Positions 1 to 64,000 of a stretch of 64,000 nt of DNA are shown piece by piece; position 1 is the stretch's first letter; each line of letters begins with the position of its first letter. The position numbers were made by a program, and so were the translations under genes. The notes below the pieces were generated by a model that was given only the letters and a program-made list of their open reading frames with translations, did not search any database and was not told where the DNA came from. Source of the DNA: Corallococcus sp. AB038B (lineage in GTDB: Bacteria; Myxococcota; Myxococcia; Myxococcales; Myxococcaceae); assembly GCF_003668955.1 (NCBI RefSeq), contig NZ_RAWO01000002.1:407605-471604 (forward strand), written 5' to 3'.

Positions 1-2
1 CC

Positions 3-728
3 GTGTCGCGAGCGGGACTGATTTCGCTAGGACTGCTCCTGGTGGCGGTGGCCTTGACGTGTGGGGCGTTGAAGCCAACGCCGAAGACAGCAGGGGTGGC
101 GCTCCTGCTGTTGCTCGCGGCCATTCCCCTGGGCCTCAAGCTGGCACCGGCCTTCCAGGCCCGCTTCGATTCCGAAGGAGGACTCTCCAGTGAGTTCGGG
201 GGCAAGGAGCACGAAGGGCGCGGCGCCTACGTCCACCTCGCCCGGTTGATGCAGGAGGACCATGTCTTCGGAGCCGGGCTGAACAACTGGTCCTACGCGG
301 TGTCCAACCAGTACGGCCGGATGATCGGCTTCGGTTACATCCCCTATGCGGGCACGGATGAAGCGCCGCCCAAGGGGCCCATCCCGGCGGGCTCGAACGT
401 GGACGCGGCCCAGGCCCCCCCGGGACACAGCCTGTATCTCATCACGCTGGGAGAGACAGGCTGGCCCGGAGTCGTCCTCTTCGCGGCGGTCTGGCTGAGC
501 TGGTTCAAGATGGGAGCCAGCTTCTTCCTCAAGCGTTCGCCCGCGCTGCGCTCACGCTTTGGAATCGGAGTCTTCTTCGGCCTCCTGGGCGCCTTCGCCC
601 AGAGCTTCTCCGAGTGGGAATACCGCCAGACGCCACTGCTCTTCCTGCTGCACATCCTGTTGGGAGCACTTGCGGCCGTGTACCCGGCCCGCCCGTCGGT
701 GACGGCGAAGCGAGCCTCCGCGACATGA
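3..728 (+). CDS. O-antigen ligase (Wzy_C)-like integral membrane protein, C-terminal fragment (5' end outside window)
   Basis: The ORF runs from the window edge. It has multiple hydrophobic helices plus the NNWSY..GxGxG and LYLITLGETG segments typical of the O-antigen polymerase/ligase family. The 5' end is not in the window. Confidence 0.4.
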   Translation: MSRAGLISLGLLLVAVALTCGALKPTPKTAGVALLLLLAAIPLGLKLAPAFQARFDSEGGLSSEFGGKEHEGRGAYVHLARLMQEDHVFGAGLNNWSYAVSNQYGRMIGFGYIPYAGTDEAPPKGPIPAGSNVDAAQAPPGHSLYLITLGETGWPGVVLFAAVWLSWFKMGASFFLKRSPALRSRFGIGVFFGLLGAFAQSFSEWEYRQTPLLFLLHILLGALAAVYPARPSVTAKRASAT

Positions 729-771
729 CGGCTCCGTGTTGGAGCATGGAGCCGTCAGCGCGGGATGGCTC

Positions 772-3700
772 CTATAGGCACACCCACTGGTATCTGGGGC
801 TGCTGCCGACGGCACAAGCAGAGCCCAGCTGTGCGCAGGGTCCATCCGGGGAGAAGTTGTTGCAGTTGACGGTCCGGCAGGCGCGGGAGCCGTCGTCGCA
901 CGTACCCGTGTTGACCCATCTCGCACCGGAGCTGACGCACGTTCCGCCGCTGCACGTCTGGCCACTGCCACAGGTCTGGACGTCGGTGATGACGACGCCA
1001 ACACAGCCGCCGCCGGCGATGCAAGAGCCACTGGTGATCCTCTGAATGGTGTTGCCGCTGCAGGTGTAGACGTCATAGGGCGTGCACGTCGTGACGTCGG
1101 TGGTGGCGGTGGAACCATTGCAGCCATTGCCAAGGCAAAGGCCTCGGGTGGTCTTCTGAACGGTGTTGCCGTTGCAGGTGTAGGTGTCCACGGGCGAGCA
1201 CGTCCTGACGTTGGTGGTGCTGCTGCCACTGCAACCGCTGCCGCTGCAGAGGCCGTTGGTGGTCTTTTGGACGGTGTTGCCGTTGCAGGAGTAGGTGTCG
1301 AAGGGGGAGCACGTCGTGACGTTGGTGGTGGTGCTGCCACCGCAGCCGCCACCGCTGCATAATCCGCTGGTGGTCTTCTGGACGGTGTTGCCGCTGCACG
1401 AATAGCTGTCCACCGGGGAGCACGTCTGGACGGCGGTGTCCGTGGAGCCGCAGGAGCCGCCGCTGCAACCGGTGCCGGTGGTCCTGCGGACGGTGTTGCC
1501 GCTGCAGTAGTCGTTGCTCGCGGTGGAGCACGTCTGGACGAGGGTGTCGGTGGAGCCGCAGTTGCCGCCGCTGCAACCGGTGCCGGTGAGCTTCCGGACG
1601 GTGTTGCCGCTGCAGTAGTTGCTGCTGGAGGTGGAGCAAGACTCAATGAGTTGCTGGGAGGACGTGCAGGCCCCGTGGGAGCAGCCGCCATGGACGGTCT
1701 GGTAGGCGCCGTTGCCGCTGCAGTAGGGGCCGCTGCTGCCGGTCTGGCACGTCTGCACGAGGACGTCAGTGGACTGGCAGGAGCCGCCGCTACAGGTGCC
1801 CGTGCCCATGGTCCTCCGGATGTCATTGCCGCTGCAGTAGTTGGTACTGGCGGTGCTGCAACTCAGGGGCGAGCCGCCGCAGGAGCCCGCACCGTTGCAG
1901 ACATCGCCCGTCGTGCACGAGTTGCTGTCATCGCAGCTGGCGCCCGCGGCCTTCGGCACATAGGAGCAGGTGCCGTTGGAGCAGGTGCCGGCGGACTGGT
2001 AGCACTGATTGGGAGGGCTGTTGCAGCTCAGTTCCGAGCCGCGACAGATGCCCGCACCGTCGCAGACGTCGCTCGTCGTACACGAGTTACTGTCATCGCA
2101 GAGGGTGCCCGCGGCCTTCGGCGGGTAGGTGCACGCTCCGTTGGAGTACGTGCCCGGGGAGCCATGGCAGGCGTCCGGCGGTGTCGTGCAGGCCGGCACT
2201 CCGGCGCAGACGCCCGCTCCGCTGCACACGTCGTTGATGGTGCCCCCATTGTTGTCATCACAAGCCGTGCCCGCCGCCTTCGGAGCATACGTGCACGCCC
2301 CGTCGCTGCACGTCCCCGCCAACTCGAAGCACTGGCTCGGCGGGCTGTTGCAGCTCATGGGCGAGCCTGAGCATCCGCCCGCCCCATTGCACGTCTCGCC
2401 CACCGTGCACGCATCCCCGTCATCACACGCGGCGCCCGTCGCCTTGTACGCGTAGGAGCACGTCCCATCGCTGCACGTTCCCGCCGTCTCGTAGCACTGC
2501 CCCGGAGGACTGCCGCACTGGGTGGCACTCCCCGCGCACACGCCCGCGCCGTTGCACGCGTCCGCGGTGGTGCACGTATCCCCATCGTCGCAGGTGACTC
2601 CAACGGCCTTCGGCGCGTAGCTGCACACCCCATTGCCACACGTCCCCGTCGCCTCGTAGCAGGGCCCTGGTGCGCTGTTACAGGTCACCCAGGTGCACGC
2701 GTCGTAGCCATACAGCTCCGCCGTCTTCAGGCTCGTGCCGCTGGAGCCCAGGCCGCCCACCACCAGCACCTTGCCCTGCGCCCCCAGCGACACCGCCACA
2801 TGCGAGTACCGAGCACCGACCATGGGAGTCGCCGCGCTCCACAGCCGGGTGGCGGGGTCGTACACCTCCGTGCTCGCGAGTGCGGCCGTCGCGGCGCTGC
2901 CAAACATTCCGCCAGTCACCAGCACATGCCCCGTGCTCAGCAGGGTGGCGGTGTGCAACTCCCTGGCCGTGCCCAGTGCGCCCGTCGCACTCCACTGCCC
3001 GGTGCTCGGGTCATACTCCTCGGCCGTCACCAGCAGGCCGGTGCCGTTGCGGCCACCCACCACCAGCACCTTGCCCGAAGGCAGAAGCGTCGCCGTGTGG
3101 TTGTAGCGCGCGGACGCCAGGCTGCCCGTCGCCGCCCAGGTATTGCTCGACGGGTTGTACAGCTCCGCCGACGCAAGGCTCACGCTCTCTACGCCGCCCG
3201 CCACCAGCACCTGGCCCGAAGGCAGCAGCGTCGCCGTGTGGTTGCGGCGCGGCGCGCCCAGATTGGAGCCGGCACTCCAGCTTCCGGAGGCCGGGTCATA
3301 CAGGTCCACCTTGAAGTAGGCGCCCGTATTGTTTCCACCGCCGGCCACCAGCACCTTGCCCGAGGGAAGCACCGTCGCCGTCACGGCCGCCCGAGCCACG
3401 CCCGTGGCGAAGCTCCCCGCGAAGGCCCAGGTATTGGTGTCCGGGGAGTACACCGCCGCGGAAGCCAGACGGCCCGTCGCATTCTCTCCGCCCACCACGA
3501 GCACCTTGCCCGAAGGCAGCAGCGTCAGGGCGTGGATCTGCCGGGCCTCCGGCATGGACGCGGCCGCCGTCCAGGAGCCCGTCGCGGGGTCGAAGAGGGT
3601 GGAGGAGGAGAGATAGCCACTGGCGTTGTACCCGCCCGTCACCAGCACCTTGCCTGACGGCAGCGCGACGCCTGCGTGGTACTTGCGAGCCTCCGCCATG

Positions 3701-3843
3701 GGCGCGGTCTCGGTCCAACCCTCCACCGCCAGTGGCGAAGCCTGTTGGGCCAGCGTCTTCTCTTCTGGTGGTTTGCTACTACAGCCCACGACGACACAGA
3801 GCAGCCCCAACAGCAGAGCCCTGCTGACTCTCCACGCGTCCAT
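772..3843 (-). CDS. Kelch-repeat beta-propeller lipoprotein with C-terminal Myxococcus cysteine-rich repeats and a second 36-aa Cys repeat array
   Basis: N-terminal lipoprotein signal (LLGLLCVVVGCSS). Six Kelch blades, each with an LPSGKVLV.GG motif. Then about 8 copies of a CDDG.(A/S)CT..D.CNGAG.C repeat (TIGR02232-type, Myxococcus cysteine-rich). Then about 7 copies of CSGN.VRKTTGTGCSGG.CGSTDTLVQTC. Paralog of 4159..8052. Confidence 0.8.
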   Translation of the reverse strand: MDAWRVSRALLLGLLCVVVGCSSKPPEEKTLAQQASPLAVEGWTETAPMAEARKYHAGVALPSGKVLVTGGYNASGYLSSSTLFDPATGSWTAAASMPEARQIHALTLLPSGKVLVVGGENATGRLASAAVYSPDTNTWAFAGSFATGVARAAVTATVLPSGKVLVAGGGNNTGAYFKVDLYDPASGSWSAGSNLGAPRRNHTATLLPSGQVLVAGGVESVSLASAELYNPSSNTWAATGSLASARYNHTATLLPSGKVLVVGGRNGTGLLVTAEEYDPSTGQWSATGALGTARELHTATLLSTGHVLVTGGMFGSAATAALASTEVYDPATRLWSAATPMVGARYSHVAVSLGAQGKVLVVGGLGSSGTSLKTAELYGYDACTWVTCNSAPGPCYEATGTCGNGVCSYAPKAVGVTCDDGDTCTTADACNGAGVCAGSATQCGSPPGQCYETAGTCSDGTCSYAYKATGAACDDGDACTVGETCNGAGGCSGSPMSCNSPPSQCFELAGTCSDGACTYAPKAAGTACDDNNGGTINDVCSGAGVCAGVPACTTPPDACHGSPGTYSNGACTYPPKAAGTLCDDSNSCTTSDVCDGAGICRGSELSCNSPPNQCYQSAGTCSNGTCSYVPKAAGASCDDSNSCTTGDVCNGAGSCGGSPLSCSTASTNYCSGNDIRRTMGTGTCSGGSCQSTDVLVQTCQTGSSGPYCSGNGAYQTVHGGCSHGACTSSQQLIESCSTSSSNYCSGNTVRKLTGTGCSGGNCGSTDTLVQTCSTASNDYCSGNTVRRTTGTGCSGGSCGSTDTAVQTCSPVDSYSCSGNTVQKTTSGLCSGGGCGGSTTTNVTTCSPFDTYSCNGNTVQKTTNGLCSGSGCSGSSTTNVRTCSPVDTYTCNGNTVQKTTRGLCLGNGCNGSTATTDVTTCTPYDVYTCSGNTIQRITSGSCIAGGGCVGVVITDVQTCGSGQTCSGGTCVSSGARWVNTGTCDDGSRACRTVNCNNFSPDGPCAQLGSACAVGSSPRYQWVCL

Positions 3844-4158
3844 GACAACTCCAGGGAATGGAGGCGCACAGAGGGGCCCCCATGAAATTTGGTTTAGCCC
3901 GCCAGCATGGCGATCCGCTTTTGAAACACAATCATCCCGCCATTCGGCCGACGCTCTACATGAGATCGTGCATTGGCCTCAATCACGACCATGGGGTCGT
4001 CCCCTGCGAGCCGGGTGTCGACAGACTCATCCACGCCGAGCTCTTGGGCGCCGCGGAGCACCCCGTCGAGGCGAAGCCTCCGTGCGTTGGGGGCGCACGG
4101 AGGCTTCCACGCTGAATTCAAGAGGTGTGAGTGGACGGACTCCGACTCACACATTCAT

Positions 4159-7100
4159 TCAGTACGGCGCGCACTTCCATTCGGTACGACCGGTGGGGCC
4201 GCCATACCAGAAGCAAGTGGAACCCACGGGCCTGCAGTCCTGGCCGTCCGGGTTGACGGGGGAGCATTCATTGGCTGGGCACCGGGTGCTGCACGAACCC
4301 ACCAACTGCCAGAGCCCATCGTTGGAAACGCATGCGCCGTCGCTGCACATCTCGAACTGGCTGTTGCACGTCTGGACCAGGGTGTCCGTGGAGCCGCAGG
4401 TACCACTGCCGCTGCAACCCGTGCCAGTCGTCCTCCGGACGGTGTTGCCGCTGCAGTAGGTCGTGCTCGCGGTGGAGCACGTCTGGACCAAGGTGTCGCT
4501 GGAGCCACAGTTGCCACCGCTACAGCCGGTGCCAGTGGTCCTCCGCACGTTATTGCCGCTGCAGTAGGTCGTGCTCGCGGTGGAGCACGTCTGGACGAAG
4601 GCGTCGGAGGAACCGCAGGAGCCGCCGCTGCAACCGGTTCCGGTGGTCTTCCGCACATCATTGCCGCTGCAGTAGTTGTTGCTGGAGGTGGAGCACGTCT
4701 GGACGAGCTGCTGGCTGGACGAGCAGGAGCCTCCGCTGCAGCCGCCATTGACGGTCTGGTAGACGCTGTTGCCGCTGCAGAAAGGGCTGCTGGTGCCCGT
4801 CGCGCACGTCTGGACGAGCGTGTCGGTGACGCCACAGGAGCCACCGCTGCAACCGGTGTAGGAGGTCTTCCGGACGGTGTTGCCGCTGCAGTAGTTGCTG
4901 CTCCCGGTGGTGCAGTTCTGGACGACGGTGTCGGTGGATCCGCAGGAGCCGCCGCTGCATCCAGTGCCGGTGACCTTCCGGACGGTGTTGCCGCTGCAGT
5001 AGTTGCTGCTGGAGGTAGAGCACGACTCGATGAGTTGCTGGGAAGAAGTGCAGGCACCGTTGGAGCAGCCGCCGTAAACGGTCTGGTAGGCACCGTTGCC
5101 ACTGCAGAAGGGGCCACTGGTTCCGGTCTGGCACGTCTGCACGAGGGTGTCCGTGGAGCCGCAGGAACCGCCGCTGCAGGTGCCAGTGCCCGCGGTCTTC
5201 CGCAAGTCATTGCCGCTGCAGTAGTTGGTGCTCGCGGTGGAGCACGTCTGGACGAGGGTGTCCGTGGTGCCGCAGGCGCCGCCGCTGCAAGTGCCGGTGC
5301 CGGTGGTCTTCCGGACGGTGTTGCCGCTGCAGTAGTTGCTGCTCGAGGTGGAGCACGTCTCAATGAGTTGCTGGCTGGACGCGCAGGCGCCTCCGCTGCA
5401 GCCGGAATTGAGGGTCCGGTAGACGCTGCTGCCACTGCAGAAGGGGCTGCTGGTGCCCGTCGGGCACGTCTGGACGAGCGTGTCGGTGGAGCCACAGGAG
5501 CCGTCACTGCAACCGGTGCCGGTGGTCTTCCGCACGTCATTGCCATTGCAGTAGTTGCTGCTCGAGGTGGAGCACGTCTGGACGAGGGTGTCGGTGGAGC
5601 CGCAGTTGCCGCCGCTGCAACCGGTGCCGGTCAGCTTCCGGGCGGTGTTGCCGCTGCAGTAGTTGCTGCTGGAGGTGGAGCACGACTCGATGAGCTGCTG
5701 GGAGGACATGCAGACACCGTTGGAGCAGCCGCCATGGACGGTCTCGTAGGCGCCGTTGCCGCTGCAGTAGGGACCGCTGCTGCCGGTCTGGCACGTCTGC
5801 ACGAGGACGTCAGTGGACTGGCAGGAGCCGCCGCTACAGGTGCCCGTGCCCATGGTCCTCCGGATGTCATTGCCGCTGCAGTAGTTGGTACTGGCGGTGC
5901 TGCAACTCAGGGGCGAGCCGCCGCAGGAGCCCGCACCGTTGCAGACATCGCCCGTCGTGCACGAGTTGCTGTCATCGCAGCTGGCGCCCGCGGTCTTCGG
6001 CACATAGCTACAGGTGCCATTGGAGCAGGTGCCCGCGGCCTCGTGGCACTGGCTGGGCGGACTGTTGCAGCTCAGCGCCGCGCCACCACACGTGCCAGAG
6101 CCGTTGCAGACGTCGCCCGTCGTGCAGGCGTTGCCGTCATCGCAGCTCGCACCCGAGAACTTCGGCGCGTAGGAGCAGGTGCCGTTGGAGCAGGTCCCCG
6201 CGGCCTCGTGGCACTGGCTGGGCGGGCTGTTGCAGCTCAGCGCCGCGCCACCGCAGGTGCCAGAGCCGTTGCAGACGTCGCCGCTCGTGCAAGCGTTGCC
6301 ATCATCGCAGAGGGTGCCTGCGGCCTTCGGCGGGTAGGTGCACGCCCCGTTGGAGTACGTGCCCGGGGAGCCATGGCAGGCGTCCGGCGGCGTCGTGCAG
6401 GCCGGAACTCCGGAGCAGACGCCGGTCCCATTACAGACGTCATTGATGGTGCCACCATTGCCATCATCACAAGCGGTGCCCGTCGCCTTCGGCGCATAGG
6501 TGCACGCCCCATCGCTGCACGTTCCCGCCGCCTCGAAGCACTGGCTCGGCGGGCTGTTGCACGTCACCGGCGTGCCCGAGCACCCGCCCGCCCCGTTGCA
6601 CGTTTCGTCCACCGTACACGCATCCCCATCATCACACGCGGCGCCCGTCGCCTTGTACGCGTAGGAGCACGTCCCATCGCTGCACGTTCCCGCCGTCTCG
6701 TAGCACTGCCCCGGAGGACTGCCGCACTGGGTGGCACTCCCCGCGCACACGCCCGCGCCGTTGCACACGTCCGCCCCGGTGCACGCATTGCCGTCGTCAC
6801 AGGTGGCCCCGGTCGCCTTCGGCGCGTAGCTGCACACCCCATTGCTGCATGTTCCCGCCGCCTCATGGCAGGACCCTGGGGAGTTGTTGCACGTCACTCC
6901 GGCGCACGCGTCATACCCATACACCTCCGCCGTCTTCTGGCTCGCGGCGTTGGCGCCGATGCCGCCCACCACCAACACCTTGGCATGCGTCCCCAGCGAC
7001 ACCGCCACATGCGAATACCGCGCACCAGCCATCGGCGTCGCCGCGCTCCACTGCCGGGTGACAGGGTCGTACAGTTCCGTGTTCGCCAGGGCAGCCGTCG

Positions 7101-8052
7101 CGGCGCTGCCAAACATTCCGCCGGCCACCAGCACCTTCCCGGTGCTCAGCAGGGTGGCGGTGTGCAGCATCCTGGCCGCGCCCAGCGCGCCCGTCGCACT
7201 CCACTGCCCGGTGCTCGGGTCATACTCCTCCGCTGTCGCCAACAGTCCGCTGCTGTTACGGCCACCCACCACCAGCACCTTGCCCGAAGGCAGCAGCGTC
7301 TCCGTATGGTCGTAGCGCGCTGTCGCGAGGCTCCCCGTCGCCGACCAGGTATTGCTCGAGGGGGTGTACACCTCGGCAGTCGCCAGGCTCCCGCTCTCGA
7401 CGCCGCCCGCCACCAGCACCTGGCCCGAAGGCAGCAGTGTCGCCGTGTGGTTGCGACGCGGCGCGCCCAGGTTCGGTCCGACACTCCAGCTTCCGGAGGC
7501 CGGGTCATACACATCCACCCGGAAGGACGCCCCCGTACCGTTTCCACCGCCGGCCACCAGCACCTTGCCTGAAGGCAGCAGCGTCGTCGTCATGGCCGCC
7601 CGAGCCACGCCCGTGGCGAAGCTTCCCGCGGGGGCCCAGGTATTGGTGTCCGGGGAATACACCGCCGCGGAAGTCAGGCGGCCCGTCGCATTCTCTCCGC
7701 CGACGACCAGCACCTTGCCCGAAGGCAGCAGCGTCAGGGCGTGACTCTGTCGGGCCTCCGGCATGGGCGCGGCCGCTGTCCACGCACCGGTCGCGGGGTC
7801 GAAGAGCGTGGAGGAGGAGAGATAACCACTGGCGTTGTATCCGCCCGTCACCAGCACCTTGCCGGAAGGCAGCACGACACCCGCGTGGTATTTCCGAGCC
7901 TCCGCCATGGGTGCGGTCTCGGTCCACCCCTCCACCACCAACGGCGAAGCGCTGTGGGTCAGCGTTTTCTCTTCTGGCGGCTTGCTGCTACAGCCTGCTG
8001 CAACACAGACCAGTCCCAGCAGCAGGGCCCTGCTGGCTCGCATCACGTCCAT
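4159..8052 (-). CDS. Kelch-repeat beta-propeller lipoprotein, longer paralog (about 9 CDDG repeats plus about 13 CSGN-type repeats)
   Basis: Lipobox LGLVCVAAGCSS. The Kelch region is about 85% identical in protein to the upstream paralog. Long stretches of identical nucleotides are shared with 772..3843; for example 5631..5870 and 1651..1826 encode identical peptide segments. Confidence 0.8.
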   Translation of the reverse strand: MDVMRASRALLLGLVCVAAGCSSKPPEEKTLTHSASPLVVEGWTETAPMAEARKYHAGVVLPSGKVLVTGGYNASGYLSSSTLFDPATGAWTAAAPMPEARQSHALTLLPSGKVLVVGGENATGRLTSAAVYSPDTNTWAPAGSFATGVARAAMTTTLLPSGKVLVAGGGNGTGASFRVDVYDPASGSWSVGPNLGAPRRNHTATLLPSGQVLVAGGVESGSLATAEVYTPSSNTWSATGSLATARYDHTETLLPSGKVLVVGGRNSSGLLATAEEYDPSTGQWSATGALGAARMLHTATLLSTGKVLVAGGMFGSAATAALANTELYDPVTRQWSAATPMAGARYSHVAVSLGTHAKVLVVGGIGANAASQKTAEVYGYDACAGVTCNNSPGSCHEAAGTCSNGVCSYAPKATGATCDDGNACTGADVCNGAGVCAGSATQCGSPPGQCYETAGTCSDGTCSYAYKATGAACDDGDACTVDETCNGAGGCSGTPVTCNSPPSQCFEAAGTCSDGACTYAPKATGTACDDGNGGTINDVCNGTGVCSGVPACTTPPDACHGSPGTYSNGACTYPPKAAGTLCDDGNACTSGDVCNGSGTCGGAALSCNSPPSQCHEAAGTCSNGTCSYAPKFSGASCDDGNACTTGDVCNGSGTCGGAALSCNSPPSQCHEAAGTCSNGTCSYVPKTAGASCDDSNSCTTGDVCNGAGSCGGSPLSCSTASTNYCSGNDIRRTMGTGTCSGGSCQSTDVLVQTCQTGSSGPYCSGNGAYETVHGGCSNGVCMSSQQLIESCSTSSSNYCSGNTARKLTGTGCSGGNCGSTDTLVQTCSTSSSNYCNGNDVRKTTGTGCSDGSCGSTDTLVQTCPTGTSSPFCSGSSVYRTLNSGCSGGACASSQQLIETCSTSSSNYCSGNTVRKTTGTGTCSGGACGTTDTLVQTCSTASTNYCSGNDLRKTAGTGTCSGGSCGSTDTLVQTCQTGTSGPFCSGNGAYQTVYGGCSNGACTSSQQLIESCSTSSSNYCSGNTVRKVTGTGCSGGSCGSTDTVVQNCTTGSSNYCSGNTVRKTSYTGCSGGSCGVTDTLVQTCATGTSSPFCSGNSVYQTVNGGCSGGSCSSSQQLVQTCSTSSNNYCSGNDVRKTTGTGCSGGSCGSSDAFVQTCSTASTTYCSGNNVRRTTGTGCSGGNCGSSDTLVQTCSTASTTYCSGNTVRRTTGTGCSGSGTCGSTDTLVQTCNSQFEMCSDGACVSNDGLWQLVGSCSTRCPANECSPVNPDGQDCRPVGSTCFWYGGPTGRTEWKCAPY

Positions 8053-8175
8053 GACAACTCCGGGGAATGGAGGCGCTCAGAGGGGGCCTCCATGAACTTT
8101 GGTTTAGCCAGCCAGCATGGCCGTCCCTCCCTGAAACACAAACATTTTGTCGATTAGGAAACACTTCATTTGGGT

Positions 8176-9378
8176 TCATACGTCGGCCCCTTTCATGGTT
8201 GATGCCTCCACCCGCCGTGGCCGGGTGCCAGGGGACTCATCCGCGCCGAGGCCGGGCGTGTCCAAAGGGACACCCGGCAGACCGATGCTCCACCGGAAGG
8301 CACGGTTCCTCTCCAGGAGGAGGTAGAGGCCCAGGGGTCCCATCAGCCCGACGAGTGAGCCCAGCGCCAGGTGCAGCACGAGCGGCGCTCCTGGCAGCAC
8401 CTTGCCCAAAGCCAGTCGCATCCCGGACACGAAATAGATGTGGAAGAGGTAGAGGGGCATGCTGATCGAGCCCAGGTAGACAATCCGGCTCGCCAATCCC
8501 TTCCACGAGGCACCCAGGAGGAAGATGGCCAGGGTGAATTGCATGCAGAAGCCCAGCGGCCCCGTGATCAGTCGCGGATCCAGATGTCCCTCCGCGAGCC
8601 CCGAGACATGGAACGAGACCAGCAGTCCCAGGAACCCCAAGGGAACCAGTCCCTGGAGTGCCAGAGGCCACTGGGACAGCCGGCTGCGCGCCAGCACCAG
8701 CCAGGGAGACAGGCTCATTCCCAGACCGAAGAGGCAGTTCCAGAAGAGGATGAAGCGGAGGTATCTCATCCCAATTCCAGACAGAGGAGAGTCCAGGGCC
8801 TCGACAGCGGCATACAACACCCAGGACAGGCCCAGGTAGCTCAGCCCGTTCCAGTGGTACCGGGCAGGCACGATGCGCTGATACACCCACGCCAGACAGG
8901 TACAGCCCACCAGGGCGTGAATGAACCAGAAGATGGCGTACGGAGGGAACCAAGCAGCAGGGAACTGGCCCAGCAGCACCAGCCATCCACCAGGTGTCCG
9001 CGGGCGCGCCTGGGAGAGTTCATGGGTGTAGAGGAAGACGGGGGCCCACACCACCATGGGGATGACGAGCTTGCGCAGCTTCTTGTGTGCAAACTCCCGG
9101 AAGGACGAGTCCGGCGCGCCGAAGAGTGACACCGCCACTCCCGAGCCGATGATCATCACCGCCATGTTGAAGCTGTGGATGAGCTCCGCCACGAACCGCA
9201 GCTCCGCGCGCTCCGGGGAGAAGAGCTTGCGCACTCCCTGGAAGGGCTCCACGCCAATCACATGGACCAGCACCACGAGCAGCAGGCTGACGCCGCGGAC
9301 GAAGAACAGTTCCTCGGAGAGCGCCTTGCGAACCCGTGCAACGCGCGTTTCAGTAGCTACGTCAGGGAGCGTGAGCAT
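8176..9378 (-). CDS. Acyltransferase family 3 (OafA/OpgC-like) integral membrane protein
   Basis: 400 aa polytopic membrane protein. The N-terminal LFFVRGVSLLLVVLVHV motif and the overall topology are typical of acyltransferase_3. Confidence 0.55.
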   Translation of the reverse strand: MLTLPDVATETRVARVRKALSEELFFVRGVSLLLVVLVHVIGVEPFQGVRKLFSPERAELRFVAELIHSFNMAVMIIGSGVAVSLFGAPDSSFREFAHKKLRKLVIPMVVWAPVFLYTHELSQARPRTPGGWLVLLGQFPAAWFPPYAIFWFIHALVGCTCLAWVYQRIVPARYHWNGLSYLGLSWVLYAAVEALDSPLSGIGMRYLRFILFWNCLFGLGMSLSPWLVLARSRLSQWPLALQGLVPLGFLGLLVSFHVSGLAEGHLDPRLITGPLGFCMQFTLAIFLLGASWKGLASRIVYLGSISMPLYLFHIYFVSGMRLALGKVLPGAPLVLHLALGSLVGLMGPLGLYLLLERNRAFRWSIGLPGVPLDTPGLGADESPGTRPRRVEASTMKGADV

Positions 9379-9715
9379 GGCAGGCAGGAGTCCTCAACGG
9401 AGGACACGCCCTGCATGCAGATATCGTGCGCCACGCTTCCCGGATTCACGGCCGGCTGCCGGCCGCCGGTGTCTCATTCCGGGACGTCAATCTGTCTCGC
9501 GTTGATATTGGCGGTAGGGCACGGGAGCGGCGCGTCCATGGGGAGCCACCCGCGTCCGTTCATCTTGGGTACAGCTTGGGTACGAGGGTGGGGATGGCAG
9601 GGGGCAGGGAACCCTTGGCTACGTCAGGCCGGTGACGTCCGTGAACTTCGCGCCAGTGACGCCCGCGCGCTCCATGGCATCCTTGAACTTGATGGGGATC
9701 CTGATGCGCTCGCCC

Positions 9716-9800
9716 GGAGCTCGTCCATCCGATGCGGGCTACTCTGGATCGAGCGCCCAGGTTCCTTCTTCCCAGCGCTTCAATGCCTGCCCGGCTTCGA
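9716..9800. repeat. ~85-bp direct repeat, copy 1 (shares >90% identity with 11535..11615)
   Basis: The string ccgatgcgggct(a/t)ctctggatcgagcgcccaggttccttcttcccagcgcttcaatgcctgcccggcttc is present at both loci. It covers the last ~20 codons (FEAGQALKRWEEGTWALDPE*) plus the 3' flank of two minus-strand ORFs. Confidence 0.8.
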
Positions 9801-10044
9801 ACGTATCGACCCCCACGTAGGCAATGAGGGAGACGGTCATCACAGCGGCCACGCCCTTCGAGAAAGGCTCGGGCACCGCGAGCAAGATGCAGTACGTGGT
9901 CCACGTCCAAAGAACCGCCGCCAAAATGGCCTTGGGGTTGGCCATGTCCTTGAAGTCGTCCATCATCTCGTCCCGTACGACGCCCTGGGCCAGGGCCATG
10001 GCGAGGGCGTAACGGCCATCCCCGGCGACTGTGGGGCTCTCCAC
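9739..10044 (-). pseudogene. Chimeric ORF fragment sharing only its C-terminal 20 aa (DUF2019-like tail) with 11495..11983
   Basis: The identical C-terminal peptide lies in the 85-bp repeat. The upstream part is unrelated and hydrophobic. This is a probable recombination relic. Confidence 0.25.
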
Positions 10045-10084
10045 CAGGAGGCGCAGGCAATCGCCGGGCTTCGGAACCTGTCAA

Positions 10085-10440
10085 CGTGAATGAGACAGTG
10101 AAACTGAGAGATTAGTGCGCAGCCCCCTGTGAGGTGGGGAGCGGCGCGAGGTTGTTGATCCAGATGGCGTTTGGAAGGGCCTGGGGCTTCGGAGGGCCGT
10201 GAGGAAAGCGCTCGGGATGGGCGTCGTAGGCCGCCGCGAGGGCGGTGGCGCGGGCCGCGATGCGCGCGTCCGCCAGGCCGTGGTGACCCCCAGCTCCCGA
10301 GAGAGCGCGTCGAACTCCTCGCCCTTGAGCAATCGGAGCACGGCCTCCTTCTTCCGCTTCGCCGAGAACCGACCGTGCTCCGCCGTCCTGTCCTGCTCCT
10401 TATTCACATCTACCTCACGAGGGGGAGGTTATCCCCCAGA
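10085..10440 (-). mobile_element. Internally deleted IS3-family insertion sequence relic (OrfA N-terminus fused out of frame to a transposase C-terminal tail)
   Basis: ORF 10081..10407 begins MNKEQDRTAEHGRFSAKRKKEAVLRLLKGEEFDALSRELGVTTAW, an IS3/IS911 OrfA-type HTH. An alternative frame then reads ...AARATALAAAYDAHPERFPHGPPKPQALPNAIWIN, a transposase C-terminal-like tail. Imperfect inverted repeats (ccccctgtgaggtgggga / tctacctcacgaggggga) lie near 10116 and 10414. Confidence 0.45.
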
Positions 10441-10538
10441 GAGATGTCTCAAGAAATCCTCGGGCGGAGGAGGCTGTCCTGCCTGGGAGTGAGTCAGTAC
10501 CATCGGGAGATGGGGGCTGGATCTCGTTGGTGATGGCG

Positions 10539-11156
10539 TTAGCTGGCGAGTTCGAGGAATGTGGCAATCCATGCGGAGAATGAGCCAAGGGCGACACCTC
10601 GAAGCTCTATGAATACGAGTTGGTTCTTGGTGATGCCACTTTGGCCGAGCTTGCCTGGAACCAGTGCTGTGTAGGTTTTCTGTGGCGAATTCGAGTTGTC
10701 GGCAACTGTTATTTGCCAGAACTGTGTCGAGCTGGGGAGCCCAATCATCTTCCAGCCTGTTTGGCCGAGCTGTGCCAGCTCGTGGATGTGTTTCGTTTTT
10801 GGAAGAAGTTCGCGCACTGCTCCGATAAACTGGAGTTTTTGGTTGTGGACTGGATTGGCCCTTTCAAAAGGAGGAGGCCTCCCAGGAGGAGGGGCTGGGA
10901 TGCCCGTCGGAAATGCGTAATCTAGGACCTGTTTGTCGATGGGGATTCCCATTGCTTGGAGCTTGGAGATCGCAGCCCATCCAGTTGGCAGTTGTTCCGA
11001 GGAGCAGTCGTGGTACGGCCATGGAAATGGCTGATTGTCGAATAGGACGACACTGCCGCAAGTGCATTGGAATATGAGGATGTTGGCCTTGCAGTGCCAG
11101 CATTTGGTGGGGAACGTCCAGGTTGTACAGGAGGGGCCATGGGTGGGGACAGACAT
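10539..11156 (-). CDS. Hypothetical protein, low-GC orphan (CxxC..C..C N-terminus)
   Basis: 205 aa ORF in a stretch that looks markedly lower in GC (roughly 50%, by eye) than the ~69% surroundings. N-terminus is CWHCKANILIFQCTCGS. No recognisable family. Confidence 0.4.
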   Translation of the reverse strand: MSVPTHGPSCTTWTFPTKCWHCKANILIFQCTCGSVVLFDNQPFPWPYHDCSSEQLPTGWAAISKLQAMGIPIDKQVLDYAFPTGIPAPPPGRPPPFERANPVHNQKLQFIGAVRELLPKTKHIHELAQLGQTGWKMIGLPSSTQFWQITVADNSNSPQKTYTALVPGKLGQSGITKNQLVFIELRGVALGSFSAWIATFLELAS

Positions 11157-11494
11157 TGTCTGATAATAACCCTGATCTGTCCTTCTCTTCTAATGCTACT
11201 TGGTCGTATCCGCGACGGTCCGAGAGGAGGAGCGCGGGAGCAGATATGACGTAGGCAGAGCGGACAGTGGCCCAGTCGCCGTAGTGGGTCCTCCGCCCCA
11301 GGTGCGGAACACCTTGGCGCTTTCCACCTTCGCCGGGTCGATGCGCATCTCGGACACCGAGGAGTACGTACCCACATGCGCGTCTGACTGAGCCAGTTGC
11401 CAGTTGCTCGTTGCTGAACTGCCACTGGTCATCGAGCTTCCGGCCCTCCTGATCGAGAGGATGCCCCAGCTCCCACCGGCCGGAGAGGTACACG

Positions 11495-11983
11495 TCATCG
11501 GTCAACTTGAAGAACCGCCTCGGCATGAGGTCGTCCGTCCGATGCGGGCTTCTCTGGATCGAGCGCCCAGGTTCCTTCTTCCCAGCGCTTCAATGCCTGC
11601 CCGGCTTCAAAGGGCACGAGCCCCTTGCCCTTGGCGGCTTCCTCCAGGACCGCTTTGGCTTCAGCCGTCCGGTAGCGGAGCAGATGGGCGGCGGCCATGA
11701 CACGCACATCCATGCGCTCATGCTTGAGCAGGACGAGGAGGGCGTCACGCCCTTGTCGGGACCACACTTCCATCGCAATCTGAAGCGCTTCGTGTCCAGC
11801 GTGAAGACGCTGAAGGAGGCGTGGATCAAATACAAAGGCAGTGAGATGAGGATGAAGCGATTCATCTCGCAGATGCCTGCCACGCGCGGATCGTGGGGAT
11901 GAGTGGCGGTAGGGCACGGGAATCGAACTCGCCAGGGACTGCTCTCGCAGCCCCTCACCGGTTTTGAAGACCGGGCCGGCCAC
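11495..11983 (-). CDS. DUF2019-like protein (possible polymorphic-toxin immunity family), start uncertain
   Basis: The segment LLKHERMDVRVMAAAHLLRYRTAEAKAVLEEAAKGKGLVPFEAGQALKRWEEGTW matches the DUF2019 signature (H.N..VRL.AA..L....EAr.vLe.ia.s...P.AGdAgm.L..ld.G). The N-terminal 60 aa of the ORF look non-native. Confidence 0.4.
   Translation of the reverse strand: MAGPVFKTGEGLREQSLASSIPVPYRHSSPRSARGRHLRDESLHPHLTAFVFDPRLLQRLHAGHEALQIAMEVWSRQGRDALLVLLKHERMDVRVMAAAHLLRYRTAEAKAVLEEAAKGKGLVPFEAGQALKRWEEGTWALDPEKPASDGRPHAEAVLQVDR
11535..11615. repeat. ~85-bp direct repeat, copy 2
   Basis: See copy 1 at 9716..9800. Confidence 0.8.
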
Positions 11984-12044
11984 CAGGTCCGGAGGCCCTA
12001 CCGCTTCCGATTACCGCCGCTCCGCGCCAGTCCGTCAACCACGG

Positions 12045-13010
12045 TCACGCCTTGCGCGCGGACACCACGGCGTACTCGTCGCAGTTGAACAGAGCGGGCC
12101 ACTGGAGCTGCTCCGGTGTCATCCTCATCGCCTTGTGCACGTCCGCGCGCACCTGGTGCAGGGACGTGCTCCCCGGATTGCGCTCCAGCTGCGTCATGCC
12201 CCGCAGCGCCACCAGCGCCGTGTTCACCGCCGGGTACACATCCTCCGCGATGGACTCCACCTTCACGTCCTGGAACCCCGCCCGCCGCAGCTCCTCCCGG
12301 TAGCGCTCCGTCGACCAGACATTCTCCTCCGGGAAGGCAATCAGCCCCCGCCAGTAGCGGTAGCGCAGCCGCGCTCGGAGTCCTGCTCCAGCCTCACGGT
12401 CCGTCTTCTGCGCCATGTCCGCCATCACCAGCCGGCCTCCCGGCTTCAGCACCCGGAAGGCCTCGCGCAGGAAGTCCTGCCGCATCCGGAAGTGCATCGC
12501 GGACTCCAGCGCGAACACCACATCGAACGCTCCCGCCCCCGGCAGCGCCGTCGCGCTCCCCACCTCCAGCCGGACCACACCCTCCAGCCCCGTCAGCTTC
12601 ACGCGCTCCCGGCCCACCTTCACCTGGTTCGGCGTGATGTTCACCCCGACGATGCTCGCGGGCTTGAACTCCTCCGCCCACAGCAGGTCCTGGTCCGCGT
12701 ACCCGAAGCCGCAGTCCAAGACGGCATCCCCAGGCCCCAGCTTCGCCGTCCTCGCCAACAGGCGCGCCATCTCCGCCTGCGCGGACCGGAACAGCTCCCC
12801 CACGCGCTCCACGTTGGAGTCGTCCACCTTCTCCACGTGCTTCCAGTAGCCCAGGTTGATCCAGAAGGGCTCACGGCCCGTCGTCACCCGGATGTCGCTC
12901 GGTGCCGGCATCCCCGCCACCCAGGCCCCTGTCTCGTTCGTATAGAAGCGCTCCGGGTCCGCCAGGAACGCACTCTTCAGCCGCGTCGCGACCTGCCTCA
13001 CGTTGACCAT
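12045..13010 (-). CDS. Class I SAM-dependent methyltransferase
   Basis: Motif I VLDCGFGYADQ and motif post-I/II (GAFDVVFALE, LKPGGRLVM). Cyclopropane-fatty-acyl/erythromycin-MTase-like fold. Confidence 0.8.
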   Translation of the reverse strand: MVNVRQVATRLKSAFLADPERFYTNETGAWVAGMPAPSDIRVTTGREPFWINLGYWKHVEKVDDSNVERVGELFRSAQAEMARLLARTAKLGPGDAVLDCGFGYADQDLLWAEEFKPASIVGVNITPNQVKVGRERVKLTGLEGVVRLEVGSATALPGAGAFDVVFALESAMHFRMRQDFLREAFRVLKPGGRLVMADMAQKTDREAGAGLRARLRYRYWRGLIAFPEENVWSTERYREELRRAGFQDVKVESIAEDVYPAVNTALVALRGMTQLERNPGSTSLHQVRADVHKAMRMTPEQLQWPALFNCDEYAVVSARKA

Positions 13011-13188
13011 CGCCAGCCTCCTGGGCCTTCCAACCGATGGCCGGAACCCTAGCCCGTGTCACGGCAATTCCAGGCTTGGCCTGCATGGCGGTTTTCACTG
13101 GTGAATGAAGCGGGGCCGCTCGCCCGGTGTCCCAGGGGGCGCCTTGCCCGGCGCGTCATCCGGGCTCCATGATGAGCGCCCTTCCGCC

Positions 13189-15588
13189 ATGCGCCGAACC
13201 TTCCGTTCCGTCCTCCTGGCACCGGGCTTCTTTCCGGTGCCCGTCCTGCTGCTGTGTCTGTGTCTGTCCTTGAGCGCGGGGGCAGCACCGGCGGCGACGA
13301 ACGCCAGGCCGTTCCGCGTCGGGCCTCCCGCCGCGTGGGTGAAGCCGCTTCCCATTCCTCCAGACCCCGGCCCGACTCCCGAGGGCGAGGAGGAGACCAG
13401 CGTCTCCCGGCTGCTGATCGAGGAACAGGTGCGCGTGTCCGGCCCGTCGCGCGTGCACTACCTGCACTCGGCCCAGAAGGTCCTCTCGCCGCGGGGCATC
13501 GACCGCGTCACGGACATCCAGTTCCGCTTCGATCCGACGTACCAGAAGCTCACCGTCCACGGCATCTGGCGCATCCGCGATGGCCGCCGCGAGGACGTCT
13601 TCCAGCCCGCCGAGGCCCGCGTCATCCAGCAGGAGACCGAGCTCCAGAACCGGCTCTACAACGGCAACCTCTCCGTGGTGCCCTTCCTCCGCGACGTGCG
13701 CGTGGGCGACACCGTGGAGGTCGCGTACTCCTTCGAAGGCGCCAACCCCGTCTTTGGCGGACGCTTCTCCGACGTCGTCGGCGTGGGCCATTCCTATCCC
13801 GTGGTCCACTTCGCCTACCGGCTGCTGTGGCCGGAAGGGCGGGGGCGCACGCTCTTCATCCGGGACTTCGCCGCGCCGGGCTTGTCGCGCTCGGAGTCGA
13901 TGCTGAACGGCGAGCGTGAAATCATCCTGGAGCGCCACCACGTGCCCGCGGTCCGCCACGAGGACAACGTCCCCGGCTGGCAGCCCGTCTACCCGTGGAT
14001 CCAGTTCAGCGAATACAAGGACTGGAACGACGTCGCGCGCTGGGCCTCCACGCTGTTCCAGGTGCCCGCCCGCTCGAAGTCGCTGGAGCAGGAGGTCCGC
14101 CGACTGTCGAAGGAGCCCACCCCGGAGGCGCGCTTCCTCGCCGCGCTTCGCTTCGTCCAGGACGAGGTTCGCTACCTGGGCATCGAGATGGGCCCCAACT
14201 CCCACCAGCCCCATCCGCCCGACGAGGTCCTCCAGCGCCGCTTCGGCGACTGCAAGGACAAGTCGCTCCTCTTGGTATCGCTCCTCAAGGGACTGGGCAT
14301 CGACGCGCAGCCGGCGCTCGTGAGCACGGACCTCACGCAGTTGCTGGACGGCTTGCGTCCCACCGCCACCGCGTTCAACCACGTCATCGTCCACGCCACC
14401 GTGGCTGGCCGCGAACTTTGGGTGGATCCCACGGCGGCGCTGGAGCGCGGCGGGCTCGACAGCTACGAGCCGCCCTCCTACGGCCGGGCCCTCCTCGTCG
14501 CCCCCGGCACCACGGCGCTCTCCGTCATCCCCACGCCCACGCTGACGGAGCCCTCCATCTTCGTGGACGAGACGTACGTCGCGAAGGGCCGCGACGGGGC
14601 CGCGACACTCGACGTCGTCACCACTCGCACGGGGGCGGCCGCCAACTCCATGCGCCGCGCGCTCGCGGGCACGTCCCTGTCCGAGGTGTCCCGCCTCTAC
14701 TTCAACTACTACGCGAAGACGGACGCGGACATCTCCATCGCGAAGCCCATGTCGGTGGACGACGACACCGTGACGAACGTGCTCGTCACGCAGGAGCACT
14801 ACCGCATCGAGGACTTCTGGACCTCGGACGGTCGCCGGGAGTTCCGCGCGCATGGCCTGCGCCAGTACCTCGCCGTGCCGAACTACTCCCACCGCGCCTT
14901 CCCGCTGGAGGTGGAGCACCCCGTCTTCGCCCGCCACCGCATCACGCTGAAGGCAGGCGAGCTGCCCCCCGTCAAAACGGAGTACGAGGTCGTGGACGGT
15001 CCGGCCTTCCGCTTCGTGGCCGACACCCGCGCCGAAGGCAAGACGCTGCTGCTCGACTACAGCTACCGCAGCACCGCGGACTCGGTCCCGCCCGAGCGCA
15101 TCGCCGAGTACGTGAAGGCCGTGCGCGCCACCGAGGCCCAGCGCGGCTACGCCATCCAACTCAGGAGCCGGGCCGCCCGCGACCAGGCCTCATCCGTTCC
15201 GTCCGGCGAGGCGGGTGCCATCCTCCTGGGCGTCATCGCGACGTGCCTCGTGCTGTGGTTCGTCATCGCGCAGGGCGGCCCGGTGGCGCTCTGGCGCAAG
15301 GGCCGCGCGTGGGGCCGGCGCCGGGCCTTCGCACGCAAGTTCGACGCGGACCACCGGGGCGACAGCGCGGGAACTGCCATCCCCATCACCAGCCCGCAGG
15401 AGCTGTTGTCCACGCTGGGCCGGCTGCGCTGCGCCTGTGGAGCCACCAGCGAGGCCCCACGGGACTCGCTCCGCCACGAGGCCGTCGTCCTGGGCGACCG
15501 CCACCTCACCCTGGTGCAGTGGCAGTGCCCCACCTGCGCCCGCGCCCGCCGCGCCTACTTCGAGGACAAGGGCTCGCGCGCCGCCTGA
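13189..15588 (+). CDS. DUF3857 + transglutaminase-like cysteine protease domain protein with C-terminal TM helix and zinc-ribbon
   Basis: Signal peptide from internal Met (MRRTFRSVLLAPGFFPVPVLLLCL). Transglutaminase core RFGDCKDKSLLLVSLLKGLGI (Cys nucleophile). C-terminal hydrophobic helix and a CxC...CPTC ribbon. The six-frame track start at 13105 is probably too far upstream. Confidence 0.75.
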   Translation: MRRTFRSVLLAPGFFPVPVLLLCLCLSLSAGAAPAATNARPFRVGPPAAWVKPLPIPPDPGPTPEGEEETSVSRLLIEEQVRVSGPSRVHYLHSAQKVLSPRGIDRVTDIQFRFDPTYQKLTVHGIWRIRDGRREDVFQPAEARVIQQETELQNRLYNGNLSVVPFLRDVRVGDTVEVAYSFEGANPVFGGRFSDVVGVGHSYPVVHFAYRLLWPEGRGRTLFIRDFAAPGLSRSESMLNGEREIILERHHVPAVRHEDNVPGWQPVYPWIQFSEYKDWNDVARWASTLFQVPARSKSLEQEVRRLSKEPTPEARFLAALRFVQDEVRYLGIEMGPNSHQPHPPDEVLQRRFGDCKDKSLLLVSLLKGLGIDAQPALVSTDLTQLLDGLRPTATAFNHVIVHATVAGRELWVDPTAALERGGLDSYEPPSYGRALLVAPGTTALSVIPTPTLTEPSIFVDETYVAKGRDGAATLDVVTTRTGAAANSMRRALAGTSLSEVSRLYFNYYAKTDADISIAKPMSVDDDTVTNVLVTQEHYRIEDFWTSDGRREFRAHGLRQYLAVPNYSHRAFPLEVEHPVFARHRITLKAGELPPVKTEYEVVDGPAFRFVADTRAEGKTLLLDYSYRSTADSVPPERIAEYVKAVRATEAQRGYAIQLRSRAARDQASSVPSGEAGAILLGVIATCLVLWFVIAQGGPVALWRKGRAWGRRRAFARKFDADHRGDSAGTAIPITSPQELLSTLGRLRCACGATSEAPRDSLRHEAVVLGDRHLTLVQWQCPTCARARRAYFEDKGSRAA

Positions 15589-15591
15589 CGC

Positions 15592-15894
15592 CTACTGGCA
15601 GATGCCCGGGCAGTCCGCGCTGCCCCCGGGCTGGCACGTGTCGGACGGATCATCCACGCAGGTGTTCCCGGACACGTTCCCCGCGCAGCCTCCGAAGAGG
15701 CCGCCGCAGCACTCGACGTACCCCTCCGGCACGTCACACGGCGTCGGGAAGGACTTGCACGTCTCGCTGTCCGAGCGCGCGAACACCACCACCTGCGGAC
15801 ACGTGCGCGGCTCTTCTTCGTCGTCGCCCAGACAGCCCGTCAGACCCAGCACCACCATCAGCCCCAGCTTCGTCCATGCATGCATGGCGCGCAT
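15592..15894 (-). CDS. Small Cys-rich lipoprotein (about 100 aa, 12 Cys)
   Basis: MRAMHAWTKLGLMVVLGLTGC lipobox, then a Cys-rich acidic mature part. Stop is 4 nt after the stop of the converging 13189..15588 gene. Confidence 0.45.
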   Translation of the reverse strand: MRAMHAWTKLGLMVVLGLTGCLGDDEEEPRTCPQVVVFARSDSETCKSFPTPCDVPEGYVECCGGLFGGCAGNVSGNTCVDDPSDTCQPGGSADCPGICQ

Positions 15895-15914
15895 CAGGGC
15901 AGGGGAGAACGGCG

Positions 15915-16988
15915 CTAGTCCAGCCCCCGCTCCCACAGGTCGTCTTCATCCAGACCCATCAAGTGACCGACTTCGTGCATCACCGTGATGCCAATCTGTT
16001 CGATGAGTTCCTCGCGGGTCCGCGCGAAACGCTCCAGGTTCTTCTGGTACAGCACGATGGAGGGCGGGAAGTGATCCGCCGCGTCCATCACGCTGCGCTC
16101 GCCCACGGGCGTGCCCCGGAACACCCCCAGGATGCACGGCGACAGCGGCGGCTGCTGACCCAGCAGGTCCTCATCCGACGGCAGGTCCTCCACCGCCAGC
16201 GTCACGTTGTCCATGTACTGCTTCACCTGGGAGGGCAGGGCGCGCATCGCGTCCTCCACCGCGCGGTCGAACGCCGCCTCCTCCAGGGCCACCGGCGGCG
16301 GCAGCTCTTCCGGGGCCAGCGCCTGCGCCCGGGAGAAGCGCTTCTTCGCCTCCTTCGCATCCTGGCGCCGCTCCGCGACGAGCCCCAGGTAGTGGTGCGC
16401 CCAGGCTTCATCCGGCGCGTCCTTCAACACCCGCTCGAAGGACTCCTGCGCGGGCGCGAAGCGGCACAATTCGAAGAGCGCGATGCCCCGCTCCAGCTGC
16501 GCGTCCGTCGAGCGCGGCATGTGCGTCAGCGCCTGGTCCAGGATTTTCAGCGCGGACTCACATTCCCCCAACTGGTTGAGGCCCATGCCCTCCAGGAGGA
16601 GGAACTCGTAGACGAGCTCCACGTCATCGGCCCGCTGCGCAAGCTTCCGTCCGCGGCCGCACCACTCCAGCCCTTCCTCCACCGCCTCGCGGTCCTCGCC
16701 GGTACGGCACACGAGGAATTCCGCCGCGCCGAAAAGGATCTCCAGGTCTTCCGGGGCCAGCTTGAGGGCGGCGCCATAGGCCTTGCCCGCGTCCTCCAGG
16801 CGTCCCACCTCCACCAGCGCGGCGGCCCGGTAGTGCAGGGCTTCTGGTGAGTCCGGAACGTCCCGGAGCAGGGCGTCGGCGCTGGTGAGCGCGGCCTCGA
16901 AGTCCCTGGCCTCGAAGGCGTCAGCGAGCCCCTCCAGCCGCGCGTCCACGCCTCGCGCCTCCCCTTGCTTCGCCATGCGCTTCGCCAT
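15915..16988 (-). CDS. TPR-repeat protein with C-terminal zincin-like metallopeptidase domain (HEVGH)
   Basis: Several TPR units (ALHYRAAALVEVGRLEDAGKAY...). C-terminal ITVMHEVGHLMGLDEDDL, typical of the minimal metallopeptidase family. Confidence 0.7.
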   Translation of the reverse strand: MAKRMAKQGEARGVDARLEGLADAFEARDFEAALTSADALLRDVPDSPEALHYRAAALVEVGRLEDAGKAYGAALKLAPEDLEILFGAAEFLVCRTGEDREAVEEGLEWCGRGRKLAQRADDVELVYEFLLLEGMGLNQLGECESALKILDQALTHMPRSTDAQLERGIALFELCRFAPAQESFERVLKDAPDEAWAHHYLGLVAERRQDAKEAKKRFSRAQALAPEELPPPVALEEAAFDRAVEDAMRALPSQVKQYMDNVTLAVEDLPSDEDLLGQQPPLSPCILGVFRGTPVGERSVMDAADHFPPSIVLYQKNLERFARTREELIEQIGITVMHEVGHLMGLDEDDLWERGLD

Positions 16989-17076
16989 TCGGGCCGGCAG
17001 CTAAGAAGCCGTCCTTCGCGTTGTCAACGACCGGCGTCGCTGTTACCTTCCAGCGCCCCGTTTCGGCCCGAACCCC

Positions 17077-17433
17077 GTGAACATCCTGGTCGTCGACGAC
17101 GATTACGAGCTGTGCACCATGCTCTCTCGCTACCTGGAGATGCATGGCTACACCGTGTTCTCGGCGTCGGACGCGCTCCAGGCCCTGGACATCATGGAGC
17201 GTCACCCCGTGGGGTTGGTCATCACCGACTACCTGATGCCCCACCTGGACGGCATCCACTTCACGGAGATGCTGAAGGCGGACCCCCGCTTCCAGCGCAT
17301 CTCCGTCCTGATGATGACCGCCAGCACGGACGCCAACATCTCGGACCGGGGCCTGCGCAAGGGCGTCGCCATCACCCTGCAGAAGCCCCTGGACATGGGG
17401 CAGCTGCTCAACCTCGTGCGCTTCGCGGAGTAG
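17077..17433 (+). CDS. Single-domain CheY-like response regulator
   Basis: ILVVDDD ... VITDYLMPHLDG ... MMTAS receiver signature. Confidence 0.8.
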   Translation: MNILVVDDDYELCTMLSRYLEMHGYTVFSASDALQALDIMERHPVGLVITDYLMPHLDGIHFTEMLKADPRFQRISVLMMTASTDANISDRGLRKGVAITLQKPLDMGQLLNLVRFAE

Positions 17434-17537
17434 GGCCTTCCCGGGCCGTCTGGGCCCCCCACCCAGGCGGGCCAGTAGGCGTCCTCAGGCCCACACGTCT
17501 GCCCCTTTCCGTTGACATCGTCGATGCGGCCCTTATG

Positions 17538-17564
17538 TTGGCGCTCGACATGGCCGAGTGCTAA
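17538..17564 (+). promoter_or_regulatory. CIRCE (HrcA operator) inverted repeat upstream of groEL
   Basis: TTGGCGCTC-GACATGGCC-GAGTGCTAA versus consensus TTAGCACTC-N9-GAGTGCTAA. Two mismatches in the left arm, right arm perfect. Sits 49 bp upstream of the groEL ATG. Confidence 0.6.
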
Positions 17565-19256
<1,692 letters not shown>

Positions 19257-19290
19257 GCCGACGTAACGGCTCCGTAGCTTCGTAGGGTTT

Positions 19291-19342
19291 CCGGCCCCGG
19301 TGGGCTCCGCGAGAGCGGGGCGCCCGGGGCCGGAGTCTTTTT
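19291..19342. terminator. Bidirectional intrinsic terminator between groEL and the converging hybrid kinase gene
   Basis: ccggccccgg ... ccggggccgg 10-bp GC stem with a structured loop, followed by agtcttttt. Lies between the two converging stop codons. Confidence 0.5.
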
Positions 19343-20871
19343 CAGGAAGCGGTCTTCTTGAAGGCCAGGCCCAGCTCGCGGCTGAGCGCGGAGGTGTCGG
19401 AGAGCAGCTTGGGCAGGCACGCGGCGGCCCCGGCGCGCAGCGACGCCAGCGCCGTGTCCATGGTGAGGTGCTCGGCCAGGACGACGAAGGGCGCGCCCTG
19501 GCTCAGGGCCCGGGCCAGCTCCAGCGCCTTCTTGCCGTAGGCCGGCGCGAAGTCCCACGACACCACCACGCCCACGGGCGGCTCCATGGTGGCCACCTCC
19601 GCGCCCGCGACGACGCGCGCCTCCAGGCCCAGCAGCGTCAGCGCCTCTGAAATCAGCCGCGCGGTGGCCGGGTTGTCCTCCAGCACGTCCACCCGGCGCA
19701 CGCCAGCGCTGGGGGCGGGGACAGGCGGCGCGGCCGGCGTGTACAGCGCCTGCCGCAGCAGCGCGCGCACCTGGCGGATGTCGTCGAAGGGCTTGAGCAG
19801 GTAGTCCACCACGCCCAGCTGCAGCGCCTGCTGCGTCGTCACCAGCGAGGGGTAGCCCGTCATCAGGATGACGCGCGACGCGGGGTCCAGCTTCCGCGCG
19901 TGCTGGGCCAGCTCCAGGCCGGAGATGCCGGGCAGGTTCTTGTCCGTGACGATGAGGTCCACGCGCGACGAGCGGAGGATTTCGAGCGCGGCCTCGCCCG
20001 TGGCCGCTTCAATGACCTCGCACTCCTTGTCCATCAGGTCCTTGAAGACCATCCGGATGATGCCCTCGTCGTCCACCACCAGCAGGCGCTTGCGCGGCGG
20101 GCGCGGCGCGTCCGTGGGCGGGAAGAGCACGCGGAACACAGTGGCCGGGGGCGGCACCTCGCGCAGCGTCGTGGGCGGCACCAGGGCAATCTGCGCGTGG
20201 TGCTCCTGCGCGATGCGACGACAGACGGCGAGCCCCAGGCCCGTGCCGCGTTTGCTGGCGGAGACGTAGGGTTCGAAGATGCGCGTCTTCAGCTCGTCCG
20301 GGATGCCCGGTCCCCAGTCGGACACGTAGAGGGCCGCGGAGGCGCCATCGCGCGTGAGCGTCACCTTCACGCGGCCCCGGCCGGACATGGCGTCGCGGGC
20401 GTTGTTGAGCAGGTTGAGCGTGAGCTGCTCAATCAGCCGCGCGTTGCCCTGGATGGTGAGGTCCTCGGGGGCCTCCACCTCCAGGGAGATGCGCGCCGAG
20501 TCCGGGTTGACGCTGAACACCTTCGCCGCCGCCCAGATGGGCGCGGCCAGGGACAGCCGCTGCTGCGGGGCCGGCCGCTCGCTGGCCAGGCGGATGAAGT
20601 CGGAGACGATCTGCTCCATCCGCTCCACCTGCGCGAGCAGCAGCTTCAGCGGGCCGCTGGAGCCTCCTTCCTCGGCCAGCAGCTGGGCGTAGGCCTTCGC
20701 GCCCAGCAGGGGCTGACGCAGCTCATGGAGGACCTCCGCGGCGACCTGATGGGTGTGGGCGTTGGCGCGTTGCAGCGCCACGGCCGCGAGCCGTGCCTTC
20801 TCCAGGTCCCCCGCGTCCAGGGCCTGGAGAAGCTGCGCGAGCGCCGAGGGGGTCTCCATGCGCGGGAGCAT
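19342..20871 (-). CDS. Hybrid sensor histidine kinase / response regulator (HisKA-HATPase-REC plus degenerate C-terminal REC)
   Basis: H-box HELRQPLLGAKAY. N/G boxes NLLNNARDAM, DWGPGIP, GTGLGLAVC. Receiver LLVVDDEGI...LIVTDKNLPGISG. A second receiver-like domain lies at the C-terminus. Confidence 0.85.
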   Translation of the reverse strand: MLPRMETPSALAQLLQALDAGDLEKARLAAVALQRANAHTHQVAAEVLHELRQPLLGAKAYAQLLAEEGGSSGPLKLLLAQVERMEQIVSDFIRLASERPAPQQRLSLAAPIWAAAKVFSVNPDSARISLEVEAPEDLTIQGNARLIEQLTLNLLNNARDAMSGRGRVKVTLTRDGASAALYVSDWGPGIPDELKTRIFEPYVSASKRGTGLGLAVCRRIAQEHHAQIALVPPTTLREVPPPATVFRVLFPPTDAPRPPRKRLLVVDDEGIIRMVFKDLMDKECEVIEAATGEAALEILRSSRVDLIVTDKNLPGISGLELAQHARKLDPASRVILMTGYPSLVTTQQALQLGVVDYLLKPFDDIRQVRALLRQALYTPAAPPVPAPSAGVRRVDVLEDNPATARLISEALTLLGLEARVVAGAEVATMEPPVGVVVSWDFAPAYGKKALELARALSQGAPFVVLAEHLTMDTALASLRAGAAACLPKLLSDTSALSRELGLAFKKTAS

Positions 20872-21028
20872 GGCGGAGGCAGGTGTTCACGTGCAACGCA
20901 CCCCCAGCGGGATTCGGTTGACCGCGCTCGCGACCGAACGGATGCTCGCGCACGCCTTCCAGCCTGGCCTGATGGAAACGCTGCTGCCCGCTCGCTTGCT
21001 GGAAACCCTCCCTGTCGCTGAGGTCCTC

Positions 21029-21418
21029 ATGCCGCAGACGAACCCGTTCCACTCGCTGGTGCCCCGGAAGCTGACGGACTCCGAACTGGCCCGCTCCATC
21101 CGGCTCAACATCGAGGCGGAACTGGACGCCATCAACCTCTACGCCGCGCACCTGGACGCGACGGACAACGAGGAGGCGAAGGCCATCCTGCGGCACGTCA
21201 TGGACGAGGAGCGCGAGCACGCGGCCCTCTTCTGGCAGCTCATCGCGCGGTTGGATCCGGAGCAGGCCCAGCACGACCGCGAGGCGTCGCAGAAGTACCG
21301 CCTCATCACCACCGGCGCGTCTCACGAAGAGGTGGAGGCGGTGGGCGAGGGCGGCGGCGGCGTGCCCGCGGAAGTGGAGCTGCCCAAGCACCTCACCGTG
21401 GGCAGCCTGCGCAAGTAG
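21029..21418 (+). CDS. encC: Encapsulated ferritin-like (EncFtn/rubrerythrin-like) encapsulin cargo protein with C-terminal LTVGSL targeting peptide
   Basis: Ferritin-like four-helix motifs (NIEAELDAINLYAAH, HVMDEEREHAALFW). A Gly-rich linker (GEGGGG), then the cargo-loading tail HLTVGSLRK. Length (129 aa) and position match M. xanthus EncC next to groEL2. Start codon uncertain (alternative Met at 20942 or 20972). Confidence 0.7.
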   Translation: MPQTNPFHSLVPRKLTDSELARSIRLNIEAELDAINLYAAHLDATDNEEAKAILRHVMDEEREHAALFWQLIARLDPEQAQHDREASQKYRLITTGASHEEVEAVGEGGGGVPAEVELPKHLTVGSLRK

Positions 21419-21433
21419 CGCGCGGTGCGGCTT

Positions 21434-22843
21434 TCAGCCCTGGCCCTGCGGGGGCGGGGGATTCTGACGGCGCTCGGCCGGGGTGGCTTCCAGGTCCTGC
21501 GCCGCCATGTAGACGACGTTCCGGGTGCCACGCTTGCCCCGGTACATGGCCCGGTCGGACAGGTCCAGCAGGTGGTCCTTGTCCTGGGCATGCTCCGGGA
21601 AGCTGGCCACGCCGATGCAGGTGGTGAGCTTGAGCGCCAGCCCCTCGCGACCCAGGAACTGATGGGTCTCCATGGTGCGGCGGATGCGCTCGGCGACCTT
21701 GAGGGCCCCGCCGGAGTCCGTGCCGCGCAGGAGCACCACGTACTCGTCGCCGCCGAAGCGCGCCACCACGTCCGGGTCGCGCACGCAGCCCTTGAGCACG
21801 CGCGCGGCCTCCACCAGCACCCGCGAGCCCACCAGGTGCCCGTACGTGTCGTTGATGGCCTTGAAGCGGTCCAGGTCCAGGAACAGCAGGGAGAAGGGGC
21901 GCTCCGTCTGGAGGGCCTCGTTCACCTCGCGGTCCAGCACCAGGTGCAGGTAGCGCGTGTTGAACAGGCGGGTGAGGTCGTCGACGTAGGCCAGGTCCTC
22001 CACGGCGGCGAAGCGGCCCAGGTTGCGCAGGGCCAGCGCCCAGTTGCGCACGAGGAATCCCACGGTCTCCGCGTGGTGCTCCGCGGGCGCGCTGTCGTGG
22101 AAGAGCACCGCGTGGCCCAGCACCAGTTCTCCGTCCACGGCGGGGAAGGAGAGGGTGCGCGGCCAGGGAACTTGAAGTCCGTCGAGCTCCACCGGCGTGC
22201 GCGAGCCCGAGAGCCGCTCGATGAGCAGCGGGACGAGCGCCTCGTGCAGGTCCACCGGCAGCCCGCGCATGCCGTGCGAGCGGAAGCCCGTGCCGCCGGG
22301 GTCCCGCTCCAGGAGCATCACCGCGGAGGCGTTGGCCATGGACTCCAGCGCGTCCGACGCGGCCGTGGACAGCCGCTCGCGGTCGAGCGTGGTGGCGATG
22401 CGCTGGCCCGCCTCCAGCAGCGCGACGTGCTGGCGCAGGGACGCGTTCTCACGCATCAGGTCGCGCGTGGTGAGCGCGCGGCGCAGCGCGTGTTCCAGGG
22501 CCTCCGGCGCCACGGGCTTGACCAGGTACTCCGCCGCGCCGCTCTTGATGGCGCGCACCGCGGGGGCCACCTTGTCCAGGCCGGTGATGACCAGCACCTC
22601 CACGCCAGGATAGCGCTCGCGCACGTGACGGAGGACTTCCATGCCGTCGCCGCCGGGGAGGATGAGGTCCGTCACCACCGCGTCGAACCGCGCCGCGGAG
22701 AGGGCGGCCTTCGCGTCCGCCACGGTGGGCACCGCCGTGACCAGGTGTCCCGCGGCCGTGAGGTAGTCGCCGTAGAGATTGCGGGCGATCTTTTCGTCGT
22801 CGACGAGGAGCAGTCGCGCCATGACTGTTTCAGGGCTTAGCAC
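21434..22843 (-). CDS. Response regulator diguanylate cyclase (REC-GAF-GGDEF)
   Basis: Receiver domain (LLVDDE..VVTDLILPGGDG). Central GAF-like region. GGDEF domain with intact RFGGDEY active site and an RxxD-containing I-site region. Confidence 0.85.
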   Translation of the reverse strand: MLSPETVMARLLLVDDEKIARNLYGDYLTAAGHLVTAVPTVADAKAALSAARFDAVVTDLILPGGDGMEVLRHVRERYPGVEVLVITGLDKVAPAVRAIKSGAAEYLVKPVAPEALEHALRRALTTRDLMRENASLRQHVALLEAGQRIATTLDRERLSTAASDALESMANASAVMLLERDPGGTGFRSHGMRGLPVDLHEALVPLLIERLSGSRTPVELDGLQVPWPRTLSFPAVDGELVLGHAVLFHDSAPAEHHAETVGFLVRNWALALRNLGRFAAVEDLAYVDDLTRLFNTRYLHLVLDREVNEALQTERPFSLLFLDLDRFKAINDTYGHLVGSRVLVEAARVLKGCVRDPDVVARFGGDEYVVLLRGTDSGGALKVAERIRRTMETHQFLGREGLALKLTTCIGVASFPEHAQDKDHLLDLSDRAMYRGKRGTRNVVYMAAQDLEATPAERRQNPPPPQGQG

Positions 22844-22875
22844 CCAACGCTGGAAGGCTGCTAGGGTCCCGGGCC

Positions 22876-23688
22876 GTGCCCTTTGAAAGCGGACGGCGGC
22901 TCTGCCTGCTGGTGGAGGCCGGAGAGACGCGCTACGCGGTAGAGGCCACCTCCGTCATCGAGGTCGCGATGCCGGGCGCTCGCGGCGCGAGTCTGCGCGG
23001 CGTACTGGAAGTGAAGGATCTCGCCGCGCTGCTCGGCGGCCTGCCTGAGGAAGTGCCGGGCATGGTGGTGGTCCTGGACGTCAGCCCCACGCTCGCGGTG
23101 CGGGTGCGCGCCGTGGTGGAGGTCGCGGACGTCGCGAGGGATCCGTTCTTCCTGCTGCCTCCGGGCCTGGCGGACTCGCTGGCGCCGCTGAGCCGGGGCG
23201 CGGTGCTGCACAAGGATCGGCTGTACCTGGAGCTCATCGTGGAGGCGCTGCCGCACCGGGCGGGCCCCCGGGCGACCCCGCCGGAGCCCCGGCCCGTGCA
23301 CTATGCGGACGTGCCCCCGGAGCGGGCACTGGTGCTGGAATCCCAGGGGGTGCTGTTCGGCGTTCCGCTGGGTTGCGTCTCCCAGGTGGTGCCCCGGGGC
23401 GAGGCGTTCAGCGTGCTCCCGGTGCAGAGCGGGCCGGTGGCGGGCGTCTATCCCCACGCGCAGGCGCTGTGGCCCATCTGTTCGATTCCAGCGCTGTTGG
23501 GTGCGCCGGCCCAGGCGGAGGAGCTGTTCGTCCTCACGGAACTGGCGGGGCGGAACGTGGGGCTGGCGGCCACCCGGGTGCTTGGTGTGCTGCAGAAGTT
23601 CAAGCCGGCCGAGCTTCCCGGAACGTTCCGGGCGCCGGGGCTGCCGGATCCGGTGATGTTACTGGACCTGCAGCGCATGTTTTCTTGA
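22876..23688 (+). CDS. Tandem CheW-like domain protein
   Basis: Two CheW-like halves: LCLLVEAGETRYAVEATSVIEV and LVLESQGVLFGVPLGCVSQVV, resembling CheW LTF.LG.E.YGI.V..V.EI. Sits between the GGDEF regulator and romR. Confidence 0.45.
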   Translation: MPFESGRRLCLLVEAGETRYAVEATSVIEVAMPGARGASLRGVLEVKDLAALLGGLPEEVPGMVVVLDVSPTLAVRVRAVVEVADVARDPFFLLPPGLADSLAPLSRGAVLHKDRLYLELIVEALPHRAGPRATPPEPRPVHYADVPPERALVLESQGVLFGVPLGCVSQVVPRGEAFSVLPVQSGPVAGVYPHAQALWPICSIPALLGAPAQAEELFVLTELAGRNVGLAATRVLGVLQKFKPAELPGTFRAPGLPDPVMLLDLQRMFS

Positions 23689-23805
23689 TCGGCCCAACGC
23701 GCGAATCCTAAGCTTCTCCGATTGACACAGGGCGTGCAGGCAGGCTTGCTCGCCCGAAATCTCAAACGAATTCAGGGGGGTATGCGCCCCCCGAGGCCGG
23801 AGCCG

Positions 23806-25068
23806 ATGCCCAAGAATCTACTGATCGCCGACGACTCGCTCACCATCCGCAAGGTGATCGGGATGATCTTCGCGACGGAAGACTTCCAGGTGACCGCGGT
23901 GGACAACGGGCTGGACGCCATCTCCCGCGCGCGCGAGCTGCGTCCGGACGTGGTGCTCGCCGACGTGATGATGCCGGGCAAGAGCGGCTACGAGGTCTGC
24001 GAGGCGCTCAAGAGCGACCCCTCCACGCAGGCCATCCCGGTGCTGCTCCTGGCCGGCACCTTCGAGGCGTTCGACGAGAACCGCGCGAAGGCCGCCCGGG
24101 CGGATGACCACATCGCCAAGCCCTTCGAGAGCCAGATCCTCCTCGACAAGGTGAAGGCGCTGGTGGGCCAGAAGTCCAACACGATGCCCGCGTCCGCCGC
24201 GACGCGCATCCTGCCCCAGACCTCCGCCCCGAGCGCTCCGGCCAGCGCGCCGCCCGCCGCCGCCGTGCCGCCGGGTGCGCGTCCCGCGGGTGCGCCGCCT
24301 CCGGGCGCCGTGCCGCCGGGTGCGCGTCCTCCGCCGGGTGCCGTGCCTCCGGGCGCGCGTCCTCCGGGCGCCGGTGTGCCTCCTCCTCCGGGTGCGGCGC
24401 GTCCGCTGCCGGGCGCTGTTCCTCCGGGCGCGCGTCCTCCGGGTGCGCCGCCTCCGGGCGCCATGCCGCCGGGTGCACGTCCTCCGCCGGGTGCGCCGCC
24501 TCCGGGCATGGGTGCGCGTCCTCCGGGTGCGCCGCCTCCGGGTGCCATGCCGCCGGGTGCGCGTCCTCCGCCGGGTGCCGTGCCTCCGGGCGCGCGTCCT
24601 CCAGGTGCGCCGCCTCCGGGCATGGCCGCGCGTCCTCCGGGCCCTGGCGCCCCGAACATCCCGGGCGGCTTCCCGCGTCCTCCGGGCGCCGCGCCGCTGC
24701 CGTCCGCGCCCCCGCCCGCCGCGGTGCCTCCAGCGGCCCGTGCCCGGGATCCGTTCGGGCTGGGTGCACCGGCCGCCCCGCCCGCCGCGCAGGCCCGCAC
24801 GGGGAGCATCCGCATCGAGGACTCGCTGCCCGAGCCCAGCGGCGCGGAGGAAATCTCCCTGGATATCGGCGGCCCCTCGCCGGCGACTCCTCCCGCGCGC
24901 GCCCGTCCGGCCGCGGATGGCGGCGAGGCGCTGCTGCGCGAGGCGCTGTCGAAGGCGTCCCGCGAGGTCATCGAGAAGATTGCCTGGGAGGTCGTACCGC
25001 AGCTGGCGGAGGCCATCATCCGGGAAGAGCTGGAGCGGCTCATCAAGGACCGCGAGACCCAGCATTGA
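23806..25068 (+). CDS. romR: Polarity response regulator RomR (REC + Pro-rich linker + acidic C-terminal domain)
   Basis: The internal Met gives 420 aa, the known RomR length. N-terminal receiver (LLIADDSLTIRKVIG...DVVLADVMMPGKSGYEV). A long PPGARPPGA repeat linker. An acidic, conserved C-terminus (EKIAWEVVPQLAEAIIREELERLIKD). Synteny with groEL2/encC as in M. xanthus. Confidence 0.7.
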   Translation: MPKNLLIADDSLTIRKVIGMIFATEDFQVTAVDNGLDAISRARELRPDVVLADVMMPGKSGYEVCEALKSDPSTQAIPVLLLAGTFEAFDENRAKAARADDHIAKPFESQILLDKVKALVGQKSNTMPASAATRILPQTSAPSAPASAPPAAAVPPGARPAGAPPPGAVPPGARPPPGAVPPGARPPGAGVPPPPGAARPLPGAVPPGARPPGAPPPGAMPPGARPPPGAPPPGMGARPPGAPPPGAMPPGARPPPGAVPPGARPPGAPPPGMAARPPGPGAPNIPGGFPRPPGAAPLPSAPPPAAVPPAARARDPFGLGAPAAPPAAQARTGSIRIEDSLPEPSGAEEISLDIGGPSPATPPARARPAADGGEALLREALSKASREVIEKIAWEVVPQLAEAIIREELERLIKDRETQH

Positions 25069-25121
25069 TTCGCAGTCCCCTCTGATTCCCCGCCGGCCCC
25101 GTCGGGGGCCGGCCGCTTGCA

Positions 25122-28100
25122 ATGACTGACACGACTGAACTGTCCAAGGCCTACGAGCCCTCCGAAGTGGAGGCGCGGTGGTACAACCACTGGCTGGAGC
25201 GCGACTACTTCCGCGCCGAAGCCCCTTCCTCCAAGCCGCCGTTCAGCATCGTGCTGCCGCCGCCCAACGTGACGGGCAGCCTGCACATCGGCCACGCGCT
25301 CACCGCGACCATCCAGGACATCCTCACGCGCTGGAAGCGGATGAGCGGCTTCAACGCGCTCTGGCTGCCCGGCACGGACCACGCGGGCATCGCCACGCAG
25401 ATGGTGGTGGAGAAGGAGCTCAAGAAGACGGAGGGCAAGAGCCGCCACGACCTGGGCCGCGAGGCGTTCCTCGAGCGCGTCTGGACGTGGAAGGGCAAGT
25501 TCGGCGCGCGCATCGGTGAGCAGCACCGCTACCTGGGCGCGTCCCTGGACTGGAGCCGCGAGCGCTTCACCATGGACGAGCAGTCCTCGGCCGCGGTGCG
25601 CGAGGTGTTCGTCCGGCTGTACGAAGAGGGCCTGATGTACCGGGCCCAGAAGCTGATCAACTGGTGCCCGTCCTGCCGCACGGCCCTCTCCGACCTGGAA
25701 GTGGAGCACGAGGAGAAGAACGGCTCGCTCTGGCACATCCGCTACCCGGTGAAGGGCACGGAGCGCTTCCTCACCGTGGCGACGACGCGCCCGGAGACGC
25801 TGCTGGGCGACACGGCCGTCGCCGTGCATCCGGACGACCCGCGCTATCAGGACCTCATCGGCAAGAGCGTGGCGTTGCCGCTCACCGACCGTGAGATTCC
25901 CGTCATCGCGGACGGCGAGTTGGTGAACATGGAGTTCGGCACCGGCGTGGTGAAGGTCACGCCCGCGCACGACTTCAACGACTACCAGACGGGCCTGCGC
26001 CACAAGCTGCCGATGCTGTCCATCCTGGACGAAGCGGCGCGGATGACGAAGGACACCGGCAAGTACGCGGGCCTGGACCGGGCCGACGCGCGCAAGCAGG
26101 TGCTGGCGGACCTGACGGAGCTGGGCCTGCTGGAGAAGGAGGAGCCGCACAAGCTGAACGTGGGCACCTGCCAGCGCTGCACCACGGTGGTGGAGCCGCG
26201 CCTGTCGCCGCAGTGGTTCATCAAGATCGAACCGCTGGCGAAGCCGGCCATCGAGGCGGTGGAGCAGGGCCGCACGAAGTTCGTCCCCGAGTCCTGGACG
26301 AACACGTACTTCCACTGGATGCGCAACATCCACGACTGGTGCGTGAGCCGCCAGCTGTGGTGGGGCCACCAGATCCCCGCGTGGTACTGCACGGCGTGCA
26401 CGCCCCCGGAGGCGCGCTCGCTGGACACCGCGGACGTCATCGTGTCGCGCACGCCGCCGGAGTCGTGTCCCAAGTGTGGCGGCAAGGAGCTGACGCAGGA
26501 CTCCGACGTGCTGGACACGTGGTTCTCGTCCGCGCTGTGGCCGTTCTCCACGCTGGGCTGGCCGCGTCAGACGCCGGATCTCTCCACGTTCTACCCGACG
26601 TCCGTGATGGAGACGGGCCACGACATCATCTTCTTCTGGGTCGCCCGGATGATGATGATGGGCCTGCACTTCATGGGGGATGTGCCCTTCCGCACCGTGT
26701 ATCTGCACGCGATGGTGCGCGACGAGAAGGGCGAGAAGATGTCCAAGGTGAAGGGGAACGTCATCGATCCCCTGGACGTCATCCTTGGCGCGAAGGTGGA
26801 GTCGCTGCAGCCGTCGCTGCGCAACCGCTTCCCGCAAGGCATGCCCGCGCACGGCGCGGACGCACTGCGCTTCACGCTGGCGTCCGCGACGCAGCAGGGA
26901 CGGGACATCAAGCTGTCGATGGACCGCCTGGGTGGCTACAAGGCGTTCTGCAACAAGCTGTGGAACGCCAGCCGCTTCGCCCTGATGAACATGGGCGACT
27001 TCAGCCTGGACAAGACGCCGCTGGAGGGCCGCAAGCTGACGCTGGCGGACCGGTGGATCCTCTCCCGGTTGCAGAAGGCGACCACGGAGACGCACGCCGC
27101 GCTGGAGGCGTTCGGCTTCGCGGAGGCCGCGTCCACGCTGTACCAGTTCCTGTGGGCGGAGTTCTGCGACTGGTACATCGAGCTGGCGAAGGGCTCGCTG
27201 TACGGCGACGACGCGGAGGCCAAGGACACCACGCGCGCGGTGCTGGTGACGTGTCTGGACCGCATCCTGCGGCTGATGCACCCGTTCATGCCGTTCATCA
27301 CCGAGGAGATCTGGCAGAAGCTGCCGATGTCCCGGCCCACGGAGAGCATCTGCATCGCGGCGTACCCGGTGCCGGAGGCGGCGTGGGTGGACGCGGCCGC
27401 GGAAGGCGAGATGGCGCCGGTCATCGCGGCCATCGAGGGCCTGCGCACGCTGCGCGGCGAGAGCAACCTGCCGCCGTCCGCGAAGGTGAAGGCGGTGGTG
27501 CAGAGCCCGGACGCGACGACGCGCGAGCTGTTGGAGCGTTGGCGCGCGTACCTGATGCCTCTCGCGGGCCTGTCCGAAGTGGTGGTGGGCCCTCCGGGCG
27601 CCAAGCCTCCGCAGGCGGCGGCGTTCGTGAGCGGCAACCTGGAAATCTACGTGCCCCTGGCGGGCCTGGTGGACCTGGACGCGGAGCGCGACCGCCTGAA
27701 GAAGGAGATCGTCCGCTCCGAGCAGGAACTCACCGGTTTGCAGCGCAAGCTGGACAACCCGAACTTCGTGGCCCGTGCTCCGCCGGACGTGGTGGAGAAG
27801 GACAAGGCCCGGGTGGCGGAGCTCCAGGAGCGCACGGTCAAGCTGCAGGATCACCTCCAGCGCATCGCCCCGGAGCCCCCCATGTCCGAGACGCCGTCGC
27901 CGTTGCCGGGCAGCACCGAGTCCGAAGCCCCTGAAGCGTCCGAGTCCCCCGCGCCCGAGAGCGCCCAGGTGAAGGTGGCCACCGAGCCGCAGGAACCGAA
28001 GGACGAAGCGGTGAACCTGGGCCAGGAGCTGAAGGGCGAGATTGAAGCCGAAGAGGCTTCGCAGGCGCCCCAGGCCGCGGATCCGGTGGTGGAGGAGGCC

Positions 28101-28616
28101 CTCAAAAAGCTGCGCGAGGGCACCAAGGAAGGGCTGTCCCCGGCGGACCACCACGACCTGGGCGTCGCGTACATGAGCATGGGCCTCGTGGACGACGCGA
28201 TGCGCGAGTTCGACCGGGCCAAGGAGGGCGGCGACGCCCGCGAGGCGCCGGAGGGTTCGGCGAAGCCGGTGAAGAAGGCTCCGACGAAGAAGGCCCCTGC
28301 GAAGAAGGCTTCCGCGAAGAAGGCGGCAGGCAAGAAGACGGCCGCGAAGAAGGCGGCGGTGAAGAAGGCCCCTGCGAAGAAGGCCTCCGCGAAGAAGGCT
28401 GCGGGGAAGAAGTCCGCCGCGAAGAAAGCCCCTGCGAAGAAGGCTTCCGCGAAGAAGGCGGCGGGCAAGAAGACGGCCGCGAAGAAGGCGGCGGTGAAGA
28501 AGGCTCCTGCGAAGAAGGCTTCGGCGAAGAAGGCGGCGGGCAAGAAGACCGCCGCGAAGAAGGCCGCGGCGAAGAAGACCACTCGGGGCAAGCCGGCTCG
28601 CAAGGCGCGCCGGTAG
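25122..28616 (+). CDS. valS: Valine--tRNA ligase with ~260-aa C-terminal extension (acidic linker + lysine/alanine-rich H1-like repeats)
   Basis: Class I HIGH ([14 protein letters not shown]) and KMSKS (KMSKVKGNV) motifs. Editing domain. C-terminal coiled coil ending ...LQRIAP at about aa 905. The ORF then continues in frame through an E/P-rich spacer and 5-6 copies of [25 protein letters not shown]. Confidence 0.95.
28240..28610 (+). repeat. Coding tandem repeat (about 48-51 nt units) encoding the AKKA/KKAP lysine-rich tail of ValRS
   Basis: Near-identical units of gaagaaggc(t/c)cctgcgaagaaggc(t/c)tc(c/g)gcgaagaaggcggc(g/a)ggcaagaagacggccgcgaagaaggcggcggtgaag repeated five times. Confidence 0.8.
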
Positions 28617-28625
28617 GAGGCGGAA

Positions 28626-29504
28626 GTGCAGCAGGATTATCTCGATCGGCTCATCGCGCTGTCCCTCGACGAGGACCTGGGTGCTGCGGGGGACGTCACC
28701 TCGCTGGCGGTGGTCCCCGCCGAAGCGGAGGGCAGCGGTGAGCTGGTCGCGAAGGAGCAGATGATCGTCGCCGGCCTGGACGCCTTCGTCCGCGTCTTCC
28801 ACATGGTGGACGCGGAGGTGGAGGTGGAGGTCCTCAAGCGCGACGGCGAGGAAATCAAACCGAAGGTGGTCGCCGCGCGCGTCCACGGCAAGCTGCGTTC
28901 GCTGCTGGCCGCTGAGCGCACGGCGCTCAACCTGGTGCAGCGCGCCGCCGGCATCGCGACGCTGGCCCAGCAGGCGATGACCTCCGTGCGAGGCTCGAAG
29001 CTGCGGGTGCTGGACACGCGCAAGACGCCGCCGGGCATGCGAGGCCTCGCGAAGCACGCGGTGCGCATGGGCGGCGCGTCCAACCACCGCTTCGGCCTCT
29101 TCGACGGCATCCTCATCAAGGACAACCACATCGCGGCGGTAGGTGGCGACATCACCGAAGCGGTGCGCCGCGCGAAGCTGAACGGTCCCCGGCTGGTGAA
29201 GATTGAAGTGGAGGTCACCAACTTCAAGCAGCTGGAGGAGGCCATCGCCGCGGGCGCGGACGTCATCATGTTGGACAACATGGACGACGCGCAGATCCGC
29301 GAAGCGGTGAAGCTGACGGCGAGCCGCGTGCCCATCGAAGTGTCGGGCGGCGTCACGTTGGACCGGCTGCCCCGGCTGGCGAAGCTGGGCGTGGACTTCG
29401 TGTCGATGGGCGCGCTGACGCACTCGGCGCGGGCCATGGACCTGTCGCTGGAGATCGCGACGACGAAGAAGTCCACGCGCAAGCCCCGCTCCGCGCAGGG
29501 CTGA
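28626..29504 (+). CDS. nadC: Nicotinate-nucleotide pyrophosphorylase (quinolinate phosphoribosyltransferase)
   Basis: Full-length QAPRTase: LDTRKTPPGMRGLAKHAVRMGGASNHRFGLFDGILIKDNH, C-terminal TIM-barrel GGVTLD. Confidence 0.9.
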   Translation: MQQDYLDRLIALSLDEDLGAAGDVTSLAVVPAEAEGSGELVAKEQMIVAGLDAFVRVFHMVDAEVEVEVLKRDGEEIKPKVVAARVHGKLRSLLAAERTALNLVQRAAGIATLAQQAMTSVRGSKLRVLDTRKTPPGMRGLAKHAVRMGGASNHRFGLFDGILIKDNHIAAVGGDITEAVRRAKLNGPRLVKIEVEVTNFKQLEEAIAAGADVIMLDNMDDAQIREAVKLTASRVPIEVSGGVTLDRLPRLAKLGVDFVSMGALTHSARAMDLSLEIATTKKSTRKPRSAQG

Positions 29505-29535
29505 AGCGGTCAGCGGTCTTCACGAATCCGCAGAG

Positions 29536-29574
29536 AGCGCCTCCGAGTCCTGGGACTCGGAGGCGCTTGTGTTT
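29536..29574. terminator. Bidirectional intrinsic terminator (15-bp perfect stem) downstream of nadC
   Basis: agcgcctccgagtcc-tg-ggactcggaggcgct followed by tgtgttt. Lies between converging stops (nadC + strand; small peptide gene - strand). Confidence 0.55.
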
Positions 29575-29800
29575 ACGGCTGGGTGCAGCGCCAGACCCCG
29601 CAGGAACCGCCGCTCGTGCCGCACTCCATCTGGGTCGAGCACGGCTTGCAGGTGCGTGAACAGATCATCTGGACAGCAGACGCCTGGTTATCGGTCGTCT
29701 CCGCCGTCGAGCCGGGAACCATGGCCAGGGCCGTACCCGCCATGATGCCGATGATCAGCGCGAATCCAGGAATCGTCTGCTTCAGTCGCGATGCCTTCAT
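29573..29800 (-). CDS. Small secreted Cys-rich peptide precursor (75 aa; signal peptide + 6-Cys, 42-aa mature region)
   Basis: Signal peptide MKASRLKQTIPGFALIIGIMAGTALAMVPGSTA. Mature region with C-x3-C-x2-C-x5-C-x6-C-x4-C. ORF ends exactly at the terminator. Confidence 0.45.
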   Translation of the reverse strand: MKASRLKQTIPGFALIIGIMAGTALAMVPGSTAETTDNQASAVQMICSRTCKPCSTQMECGTSGGSCGVWRCTQP

Positions 29801-29893
29801 GCTTCCTCCGGGGTGGGTGCCACCGGGTCAGAGCATCCTGGCCCGCTGACAGGAAGGCATTCGAACAGACGCCGCGACGCAATCCAAGGTCAC

Positions 29894-38813: not shown

Positions 38814-40409
38814 CTACGCCTGCGCCGCCTCGCGCCTCGCGGGCACCTCGCCGCGCAGCTCCGCGACCTCGGCGCGCAGGAGCCAGTCGGTGGGGAAGTC
38901 CGTGGACGCGCGGGCGATCTGCTCCAGTCGCTCGGAGGCCAGCTGCCCCGTCTCGCGGATGCGGCGCACCTCCGTGTAGAGGGCGGCCAGCGACGGGGGC
39001 AGGGCCTGCGCCTTGCGCTCGCGCGCCTGGGCCTCGCCGTCGCCCGCGGAGAAGGCGTCCATCTCCCCGAACCACTCGTCCCACGTGCCCGGGTCGGCGG
39101 GGCCGCCCGCCACGGACGGCAGCCGCTCCGTCAGGTACAGGCGCGCCATGGACGGCAGCGTCAGCTCCTGGCCGGCCAGCGTGCCGCGCAGGGCAATCAC
39201 TTCTCCGCCGCCCACCGCGAAGCCCTCCAGCACCAGCCCGCTGTCGAGCGTGAGCGTGAAGCTCCCGCGCTCCGGCAGGGTGCCCTGGCCAAAGGCGACC
39301 AGCGCCGCGCCGCTGAACGGCTTGTCCAGGGCGTGCCCGTTCATGGACGTGAGGATGGGGCCCTCCAGCCGGGCCAGCGCGGTGGACAGGCCCGGGGCCA
39401 CATCCTTCGCGGCGGGCAGCAGCTCCACCACCTTGCCCGTCACCTCGCGGCCGTCCGCGAGCACCAGGTGGTTGACCGTGCGCGCGCGCAGCGCCTCGTT
39501 GAGGCCCAGGTCGCCGCCGCGCTTCCACGCGAGCGTGGACTCGAAATCGGTCAGGACTTCGAAGAGGTGTTCGAAGTCGCGTGCCACGAAGAGCTGCGGC
39601 TGCATGCGGGTGATGTCGTAGTCCGTGTCCGCGCACGCCACGCCCAGGGGCAGCTTGTGCACGGCGGACGTCAGGCAGTGCCGGGCCTCGGCGATGCTGG
39701 ACAGCAGGCCCGCACCGTAGATGCGCGGGTGCTTCAGGTCACCAATCAGCCCGAACTCCGCGGTCCACCAGTACAGGCGGCTCGCGCGGGTGCTCTCGCT
39801 GATGTAGCGGTGGCTGGCGTTGGCGGCCTCCAGGCGGGCCTGGGCGTGGGCGATTTCTTCTTCCGTCGCGGTGGGGTCCTCCTTCACCACGGAGAGGTTG
39901 CGGATGGCCTCGAAGACGGCCTGGTCCTCCACGCTGGCGATGGCCTTGAAGCCCACCAGCCCCACGGCCTTGAGGTACTGGGCGTACCGCGCGTTCGCGA
40001 TGATGGGCGCGTGGCCCGCGCTCTCATGGACGATGTCCGGCGCGGGCGTGTACTGGATGTGCTCGTGCGTGCGGATGTCCGCCGCGATGGCCAGCACGCC
40101 CAGCGCCTGCAGCTCCGTGAAGACGGCCGGCGGGATGAAGCCGCGCACCGCCACGCAGGACCAGCCCAGCGTGGACAGCTTCTCGTTCATCTCGTCCAGG
40201 CTGGGGATGGCCTCCGCGCCAATGCCCGTGGCCTCCAGGCCCTCCAGGTAGACGGGGTGCGCCTTGTCGCTCAGGTGCTCGCGCAGCTGCCCCAGGATGT
40301 GCCGCCACACCGCCTGATCCCGGGGCGTGTACGCCGCGTAGTCCTGGCCCACCACGTAGCGGCGCAGGTGGGCGGGAAGGCGGGCAATGGTCCGTTCCGT
40401 GGGCGTCAT
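38814..40409 (-). CDS. phhA: Phenylalanine-4-hydroxylase (biopterin-dependent aromatic amino acid hydroxylase), long form with ~250-aa C-terminal extension
   Basis: Catalytic core motifs PDIVHESAGHAP (HExxGHxP iron ligands) and HPRIYGAGLLSS. Start at MTPTER, preceded by GAAGGAG. The C-terminal half has no recognisable domain. Confidence 0.8.
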   Translation of the reverse strand: MTPTERTIARLPAHLRRYVVGQDYAAYTPRDQAVWRHILGQLREHLSDKAHPVYLEGLEATGIGAEAIPSLDEMNEKLSTLGWSCVAVRGFIPPAVFTELQALGVLAIAADIRTHEHIQYTPAPDIVHESAGHAPIIANARYAQYLKAVGLVGFKAIASVEDQAVFEAIRNLSVVKEDPTATEEEIAHAQARLEAANASHRYISESTRASRLYWWTAEFGLIGDLKHPRIYGAGLLSSIAEARHCLTSAVHKLPLGVACADTDYDITRMQPQLFVARDFEHLFEVLTDFESTLAWKRGGDLGLNEALRARTVNHLVLADGREVTGKVVELLPAAKDVAPGLSTALARLEGPILTSMNGHALDKPFSGAALVAFGQGTLPERGSFTLTLDSGLVLEGFAVGGGEVIALRGTLAGQELTLPSMARLYLTERLPSVAGGPADPGTWDEWFGEMDAFSAGDGEAQARERKAQALPPSLAALYTEVRRIRETGQLASERLEQIARASTDFPTDWLLRAEVAELRGEVPARREAAQA

Positions 40410-40502
40410 CGCGAGCGGCTCCTTCAGGAGATGCAGGACTCCTGAAGAATACCCACCCCACTGCAAGACGGAAATCCGGCAGAATTCGACGTCTTCGTCG
40501 GA

Positions 40503-41423
40503 TTATCGTCGTTTGTTCAGGCGGCGACGCAGCCCGTCAAGGATGGATTGGACGGCGGGGCTGAGGCCTCCGGAGGGCCAGACGGCGACCACCTCCACGA
40601 CCTGGGGCTCCTGTTCGCGCAGGGGCCAGACGTGGAGGTCCGAGGGGAAGGGCTGGGTGGGGCGCACGTCCGGGGCGATGGTGCACGCCTTGTAGGCGCG
40701 CAGCAGCTCGTAGAGGTGGAGGAAGCTCTCCACCCGGCCGACCTCGGTGACGGAGACGCCGTGCGCGGCGAAGCGCGCGCTGTTGGCGCCGCCGTAGGGG
40801 TCGTCCCGCAGCCAGTCCACGAAGCGCTGATCCTGGAGGTCCTTCACGTCCAGGGAGCGGCGGGAGGGGTGCGTCCGGGCGAGCGCGGAGTCCGGGCCCG
40901 CGATGACGACGAAGGACATGCGCAGTAGGGACTCGGTGTCCACGCCCTCGTGTGGGGGCAGGGGGGTGAAGTCGAGCGCCAGGTCCTGCTGCCGCGTCTG
41001 CACCTGCCGCATGAGCTCGTGCGAGCCGCCGAAGCCCACCACCAGCTTGAGGTCGGCGGCGGCGGCATCCTGCGCGATGCCGCCCAGGAGCGACATGGAC
41101 AGCGTGGGGTTGAGGCCCAGGCGCAGGGTGGGCTCCACGCGGGCCAGGTCCATCAGCCGCTTCACGTCCAGTTGGTGCAGCGGCGTCTGGGTGCCCGCGT
41201 AGAGGCGCTCTCCACGCGCGGACAGTTGCAGGCGCCGGCCCGGCCCCCGCTCCAGCAGGGCGGCGCCATCCGCGAGCGCTTCCTCCAGTGCGCGGATGTG
41301 CTCGCTCACGACGGAGCGGGCGACGCCCAGGTGCTCCGCGGCGGCGTCGATGCTGCCGGCCTCCACGGCGGCGGTGAAGGACTCGAGCCAGACCAGGTGT
41401 CGCTGGAGCTTGCGCGGGGGCAT
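40503..41423 (-). CDS. LysR-family transcriptional regulator
   Basis: N-terminal wHTH (LVWLESFTAAVEAGSIDAAAEHLGVARSVVSEHIRALE) plus C-terminal substrate-binding domain. Start taken at the internal Met rather than the 34-codon upstream extension. Confidence 0.8.
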   Translation of the reverse strand: MPPRKLQRHLVWLESFTAAVEAGSIDAAAEHLGVARSVVSEHIRALEEALADGAALLERGPGRRLQLSARGERLYAGTQTPLHQLDVKRLMDLARVEPTLRLGLNPTLSMSLLGGIAQDAAAADLKLVVGFGGSHELMRQVQTRQQDLALDFTPLPPHEGVDTESLLRMSFVVIAGPDSALARTHPSRRSLDVKDLQDQRFVDWLRDDPYGGANSARFAAHGVSVTEVGRVESFLHLYELLRAYKACTIAPDVRPTQPFPSDLHVWPLREQEPQVVEVVAVWPSGGLSPAVQSILDGLRRRLNKRR

Positions 41424-41436
41424 GGGCCGAGACGCG

Positions 41437-42258
41437 CTAGAGGAAGAAGTCGGGCAGCAGCTCCGCGCCGGGGACGGACTGGTACTTGTCCAGGTTGGTG
41501 ATGCCGGCGGCGCGCAGCACTTCATCGTCGATGCAGAAGTTGCCGGTGAAGGAGCGGCTGGGCTTGGTGAGGATGGCGTAGGCGGCGTCGGCCATGATCT
41601 CCGGCGTGCGGCTGCCCTTGATGGTGTCGTCGCCGCCCAGCAGGTTCTGCACGGCGGCGGTGGCGATGACGGTGCGGGGCCACAGCGTGTTGACGGCGAT
41701 GCCGTCGTCCTTGAGCTCCTCCGCCATGCCCAGGGCGCACAGGCTCATGCCGTACTTCGCGATGGTGTAGGCCACGTGGGGGCCGAACCAGCGCGGCTCC
41801 ATGTTGAGCGGCGGCGAGTTGTTGAGGATGTGCGGGTTGGAGGACTTCTTGAGGTACGGGATGCACGCCTGCGAGCACGCGAAGGTGCCGCGCGTGTTGA
41901 TGCCGTGCATCAGGTCGAAGCGCTTGAGTGGCGTCTCCAGCGTGCCAGTGAGGCTGATGGCGCTGGCGTTGTTCACCAGGATGTCGATGCCGCCGAAGGT
42001 CTCCACGGCCTTGGCGACGGCGGCGTGGATCTGCGCCTCGTCGCGGATGTCCACCACGCAGGGGAGGGCCTTGCCGCCGGCCTCTTCAATCTCCTTCGCC
42101 GCCGTGTAGATGGTGCCGGGCAGCTTGGGGTGCGGGTCCGTGGTTTTCGCGGCGATGACGATGTTGGCGCCGTCGCGGGCCGCGCGCAGCGCGATGGCCT
42201 TGCCGATGCCGCGGCTGGCGCCGGTGATGAAGAGGGTCTTGCCTTGGAGGTTGGACAT
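41437..42258 (-). CDS. SDR-family NAD(P)-dependent oxidoreductase
   Basis: TGASRGIG cofactor motif, NNAS, catalytic YTIAK (YxxxK). Confidence 0.85.
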   Translation of the reverse strand: MSNLQGKTLFITGASRGIGKAIALRAARDGANIVIAAKTTDPHPKLPGTIYTAAKEIEEAGGKALPCVVDIRDEAQIHAAVAKAVETFGGIDILVNNASAISLTGTLETPLKRFDLMHGINTRGTFACSQACIPYLKKSSNPHILNNSPPLNMEPRWFGPHVAYTIAKYGMSLCALGMAEELKDDGIAVNTLWPRTVIATAAVQNLLGGDDTIKGSRTPEIMADAAYAILTKPSRSFTGNFCIDDEVLRAAGITNLDKYQSVPGAELLPDFFL

Positions 42259-42350
42259 GGGCCGCATCCTGACCCACTCCACCGCCGCGTGCATCTGGAA
42301 GACACCCGGTGGACCGGGGCGGCGAGGAGCCCCGGTCCCCGGACTGTCGG

Positions 42351-43241
42351 TTACTGCGTGATGCAGGTGACCGTTTCGAGCATGGTCACATTGGAGTTGC
42401 CGGTGGTGCCCCAGTTGCCCACGCCGTTCGTGCCCACGATGAACGAGTAGGCGGAGCCGCGGATGGCGGTGGTGAAGCTGCTCACGTTGATATGGCCCTG
42501 GTCCTGGCAGAAGCGGCGGGCGGTAGCCGCCGGGGTGCTGTAGTTGCCGGACGGGAAGTTGGGCTGGACGGTGCCCACCTGGTAGCCGTTGACCGTCGGC
42601 GTCGTGTACGTGAGCACCGTCGCGTCGAAGCAGGTGATGGTCTCCAGCATGGTCACGTTGGAATTGCCGGTGGTGCCCCAGTTGCCCACGCCATTCGTAC
42701 CCACGATGAACGAGAAGGCGGAACCACGGATGGCGGTGGTGAAGCTTTGCGCGCCGCTGTGGCCCTGGTCCTGACAGAAGCGGCGGGCGGTGTCGGCGGC
42801 GCTACTGAAGTTCCCGGTGGGCTGGTTGGGGAGGTACGTGCCAATCTGATAGCCATTGACCGCGGGAGTCGTGTAGGTGACGCCCGAGTTGGAGGTGAAG
42901 CAGGTGACGGTCTCCAGCATGGTCACGTTGGAATTGCCGGTGGTGCCCCAGTTGCCCACGCCATTCGTACCCACGATGAACGAGAAGGCGGAACCACGGA
43001 TGGCGGTGGTGAAGCTTTGCGCGCCGCTGTGGCCCTGGTCCTGACAGAAGCGGCGGGCGGTGTCGGCGGCGCTACTGAAGTTCCCGGTGGGCTGGTTGGG
43101 GAGGTACGTACCAATCTGATAGCCATTGACCGTGGGTGTCACATAGGTCTGGTAGGTGTCAGCGCTTGCCGACGACGCGAAGCCCACGACGAAAAGCAGG
43201 GACACGAAGAAGGAGGGAAGACCGCTGCTGCGACGAAACAT
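42351..43241 (-). CDS. Secreted protein composed of three tandem ~88-aa repeats (2 Cys each), unknown function
   Basis: Signal peptide MFRRSSGLPSFFVSLLFVVGFASSASA. Three copies of TYTTP.VNGYQIGTYLPNQPTGNFSSAADTARRFCQDQGHSGAQSFTTAIRGSAFSFIVGTNGVGNWGTTGNSNVTMLETVTC. Repeats 1 and 2 are also near-identical at nucleotide level (about 270-bp period; 42589..42856 versus 42859..43126). Confidence 0.65.
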   Translation of the reverse strand: MFRRSSGLPSFFVSLLFVVGFASSASADTYQTYVTPTVNGYQIGTYLPNQPTGNFSSAADTARRFCQDQGHSGAQSFTTAIRGSAFSFIVGTNGVGNWGTTGNSNVTMLETVTCFTSNSGVTYTTPAVNGYQIGTYLPNQPTGNFSSAADTARRFCQDQGHSGAQSFTTAIRGSAFSFIVGTNGVGNWGTTGNSNVTMLETITCFDATVLTYTTPTVNGYQVGTVQPNFPSGNYSTPAATARRFCQDQGHINVSSFTTAIRGSAYSFIVGTNGVGNWGTTGNSNVTMLETVTCITQ

Positions 43242-43403
43242 GTTTTTCCTCGGCTTTGGGCTGAAGCGGGGGGAGCAGGACCGTACCGGCTCGCGGGGTT
43301 GAAAGCACCGATTCACGGGTAGGAGACATCTCGAGAATGCGGTGGGTGCGAGTCGAGACGTTGGCACGATGCACGACCCGCGCATGGTCTACGCTGCGCG
43401 CCC

Positions 43404-46088
43404 ATGCGACTGCTCCCACTCCTCGCCCTGGTGGTGTTGACCGTCCGCTGTGCCCACGCGCCGGAGGCCGCGCCGACTGCTTCCGCGCTGCCCGCCGTCT
43501 CGTGGCCGGAGGCATTGCCCCCCGCGCTGCGGTTGCCGGACACCGTGCGGCCCATGCACTACGCGCTGGACCTGAAGCTCGTGCCCTCGGAGGACACGTA
43601 CCCGGGCAGCGTCACCATCGACGTGGAGGTCCGCGAGCCCGTGCGCCAGGTGTGGCTGCATGCGCAGGACGTGGACGTGACGCGGGCTCGTGTCACCGTG
43701 GCGGGCCGCACGTTCGACGCGAAGCCTGTCACCGCGCCCGAAGGACGTCTGGGATTGCTGCTGCCGGAGGAACTGCCGGTGGGCAAGGCCCAGCTCCTGC
43801 TCGACTTCACCGGCAAGGTGGACCGCGAGCGCAGCCAGGGCATCTACGGAGTGGAGGAGGGCGGTGAGCCCTATCTCTACACGTTCTTCGAGCCCATCGA
43901 CGCGCGCCGCGCCTTCCCGTGCTTCGACGAGCCGACCTTCAAGGTGCCATGGCGCCTGCGCTTCACCGTGAAGGCCGGACACGTGGCGCTGGCCAACCAC
44001 CCCGTCGTGTCGCGCGAGCCGCTGGCGGACGGCCTGGAGCGCGTCACCTTCGCGGAAAGCAAGCCGATGCCCAGCTACCTCGTGGCCTTCATGGTGGGGC
44101 CGTTCGACATCGTCGAGGCCGGCACCGTGGGACGCACGAACGTGCCTCTGCGCTTCATCGTCCCCAAGGGCCGGGGCGCGGAGACGCGCTACGCCGCGAG
44201 CATCACGCCTCGCATCGTGAAGGGGCTGGAGGACTTCTTCGACCAGCCGTACCCGTACGAGAAGCTCGATGTGGCGGTCGTGCCCCGGTACTGGGGCACG
44301 ATGGAGCACCCGGGCATCGTCGCACTCGGGCAACCGCTCACGCTCATTCCGCCCGGCGAGGAGACGCTGGCCCGCCGCAAGTCGTACGCGGTCATCGCCA
44401 ACCATGAGCTGGGCCACTACTGGTTCGGGGACGTCGTCACCTGCTCCTGGTGGAACGACATCTGGCTGAACGAGTCCTTCACCGCGTGGTTGGACCGGCA
44501 GACCGTGGACCGGCTGGAGCCGTCCTGGGACTACCAGCAGGAGCGCGCCATGTCCGCGACCCGCTCAGCCCTGGCTTCGGATGAGCTGGCGTCGGCGCTG
44601 CCCGTTCGCAAGCCGGTGGAGAGCAATGACGACATCGTGGGCTCGTTCGACAACGGGACGACGTATGACAAGGGCTCGTCCGTCATCGCCATGTACGAGG
44701 CCTGGATGGGCCCCGAGCGCTTCCGCGACTTCCTCCGGGGCTATGTCCGCAAGCACGAGTGGAAGGTCGCGACGATGGAGGACTTCCTCGCGGACCTGTC
44801 CCAGGCGGCGGGGCCGGAAGTGGCGCAATCCTTCGGCGGGTTCATCGAGCGGAGCGGGGCGCCTCGGATCACCGCGCAGCTGTCGTGCCCGGCGGGCGGC
44901 GCTCCGTCCGTGAAGCTGTCGCAGGAGCGCTACCTGCCCGTGGGCTCCAAGGCGGACTCGCGGCAGGAGTGGCAGGTGCCCGTGTGTCTTCGCGTGGGCA
45001 CGGGCACGCAGTCGTCGCGGGTGTGCTCGATGGTGCAGGGGCCCTCGACGGAGGTCGCGCTGCCCTCGAAGCAGTGCCCGGCGTGGGTGCTGCTCAACGC
45101 GGGCGGCACGGGTTACTACCGCGGCGGTTACACCCGCGAGCAGTTGACGAAGCTGCTCGCGACTCCGGTCGCGGCCTTCACTCCCGCGGAGCAGATGGCG
45201 CTCTGGGCGGATGTGGATGCGGCGGTGAGCCGGGGCGACCTGCCGCTGGGGGAGGCGCTGAAGGCGGTGCCTGCCTCCGCGAAGTCGACGAACCGGCTCG
45301 TGGTGCAGAGCGGCGCCTCGCTGCTGGAGCTCGTGCGCCTGGATCAGCTCACGCCCGAGGAGCGCCAGCGCTTCCGCGCGTGGGTGGCCTCGCTCTACTC
45401 GGCGCGCGCGCGGGCCATGGGCTGGGTGCCGAAGCCGGGCGAGGACGACTCCGTGAAGGATTCACGCTCCCTGTTCCTCCGGCTGGCCGGTGGTCTGGGC
45501 GATGACCCTCGGCTGGTGAAGGAGGCGCTGCCCCTGGTGCGCGCATGGCTGGCGGACCGGAAGTCGGTGGACCCGGAGGCGTTCAGTGCCGCGCTGCCCC
45601 GAGCGGCGACGCACGGTGATGCGGCGCTGTTCGACGCGCTGCTGGACGCGGCGAAGAGGGAACAGGACCGCACCGAGCGTTCCCGGCTGCTGATGTCGCT
45701 GGGCTACTTCCGGAACCCGGACCTGCTGTGGCGGGCGCTGGGGCTCGTGGTGTCGCCGGGCTTCGACGTGCGCGACTCGCAGATCATCCTCCGGATGGCG
45801 TTGATGTCGGCGGAGTCGCAGTCGCTGGCGTGGAACTTCTACCAGACGCACTTCGATGCGCTGACCCAGCGGCTGCGTTCGGATGAGCTGGGCCGGCTGA
45901 TTGGCCAGACGGGGAGCCTCTGCGATGACATCCACCTGGCGCAGGTGGAAACGTTCCTCACGCCTCGCGTGGACAAGATTGAAGGCGGTCCGCGCGCGCT
46001 CACCCGGGCCCTGGAGTCCATCCGGCTGTGCATCGAGTCCCAGAAGCTCCAGGCCCCGAGCGTCAAGGCGTTCCTCCGCGCCCGGTGA
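43404..46088 (+). CDS. Secreted M1-family aminopeptidase (aminopeptidase N-like)
   Basis: Signal peptide. GAMEN-like GTMEH. Zinc motif HELGHYWFG ...WLNESF. C-terminal ERAP1-like helical domain. Confidence 0.85.
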   Translation: MRLLPLLALVVLTVRCAHAPEAAPTASALPAVSWPEALPPALRLPDTVRPMHYALDLKLVPSEDTYPGSVTIDVEVREPVRQVWLHAQDVDVTRARVTVAGRTFDAKPVTAPEGRLGLLLPEELPVGKAQLLLDFTGKVDRERSQGIYGVEEGGEPYLYTFFEPIDARRAFPCFDEPTFKVPWRLRFTVKAGHVALANHPVVSREPLADGLERVTFAESKPMPSYLVAFMVGPFDIVEAGTVGRTNVPLRFIVPKGRGAETRYAASITPRIVKGLEDFFDQPYPYEKLDVAVVPRYWGTMEHPGIVALGQPLTLIPPGEETLARRKSYAVIANHELGHYWFGDVVTCSWWNDIWLNESFTAWLDRQTVDRLEPSWDYQQERAMSATRSALASDELASALPVRKPVESNDDIVGSFDNGTTYDKGSSVIAMYEAWMGPERFRDFLRGYVRKHEWKVATMEDFLADLSQAAGPEVAQSFGGFIERSGAPRITAQLSCPAGGAPSVKLSQERYLPVGSKADSRQEWQVPVCLRVGTGTQSSRVCSMVQGPSTEVALPSKQCPAWVLLNAGGTGYYRGGYTREQLTKLLATPVAAFTPAEQMALWADVDAAVSRGDLPLGEALKAVPASAKSTNRLVVQSGASLLELVRLDQLTPEERQRFRAWVASLYSARARAMGWVPKPGEDDSVKDSRSLFLRLAGGLGDDPRLVKEALPLVRAWLADRKSVDPEAFSAALPRAATHGDAALFDALLDAAKREQDRTERSRLLMSLGYFRNPDLLWRALGLVVSPGFDVRDSQIILRMALMSAESQSLAWNFYQTHFDALTQRLRSDELGRLIGQTGSLCDDIHLAQVETFLTPRVDKIEGGPRALTRALESIRLCIESQKLQAPSVKAFLRAR

Positions 46089-46106
46089 GCCCCTGGGCCT
46101 GAAGCC

Positions 46107-46505
46107 TCACGGACCGTAGGGACACATCTTCAGCATCTGCGCGATGGGCGGGCGGCAGAGTTCCAGGAGCTGTGTCTCGTCGAGGAACGAGGACGTCCGT
46201 GCCTTGAAGAAGCAGGCCGCGGGATCATCCGAGGGCTGGGCGTACTGGCAGAGCTGGAGCGCCTGCGGGTCGGCGAGGAAGCCTTTCTCCTGCACCCGGA
46301 GGAAGCACTGTGCCGGGGTGTCTGAACGGGCACCCTGGCAGAGCTGCGCCGCGATGCTCTCACTCACCGAGCTGCCCTGGCGTGCCGCTTCGAAGCAGGA
46401 GTATTGCGACGCACCCTCGGGTGGGCCTTCCATCTGCCCCACCGCCGGAAGCCCGAGCAGCGCGGCAGCCAGTCCCCAGGCACCTCTCCAATGGCCTCGC
46501 TTCAT
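46107..46505 (-). CDS. Small secreted Cys-rich protein (8 Cys in four Q.C/C.F pairs)
   Basis: Signal peptide MKRGHWRGAWGLAAALLGLPAVGQ. Four repeats of about 25 aa, each with (A)QLCQ...(A)QCF-type Cys pairs. Confidence 0.45.
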   Translation of the reverse strand: MKRGHWRGAWGLAAALLGLPAVGQMEGPPEGASQYSCFEAARQGSSVSESIAAQLCQGARSDTPAQCFLRVQEKGFLADPQALQLCQYAQPSDDPAACFFKARTSSFLDETQLLELCRPPIAQMLKMCPYGP

Positions 46506-46588
46506 CGTTCACCCCCCAAAGAAGGTGGGGGAGTCATGGCCCGCATGGGAGGGACGGGCGGGAAGACAGCCGCCGTGCGCCGGCCGCG

Positions 46589-46933
46589 TCAGTCGTGCAC
46601 GGTGCGACTGTCGGCGGGCACGGCCGCCCGGTCCTTCAATCCGTAATCCCTCACGACGTGCGCCACCCGCAGGCGGTAGTCGCTGAACACGCCTTCTCGG
46701 CCTTCGCGCTGGGCTTCACGGTGGGCCTCCTGCCTCCGCCACTCCGCGACCGCCGCCTCATCGCGCCAGTAGGACAGGGACAGCAGCTTCCCCGGTGTGC
46801 TGAGACTCTGGAACCGCTCGATGGAGATGAAGCCATCAATGTCCGCCAGCAGGGGCCGCAGCTCCGCCGCGAGGTCCAGGTATCGCTGCCGATGTGCTTC
46901 GTGTGTCCAGACCTCGAAGATGACAGCAATCAT
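46589..46933 (-). CDS. Antibiotic-biosynthesis-monooxygenase (ABM) domain protein
   Basis: About 110 aa ferredoxin-like ABM fold (IAVIFEVW...SLSYWRDEAAVAEW). Start overlaps the P450 stop (ATGA). Confidence 0.7.
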   Translation of the reverse strand: MIAVIFEVWTHEAHRQRYLDLAAELRPLLADIDGFISIERFQSLSTPGKLLSLSYWRDEAAVAEWRRQEAHREAQREGREGVFSDYRLRVAHVVRDYGLKDRAAVPADSRTVHD

Positions 46934-48051
46934 TCCAGTCCTCCCAGTACGCGAGCATTGGTGGAAGCACGCCAGGTGACGGGGCCCGACAACGGTGACA
47001 GGTCCAGGCCGCTCGCGAGCACGCTCTCCGCCGCTGCCGTGGCCATCGTCGTTGCGAGCAGGGGCCCAGGGCAGGCATGCGAGCCCAGGCCGAAGGTGAA
47101 GGTCTGGCGCCGTGCGCGCCTTGGCAGGAAGGCGTCGGGTTGGGGATTCTCCAGCGGATCGCGATTCGCGGCGGCGAGCACGACGACCACGGTCTCACCG
47201 GCCTCCAGCGCCTGACCCGCGACGGTCGCTGCGGCATGGATGAAGCGTCGCGTGTTCTGGACCGGCGAATCGTATCGAGCCGCTTCCTGGACCACGTCGT
47301 CCAGCGTGCACGCACCCCGTGAGAGTTGTTCGCGCAGCCCGGGCACGCGAGCGAAGGCAAGCAGCGTCGCGCCCAGGAGTCCGGCCGTTGCTTCATACGC
47401 CTGGGTGAGCAGACCCACGGCGTTCGGGATGCGCAGGTCCTCCGAGCCATGGCTTTCAAGAAGCCGCGTCGTGAACGCGGTCCTCGCCGGGGACTGGAAG
47501 CAGGCCGCCATTCGTTCGTTCAGCCTCGCCGCACCCTCACTGCCCACAGGAGGACCTGCGACCGAGCGGACATAGGCATCCACGTCCTGCACGCTCGCCT
47601 CCAGCGTGTCTTCTGGGAAGCCCAGCAGCGACCCCAGCACGAACACGGGAAGCTGGAGTGCGGCGTCTGGCAGTCGAGACAGTGAGGGCGTTGCGAACAG
47701 CTGTGCCGCCCAGCGGCGGCTCTCCGCTTTGACCTCACCCAGCGCCTCCGGCAACGCGCGTGCAAGCGTCTGCTTCACGGCGGGGTAGGGGCCTCCGTCG
47801 TTCATCCTCACCAGCCGTCCAAAGAGGGCCCCGGCCGCGGTGCCCACCAGATGCGGAGGCACCGGCTCCGACAGTGGCCGGACCCGGCAGTGCTCGCTCG
47901 TGAGCACCGCGCGGACGGTGGCTGCATCCGCCGCGATCCATGGCCCGAAGCCGGGGACGCGGTGCAATCCGCCCTGGGCTCGAAGCTCCGCGTAGTAGGG
48001 GTATGGGTCGGGGTGGGGGACGGCCTGATACGGGTCGGTGGGCGGTGTCAT
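46930..48051 (-). CDS. Cytochrome P450
   Basis: Heme loop FTFGLGSHACPGPLLA. ExxR (ESVLASGL region / EAARYDSP). Start at internal Met MTPPTDPYQ. Confidence 0.8.
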   Translation of the reverse strand: MTPPTDPYQAVPHPDPYPYYAELRAQGGLHRVPGFGPWIAADAATVRAVLTSEHCRVRPLSEPVPPHLVGTAAGALFGRLVRMNDGGPYPAVKQTLARALPEALGEVKAESRRWAAQLFATPSLSRLPDAALQLPVFVLGSLLGFPEDTLEASVQDVDAYVRSVAGPPVGSEGAARLNERMAACFQSPARTAFTTRLLESHGSEDLRIPNAVGLLTQAYEATAGLLGATLLAFARVPGLREQLSRGACTLDDVVQEAARYDSPVQNTRRFIHAAATVAGQALEAGETVVVVLAAANRDPLENPQPDAFLPRRARRQTFTFGLGSHACPGPLLATTMATAAAESVLASGLDLSPLSGPVTWRASTNARVLGGLE

Positions 48052-48114
48052 CGGTCCTCGTTGCGGGGCACTCTGCTGCCGTTGCCGTGTCCGTGTGCTA
48101 GGAAATGGTTCGTC

Positions 48115-48798
48115 ATGGACCGAACGATGAATGCAGGGCCGGACCTCACGACGCTGGCCACGGCCGTGGGTGACGCCACGCGGATCCGGATGCTGGAGCT
48201 GCTCATGGAGGGACGGGCGCTTGTCGCGAAGGAGCTCGCGTTCGGCACGGGCGTCAGCCCCGCGACGGCGACCGCGCACCTTCAGCGGCTGGAGCAGGCC
48301 CGACTGGTGCGCGCCACCCGGCAGGGACGCAACAAGGTGTTCCGGATCGCCACGCCCACCGTGGCTCGGATGGTGGAAGCGCTGATGACCGTGGCGGTCT
48401 GGGGACCCCGTGCGTCAGTGACTCCGGAACCCCTGCGTGCCGCGCGCTATTGCTACGACCATCTTGCGGGCAGATTGGGCATGGGCATCACCGACGCGCT
48501 CCTGCGGGCCGGGCACCTCTCCCTGCGTAAACGCGCGTTCGCGCTCACCCCGAGCGGCGAGGCGTGGTTCCAGGACTTCGGCATCGACCTGGAGCCCGTG
48601 CGCGAGCAGCGGCGCCACTTCGCCCACCGCTGCCTGGACTGGAGCGAGCGGCGCGACCACCTCGCGGGGGCGCTGGGCGCGGCGCTCGCCGCCCGGGTGT
48701 TCTCATTGGGATGGGTGGAGCGTCAGCCCGACTCTCGCGGCCTCATCGTCACGCCAGGAGGCCAGCGGGGGCTCAAGCGTCACTTCGGCGCGCTGTAG
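48115..48798 (+). CDS. ArsR/SmtB-family HTH transcriptional regulator with C-terminal extension, divergent from P450 operon
   Basis: wHTH DATRIRMLELLMEGRALVAKELAFGTGVSPATATAHLQRLEQARLVR. Start at Met preceded by GGAAATGG. Confidence 0.7.
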   Translation: MDRTMNAGPDLTTLATAVGDATRIRMLELLMEGRALVAKELAFGTGVSPATATAHLQRLEQARLVRATRQGRNKVFRIATPTVARMVEALMTVAVWGPRASVTPEPLRAARYCYDHLAGRLGMGITDALLRAGHLSLRKRAFALTPSGEAWFQDFGIDLEPVREQRRHFAHRCLDWSERRDHLAGALGAALAARVFSLGWVERQPDSRGLIVTPGGQRGLKRHFGAL

Positions 48799-49631
48799 GC
48801 CGCGGCGTTCGCGTCCGCGCGCTCCCGGGTGCGCTGGATGGCGACGGATACCGCTTCGCCCACGATGCGAGGCAGACCGTGGGAATCCATCGCCATCAGC
48901 CCTGCCTCGGTGATGCCTCCCGGGGTCGCTATCTCCGTGATGAGGCGAGGGGTGGTGGCGCCGGGTTCGGCCAGCAGCTTCGCCGCGCCAATGAGCGTTT
49001 CCTTCGCGAGCGCCGCCGCCTCCTCCGCGTCCATTCCGTGCGCCATCGCGGCCTGGGCCAGGGTCTCCACGAAGCGGAAGACATACGCGGGGCCCGTGCC
49101 GCACACGCCCGTGCAGACCGTGAGCGCTTCCTCGGTCATCCACATGGGCCGGCCCGTCGCCGCGAAGACGGACTCGGTGGACTGCCTCGCGGCTTCCGTC
49201 GCCCGAGTCCCGGCCGATAGGGGTGTTACGCCCGCCCCCACTCGCACGGGCGTATGGGGCAGGGCGCGGATGACAGAGACGCTGGATGGCAACGCCGCTT
49301 CCAACTGCGCGAGTCGCACGTCTGCGGAGAGCGACACCACGGTCTGCCCAGGTTCCAAGGCAGGCGAGATGACCGCCATCAGGTCCCGCAGCTGCGCCTG
49401 TCGCACCGCCAGCACGACTACGGCCGCGCCCCGCACCGCCTGCGCGTTGTCCATGAGGACGTGCACACCGTGCCGGGAGCGCAATTCCTCTCCGCGCTCG
49501 GGACGGCGCACTGTGACGCGAAGGTCCGACGGACGCACATGGCCGGACCGCAACAGTCCCAGGATGAGGGCTTCGGCGATCTTGCCGCCTCCCAATAGGA
49601 CGACGGGGGCGGGAATGGAGTGGGACGCCAT
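48780..49631 (-). CDS. proC: Pyrroline-5-carboxylate reductase
   Basis: NAD(P) Rossmann VVLLGGGKIAEALILGL. C-terminal dimerisation domain LITEIATPGGITEAGL. Confidence 0.85.
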   Translation of the reverse strand: MASHSIPAPVVLLGGGKIAEALILGLLRSGHVRPSDLRVTVRRPERGEELRSRHGVHVLMDNAQAVRGAAVVVLAVRQAQLRDLMAVISPALEPGQTVVSLSADVRLAQLEAALPSSVSVIRALPHTPVRVGAGVTPLSAGTRATEAARQSTESVFAATGRPMWMTEEALTVCTGVCGTGPAYVFRFVETLAQAAMAHGMDAEEAAALAKETLIGAAKLLAEPGATTPRLITEIATPGGITEAGLMAMDSHGLPRIVGEAVSVAIQRTRERADANAAAYSAPK

Positions 49632-49780
49632 GACTGAAGCCTAACCTCAGGTAGGCCGCCAGGAGCTCGCCAACAGAGTCTGTGATCCGGTGTTCGCGGC
49701 GGCGCACCCCTTGGCGGGGTGCGGCAATGGGGACCGACGGGATGCAGGAGCGGACGGCGGGGTGAGCCCACGAAGTGAGG

Positions 49781-49860
49781 CGCCCGCCCGGGGCCGGTTA
49801 CCTCAAAACTTGTCCGACAGTCGGACAGGTTTTCGCCGCCCGGGGCCCCGGGGGGGAGCA
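49781..49860. repeat. Intergenic element copy A containing 17-bp perfect palindrome TGTCCGACAGTCGGACA
   Basis: cgcccgcccggggccggttacctcaaaacTTGTCCGACAGTCGGACAggttttcgccgcccggggcc. The palindrome sits at roughly 49811-49827. Confidence 0.75.
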
Positions 49861-49903
49861 ATTTCATGCGTGAGCGAACTCCAGGCGAGGGCTCGGACAG
49901 AGT

Positions 49904-49980
49904 CGCCCGTCCGGGGCCGGCTTCCTCAAAACTTGTCCGACAGTCGGACAGGTTTTCGCCGCATGGGGCCCGGGGCCGTG
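49904..49980. repeat. Intergenic element copy B (123 bp downstream of copy A) with the same palindrome
   Basis: cgcccgtccggggccggcttcctcaaaacTTGTCCGACAGTCGGACAggttttcgccgcatggggcccggggcc. The palindrome sits at roughly 49934-49950. Confidence 0.75.
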
Positions 49981-50358
49981 CTGGTCCGACGGGTGACGTC
50001 GAGTCCATGTCAGACCCCTATGGTTGGATGGCGATGCTGGGACGAAGAGGGGATGGGGATGGTGCGAGTGGGGCGCGTGGCGGATGTGGGGGCGCAGTTT
50101 GAGCGCGGTCTTTCGCTGGGGGGACTACCGGCTCGTGCGCGGTTAGGCTCGGAATCGAAGCTGGCGCGTCTCCATGGCCTATGCCGGGACATAGCGCGCG
50201 AGGCGCTTCGGTTGATGGCAGCGCGGGGCCCGGTGGTGCGGCGGCCCATGCGCACTCGGCGCACGGTGGCCGTGGATGCGTCGTTGACGCTGGAGAAGGT
50301 GCTTCCTCCCGAGCCTTACTTCCGCGCTCGGTTCGTCAACGCGGTAGTTGCCATTCAC

Positions 50359-51135
50359 TCAAAGCTTCACACCCACCGTGGTGCGCAGCTGCGTGTCCAG
50401 TGGCGGCACTGTCGCGGGCGGCGCGCTGTCGTAGGTGAGGTTGAAGCCGATGCCCACTGTGACGCGGGGATTGGGCGTCACCGCGAAGATCGTCTCGTTG
50501 AGCACGCGCAGGTCGGAGGGGCGGGTGACTCGCGGCTGGATGTAGACCGTCTCCACGAGGTTGATGTTCTCCATCAGCTTTATCCGTCCCAGCAGGTAGC
50601 TGGAGACTCGCGGATCCGTGTAGCGGTCTCCCGCGTCCGGCTCGCCGTCCTTACGCAGCCGCTCGTGCTCCATCATCAGCGCCACCCCGAAGGTGAGCCC
50701 CAGGCTGTCCTCGTTGAGCAGGATGAAGCGCGGTCCCGCGCCCAGCAGGATCCGGAGCTGGAGCCGGCGGAACTCGTTGTATTCGTGCTGCGCGAAGATC
50801 TCGCCCGACACCGTGTCCGTGAGCTTGCGCCGATAGCGCACGTGCTCCAGCACCTGGCTGACGATGCGCTCGCCGCTGGCGAACGAATACTCACCCCGGA
50901 TGACGCCCAGCCAGACGTCGCGCTCGGAGCGCAACTGGCCCACCAGGGAGCCCCGAATGGAGAACAGCTCCGTGCTGCCCGTGCGCCAGTCGCCGCCCAG
51001 CTCGATGGCCGCGGCCGGCCCCGGCTCCGCCTTCTCGTCGAAGAGCGCCTGCACGTTGACGATCTGTGCCGCCGCGCCGCTCGCGTGGAGCAACACCACC
51101 AGCACCACCCACCCACCCGACTTCAGGAGATTCAT
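50359..51135 (-). CDS. DUF481 (YdiY-like) outer-membrane beta-barrel protein
   Basis: Signal peptide MNLLKSGGWVVLVVLLHASGAAAQ. Alternating amphipathic beta strands. C-terminal aromatic-rich terminal strand. Confidence 0.75.
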   Translation of the reverse strand: MNLLKSGGWVVLVVLLHASGAAAQIVNVQALFDEKAEPGPAAAIELGGDWRTGSTELFSIRGSLVGQLRSERDVWLGVIRGEYSFASGERIVSQVLEHVRYRRKLTDTVSGEIFAQHEYNEFRRLQLRILLGAGPRFILLNEDSLGLTFGVALMMEHERLRKDGEPDAGDRYTDPRVSSYLLGRIKLMENINLVETVYIQPRVTRPSDLRVLNETIFAVTPNPRVTVGIGFNLTYDSAPPATVPPLDTQLRTTVGVKL

Positions 51136-51279
51136 GCATCCTTGCTGTGCCTGCTCCAGCGCTCCCGTTCAACCCTGTTGTGGGGGCTCCGGTGCGCCGG
51201 TCCAGCGCTTGACGCCAACGGTCCAGGCGGAGCATGCCTGCGCTGTTTCCCAGGCCCTTCCCCTGTCCGGAGTCCGCCC

Positions 51280-52167
51280 ATGCAGGTCCACATCATCGAT
51301 GCCTTCACCCGCACCGCCGGTGCGGGAAATCGCGCGGGCGTGGTGCTCGACGCCTCGGCGCTGGATGTCCCCACGATGCAGCGGACCGCCGCGGCTGTCA
51401 GCGCGTCGGAGACCGCGTTCCTGCTGTCCCGGCCCGGTGACGCCACTGTGCGCCTGCGCTACTTCACGCCCGTGGACGAGATCCCCTTCTGCGGCCACGC
51501 CACGGTGGCCACCTTCCACCTGCTCGCGGAGAAGGGGCTCCTGCGAAGCCCGGGGACGTACACGCTGGAGTGCCCCGGCGGCACGTTCGGCATCGAGCTG
51601 GAGCCCCAGGGCACGCGTGGGACTCGGGTGTGGATCGCCACGCCCCCGCCGCCCGCGCAGCCCAACCCCGTGGCCCTGGACGCGCTGATGGCCACGATGG
51701 GCGGGACCGCGTCGCAGGTGGACGCGTCACTGCCGGTCATCCGCCAGGGCCACCGGCTGGTGGTACCCCTCCGGCGGCTCGCGGACCTGGAGGCCCTGAC
51801 GCCGCGAGGCGCGGCGATGAACGCGCTGCTGATGCCGCACGGCTTGCGCGGCGTCTACCTCTTCACCCGCGAAGCGAAGGAGGAAGGGAGCGTGGCTCAG
51901 GCGCGCTACTTCGTCCCGGGCTTCGGCATCCTGGAGGACCCCGTGACGGGCTCCGCCGCGGGACCGCTCGCGGCCTGGCTCGCCGAGCACGGGAGCCTTC
52001 GCCTGCCGGAGCACGGCGGCACGGTGTCGAGTCGCATCGAACAGGGCGACACGCTCGGCAAGCCGGGCCGCATCGACATCCAGGTCACCGGCCGACCAGG
52101 CCACATCGAGCGCGCCCGCGTCGGTGGAGTGGCCCTCACCGTGATGGACGCCACGCTGCTCGCATAG
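51280..52167 (+). CDS. PhzF-family (phenazine-biosynthesis-like) isomerase
   Basis: MQVHIIDAFT..AGNRAGVVLDAS ... FCGHATVATFHLL ... two DAP-epimerase-like halves. The upstream ~530 codons of the track ORF are non-coding. Confidence 0.8.
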   Translation: MQVHIIDAFTRTAGAGNRAGVVLDASALDVPTMQRTAAAVSASETAFLLSRPGDATVRLRYFTPVDEIPFCGHATVATFHLLAEKGLLRSPGTYTLECPGGTFGIELEPQGTRGTRVWIATPPPPAQPNPVALDALMATMGGTASQVDASLPVIRQGHRLVVPLRRLADLEALTPRGAAMNALLMPHGLRGVYLFTREAKEEGSVAQARYFVPGFGILEDPVTGSAAGPLAAWLAEHGSLRLPEHGGTVSSRIEQGDTLGKPGRIDIQVTGRPGHIERARVGGVALTVMDATLLA

Positions 52168-52321
52168 CGAGGCTCACGCGCATGACGGACCGCGGTGCCG
52201 GGCCCCTTGATGGCCTCGCCGCGCACCTCCAGGTTCGAGGTTGGGATGATTCCATCCCCGCTTGAGTGACCGGTGCGGTCTGGCGGCCAGTTGCCAGCCG
52301 GCTCCACCGGGGGAGGACGTC

Positions 52322-52990
52322 ATGGCAACCGACAACAGGAACCCAGGCGCGCAGGGGGGACCCTCCTCCTCGCCCGTCATGAAGAACGCCCAGACCGAGG
52401 TGCCGAGCGCCACCTCGCCGGGACAGGACCCGAGGACGGGCGCTGGCATCAGCCGCCGCGAGTCGCAGGCACCGGCCATCGGCAGGGAAGCCGCGCCCGT
52501 GAGTCCGTTCGGGCTGCTGCGCCGGATGATGGAGGACATGGACCAGCTCGTCTCCGGCTTCGGAGGCCGGGGCCTCACCGCCCGGAGCGGCCTGCTGGAC
52601 GAGGGCCTCTGGTCACCGCAGGTGGACGTGCTGGAGCGGAACGGAAACCTCATCGTGAAGGCCGACCTGCCAGGAATGCGGCGGGAGGACATCCACGTCG
52701 AGGTGCTGAAGGATCTGCTCGTCATCGAAGGCGAACGCTCCTTCGAACTGGAGGAGGAAGAGGAGGCCGAGGGCATCTGGAGCCTGGAGCGCAGCACCGG
52801 TCTGTTCCGCCGCGTCATCCCGCTTCCGGAAGGCATCGACACGGAGTCGATCCAGGCGAACTTCGAGAACGGCGTCCTGGAGGTCTCCCTGAGGCTTCCG
52901 GAGGCGCTGCCCCAGGGCAAGCGCATCGAGGTGAAGGGGGGCTCGCGCGAGCAGGCCCGCCGGATGACGCGCGGCAAGCCCATCCACTGA
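52322..52990 (+). CDS. Hsp20/alpha-crystallin family small heat-shock protein
   Basis: Alpha-crystallin domain WSPQVDVLERNGNLIVKADLPGMRREDIHVEV...GVLEVSLRLPE. Start at MATDNRN. Confidence 0.85.
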   Translation: MATDNRNPGAQGGPSSSPVMKNAQTEVPSATSPGQDPRTGAGISRRESQAPAIGREAAPVSPFGLLRRMMEDMDQLVSGFGGRGLTARSGLLDEGLWSPQVDVLERNGNLIVKADLPGMRREDIHVEVLKDLLVIEGERSFELEEEEEAEGIWSLERSTGLFRRVIPLPEGIDTESIQANFENGVLEVSLRLPEALPQGKRIEVKGGSREQARRMTRGKPIH

Positions 52991-53006
52991 GGGAGGGGCA
53001 CGCGGA

Positions 53007-53702
53007 TCAATGCGTGTGCCGGCGGCCCTCGTCTTCCACGACGGCCGCCGCCACCTTCTCCGCCGAGTCGCGCAGCTCCGCTTCGGCTGGTGAGTGCCAG
53101 GACTCGAAGGCGAACAGCTTCCGCATCAGCTTCCCGGCCTGATAGCCGGGGCGCAGTCCGATGGCGTCGAACATCCAGGACAGTGCTTCGTCCGCGAAGG
53201 TGTACCAGGACTCCTCGCAGCCCGTGGCGTCGATGGTGAGGTTCATCGTGGTGACGATTCCATCCGCCAGCGCCAGCGTCCGGATGTCATTGTCGCCGGG
53301 GCCGGACGGCAGGTCCCGCTTCAGCGCCTGGAAGTGGGTATCCAGCTTGAACAGCCATTCGCGCGACTGCTCGAGCGCGTTGATGATGAGCTGGATGTTG
53401 TATTCCACGCTCATGTTCGGGGTGGGCTTCTGTCTGAAGAAGCGGTGGCACCAGCAGTAGCCGCCGAAGCTCTCATTGCCCAGATACAGACCCGTCTCCG
53501 TGTACCAGGGGCCCAGGTTCTGGTTGAGCATCCGCTGGATGTGCTTCGCCATCGTGTCGTGCTGCTCGTCCGTGAGCTTGCGCGTCCCCGGGGGCACGCG
53601 CGGCGCCAGGTATTCGCGCAGCAACCGGATGAGCTTCTCCGGGTCGTACCCCTCCAGGCTGTCACGGATGCGCAGCCAATGCCCCAGGGCCGAACGGGTC
53701 AT
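53007..53702 (-). CDS. Hypothetical protein, paralog A of a tandem pair (GPWY..GL.LGNE..GGYCWCH.FF motif)
   Basis: 231 aa from internal Met (MTRSALGHWLRIRDSLEGY). About 40% identical to 53699..54364 throughout. Start overlaps the upstream stop by ATGA. Confidence 0.5.
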   Translation of the reverse strand: MTRSALGHWLRIRDSLEGYDPEKLIRLLREYLAPRVPPGTRKLTDEQHDTMAKHIQRMLNQNLGPWYTETGLYLGNESFGGYCWCHRFFRQKPTPNMSVEYNIQLIINALEQSREWLFKLDTHFQALKRDLPSGPGDNDIRTLALADGIVTTMNLTIDATGCEESWYTFADEALSWMFDAIGLRPGYQAGKLMRKLFAFESWHSPAEAELRDSAEKVAAAVVEDEGRRHTH

Positions 53703-54364
53703 ACGGCCACTTCCGCGACCCGCGCCGCGGCGTCCCGGAGGACCTCCGGGGGCGGCGCGATCCAGGACGTGAAGTTGAAGGCCGTGTCCAGCTGCTCCTG
53801 CGTGGCACCCGACAAGGGCAGTCCCATCGCCTCGATGCACCACGACATGGCGTCCTGCGCGACCTGGTACCAGGTCTCCTCGCAGGACGTCGTCTCCGCC
53901 GTCAGGTCCACGGTCCGCACCAGCCCTTCCGCGAGCGCCTTCGCCCGGAGAGCCTTGTCGTCGGCCGCCAACTCGAGCTGACGCCGCGCGCCCTGATACA
54001 CGCCGTCCAGCGCGTACAGAAACGAACGGATCCGCTCCAGCGCCTCCAGCATGAGCTGGATGTTCGCATCCACGTCCATCGTCCGATGCGGCGGGTTCTG
54101 GTTGAAGAACGAGTGACACCAGCAATAGCCCCCCAGCACTTCATTGCCCAGGGGCAGGCCGCTCTCGATGTACCAGGGCCCCAGCTCGGCCTGGAGCAGG
54201 TCCTTCACGGCGTTCTGCGCCTGTTTGAGCCGGCTTGCGTGGATGCTTCCGGACCGAAGGGGGGCCAAGGCCTCCCTCAGCCGGGACGCCAGCGCTTGCG
54301 GTGCGTAGGCATCCAGGCTGTCGCGGATGCGGCGCCACGTGAAAGCCGAAGCGTCACTGCTCAT
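53699..54364 (-). CDS. Hypothetical protein, paralog B of the tandem pair
   Basis: 221 aa. MSSDASAFTWRRIRDSLDAY...LGPWYIESGLPLGNEVLGGYCWCHSFF. Start ATG overlaps the Fic gene stop (ATGA). Confidence 0.5.
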   Translation of the reverse strand: MSSDASAFTWRRIRDSLDAYAPQALASRLREALAPLRSGSIHASRLKQAQNAVKDLLQAELGPWYIESGLPLGNEVLGGYCWCHSFFNQNPPHRTMDVDANIQLMLEALERIRSFLYALDGVYQGARRQLELAADDKALRAKALAEGLVRTVDLTAETTSCEETWYQVAQDAMSWCIEAMGLPLSGATQEQLDTAFNFTSWIAPPPEVLRDAAARVAEVAV

Positions 54365-55038
54365 TCAGGCACCTCGTTGCGGCACGGGGCGTCCGGCCCC
54401 GCGATGGTCCGGGCCAGCAGTCTCGCCAGCCGTGTGTAGTTCACCGCGTCCCCCGGGCGCTTGGGCCACAGCACCACGGGCGCCAGCGGTGGCGTGGGCA
54501 GCCGGCCCCGGCGCAGCATGTATTCCAGCCACAGCCTTGCCGCGCGGGCGTTGCCGTCAGGGAAGGGGTGGAAGAAACAGAGGTCCAGATACAACCGCGT
54601 GGCATGCGCCACGGGATGACGTTTTTCCCGTGCGTCCGCTTCCACCTTGTCGCGGAAGGCCGCCTCCAGGCCGGGCGCTTGCGCATAGCGGTGCTCGCCA
54701 CCGCGCGCGAAGGCGTCCCCGGTGCGAAAGCCCGTGGGCGCGCCCAGGAGCTCCGCCTGGACCTCCACCATCCGGGCGAAGGTCAGCGGCTCGCCCAGGT
54801 CCGCGAGCCGCCGCACCCGGGCCAGGGCCCGCTCGAAGCGCTCCGTCCGCGCCGTTCCCTGGGTTTCATGGGCCGGTGCGTCATGACGGTGCAGGAAGTC
54901 CTCCTGGGCCCCTGTCTCCCGGAAGGGCTGGCGCGCCGCCGCCGTCAGGTCCGCCCGGAGCGCGGGCAGCGCCCAGTCCAGGGCGAGTGTGGCCTCCCGG
55001 TGGGGCGCGAGCTGCTCGGTGGAGGACGGGGCATTCAC
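54361..55038 (-). CDS. Fic/Doc-family protein (variant motif HPFPDGNAR)
   Basis: Fic core helix FHPFPDGNARAARLWLEYML. No in-frame ATG upstream of the core before the divergent lipid-kinase promoter. Start assigned to GTG at 55038 (225 aa); uncertain. Confidence 0.55.
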   Translation of the reverse strand: MNAPSSTEQLAPHREATLALDWALPALRADLTAAARQPFRETGAQEDFLHRHDAPAHETQGTARTERFERALARVRRLADLGEPLTFARMVEVQAELLGAPTGFRTGDAFARGGEHRYAQAPGLEAAFRDKVEADAREKRHPVAHATRLYLDLCFFHPFPDGNARAARLWLEYMLRRGRLPTPPLAPVVLWPKRPGDAVNYTRLARLLARTIAGPDAPCRNEVPE

Positions 55039-55195
55039 TCGGGATCCGGGACGAAATGGGGGGCGGAGAGCCCAGCATGGCCGGGGCCGGGTGACAAACA
55101 CCCCGGGCGATAAGGCCCTCCCGTGGGTCACGGAGTGGAGCCTTGGCTCACAATTGCGTAAACAGGTCGTTCTCGCAGCAGGGAGAAGGCACTGA

Positions 55196-56116
55196 ATGAA
55201 GACGTTCCTCGTGGTCAACCCGCGCAGCGCCAACGGGCAGACGGGGAAGCGATGGGTGGAGATCTCCGCGCAGGTGGGCAAGGTGCTCGGCGACTTCGGG
55301 TACGGCTTCACCAGCGGCGGCATGGATGCGGCGCGTCTGGCGCAGCAGGCCATCGATGACGGTTTTGAGTGCATCGTCGCGGTGGGCGGCGACGGCACCC
55401 TCAACGAGGTCACCAACGGCTTCTTCCGCGACGGACAGGTCATCAACCCCCGGGCCACGCTGGGCCTGTTGCCCCGAGGCACGGGCGGCGACTTCCGCCG
55501 CACCTTCGGGTGGGACCTGGAGCTGACGTCCGCGCTGGAGCGGCTGCGCACGGAAACCACCGAGCCCTTCGACGTGGGGCGGCTGGAGTTCACCGACAAC
55601 GACGGCAAGCCGGCCACGCGCTTCTTCGCCAACATCGCCTCGTTCGGCGTGAGCGCGGTGGTGGCCCGCGAGGTGAACCAGGGCAGCAAGGCGCTGGGCG
55701 GCAACCTGAGCTTCATGTGGGGCACCGTGAAGGGCCTCATCAAGTACCAGGAGCAGCAGGTGCGCCTCACGGTGGACGGCGGCGAGCCGGAGACGGTGAG
55801 CGTCACCGCGGTGGCCGTGGCCAACGGCCGCTACTTCGGCAGCGGCATGTTCGTGGCGCCCGACGCGGTGACGCACGACGGCCTCTTCGACGTCACCATC
55901 TGGTCCAACTACGGCCTGTCCGACTTCGTCCTCAAGTCCAAGGGCGTCTACAACGGCGACCACGTCACCTGGAAGGGCACGCGGAGGCTGCGCTGCCGCA
56001 CCATCCACGCCGAGTCGCTGACGGGCGACGTGTTCCTGGACGTGGACGGCGAGACGCCGGGCCGGTTGCCCTGCACCATGACGCTGTTGCCGGGCGCCAT
56101 CCGCCTCAAGGTGTAG
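55196..56116 (+). CDS. Diacylglycerol-kinase catalytic-domain lipid kinase (YegS/BmrU-like)
   Basis: VVNPRSANG ... IVAVGGDGTLNEV ... GLLPRGTGGDF. Confidence 0.8.
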   Translation: MKTFLVVNPRSANGQTGKRWVEISAQVGKVLGDFGYGFTSGGMDAARLAQQAIDDGFECIVAVGGDGTLNEVTNGFFRDGQVINPRATLGLLPRGTGGDFRRTFGWDLELTSALERLRTETTEPFDVGRLEFTDNDGKPATRFFANIASFGVSAVVAREVNQGSKALGGNLSFMWGTVKGLIKYQEQQVRLTVDGGEPETVSVTAVAVANGRYFGSGMFVAPDAVTHDGLFDVTIWSNYGLSDFVLKSKGVYNGDHVTWKGTRRLRCRTIHAESLTGDVFLDVDGETPGRLPCTMTLLPGAIRLKV

Positions 56117-56996
56117 CGCCGGAGCGGGGCGAGCGCCGCGCGTCCTCCACGGGCGCGCCGGCGCCAGACGAGGCGGGCGTGGGGCGGTACCAGCTCGTCT
56201 GTCCAATCAGGTGCCGCGTGAAGCCGTCCTCCACCAGGGGCGAGGCCTCCGCGGCGCCCAGCACCAGGTAGCCGTCCGCGTGGAGCATCCGCCGCACGCG
56301 GGCGAGCACCGCGCGCCGGGTGGGCGCGTCCCAGTAGATCATCACGTTGCGAAGGAAGACGAGATCCACGGGCGCTTCCAGCGGGAAGTCCTCCATCAGG
56401 TTGAGCGGCCGGAACTCCACCGGCTTGCGCACCTGTTCACTCAGCCGCCACCCGTCGCGCTCCTGGTGGAAGTAGCGCTGGCGCAGTTCGGGCGTCAGGC
56501 CCCGGTGAATCTCCTTCGAGTCGTAGCGGGCCTCGCAGGCGCGGACGATGGCGCGGGTGGAGAAGTCCGTGGCGAGGATGCGCACCGTCCATCCGGTGAT
56601 GAGCAGTCCGGCCTCGGCCAGCGTCATCGCGACGCTGTAGGGCTCCTGACCGTAGGCACATGCCGCGCACCAGATGCGCAGCGTCCGCGTGCGGATGCGC
56701 CTGGCCAGCAGCGTGGGCAGCACCGTGGTTCGCAGGGCCTCGAAGACGGGCGCGTCGCGGAAGAAGGCCGTCTCGTGGTTGGCCAGCGCTTCCGCCAGGC
56801 GCTGGTGCAGCGGACTGCCCTCCGGCTGCGAGCGCAACCGCGAGACCAGGGAGGAGAGGTCCGGCAGCCGCTCCTCGCGCATGAGGGGCGTGAGCCGCGT
56901 CTCCACCAGCGCGTGCGTGTCGGGCTCCAGCACGAGCCCGGAGCGGCGCAGCACGCGCTGCCGCAGGTACGCGAAGTCGTCGGGAAGCAGGGACAT
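56106..56996 (-). CDS. cheR: Chemotaxis protein methyltransferase CheR
   Basis: N-terminal all-alpha CheR_N (FAYLRQRVLRRSGLVLE). SAM-binding IWCAACAYGQEPYSVAM. RNVMIYWD. Confidence 0.85.
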   Translation of the reverse strand: MSLLPDDFAYLRQRVLRRSGLVLEPDTHALVETRLTPLMREERLPDLSSLVSRLRSQPEGSPLHQRLAEALANHETAFFRDAPVFEALRTTVLPTLLARRIRTRTLRIWCAACAYGQEPYSVAMTLAEAGLLITGWTVRILATDFSTRAIVRACEARYDSKEIHRGLTPELRQRYFHQERDGWRLSEQVRKPVEFRPLNLMEDFPLEAPVDLVFLRNVMIYWDAPTRRAVLARVRRMLHADGYLVLGAAEASPLVEDGFTRHLIGQTSWYRPTPASSGAGAPVEDARRSPRSGATP

Positions 56997-56998
56997 GT

Positions 56999-58063
56999 TC
57001 AAGTCCTCCGTCCGCGCGGATCCACGCGCCGCGCCAGCTCCAGGGCCAGCGCATCCAGGGGCACCACGGCATCCGCGAGCCCCGCCTGCTCCACCGCACC
57101 CGGCATGCTGCCGACGACGCAGCTGGCCTGGTCCTGCACCACCACTTGACCGCCTGCCTCGTTCACCCGCCGGCAGCCGCGCAGCCCGTCCTGGCCCATG
57201 CCGGTGAGCACCACCGCCAGCGCCCCCGCGCCGTACACCTCCGCCGCGGAGCGGAAGAGCAGGTCCACCGCCGGACGGCACGCGTTCTCCGCCGGCCCCT
57301 GGTGCGTGAGCAGCCGCACGCCCGTCGCATCCCGGCACACTGCCAGGTGGAAGTCGCCGGGAGCGACCCACACCTCGCCCGCATTCACGGATGCGCCCGT
57401 CACTGCCTCTCGCACGGTGAGCGGCGTCACGCCCTGCAACCGCTCCGCGAGCAGCCGGGTGAAGAGGGGCGGCATGTGCTGCACGATGAACACCGGCACC
57501 GGCAGGTCCGACGGCAGCGCGGACACCAGGCGCACCAGCGCGCCCGGGCCTCCCGTGGACGCGCCGACGACGATGGCCTCCACCCGCGCGGGCACTCGCG
57601 GCCTGGGCTGCGGCTCGCGCGTCACCAGTGGAGGCGAGGGCGTCGCGGACGGCGTGCGCACGTTCAGCGCCTTGAGCTTGCGCACCAGTTCGTCCCGCAC
57701 TGCCTCCACGGTGATGTTCATCCCGCCCGCGGACGTGGGCTTCGTCACGTAGTCGCGGGCCCCCAGCGCGAGCGCCTCCAGGGTCAACACACCCGCGCGT
57801 TCGGTGAGCGCGCTGAACATCACCACGGGCAACTCCGGGGCACGTTGGCGCAAGAGCTTCAGCGTCTCCAGCCCGTCCAGCTCCGGCATCTCCAGGTCCA
57901 ACAGCACGACGTCCGGCTGGAACTGCTCCACCTTCGCCAGGGCGATGCGGCCATTGGGCGCGGTGGCGACGACCTCCAGGCCCGGCGCCGCGCCCAGCAG
58001 CAGCGACACCTGACGCCGCACCACGGCCGCGTCGTCGACCACGAGGACCCGGATGGCGTTCAT
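56999..58063 (-). CDS. cheB: Protein-glutamate methylesterase/deamidase CheB (REC + methylesterase)
   Basis: Receiver RVLVVDDAAVVRR..VVLLDLEMPELDG. Methylesterase GASTGGPGAL, VQHMPPLFT, GMGQDG. Confidence 0.85.
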   Translation of the reverse strand: MNAIRVLVVDDAAVVRRQVSLLLGAAPGLEVVATAPNGRIALAKVEQFQPDVVLLDLEMPELDGLETLKLLRQRAPELPVVMFSALTERAGVLTLEALALGARDYVTKPTSAGGMNITVEAVRDELVRKLKALNVRTPSATPSPPLVTREPQPRPRVPARVEAIVVGASTGGPGALVRLVSALPSDLPVPVFIVQHMPPLFTRLLAERLQGVTPLTVREAVTGASVNAGEVWVAPGDFHLAVCRDATGVRLLTHQGPAENACRPAVDLLFRSAAEVYGAGALAVVLTGMGQDGLRGCRRVNEAGGQVVVQDQASCVVGSMPGAVEQAGLADAVVPLDALALELARRVDPRGRRT

Positions 58064-58074
58064 TCGCACCCGCT

Positions 58075-58410
58075 TCACCGCGCCGCGTGCGCGACCGGGC
58101 AGCGGCCCGCTGGGGCGCTGGCGGCCCGCTCTCCATACACCTCGTGGCGCGGCCGGCTCGCGAGGATGGCGCTGGCGCCCCAGTCCGTCACGCGGTGGAA
58201 GGCCTCGGACGCGACGAAGGCGTCGAAGCCCTCGCGGCTGTGCCACTCGGAGACGATGAGGTAGCGCCCCGGCGCTCCCACGCTCTTGAACAGCTCCGTG
58301 TGAGCGTGCGTCGGCAGCTTGCGCATCGCCTCCAGCACGAGCGCGAACTTCCGCTCGAAGGCGTCCGCCTTGCCCTCACGCACTTCGTAGTTCATGCCGA
58401 TGGTGACCAT
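58075..58410 (-). CDS. ABM-domain (antibiotic biosynthesis monooxygenase-like) protein embedded in che operon
   Basis: MVTIGMNYEVREGKADAFERKF ... YLIVSEWHSREGFDAF ferredoxin-like ABM pattern. Lies 12 nt upstream of the cheB start. Confidence 0.5.
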   Translation of the reverse strand: MVTIGMNYEVREGKADAFERKFALVLEAMRKLPTHAHTELFKSVGAPGRYLIVSEWHSREGFDAFVASEAFHRVTDWGASAILASRPRHEVYGERAASAPAGRCPVAHAAR

Positions 58411-58432
58411 CCGTCACCTCCTTGTCCGTGTT

Positions 58433-59962
58433 TCATTCGAGCCAGACCCGGACACGCCGGCGGCCCTCATCCAGGTGGAACAACTCCGACGGCCGCAGAC
58501 CCGCCGCGACCGCCGCGATACCAATGGCCGCAGGATCCACGCCCCGCGCCGCCAGCTTGCGAGGCAGGTCCTCCGGCAGCAGATCCTCCAGGTGCGCCGT
58601 CACGTCCGCGCGGAAGGTGAGCGCGACGCGCGTGCGCCCTCCTTCCGTCACCTGGACCTTCAGGTAGCGCGCGGTGCCCTCCACGGGAGCCGCCGGCGGC
58701 GATGGCGGAGGTAGTAGCGAAGGCGCGCGGGCCTCATCCAGGAGGGGTCCCCAGGCGATGGGCGCATCCAGCACGTCCAGGTGGCGCACCAGTCCATGGA
58801 ACGCGCGCAGGACGAACAGGAGCGACGCGGGCCCCGCAGCGCGGAAGTTCCAGCGGTGCGGCCCCAGCGCCTCGGTGAGCCGCTCGCCCAGCCGCCAGCT
58901 TCGCGCGTGGAAGGGACGGTCCAGGAGGAAGGGCTCCAGCAGCACGCGGCTGACGGCGGGCAGTGTCTCCGCCATGGGCTCCAGCAACTCCGGCGCGAAG
59001 CCCAGCATCACCCACGCGGACAGGAGTTGATCCGGGCGCGGCGGAGTGCTCGGACACTTGAGGAGCGAGATCAACCGCCCCAGCCCCACGGACAGCTCCG
59101 GCGGCAGTGGCTTCACACAGCCGAAGTCGAGCACTCCCAGCACGGGCTTGCCGTCCGCTCCCCGCGACACGCGGTAGTTGCCCGGGTGCGGATCCGCGTG
59201 GAGCGCGCCCCACGTGAAGCAGCCGTGGAGGAACAGGCGCACCAGCGTCGTGGACAGCGCGCGGCGGTCCGCTTCGCTCCAGCGCCAGCCCTCCGCGAGC
59301 GACTCGCCCTCCACCCACGTCATCACCAGCAGGTCTTCCCGCGTGAGCTCATCCACCGGTACGGGGATGACGACGCCCGGCACCTCCGCCATGCGAGTGC
59401 CCGCGTCCTGCAGGGCCTGGGCCTCGTGGCGATAGTCCAGCTCGCCCTGGAGCATGCGGGCCAGCTCGTGGCGGTAGGCAGACAGGTCCAGCTTCCCGCG
59501 CCAGCCTCCCAACGGGGCGGCCAGCCACCCCAGCGCCCGCAAATCATCCCGCACGGCCTCCGCGATGCCCGGGTGCCGCAGCTTCACGGCCACGGTGCGC
59601 CCGTCATGCAGCACGCCCCGGTGCACCTGGCCCAGCGACGCGGCGATGCCCGTGCCCTCCAGCGACTTGAACACCTCCCGCCACGGACGGCCCAACCGGC
59701 GGGACACCTCCGCCAGCGCGGCCTCCGGGTCGAGCGGGGAGGGCGCCTCCGCGAGCGAACCGAACCCCGGCGTGTCCGCGCCCAGCTCCGCGAGCGTGAG
59801 CACCTGCCCCACCTTCTGGGGCAGGCCCCGCAGTCCGAGGAGACGCTCGGTCAGCTCCTGCCGCGCGCGCTCCACGTCCTGGGGCCGGGACCCCCGCCGC
59901 AGGCGCGTGGAGGCACGGGCCACCTGGCCCAGCTCCCACCACCGCTTCAATCCGGTTCGCAC
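58433..59962 (-). CDS. ABC1/UbiB-family atypical protein kinase
   Basis: KVGQVLTLAELGAD, AASLGQVHRGVL..GRTVAVKLRHPG, catalytic LHADPHPGN, DFG. Start assigned to GTG at 59962 just below the MCP stop. The upstream track ORF sequence is R/A/P-rich non-native. Confidence 0.65.
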   Translation of the reverse strand: MRTGLKRWWELGQVARASTRLRRGSRPQDVERARQELTERLLGLRGLPQKVGQVLTLAELGADTPGFGSLAEAPSPLDPEAALAEVSRRLGRPWREVFKSLEGTGIAASLGQVHRGVLHDGRTVAVKLRHPGIAEAVRDDLRALGWLAAPLGGWRGKLDLSAYRHELARMLQGELDYRHEAQALQDAGTRMAEVPGVVIPVPVDELTREDLLVMTWVEGESLAEGWRWSEADRRALSTTLVRLFLHGCFTWGALHADPHPGNYRVSRGADGKPVLGVLDFGCVKPLPPELSVGLGRLISLLKCPSTPPRPDQLLSAWVMLGFAPELLEPMAETLPAVSRVLLEPFLLDRPFHARSWRLGERLTEALGPHRWNFRAAGPASLLFVLRAFHGLVRHLDVLDAPIAWGPLLDEARAPSLLPPPSPPAAPVEGTARYLKVQVTEGGRTRVALTFRADVTAHLEDLLPEDLPRKLAARGVDPAAIGIAAVAAGLRPSELFHLDEGRRRVRVWLE

Positions 59963-59996
59963 GTGTCGTGGCTCCCTGTGTCTGACGCCGCCCGCG

Positions 59997-62099
59997 CTAC
60001 TTCGTCCGCGTCTGCTTGTCGGAGGTGTCCACCTGCACGACCAGCCGTTGCAGCGACTGCGCCATGTGGGCCAGCTCCACCGCCGAGCGCTGCGTGCTGC
60101 CCGCGCCCTCGGTGGTGCTGCGCGCGGCCTCCGCCACGGCGGCCATGTTCTCGGAGATCTGCTGGCTGCCCTTGGCGGCCTCGCCCACGTTGCGGAGGAT
60201 CTCCCCCGCGGTGGCCGTCTGCTCCTCCACGGAGGAGGCGATGGACGTCTGCAACTCGTTGATGCGGCCGATGGTGGCGCCAATCTCCAGGATGGCGTTG
60301 ACCACCTCCTCGGTGTCGCCCTGGATGCTGCCGATCTTCTGGCCAATGTCCTCCGTGGCGCGGGCCGTCTCGCGCGCCAGCTCCTTCACTTCGTTGGCCA
60401 CCACCGCGAAGCCCCGGCCCGCCTCACCGGCGCGCGCCGCCTCGATGGTCGCGTTGAGCGCCAGCAGGTTCGTCTGCTGCGCGATGGAGGTGATGACCTT
60501 GATGACCTTGCCGATCTCCTGGCTGCTCGTGCCCAGCTTGCCGACGACGCTGGACGTGGAGTCCGCGAGCTTCACCGCGGAGGACGCCACCTTGGCGGCG
60601 GCGCTCGCGTTGCGCGCCACCTCGCGGATGTTCGCGTTGACCTCCTCCATGCCGGACGCGACGCTCTGCACGTTGCGGCTGACCTGTTCGGCGCCAGCGG
60701 ACACCTGGGTGGCCTGCGCCGCGGTCTCCTGCGCGTTGCTCACCATCTGCTGGCTGACGCTGGACAGCTCCTGCGACGACGCGGCGAGCGTCTGCGAGTG
60801 CTGCGTCACCTCCTGGAAGATGCCGCGCAGGGTGGTGTCCAGATCCTTCTCACGCTGCTGCACGGCGAGCTTCTCCGTGATCAGCTCCCACGTCACCATG
60901 GGCCCCAGGTAGCGGCCCTGGCCGTCGTACACCGCCGTCACCAGCAGGTCCGCGGTCTCCGGCCCAATGGGGATGTTCGCGCGCACCGGCAGGTTCTTGT
61001 CGTTGGCCAGGATCTTCCGCTGGTACGCCACGTCCTTGTGGAAGACGTCGATGGGGGCACCCAGCACCCGGTCCGCGGCGATGGGCAGGTGCTTCTCCAC
61101 GCGCTGCAACAGCCGGCGCGAGGCGGGGTTCAGGTAGACGATCTTCAGGTCCAGGTCGGCCACCATCACGCAGGTGGGCGCGTTCTCCATCATGGCCCTG
61201 AGGCGCGCCAACTCCGTGTCCGCGCGCTGTTGATCCGTGACGTCCGTCCACGTCACCACGTAGCCGGTGAGCGCTCCACCCCGGCCCGAGATGCCGTCAA
61301 TGCGCGCCTTGAGCAGGGCAGCGCCCACCGCGAAGTGGGCTTCGTGCGGCAGCGACGACGGGTCGCTCAGCCGCTCTTCTTCAAGGCGAATCTGGTGCTC
61401 GAAGTGGGCGAGGAAGTCTCCGCCCGCGTCCCCCGCGCTGTCGCGGAAGGCGGCCGTCTGGCTGATGCGCTCGATGGCCTCCGAGGAGGACGCGTTCGAG
61501 AAGACGATGGCCAGGTCCGGGTCCAGGATGAACAGGTTGACGCTCGCCGCGTCCAGCACCGCCTCGCTCAGGGCGCCTTCGAGCGGCGTGGGCGCGCGGC
61601 GGCGCGAGGACCGGGGCGCGGGCACGGACACCGTGGCGACCCGGCGTCCCTCCGTCCGGGAGGCACGCGCCGGAGCACGCTTCACGGCGGCGGTCCGGGA
61701 GGAGGCCTTCTTGACGGGCCTGCTCACGATGTCGTCCTGCAAGGTGCCCACGGCGGACAGCAACTCGCGGGCGACGGGGCCCGGCACGTCCAATTCATCC
61801 AGCACGGTGGCCAGGTGCTCTGCGATGCGCCCGAAGTGATGGGGCTTGAGCTCCATGCGCGCGTGCACGTCGCGCATGGACGGGCCCTTGTAGACGGCCG
61901 GCCCACCCAGGTGCTGGGTGAGGAACGCGACCATCTGGCGCTGCAGTTGGAGCATGTCCGCGCGGCGGAAGTAGGGCTTGAGCAGCGCGTCCGTCATCAC
62001 CCGTGCGTAGAGCTTCTGCACGGCGGCCGTCAGGGGGGCCTTGCCGCCCAGGCGCTGGAAGAGGGTGGTTTTCACGGCGGGCGCGGTCGGGCGGGCCAT
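59997..62099 (-). CDS. Cytoplasmic chemoreceptor: truncated haemoglobin (group I 2/2 Hb) – PAS – PAS – MCP signalling domain
   Basis: Start [19 protein letters not shown]. trHb signatures (Tyr-B10 [27 protein letters not shown]-helix [10 protein letters not shown]). Two PAS cores. MA domain [31 protein letters not shown]. No TM helices. Confidence 0.8.
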
Positions 62100-62587
62100 C
62101 AGCGGGACTCCTGGGGAAGCACGGGGAAGGAAGGGGAGGCGGAAGCGCTGGACGCAGGCGAGAGCCCGTCCACAACCGCGTCCGCGGACAACACGAGCAG
62201 CAGCCGGTCCGGCAGCGCATGGACACCCAGCAGGAACGGGCGCAGCGGCCCGCGCAGGTTGTCCGGCAGCGGCGCCAGGTCCGACTGTTCGAAGGGGAGG
62301 ATGTCGCCAATGGCATCCACGCGAAGGCTCACCGCGCCTTCGTCGCCGCGCAGGACGACGTGGGGCGCGTCCGCGGGGGCGGTGCCTTCGGGCAATTCCA
62401 GACGGCGGCGCAGGTCGATGGCGGGGACGATCTGTCCGCGCAGGTTGAGCAGCCCCGCCACTTCCGGAGGCGCGCCGGGGACGCGCGTGAGCGGGGGCGG
62501 CAGGAGGATTTCCTGCACGCGTTCGATGTCCAGACCGAACAGGTGGTCGCCCACCTGGAACGAGCACAGCTGACGGAAGGCGCTCAT
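62099..62587 (-). CDS. cheW: CheW coupling protein
   Basis: [28 protein letters not shown] ... [16 protein letters not shown]. The upstream ~225 codons of the track ORF are spurious. Confidence 0.8.
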
Positions 62588-64000
62588 GGCGCACCGCCTG
62601 TCAGCAGCTCCGGGTGCACGGCGCGCACGGTGCCCTCCACGTCCAGGAACTCGGTGGCCCGGGCCTGCACCACCATGGAGCCCAGCACGCCCGGGCGGCG
62701 CGTCTCCCACTGGAGCGCGAGCTCCACCTCCGCGACGTCGAGGATGGCGTCCACCACCAGCCCCACGCGCGTGTCCGCGTGCTGGGTGACGACGACGGAC
62801 AGCGACTCGCCCAGGGCGACCTGGATGTGTTGCGCCATCCGCTCGGTCGCGCCGGGCCTGGCCTCCAGCACGGACGCCACGCGCACCAGCGGCAGCAGCT
62901 GCCCGTGGTAGCGCGCCATCTCCATGCCTCCGCTCAGCCGCTCGATGTCCGACGCGGGCAGCTCCTCCAGCCGGGCCACGCGCGACAGCGGGATGGCCAC
63001 GCGGCCCTCCGCGCCGTTGCGGCACAGCAGCACGCGCTCGCGCGGCTCCTCCGGCGCAGGGGCTTCCGCGGCGGCCTCCGGAATGACGACCTGGGCCTGC
63101 GCCTCGGTGACCATGCCCGCGCGGCGGCCCAGACCCATGGCATCCAGGATGAGCGCCACGCGCCCGTCGCCCAGCACCGTCGCGCCCGCGTAGCAGGCCA
63201 GCCCCTTCAGGTGCTTCCACAGCGGCTTGACGACGATCTCTTCCGTGTCGTGGATGGCGTCCACCCACAGCCCGAAGGTGCGCTCACCGGCCTGCAGCAC
63301 GACGACGGTGGCGCCCTCGTCCAGGTCCGGCATCGCCGGCCCCACGCCCAACTCGGCGGCGAGCACCACCAGCGGGAGCAACTCCCCGCGCAGCCGCAGG
63401 ACGCACGCGCCCTGGATGCGGGTGATGTCCCTGCGCGCCTGGGCCGGCTCCAGGAACACCACCTCCCGCAGGGAGGCCTGCGGCAGCGCGTAGCGGTCTC
63501 CCCGGCAAGTGACGAGCAGCGCCGGGATGATGGCCAGGGTGAGGGGAATCTTCAGGGTGAACGTCGTGCCCTGACCGGGCCGGCTGTGCACCTCCACGGT
63601 GCCGCCAATGCGCTCCACCTGCGAGCGCACCACGTCCATGCCCACGCCCCGGCCGGACAGCGACGTGACGCGCTCCGCGGTGCTGAAGCCCGGCATGAAG
63701 ATGAGCATCATCGCGTCCGCGTCCGCCATCCGCGCCGCCTGGTCGGCCGTGAGCAGGCCGCGCTGCACCGCGACCTGCCGCACGCGCTGCACGTCGATGC
63801 CCGCGCCGTCGTCGGACATGCCCAGGTGCACGAGCCCGCCCTCGTGCGACGCGCTCAGCGTCAGGCACCCCACGGGCGGCTTGCCCGCGGCCATGCGCTG
63901 CTCGGGCGTCTCCACGCCGTGGTCCACGGCGTTGCGCAAGAGGTGGGTGAGCGGATCATGCAGCGCCTCCACCAGCGTCTTGTCCAGCTCCGTGTCCGCG
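62584..64000 (-). CDS. cheA: Histidine kinase CheA, C-terminal part (HATPase + two CheW-like domains); 5' end beyond window
   Basis: HATPase_c N/G boxes ([42 protein letters not shown]). Two consecutive CheW-like regulatory domains. The ORF is open to the window edge. Confidence 0.85.

Follow-up and report, generated by a model that had tools for sequence, protein, structure and literature searches.

Lysine-rich appended domains and H1-like tails

Lysine-rich appended domains that bind tRNA are textbook features of eukaryotic aminoacyl-tRNA synthetases, with an amphipathic KxxxKKxxK helix in the class IIb enzymes; to our knowledge, such domains are usually described as missing in bacteria. 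The eukaryotic comparators used here were the N-terminal domains of yeast GlnRS and ValRS, mammalian LysRS, and the C-terminus of rice MetRS. Appended domains of eukaryotic synthetases are described as acting in cis as non-specific RNA/tRNA binders (PMC2992532; PMC6213541), and some of them mediate protein-protein interactions (PMC2992532).

Bacteria possess a different set of basic appendages, the histone H1-like tails of Chlamydia Hc2, Pseudomonas AlgP and PhaF, Anaeromyxobacter CarD, mycobacterial Ku, HU, and TopA. The K/P/A tail of AlgP localizes to polyphosphate granules, and its repeat number differs between isolates (PMC9239181); the tail of PhaF links granules to the nucleoid, and polyphosphate granules of M. 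xanthus are embedded within the nucleoid (PMC11894788). The H1-like C-terminal domain of Anaeromyxobacter CarD functionally replaces the HMGA DNA-binding domain of M. xanthus CarD (PMC2919716), whose C-terminal domain is composed of an unfolded acidic segment and then basic repeats (PMC4374960). In general, lysine-rich low-complexity regions are electrostatic binders of DNA and RNA, and they are more abundant in myxobacteria than in any other bacteria (PMC6821194).

The valyl-tRNA synthetase (ValRS) of Corallococcus sp. AB038B is encoded by valS within a 64-kb stretch of DNA that is called the window below. Its C-terminal appendage resembles the eukaryotic domains in being terminal, lysine-rich, largely disordered, and missing from canonical bacterial enzymes. 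Unlike them, it sits C-terminally on a bacterial ValRS (the yeast ValRS domain is N-terminal) and is far more repetitive, with a KKxxx unit repeated 21 times after an acidic linker and a TPR-like module; the two share no sequence homology, and RNA binding by the Corallococcus tail is putative. Composition, disorder, short tandem repeats, and repeat-number variation are held in common with the H1-like tails, but the ValRS unit is a KKAxA-type pentapeptide with little proline (5%) rather than KPAA or PAKKA, and the host is a tRNA synthetase instead of a nucleoid or granule protein. M. xanthus CarD, from the same taxonomic group, has the same order of acidic and basic blocks (PMC4374960); CarD, however, contains HMGA-like AT-hooks, whereas the ValRS tail lacks RGRP and has a single RGKP near its C-terminus (aa 1154-1157), and only ValRS has a folded TPR-like module between the two blocks. 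This module shares with TPR proteins the consensus and a predicted helix-turn-helix (pLDDT about 90), but consists of a single repeat and one preceding helix, with no array.

The long form of the enzyme is already known insofar as a dedicated NCBI model (NF011492) and an identical deposited sequence exist; that entry names the enzyme and leaves the appendage unannotated. A literature search found no publication on the long-form myxobacterial ValRS or its appendage.

An in-frame extension of ValRS

Features of the locus are listed in Table 1.

Table 1. Features of the valS locus in positions of the window
Feature	Position	Strand	Description	Evidence
valS CDS	25122..28616	+	1164 aa + TAG stop	ORF list, NCBIfam, exact-sequence look-up
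Canonical ValRS body	25179..27497	+	Class I catalytic/editing aa 20-599 and anticodon-binding aa 643-792	tRNA-synt_1 PF00133, E 1.6e-149; Anticodon_1 PF08264, E 9.2e-42 (Pfam)
C-terminal coiled coil (tRNA-binding arm)	27672..27866	+	aa 851-915; end point of ordinary ValRSs	Val_tRNA-synt_C PF10458, E 1.2e-18 (Pfam)
Extension	27867..28613	+	aa 916-1164, 249 aa	
Acidic P/E/S-rich disordered linker	27867..28070	+	aa 916-983, net charge -13	
CCGGAG-N6-ATG	27870..27884	+	Pro917-Glu918-x-x-Met921, immediately 3' of coiled coil	
Conserved 3-helix module	28071..28226	+	aa 984-1035; helix, then one TPR-like hairpin	
Short spacer	28227..28271	+	About aa 1036-1050, between module and repeat array; varies among strains	
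Histone H1-like polycationic tail	28272..28613	+	aa 1051-1164; 21 KKxxx pentapeptides and terminal 12 residues	
nadC (quinolinate phosphoribosyltransferase)	28626..29504	+		TIGR00078, E 1.5e-90

The valS product was identical to RefSeq WP_121759521.1, valine--tRNA ligase of Corallococcus sp. AB038B, by exact-sequence look-up. All three Pfam domains of a class Ia ValRS scored above their cutoffs, and the HIGH (LHIGH) and KMSK (KMSKV) motifs were read directly in the translation. Among NCBIfam models, the product passed TIGR00422 (1132 bits against a cutoff of 612), NF004349, and the long-form model NF011492/PRK14900.1 (1834 bits against 1783); the last aligned aa 1-1110 to model positions 3-1022 of 1044 and reaches past linker and module into the first part of the tail. 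The existence of this long-form model had gone unmentioned in the original prediction. The coiled coil was modeled by AlphaFold2 with a pLDDT of 93-96, and tail-less relatives stop at its end, at ...LQRIA or the equivalent. When the AlphaFold2 model was searched against the PDB with Foldseek, nothing scored at E <= 0.001; the best structural match was the coiled coil of Thermus thermophilus ValRS (1gax_A), and a consensus TPR ranked 35th, which is not significant. In the T. thermophilus ValRS-tRNA structure 1GAX this coiled coil reportedly touches the tRNA elbow, and the appendage, which starts right after it, would thus begin adjacent to bound tRNA.

From the sequence alone it had been predicted that the valS frame continues past the coiled coil for about 260 aa, through an acidic spacer, one TPR-like unit, and a K/A-rich tail. 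The extension is indeed in frame and made of these three parts, although its length is 249 aa. The same architecture in a single frame was found in 80 of 80 related genome loci, all from Myxococcaceae/Archangiaceae (Corallococcus, Myxococcus, Pyxidicoccus, Citreicoccus, Hyalangium, Archangium, and related metagenome-assembled genomes), and 33 near-identical RefSeq or metagenome proteins keep that frame. GC3 in the valS frame was 85-92% across the extension, compared to 95% in the core. Because a single frame and a coding signature run throughout, the appendage is real; a frameshift or missed stop codon is excluded as its source by the 80 independent assemblies, the 33 database proteins, and the GC3 signature. 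Two antisense ORFs on the minus strand (27851-28603 and 23988-29423) were considered high-GC artefacts, with the GC3 signature belonging to the plus frame. For annotation, trimming or splitting the valS appendage would be wrong.

Of the 142 nearest ValRS cluster representatives in which the coiled coil could be aligned, 138 stop no more than 20 aa after it, and a lysine-rich terminal extension is absent from canonical bacterial orthologues. The extension is therefore, as had been anticipated, unusual on bacterial ValRS rather than universal; as far as sampled, it is confined to Myxococcaceae/Archangiaceae. A cluster from other uncultured Myxococcales (P0121) contains a ValRS with a sequence-unrelated extension that is also basic-tailed and has no TPR module, which makes the basic tail the recurring feature, and another ValRS (P0189) bears a long multi-TPR C-terminus. 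Altogether, comparison of these sequences indicates that the appendage is selectively maintained on the ValRS of Myxococcaceae/Archangiaceae, with the module conserved like the catalytic core and the lengths of linker and tail varying widely.

Linker, module, and tail

The linker is composed mainly of E15/P12/A10/S8. Within it, AQVKVA (aa 948-953) is a short stretch that is conserved, and aa 964-979 make up an acidic amphipathic helix, outside which the pLDDT of the linker is below 50. Its mean column identity is 0.43, and across relatives it spans 34-113 aa with a net charge of -3 to -31; linker and tail charges are correlated with a rho of -0.80, a value without phylogenetic correction.

The module is predicted by AlphaFold2 to form helices at aa 988-1000, 1007-1019, and 1023-1035 with a pLDDT of 86-91. 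Its mean column identity of 0.84 is on a par with that of the catalytic core (0.83); residues DLGVAY/MGL are among the positions invariant in both of our alignments (A1 and A2), and the invariant residues use 3-4 different codons. That conservation is strongest here, not in the tail, is a point the original prediction did not make. Residues 1005-1032 fit the TPR consensus (L-G-x-A-Y ... G ... A ... F ... A). The best Pfam TPR model, TPR_2, matched with an E of 0.0023-0.037 and 18.4 bits against a gathering score of 27, and 13 of 14 orthologous modules gave a sub-threshold match. Profile comparison of the module with consensus-TPR structures yielded an E of 1.6e-9, summed over 8 repeats. Judged from these profiles, the similarity to the consensus TPR is real, and the helix pair called TPR-like from the sequence deserves that name. 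It does not make ValRS a TPR protein, which takes an array of at least three repeats, as there is one repeat only and every Pfam TPR gathering score was missed. A search with the module only (aa 960-1045) gave 4 word candidates and no homologue, the word index apparently being too sparse. A weak match to SgmX (NF052243, 26 bits against a cutoff of 1800) was taken to reflect TPR plus acidic low complexity.

The tail contains 44 lysines (39%) and 42 alanines, has a net charge of +48, and is predicted to be disordered (pLDDT below 50). It had been described as 5-6 tandem units encoded by near-identical ~50-nt repeats; instead, its KKxxx pentapeptides build four super-units of 25, 20, 25, and 25 aa. 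Tandem Repeats Finder reported a period of 15 nt (20.9 copies, 73% matches) and one of 75 nt (4.1 copies, 84%), while identity of the tail DNA by offset was 76% at 75 nt and 81% at 135 nt, the best 135-nt pair being 91% identical. The DNA repeats are neither near-identical nor of about 50 nt, because the copies differ mostly at synonymous positions; the amino-acid repeats are better conserved than the DNA beneath them. A promoter and terminator scan returned only antisense pseudo-terminators, which are produced by the repeat itself.

The likeness to histone H1 stands in part. Pfam HC2 (PF07382, gathering score 40) matched aa 1049-1161 with 44.8 bits when the entire protein was searched and reached 50.8 bits with the tail by itself, whereas both H1-like models of NCBIfam were missed, NF038053 (hist_H1_lk_Burk) with 51.6-54.5 bits against a cutoff of 80 and NF038052 (Hc2) with 27.7-32.4 bits against 135. 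The HC2 match is compositional and shows likeness rather than common descent. Proline accounts for 6 of the 114 tail residues, and KPAA tetrapeptide repeats of the AlgP/PhaF type are not formed. This is the only K/A-rich stretch within the 64-kb window.

All relatives have the tail, at 49-287 aa and a net charge of +17 to +61, with an overall composition of 34% A, 32% K, and 11% P and an end that is always K/R-R. Among proteins whose cores are at least 95% identical, tails range from 114 to 131 aa, mostly in 5-aa steps; strains thus differ in the manner expected from the repeat-number instability that had been foreseen. HC2-type tails also occur on DksA, adenylate kinase, RsfS, Obg, CarD-family proteins, HU, response regulators, and a topoisomerase fragment, and their presence on many other housekeeping proteins is an observation absent from the original prediction.

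Possible functions and the junction with nadC

As the best explanation we tentatively propose a maintained lineage-specific appendage of ValRS whose tail would be an electrostatic arm for polyanions (tRNA/RNA), with the module as a docking surface and the linker as an element that shields or tunes the tail. Most likely, the tail would bind polyanions electrostatically and without sequence specificity. On a flexible linker beside the tRNA-binding coiled coil, it may increase local capture or retention of tRNA or other RNA, e.g., ribosomes; such an effect on tRNA affinity is modeled by analogy on what lysine-rich domains do when appended to eukaryotic synthetases. Most likely, the invariant module provides a protein-protein or intramolecular docking surface and as such would have to contact something specific, and the acidic linker, which scales in charge with the tail, would probably act to shield or tune it. 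Every binding activity named here, as well as any effect on aminoacylation, is proposed from the architecture, conservation, taxonomic restriction, and composition of the appendage and its predicted disorder and fold.

Several observations count against the tail as a tRNA arm. HC2-type tails on many other proteins mean that such a tail is not tRNA-specific and may serve general localization; the six-fold range of tail length argues against a precise geometric role, and the KKxxx period would not be expected to yield an amphipathic KxxxKKxxK helix. A pure tRNA-affinity tail also leaves unexplained the invariant folded module and a linker that can reach 113 aa, and the charge correlation of linker and tail is uncorrected for phylogeny. 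Whatever the ligand, Myxococcaceae/Archangiaceae keep on their ValRS a much more extreme lysine-rich appendage than eukaryotic synthetases do. Binding of tRNA would make this a case of convergent evolution of the eukaryotic solution in multicellular-behaving, large-genome, low-complexity-rich bacteria.

A serious rival, albeit one we consider unlikely, is a localization tether: through its H1-like tail, ValRS would be anchored on the nucleoid (DNA), polyphosphate granules, or condensates, as part of a general myxobacterial habit of putting such tails on housekeeping proteins, with no direct action on tRNA. Such anchoring is favored by tails of this type on DksA, Adk, RsfS, Obg, CarD-like proteins, HU, the topoisomerase fragment, and response regulators, as well as by the myxobacterial precedents, namely the working DNA-binding domain of Anaeromyxobacter CarD (PMC2919716) and the acidic-then-basic order of M. 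xanthus CarD (PMC4374960), together with the granule localization of AlgP (PMC9239181) and the nucleoid links of PhaF and of M. xanthus granules (PMC11894788). On the other hand, it is not obvious what a tRNA synthetase would gain from sitting on DNA or polyphosphate, no other synthetase bears such a tail among the 120 tail matches listed, and neither the ValRS-specific invariant module nor the position of the appendage beside the tRNA arm would be accounted for. If the tail does bind DNA or polyphosphate, it would point to a spatial organization of translation factors; either way, the appendage offers a clean test case, genetically tractable in M. xanthus, for H1-like tails on enzymes.

Quite unlikely, in our estimate, is a protein scaffold in which the conserved 1.5-TPR module recruits a specific partner (e.g., an elongation factor, another synthetase, or a regulator) with the charged segments as accessories; bacteria would then have a counterpart of the synthetase complexes that are put together by appended domains. 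Conservation within the extension peaks in this module, level with the catalytic core, and the module matches profiles of TPR units, which are protein-interaction motifs; the multi-TPR ValRS mentioned above and the eukaryotic appended domains that mediate protein-protein interactions (PMC2992532) point the same way. However, a single TPR unit falls short of the usual functional array of three or more, the long ValRS of the P0121 type is basic-tailed yet devoid of the module, and the homologue search by motif only, a weak one, gave no other module-bearing protein.

The start of the linker raises the question of a gene within a gene. A Shine-Dalgarno-like GGAG lies six nt upstream of the in-frame ATG of Met921, exactly where ordinary ValRSs end; CCG, GAG, and ATG are unchanged in 38 of 38 long-linker loci, in contrast to the two intervening codons and the residues past the Met, which vary. 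Taken as sequence, this arrangement may be the relic of a gene junction or mark an internal start. The extension might then descend from a small gene that once stood by itself between valS and nadC, and long-linker lineages might still translate a free 244-aa protein from Met921, which we regard as improbable. In its favor, such a motif precedes only 2 of the 29 internal in-frame ATGs of valS, only 4 of 39 invariant Pro columns are at least 97% CCG, and 13 of 31 invariant Glu columns are all GAG; furthermore, one metagenome contig (P0021, JGI 3300047160) calls a 925-aa valS, a separate 172-aa ORF containing motif, module, and tail, and then nadC. Against it, the loci were chosen by their P-E-x-x-M peptide, so that only codon choice is informative, and the joint chance of about 5% is post hoc and drawn from loci that share ancestry; in short-linker (Archangium-type) genomes no start is conserved at this place, and the split in P0021 may be a sequencing frameshift. 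Four other short proteins named valyl-tRNA synthetase (P0011, P0015, P0016, and P0018), considered as stand-alone tails, start 6-37 nt from a contig edge and are truncations, and a metagenome scan with the stand-alone ORF of P0021 returned only an unrelated TPR protein (L082). There is a slim chance, by the sequence motif, that the internal ribosome-binding site and start are live; the gene would then yield both the ValRS fusion and a free acidic-TPR-H1-like protein, a previously unrecognized nucleoid- or RNA-binding factor of myxobacteria, and the fusion would have arisen by loss of a stop codon at an operon junction still open in the deep-branching P0021.

Finally, neutral low-complexity expansion (replication slippage junk) or an assembly artefact (missed stop or frameshift) is highly improbable, in spite of the enrichment of myxobacteria in low-complexity sequence above all other bacteria (PMC6821194) and the wide drift in linker and tail length, given the one frame in all assemblies and near-identical database proteins, an invariant module at odds with tolerated junk, a tail composition and K/R-R end that stay constant across family-level divergence, and amino-acid repeats better kept than their DNA.

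Rfam gave no match over 23000-30000, and no tRNA-Val gene was found within the window. Downstream, nadC begins with a GTG 10 nt past the valS stop. Since the valS TAG overlaps the AGGAGG ribosome-binding site of nadC, the sequence suggests that the two genes are co-transcribed, and the valS-nadC order is repeated in metagenome contigs.

Architecture and conservation of the extended ValRS

The valS product of Corallococcus sp. AB038B reads through a complete ValRS body and continues beyond the coiled coil as a 249-residue appendage (see table), whereas comparison with relatives places the end of ordinary ValRSs a few residues past this arm, e.g., at "...LQRIA." In the valS frame, third-codon-position GC is 85-92% throughout the extension versus 95% in the core, and an identical protein is held in RefSeq as WP_121759521.1, "valine--tRNA ligase [Corallococcus sp. 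AB038B]." Large antisense ORFs over the valS region were set aside as spurious frames of the kind usual at a genomic GC of 69%.

Features of the valS region (window positions; residues refer to the valS product)
Feature	Position	Strand	Description
Selenocysteine tRNA gene	11904-12002	-	anticodon TCA
CheW-like gene	22876-23688		precedes response-regulator gene
Response-regulator receiver protein	23722-25068	+	448 aa; directly upstream of valS
G+C-rich hairpin (CCGCCGGCCCCGTCGGGGGCCGGCCG)	25075-25118		between response-regulator stop and valS ATG
valS	25122-28616	+	single ORF, 1164 aa (ORF finding)
Class I catalytic and editing body	aa 20-599	+	Pfam
Anticodon-binding domain	aa 643-792	+	Pfam
C-terminal coiled-coil tRNA arm	aa 851-915	+	Pfam
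Extension	27867-28613	+	249 aa; same ORF, last quarter of valS
Linker	aa 916-983	+	P/E/S/A-rich, net charge -13; disordered by AlphaFold2 prediction
CCG GAG NNN NNN ATG	27870-27884	+	SD-like GGAG six nt before in-frame ATG (Met921)
TPR-like module	aa 984-1035	+	three predicted helices, pLDDT 86-91 (AlphaFold2)
Spacer	between module and tail	+	15 aa (translation)
Basic tail	aa 1051-1164	+	21 KKxxx pentapeptides and a short C-terminal segment
RGKP	28581-28592 (aa 1154-1157)		AT-hook-like, at C-terminal end of tail

A pattern scan in which each species was represented by a single genome gave 88 relatives, and 80 of them were retained; one Comamonas-labelled record aside, these belong to Corallococcus, Myxococcus, Pyxidicoccus, Citreicoccus, Hyalangium, Archangium, or metagenome-assembled genomes (MAGs) of Myxococcaceae/Archangiaceae. 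At every locus uncut by a contig edge, a single frame without a stop codon runs from the catalytic core through the coiled coil, linker, and module to the basic tail, so the proposed fusion is genuine and not a frameshift artefact. The Comamonas-labelled locus (L030; BNCN01000007.1, "Comamonas sp. KCTC 72670") has a long valS of the Myxococcus type, including the module and a tail of 255 aa, and its genome record is probably mislabelled or contaminated.

Mean column identity over 70 complete genes was 0.84 in the module, 0.83 in the catalytic core, 0.75 in the coiled coil, 0.43 in the linker, and 0.49 in the tail. Codon choice at the invariant residues of the module differs among relatives, with three or four codons in use, so selection acts on the protein. 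The last two module helices form a single tetratricopeptide-like hairpin; a profile built from 14 orthologous modules matched consensus-TPR structures (E 1.6e-9, summed over eight repeats) as well as MamA, and 13 of the 14 modules matched Pfam TPR_2, every score lying below the gathering score. The linker, which holds a short conserved motif (AQVKVA) and an acidic amphipathic helix, ranges among relatives from 34 to 113 aa and from -3 to -31 in net charge.

The tail contains 44 Lys and 42 Ala (net charge +48, pI 11.5) and is disordered by AlphaFold2 prediction; among relatives it spans 49-287 aa with net charges of +17 to +61, a pooled composition of 34% A, 32% K, and 11% P, and a C-terminal end that is always K/R-R. 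Its likeness to histone H1, as originally proposed, is borne out by the Pfam H1-like family HC2 (50.8 bits versus a gathering score of 40) and does not extend to the stricter NCBIfam H1-like models, which the tail fails to pass. The repeats differ from the five to six tandem units and near-identical ~50-nt DNA repeats first described: there are four super-units, of 25, 20, 25, and 25 aa, and the DNA periods are 15, 75, and 135 nt, with 73-84% identity overall (91% for the best 135-nt pair) and copies diverging mainly at synonymous sites. Repeat-number instability, also predicted, is real but modest, with tails of 114 to 131 aa, varying mostly in 5-aa steps located in the N-terminal half of the array, in a 90%-identity cluster of 33 members whose cores are at least 95% identical. 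Myxococcus tails end in RAKP(S/K)ARAKARR, not in the RGKP-containing end of Corallococcus.

Distribution among ValRSs

An exhaustive HMMER search covered 1.84 billion cluster representatives. Among the 150 closest ValRS clusters listed, 138 of the 142 that aligned over the coiled coil end within 20 aa of it; the extension is thus unusual, as predicted, and far from universal in bacterial ValRSs. One of the four exceptions, P0173, has the same module and tail, and another, P0231, is a long ValRS that looks eukaryote-like from its sequence. P0189, a 1581-aa protein from an ENA metagenome contig, bears a C-terminal extension of ~600 aa made up of numerous canonical TPRs that have no sequence relationship to the valS module described above. 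The fourth, P0121, from MAGs of uncultured Myxococcales (1040-1102 aa), combines a repeat linker rich in P/Q (QPPQPKSQPP...) with an unrelated helical segment and a tail rich in R/K/G; within Myxococcota, basic ValRS tails therefore either arose twice or diverged beyond recognition.

The long form has a dedicated NCBIfam equivalog model (NF011492/PRK14900.1, 1044 positions) that reaches into the appendage and that the valS product passes (1834 versus a cutoff of 1783 bits); full-text literature searches found no publication on the ValRS appendage. The long ValRS is a lineage-specific form, catalogued in databases and functionally unstudied, and is akin to two known kinds of feature, appended lysine-rich synthetase domains and bacterial H1-like tails. 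Altogether, the original observation is confirmed with its repeat details corrected, and its interpretation is supported in part.

Possible roles of the appendage

In the ValRS-tRNA complex of T. thermophilus (1GAX), the coiled coil reportedly contacts the tRNA elbow, and by comparison the appendage presumably starts beside this contact. Among structures compared with the AlphaFold2 model, 1GAX likewise ranked first, albeit with a weak match. The best-supported reading, which we hold tentatively, is that the tail serves as an electrostatic polyanion-binding arm for tRNA/RNA: carried on a long flexible linker, a disordered segment of charge +48 would capture tRNA or other RNA non-specifically, as do the lysine-rich extensions of eukaryotic synthetases (PMC2992532). 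The invariant module would require a specific partner, which may be another protein or the body of ValRS itself. The acidic linker would plausibly shield the tail; linker and tail charges are correlated among relatives (Spearman -0.80, n=54, with no phylogenetic correction). M. xanthus CarD shows the same acidic-then-basic order in its disordered domain for DNA binding (PMC4374960).

The main rival, somewhat unlikely in our judgment, is that the tail localises ValRS to the nucleoid or to polyphosphate. In its favor, Anaeromyxobacter CarD has a working DNA-binding domain that is an H1-like tail (PMC2919716), AlgP and PhaF employ tails of the K/P/A type at polyphosphate and PHA granules (PMC9239181; PMC11894788), and many non-tRNA proteins bear the same tail type. 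Among the tail-search matches listed, HC2-type K/A tails occur on DksA, adenylate kinase, RsfS, Obg, and CarD-family proteins, and also on HU, a topoisomerase I fragment, EF-hand proteins, and response regulators. This breadth marks the tail as a promiscuous module, in agreement with a report that ranks myxobacteria first among bacteria for low-complexity regions, lysine-rich examples of which bind DNA/RNA electrostatically (PMC6821194), and HC2-type tails look like a proteome-wide habit. NCBIfam also includes a model for adenylate kinases that carry such a tail (NF010381). A scaffold role centred on the module is improbable. The arm, tether, and scaffold readings are not mutually exclusive.

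The coiled-coil boundary and gene neighbourhood

In long-linker genomes, the GGAG-ATG site sits exactly where ordinary ValRSs stop; Archangium-type genomes do not have it. CCG, GAG, and ATG are the same in 38 of 38 loci selected on a P-E-x-x-M peptide after the coiled coil, while the two codons between and the residues after Met vary. Equal uniformity was seen at only 4 of 39 invariant Pro columns (CCG) and at 13 of 31 Glu columns (GAG), and the joint chance of such uniformity, about 5%, is a weak post hoc statistic on sequences related by descent. Of the 29 internal in-frame ATGs of valS, only 2 are preceded by an SD-like motif. The site fits a fossil operon junction. On a distant 24.7-kb metagenome contig (P0021; JGI 3300047160), valS is called as 925 aa and is followed 31 nt downstream, in another frame, by a separate 172-aa ORF encoding the short motif, TPR-like module, and basic tail, and then by nadC; this split is either the unfused ancestral state or a sequencing frameshift. 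That Met921 is a live internal translation start is very doubtful.

The gene order is CheW-like, response regulator, valS, nadC, and nadC starts 10 nt past the valS TAG, which overlaps the AGGAGG that serves nadC as ribosome-binding site; the valS-nadC order recurs in metagenome contigs. No Rfam family was found around valS (23000-30000), and a promoter/terminator scan gave no sense-strand signal. The hairpin upstream of valS may be a terminator or attenuator, and the valS start has no obvious Shine-Dalgarno sequence. In the response regulator, repeats of the PPGARPPGA type (proline/glycine/alanine) cover ~200 aa, and the C terminus is helical; the layout, with the CheW-like gene ahead of it, may parallel that of Myxococcus polarity and motility regulators. 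The selenocysteine tRNA gene is the only tRNA gene in the 64-kb window.
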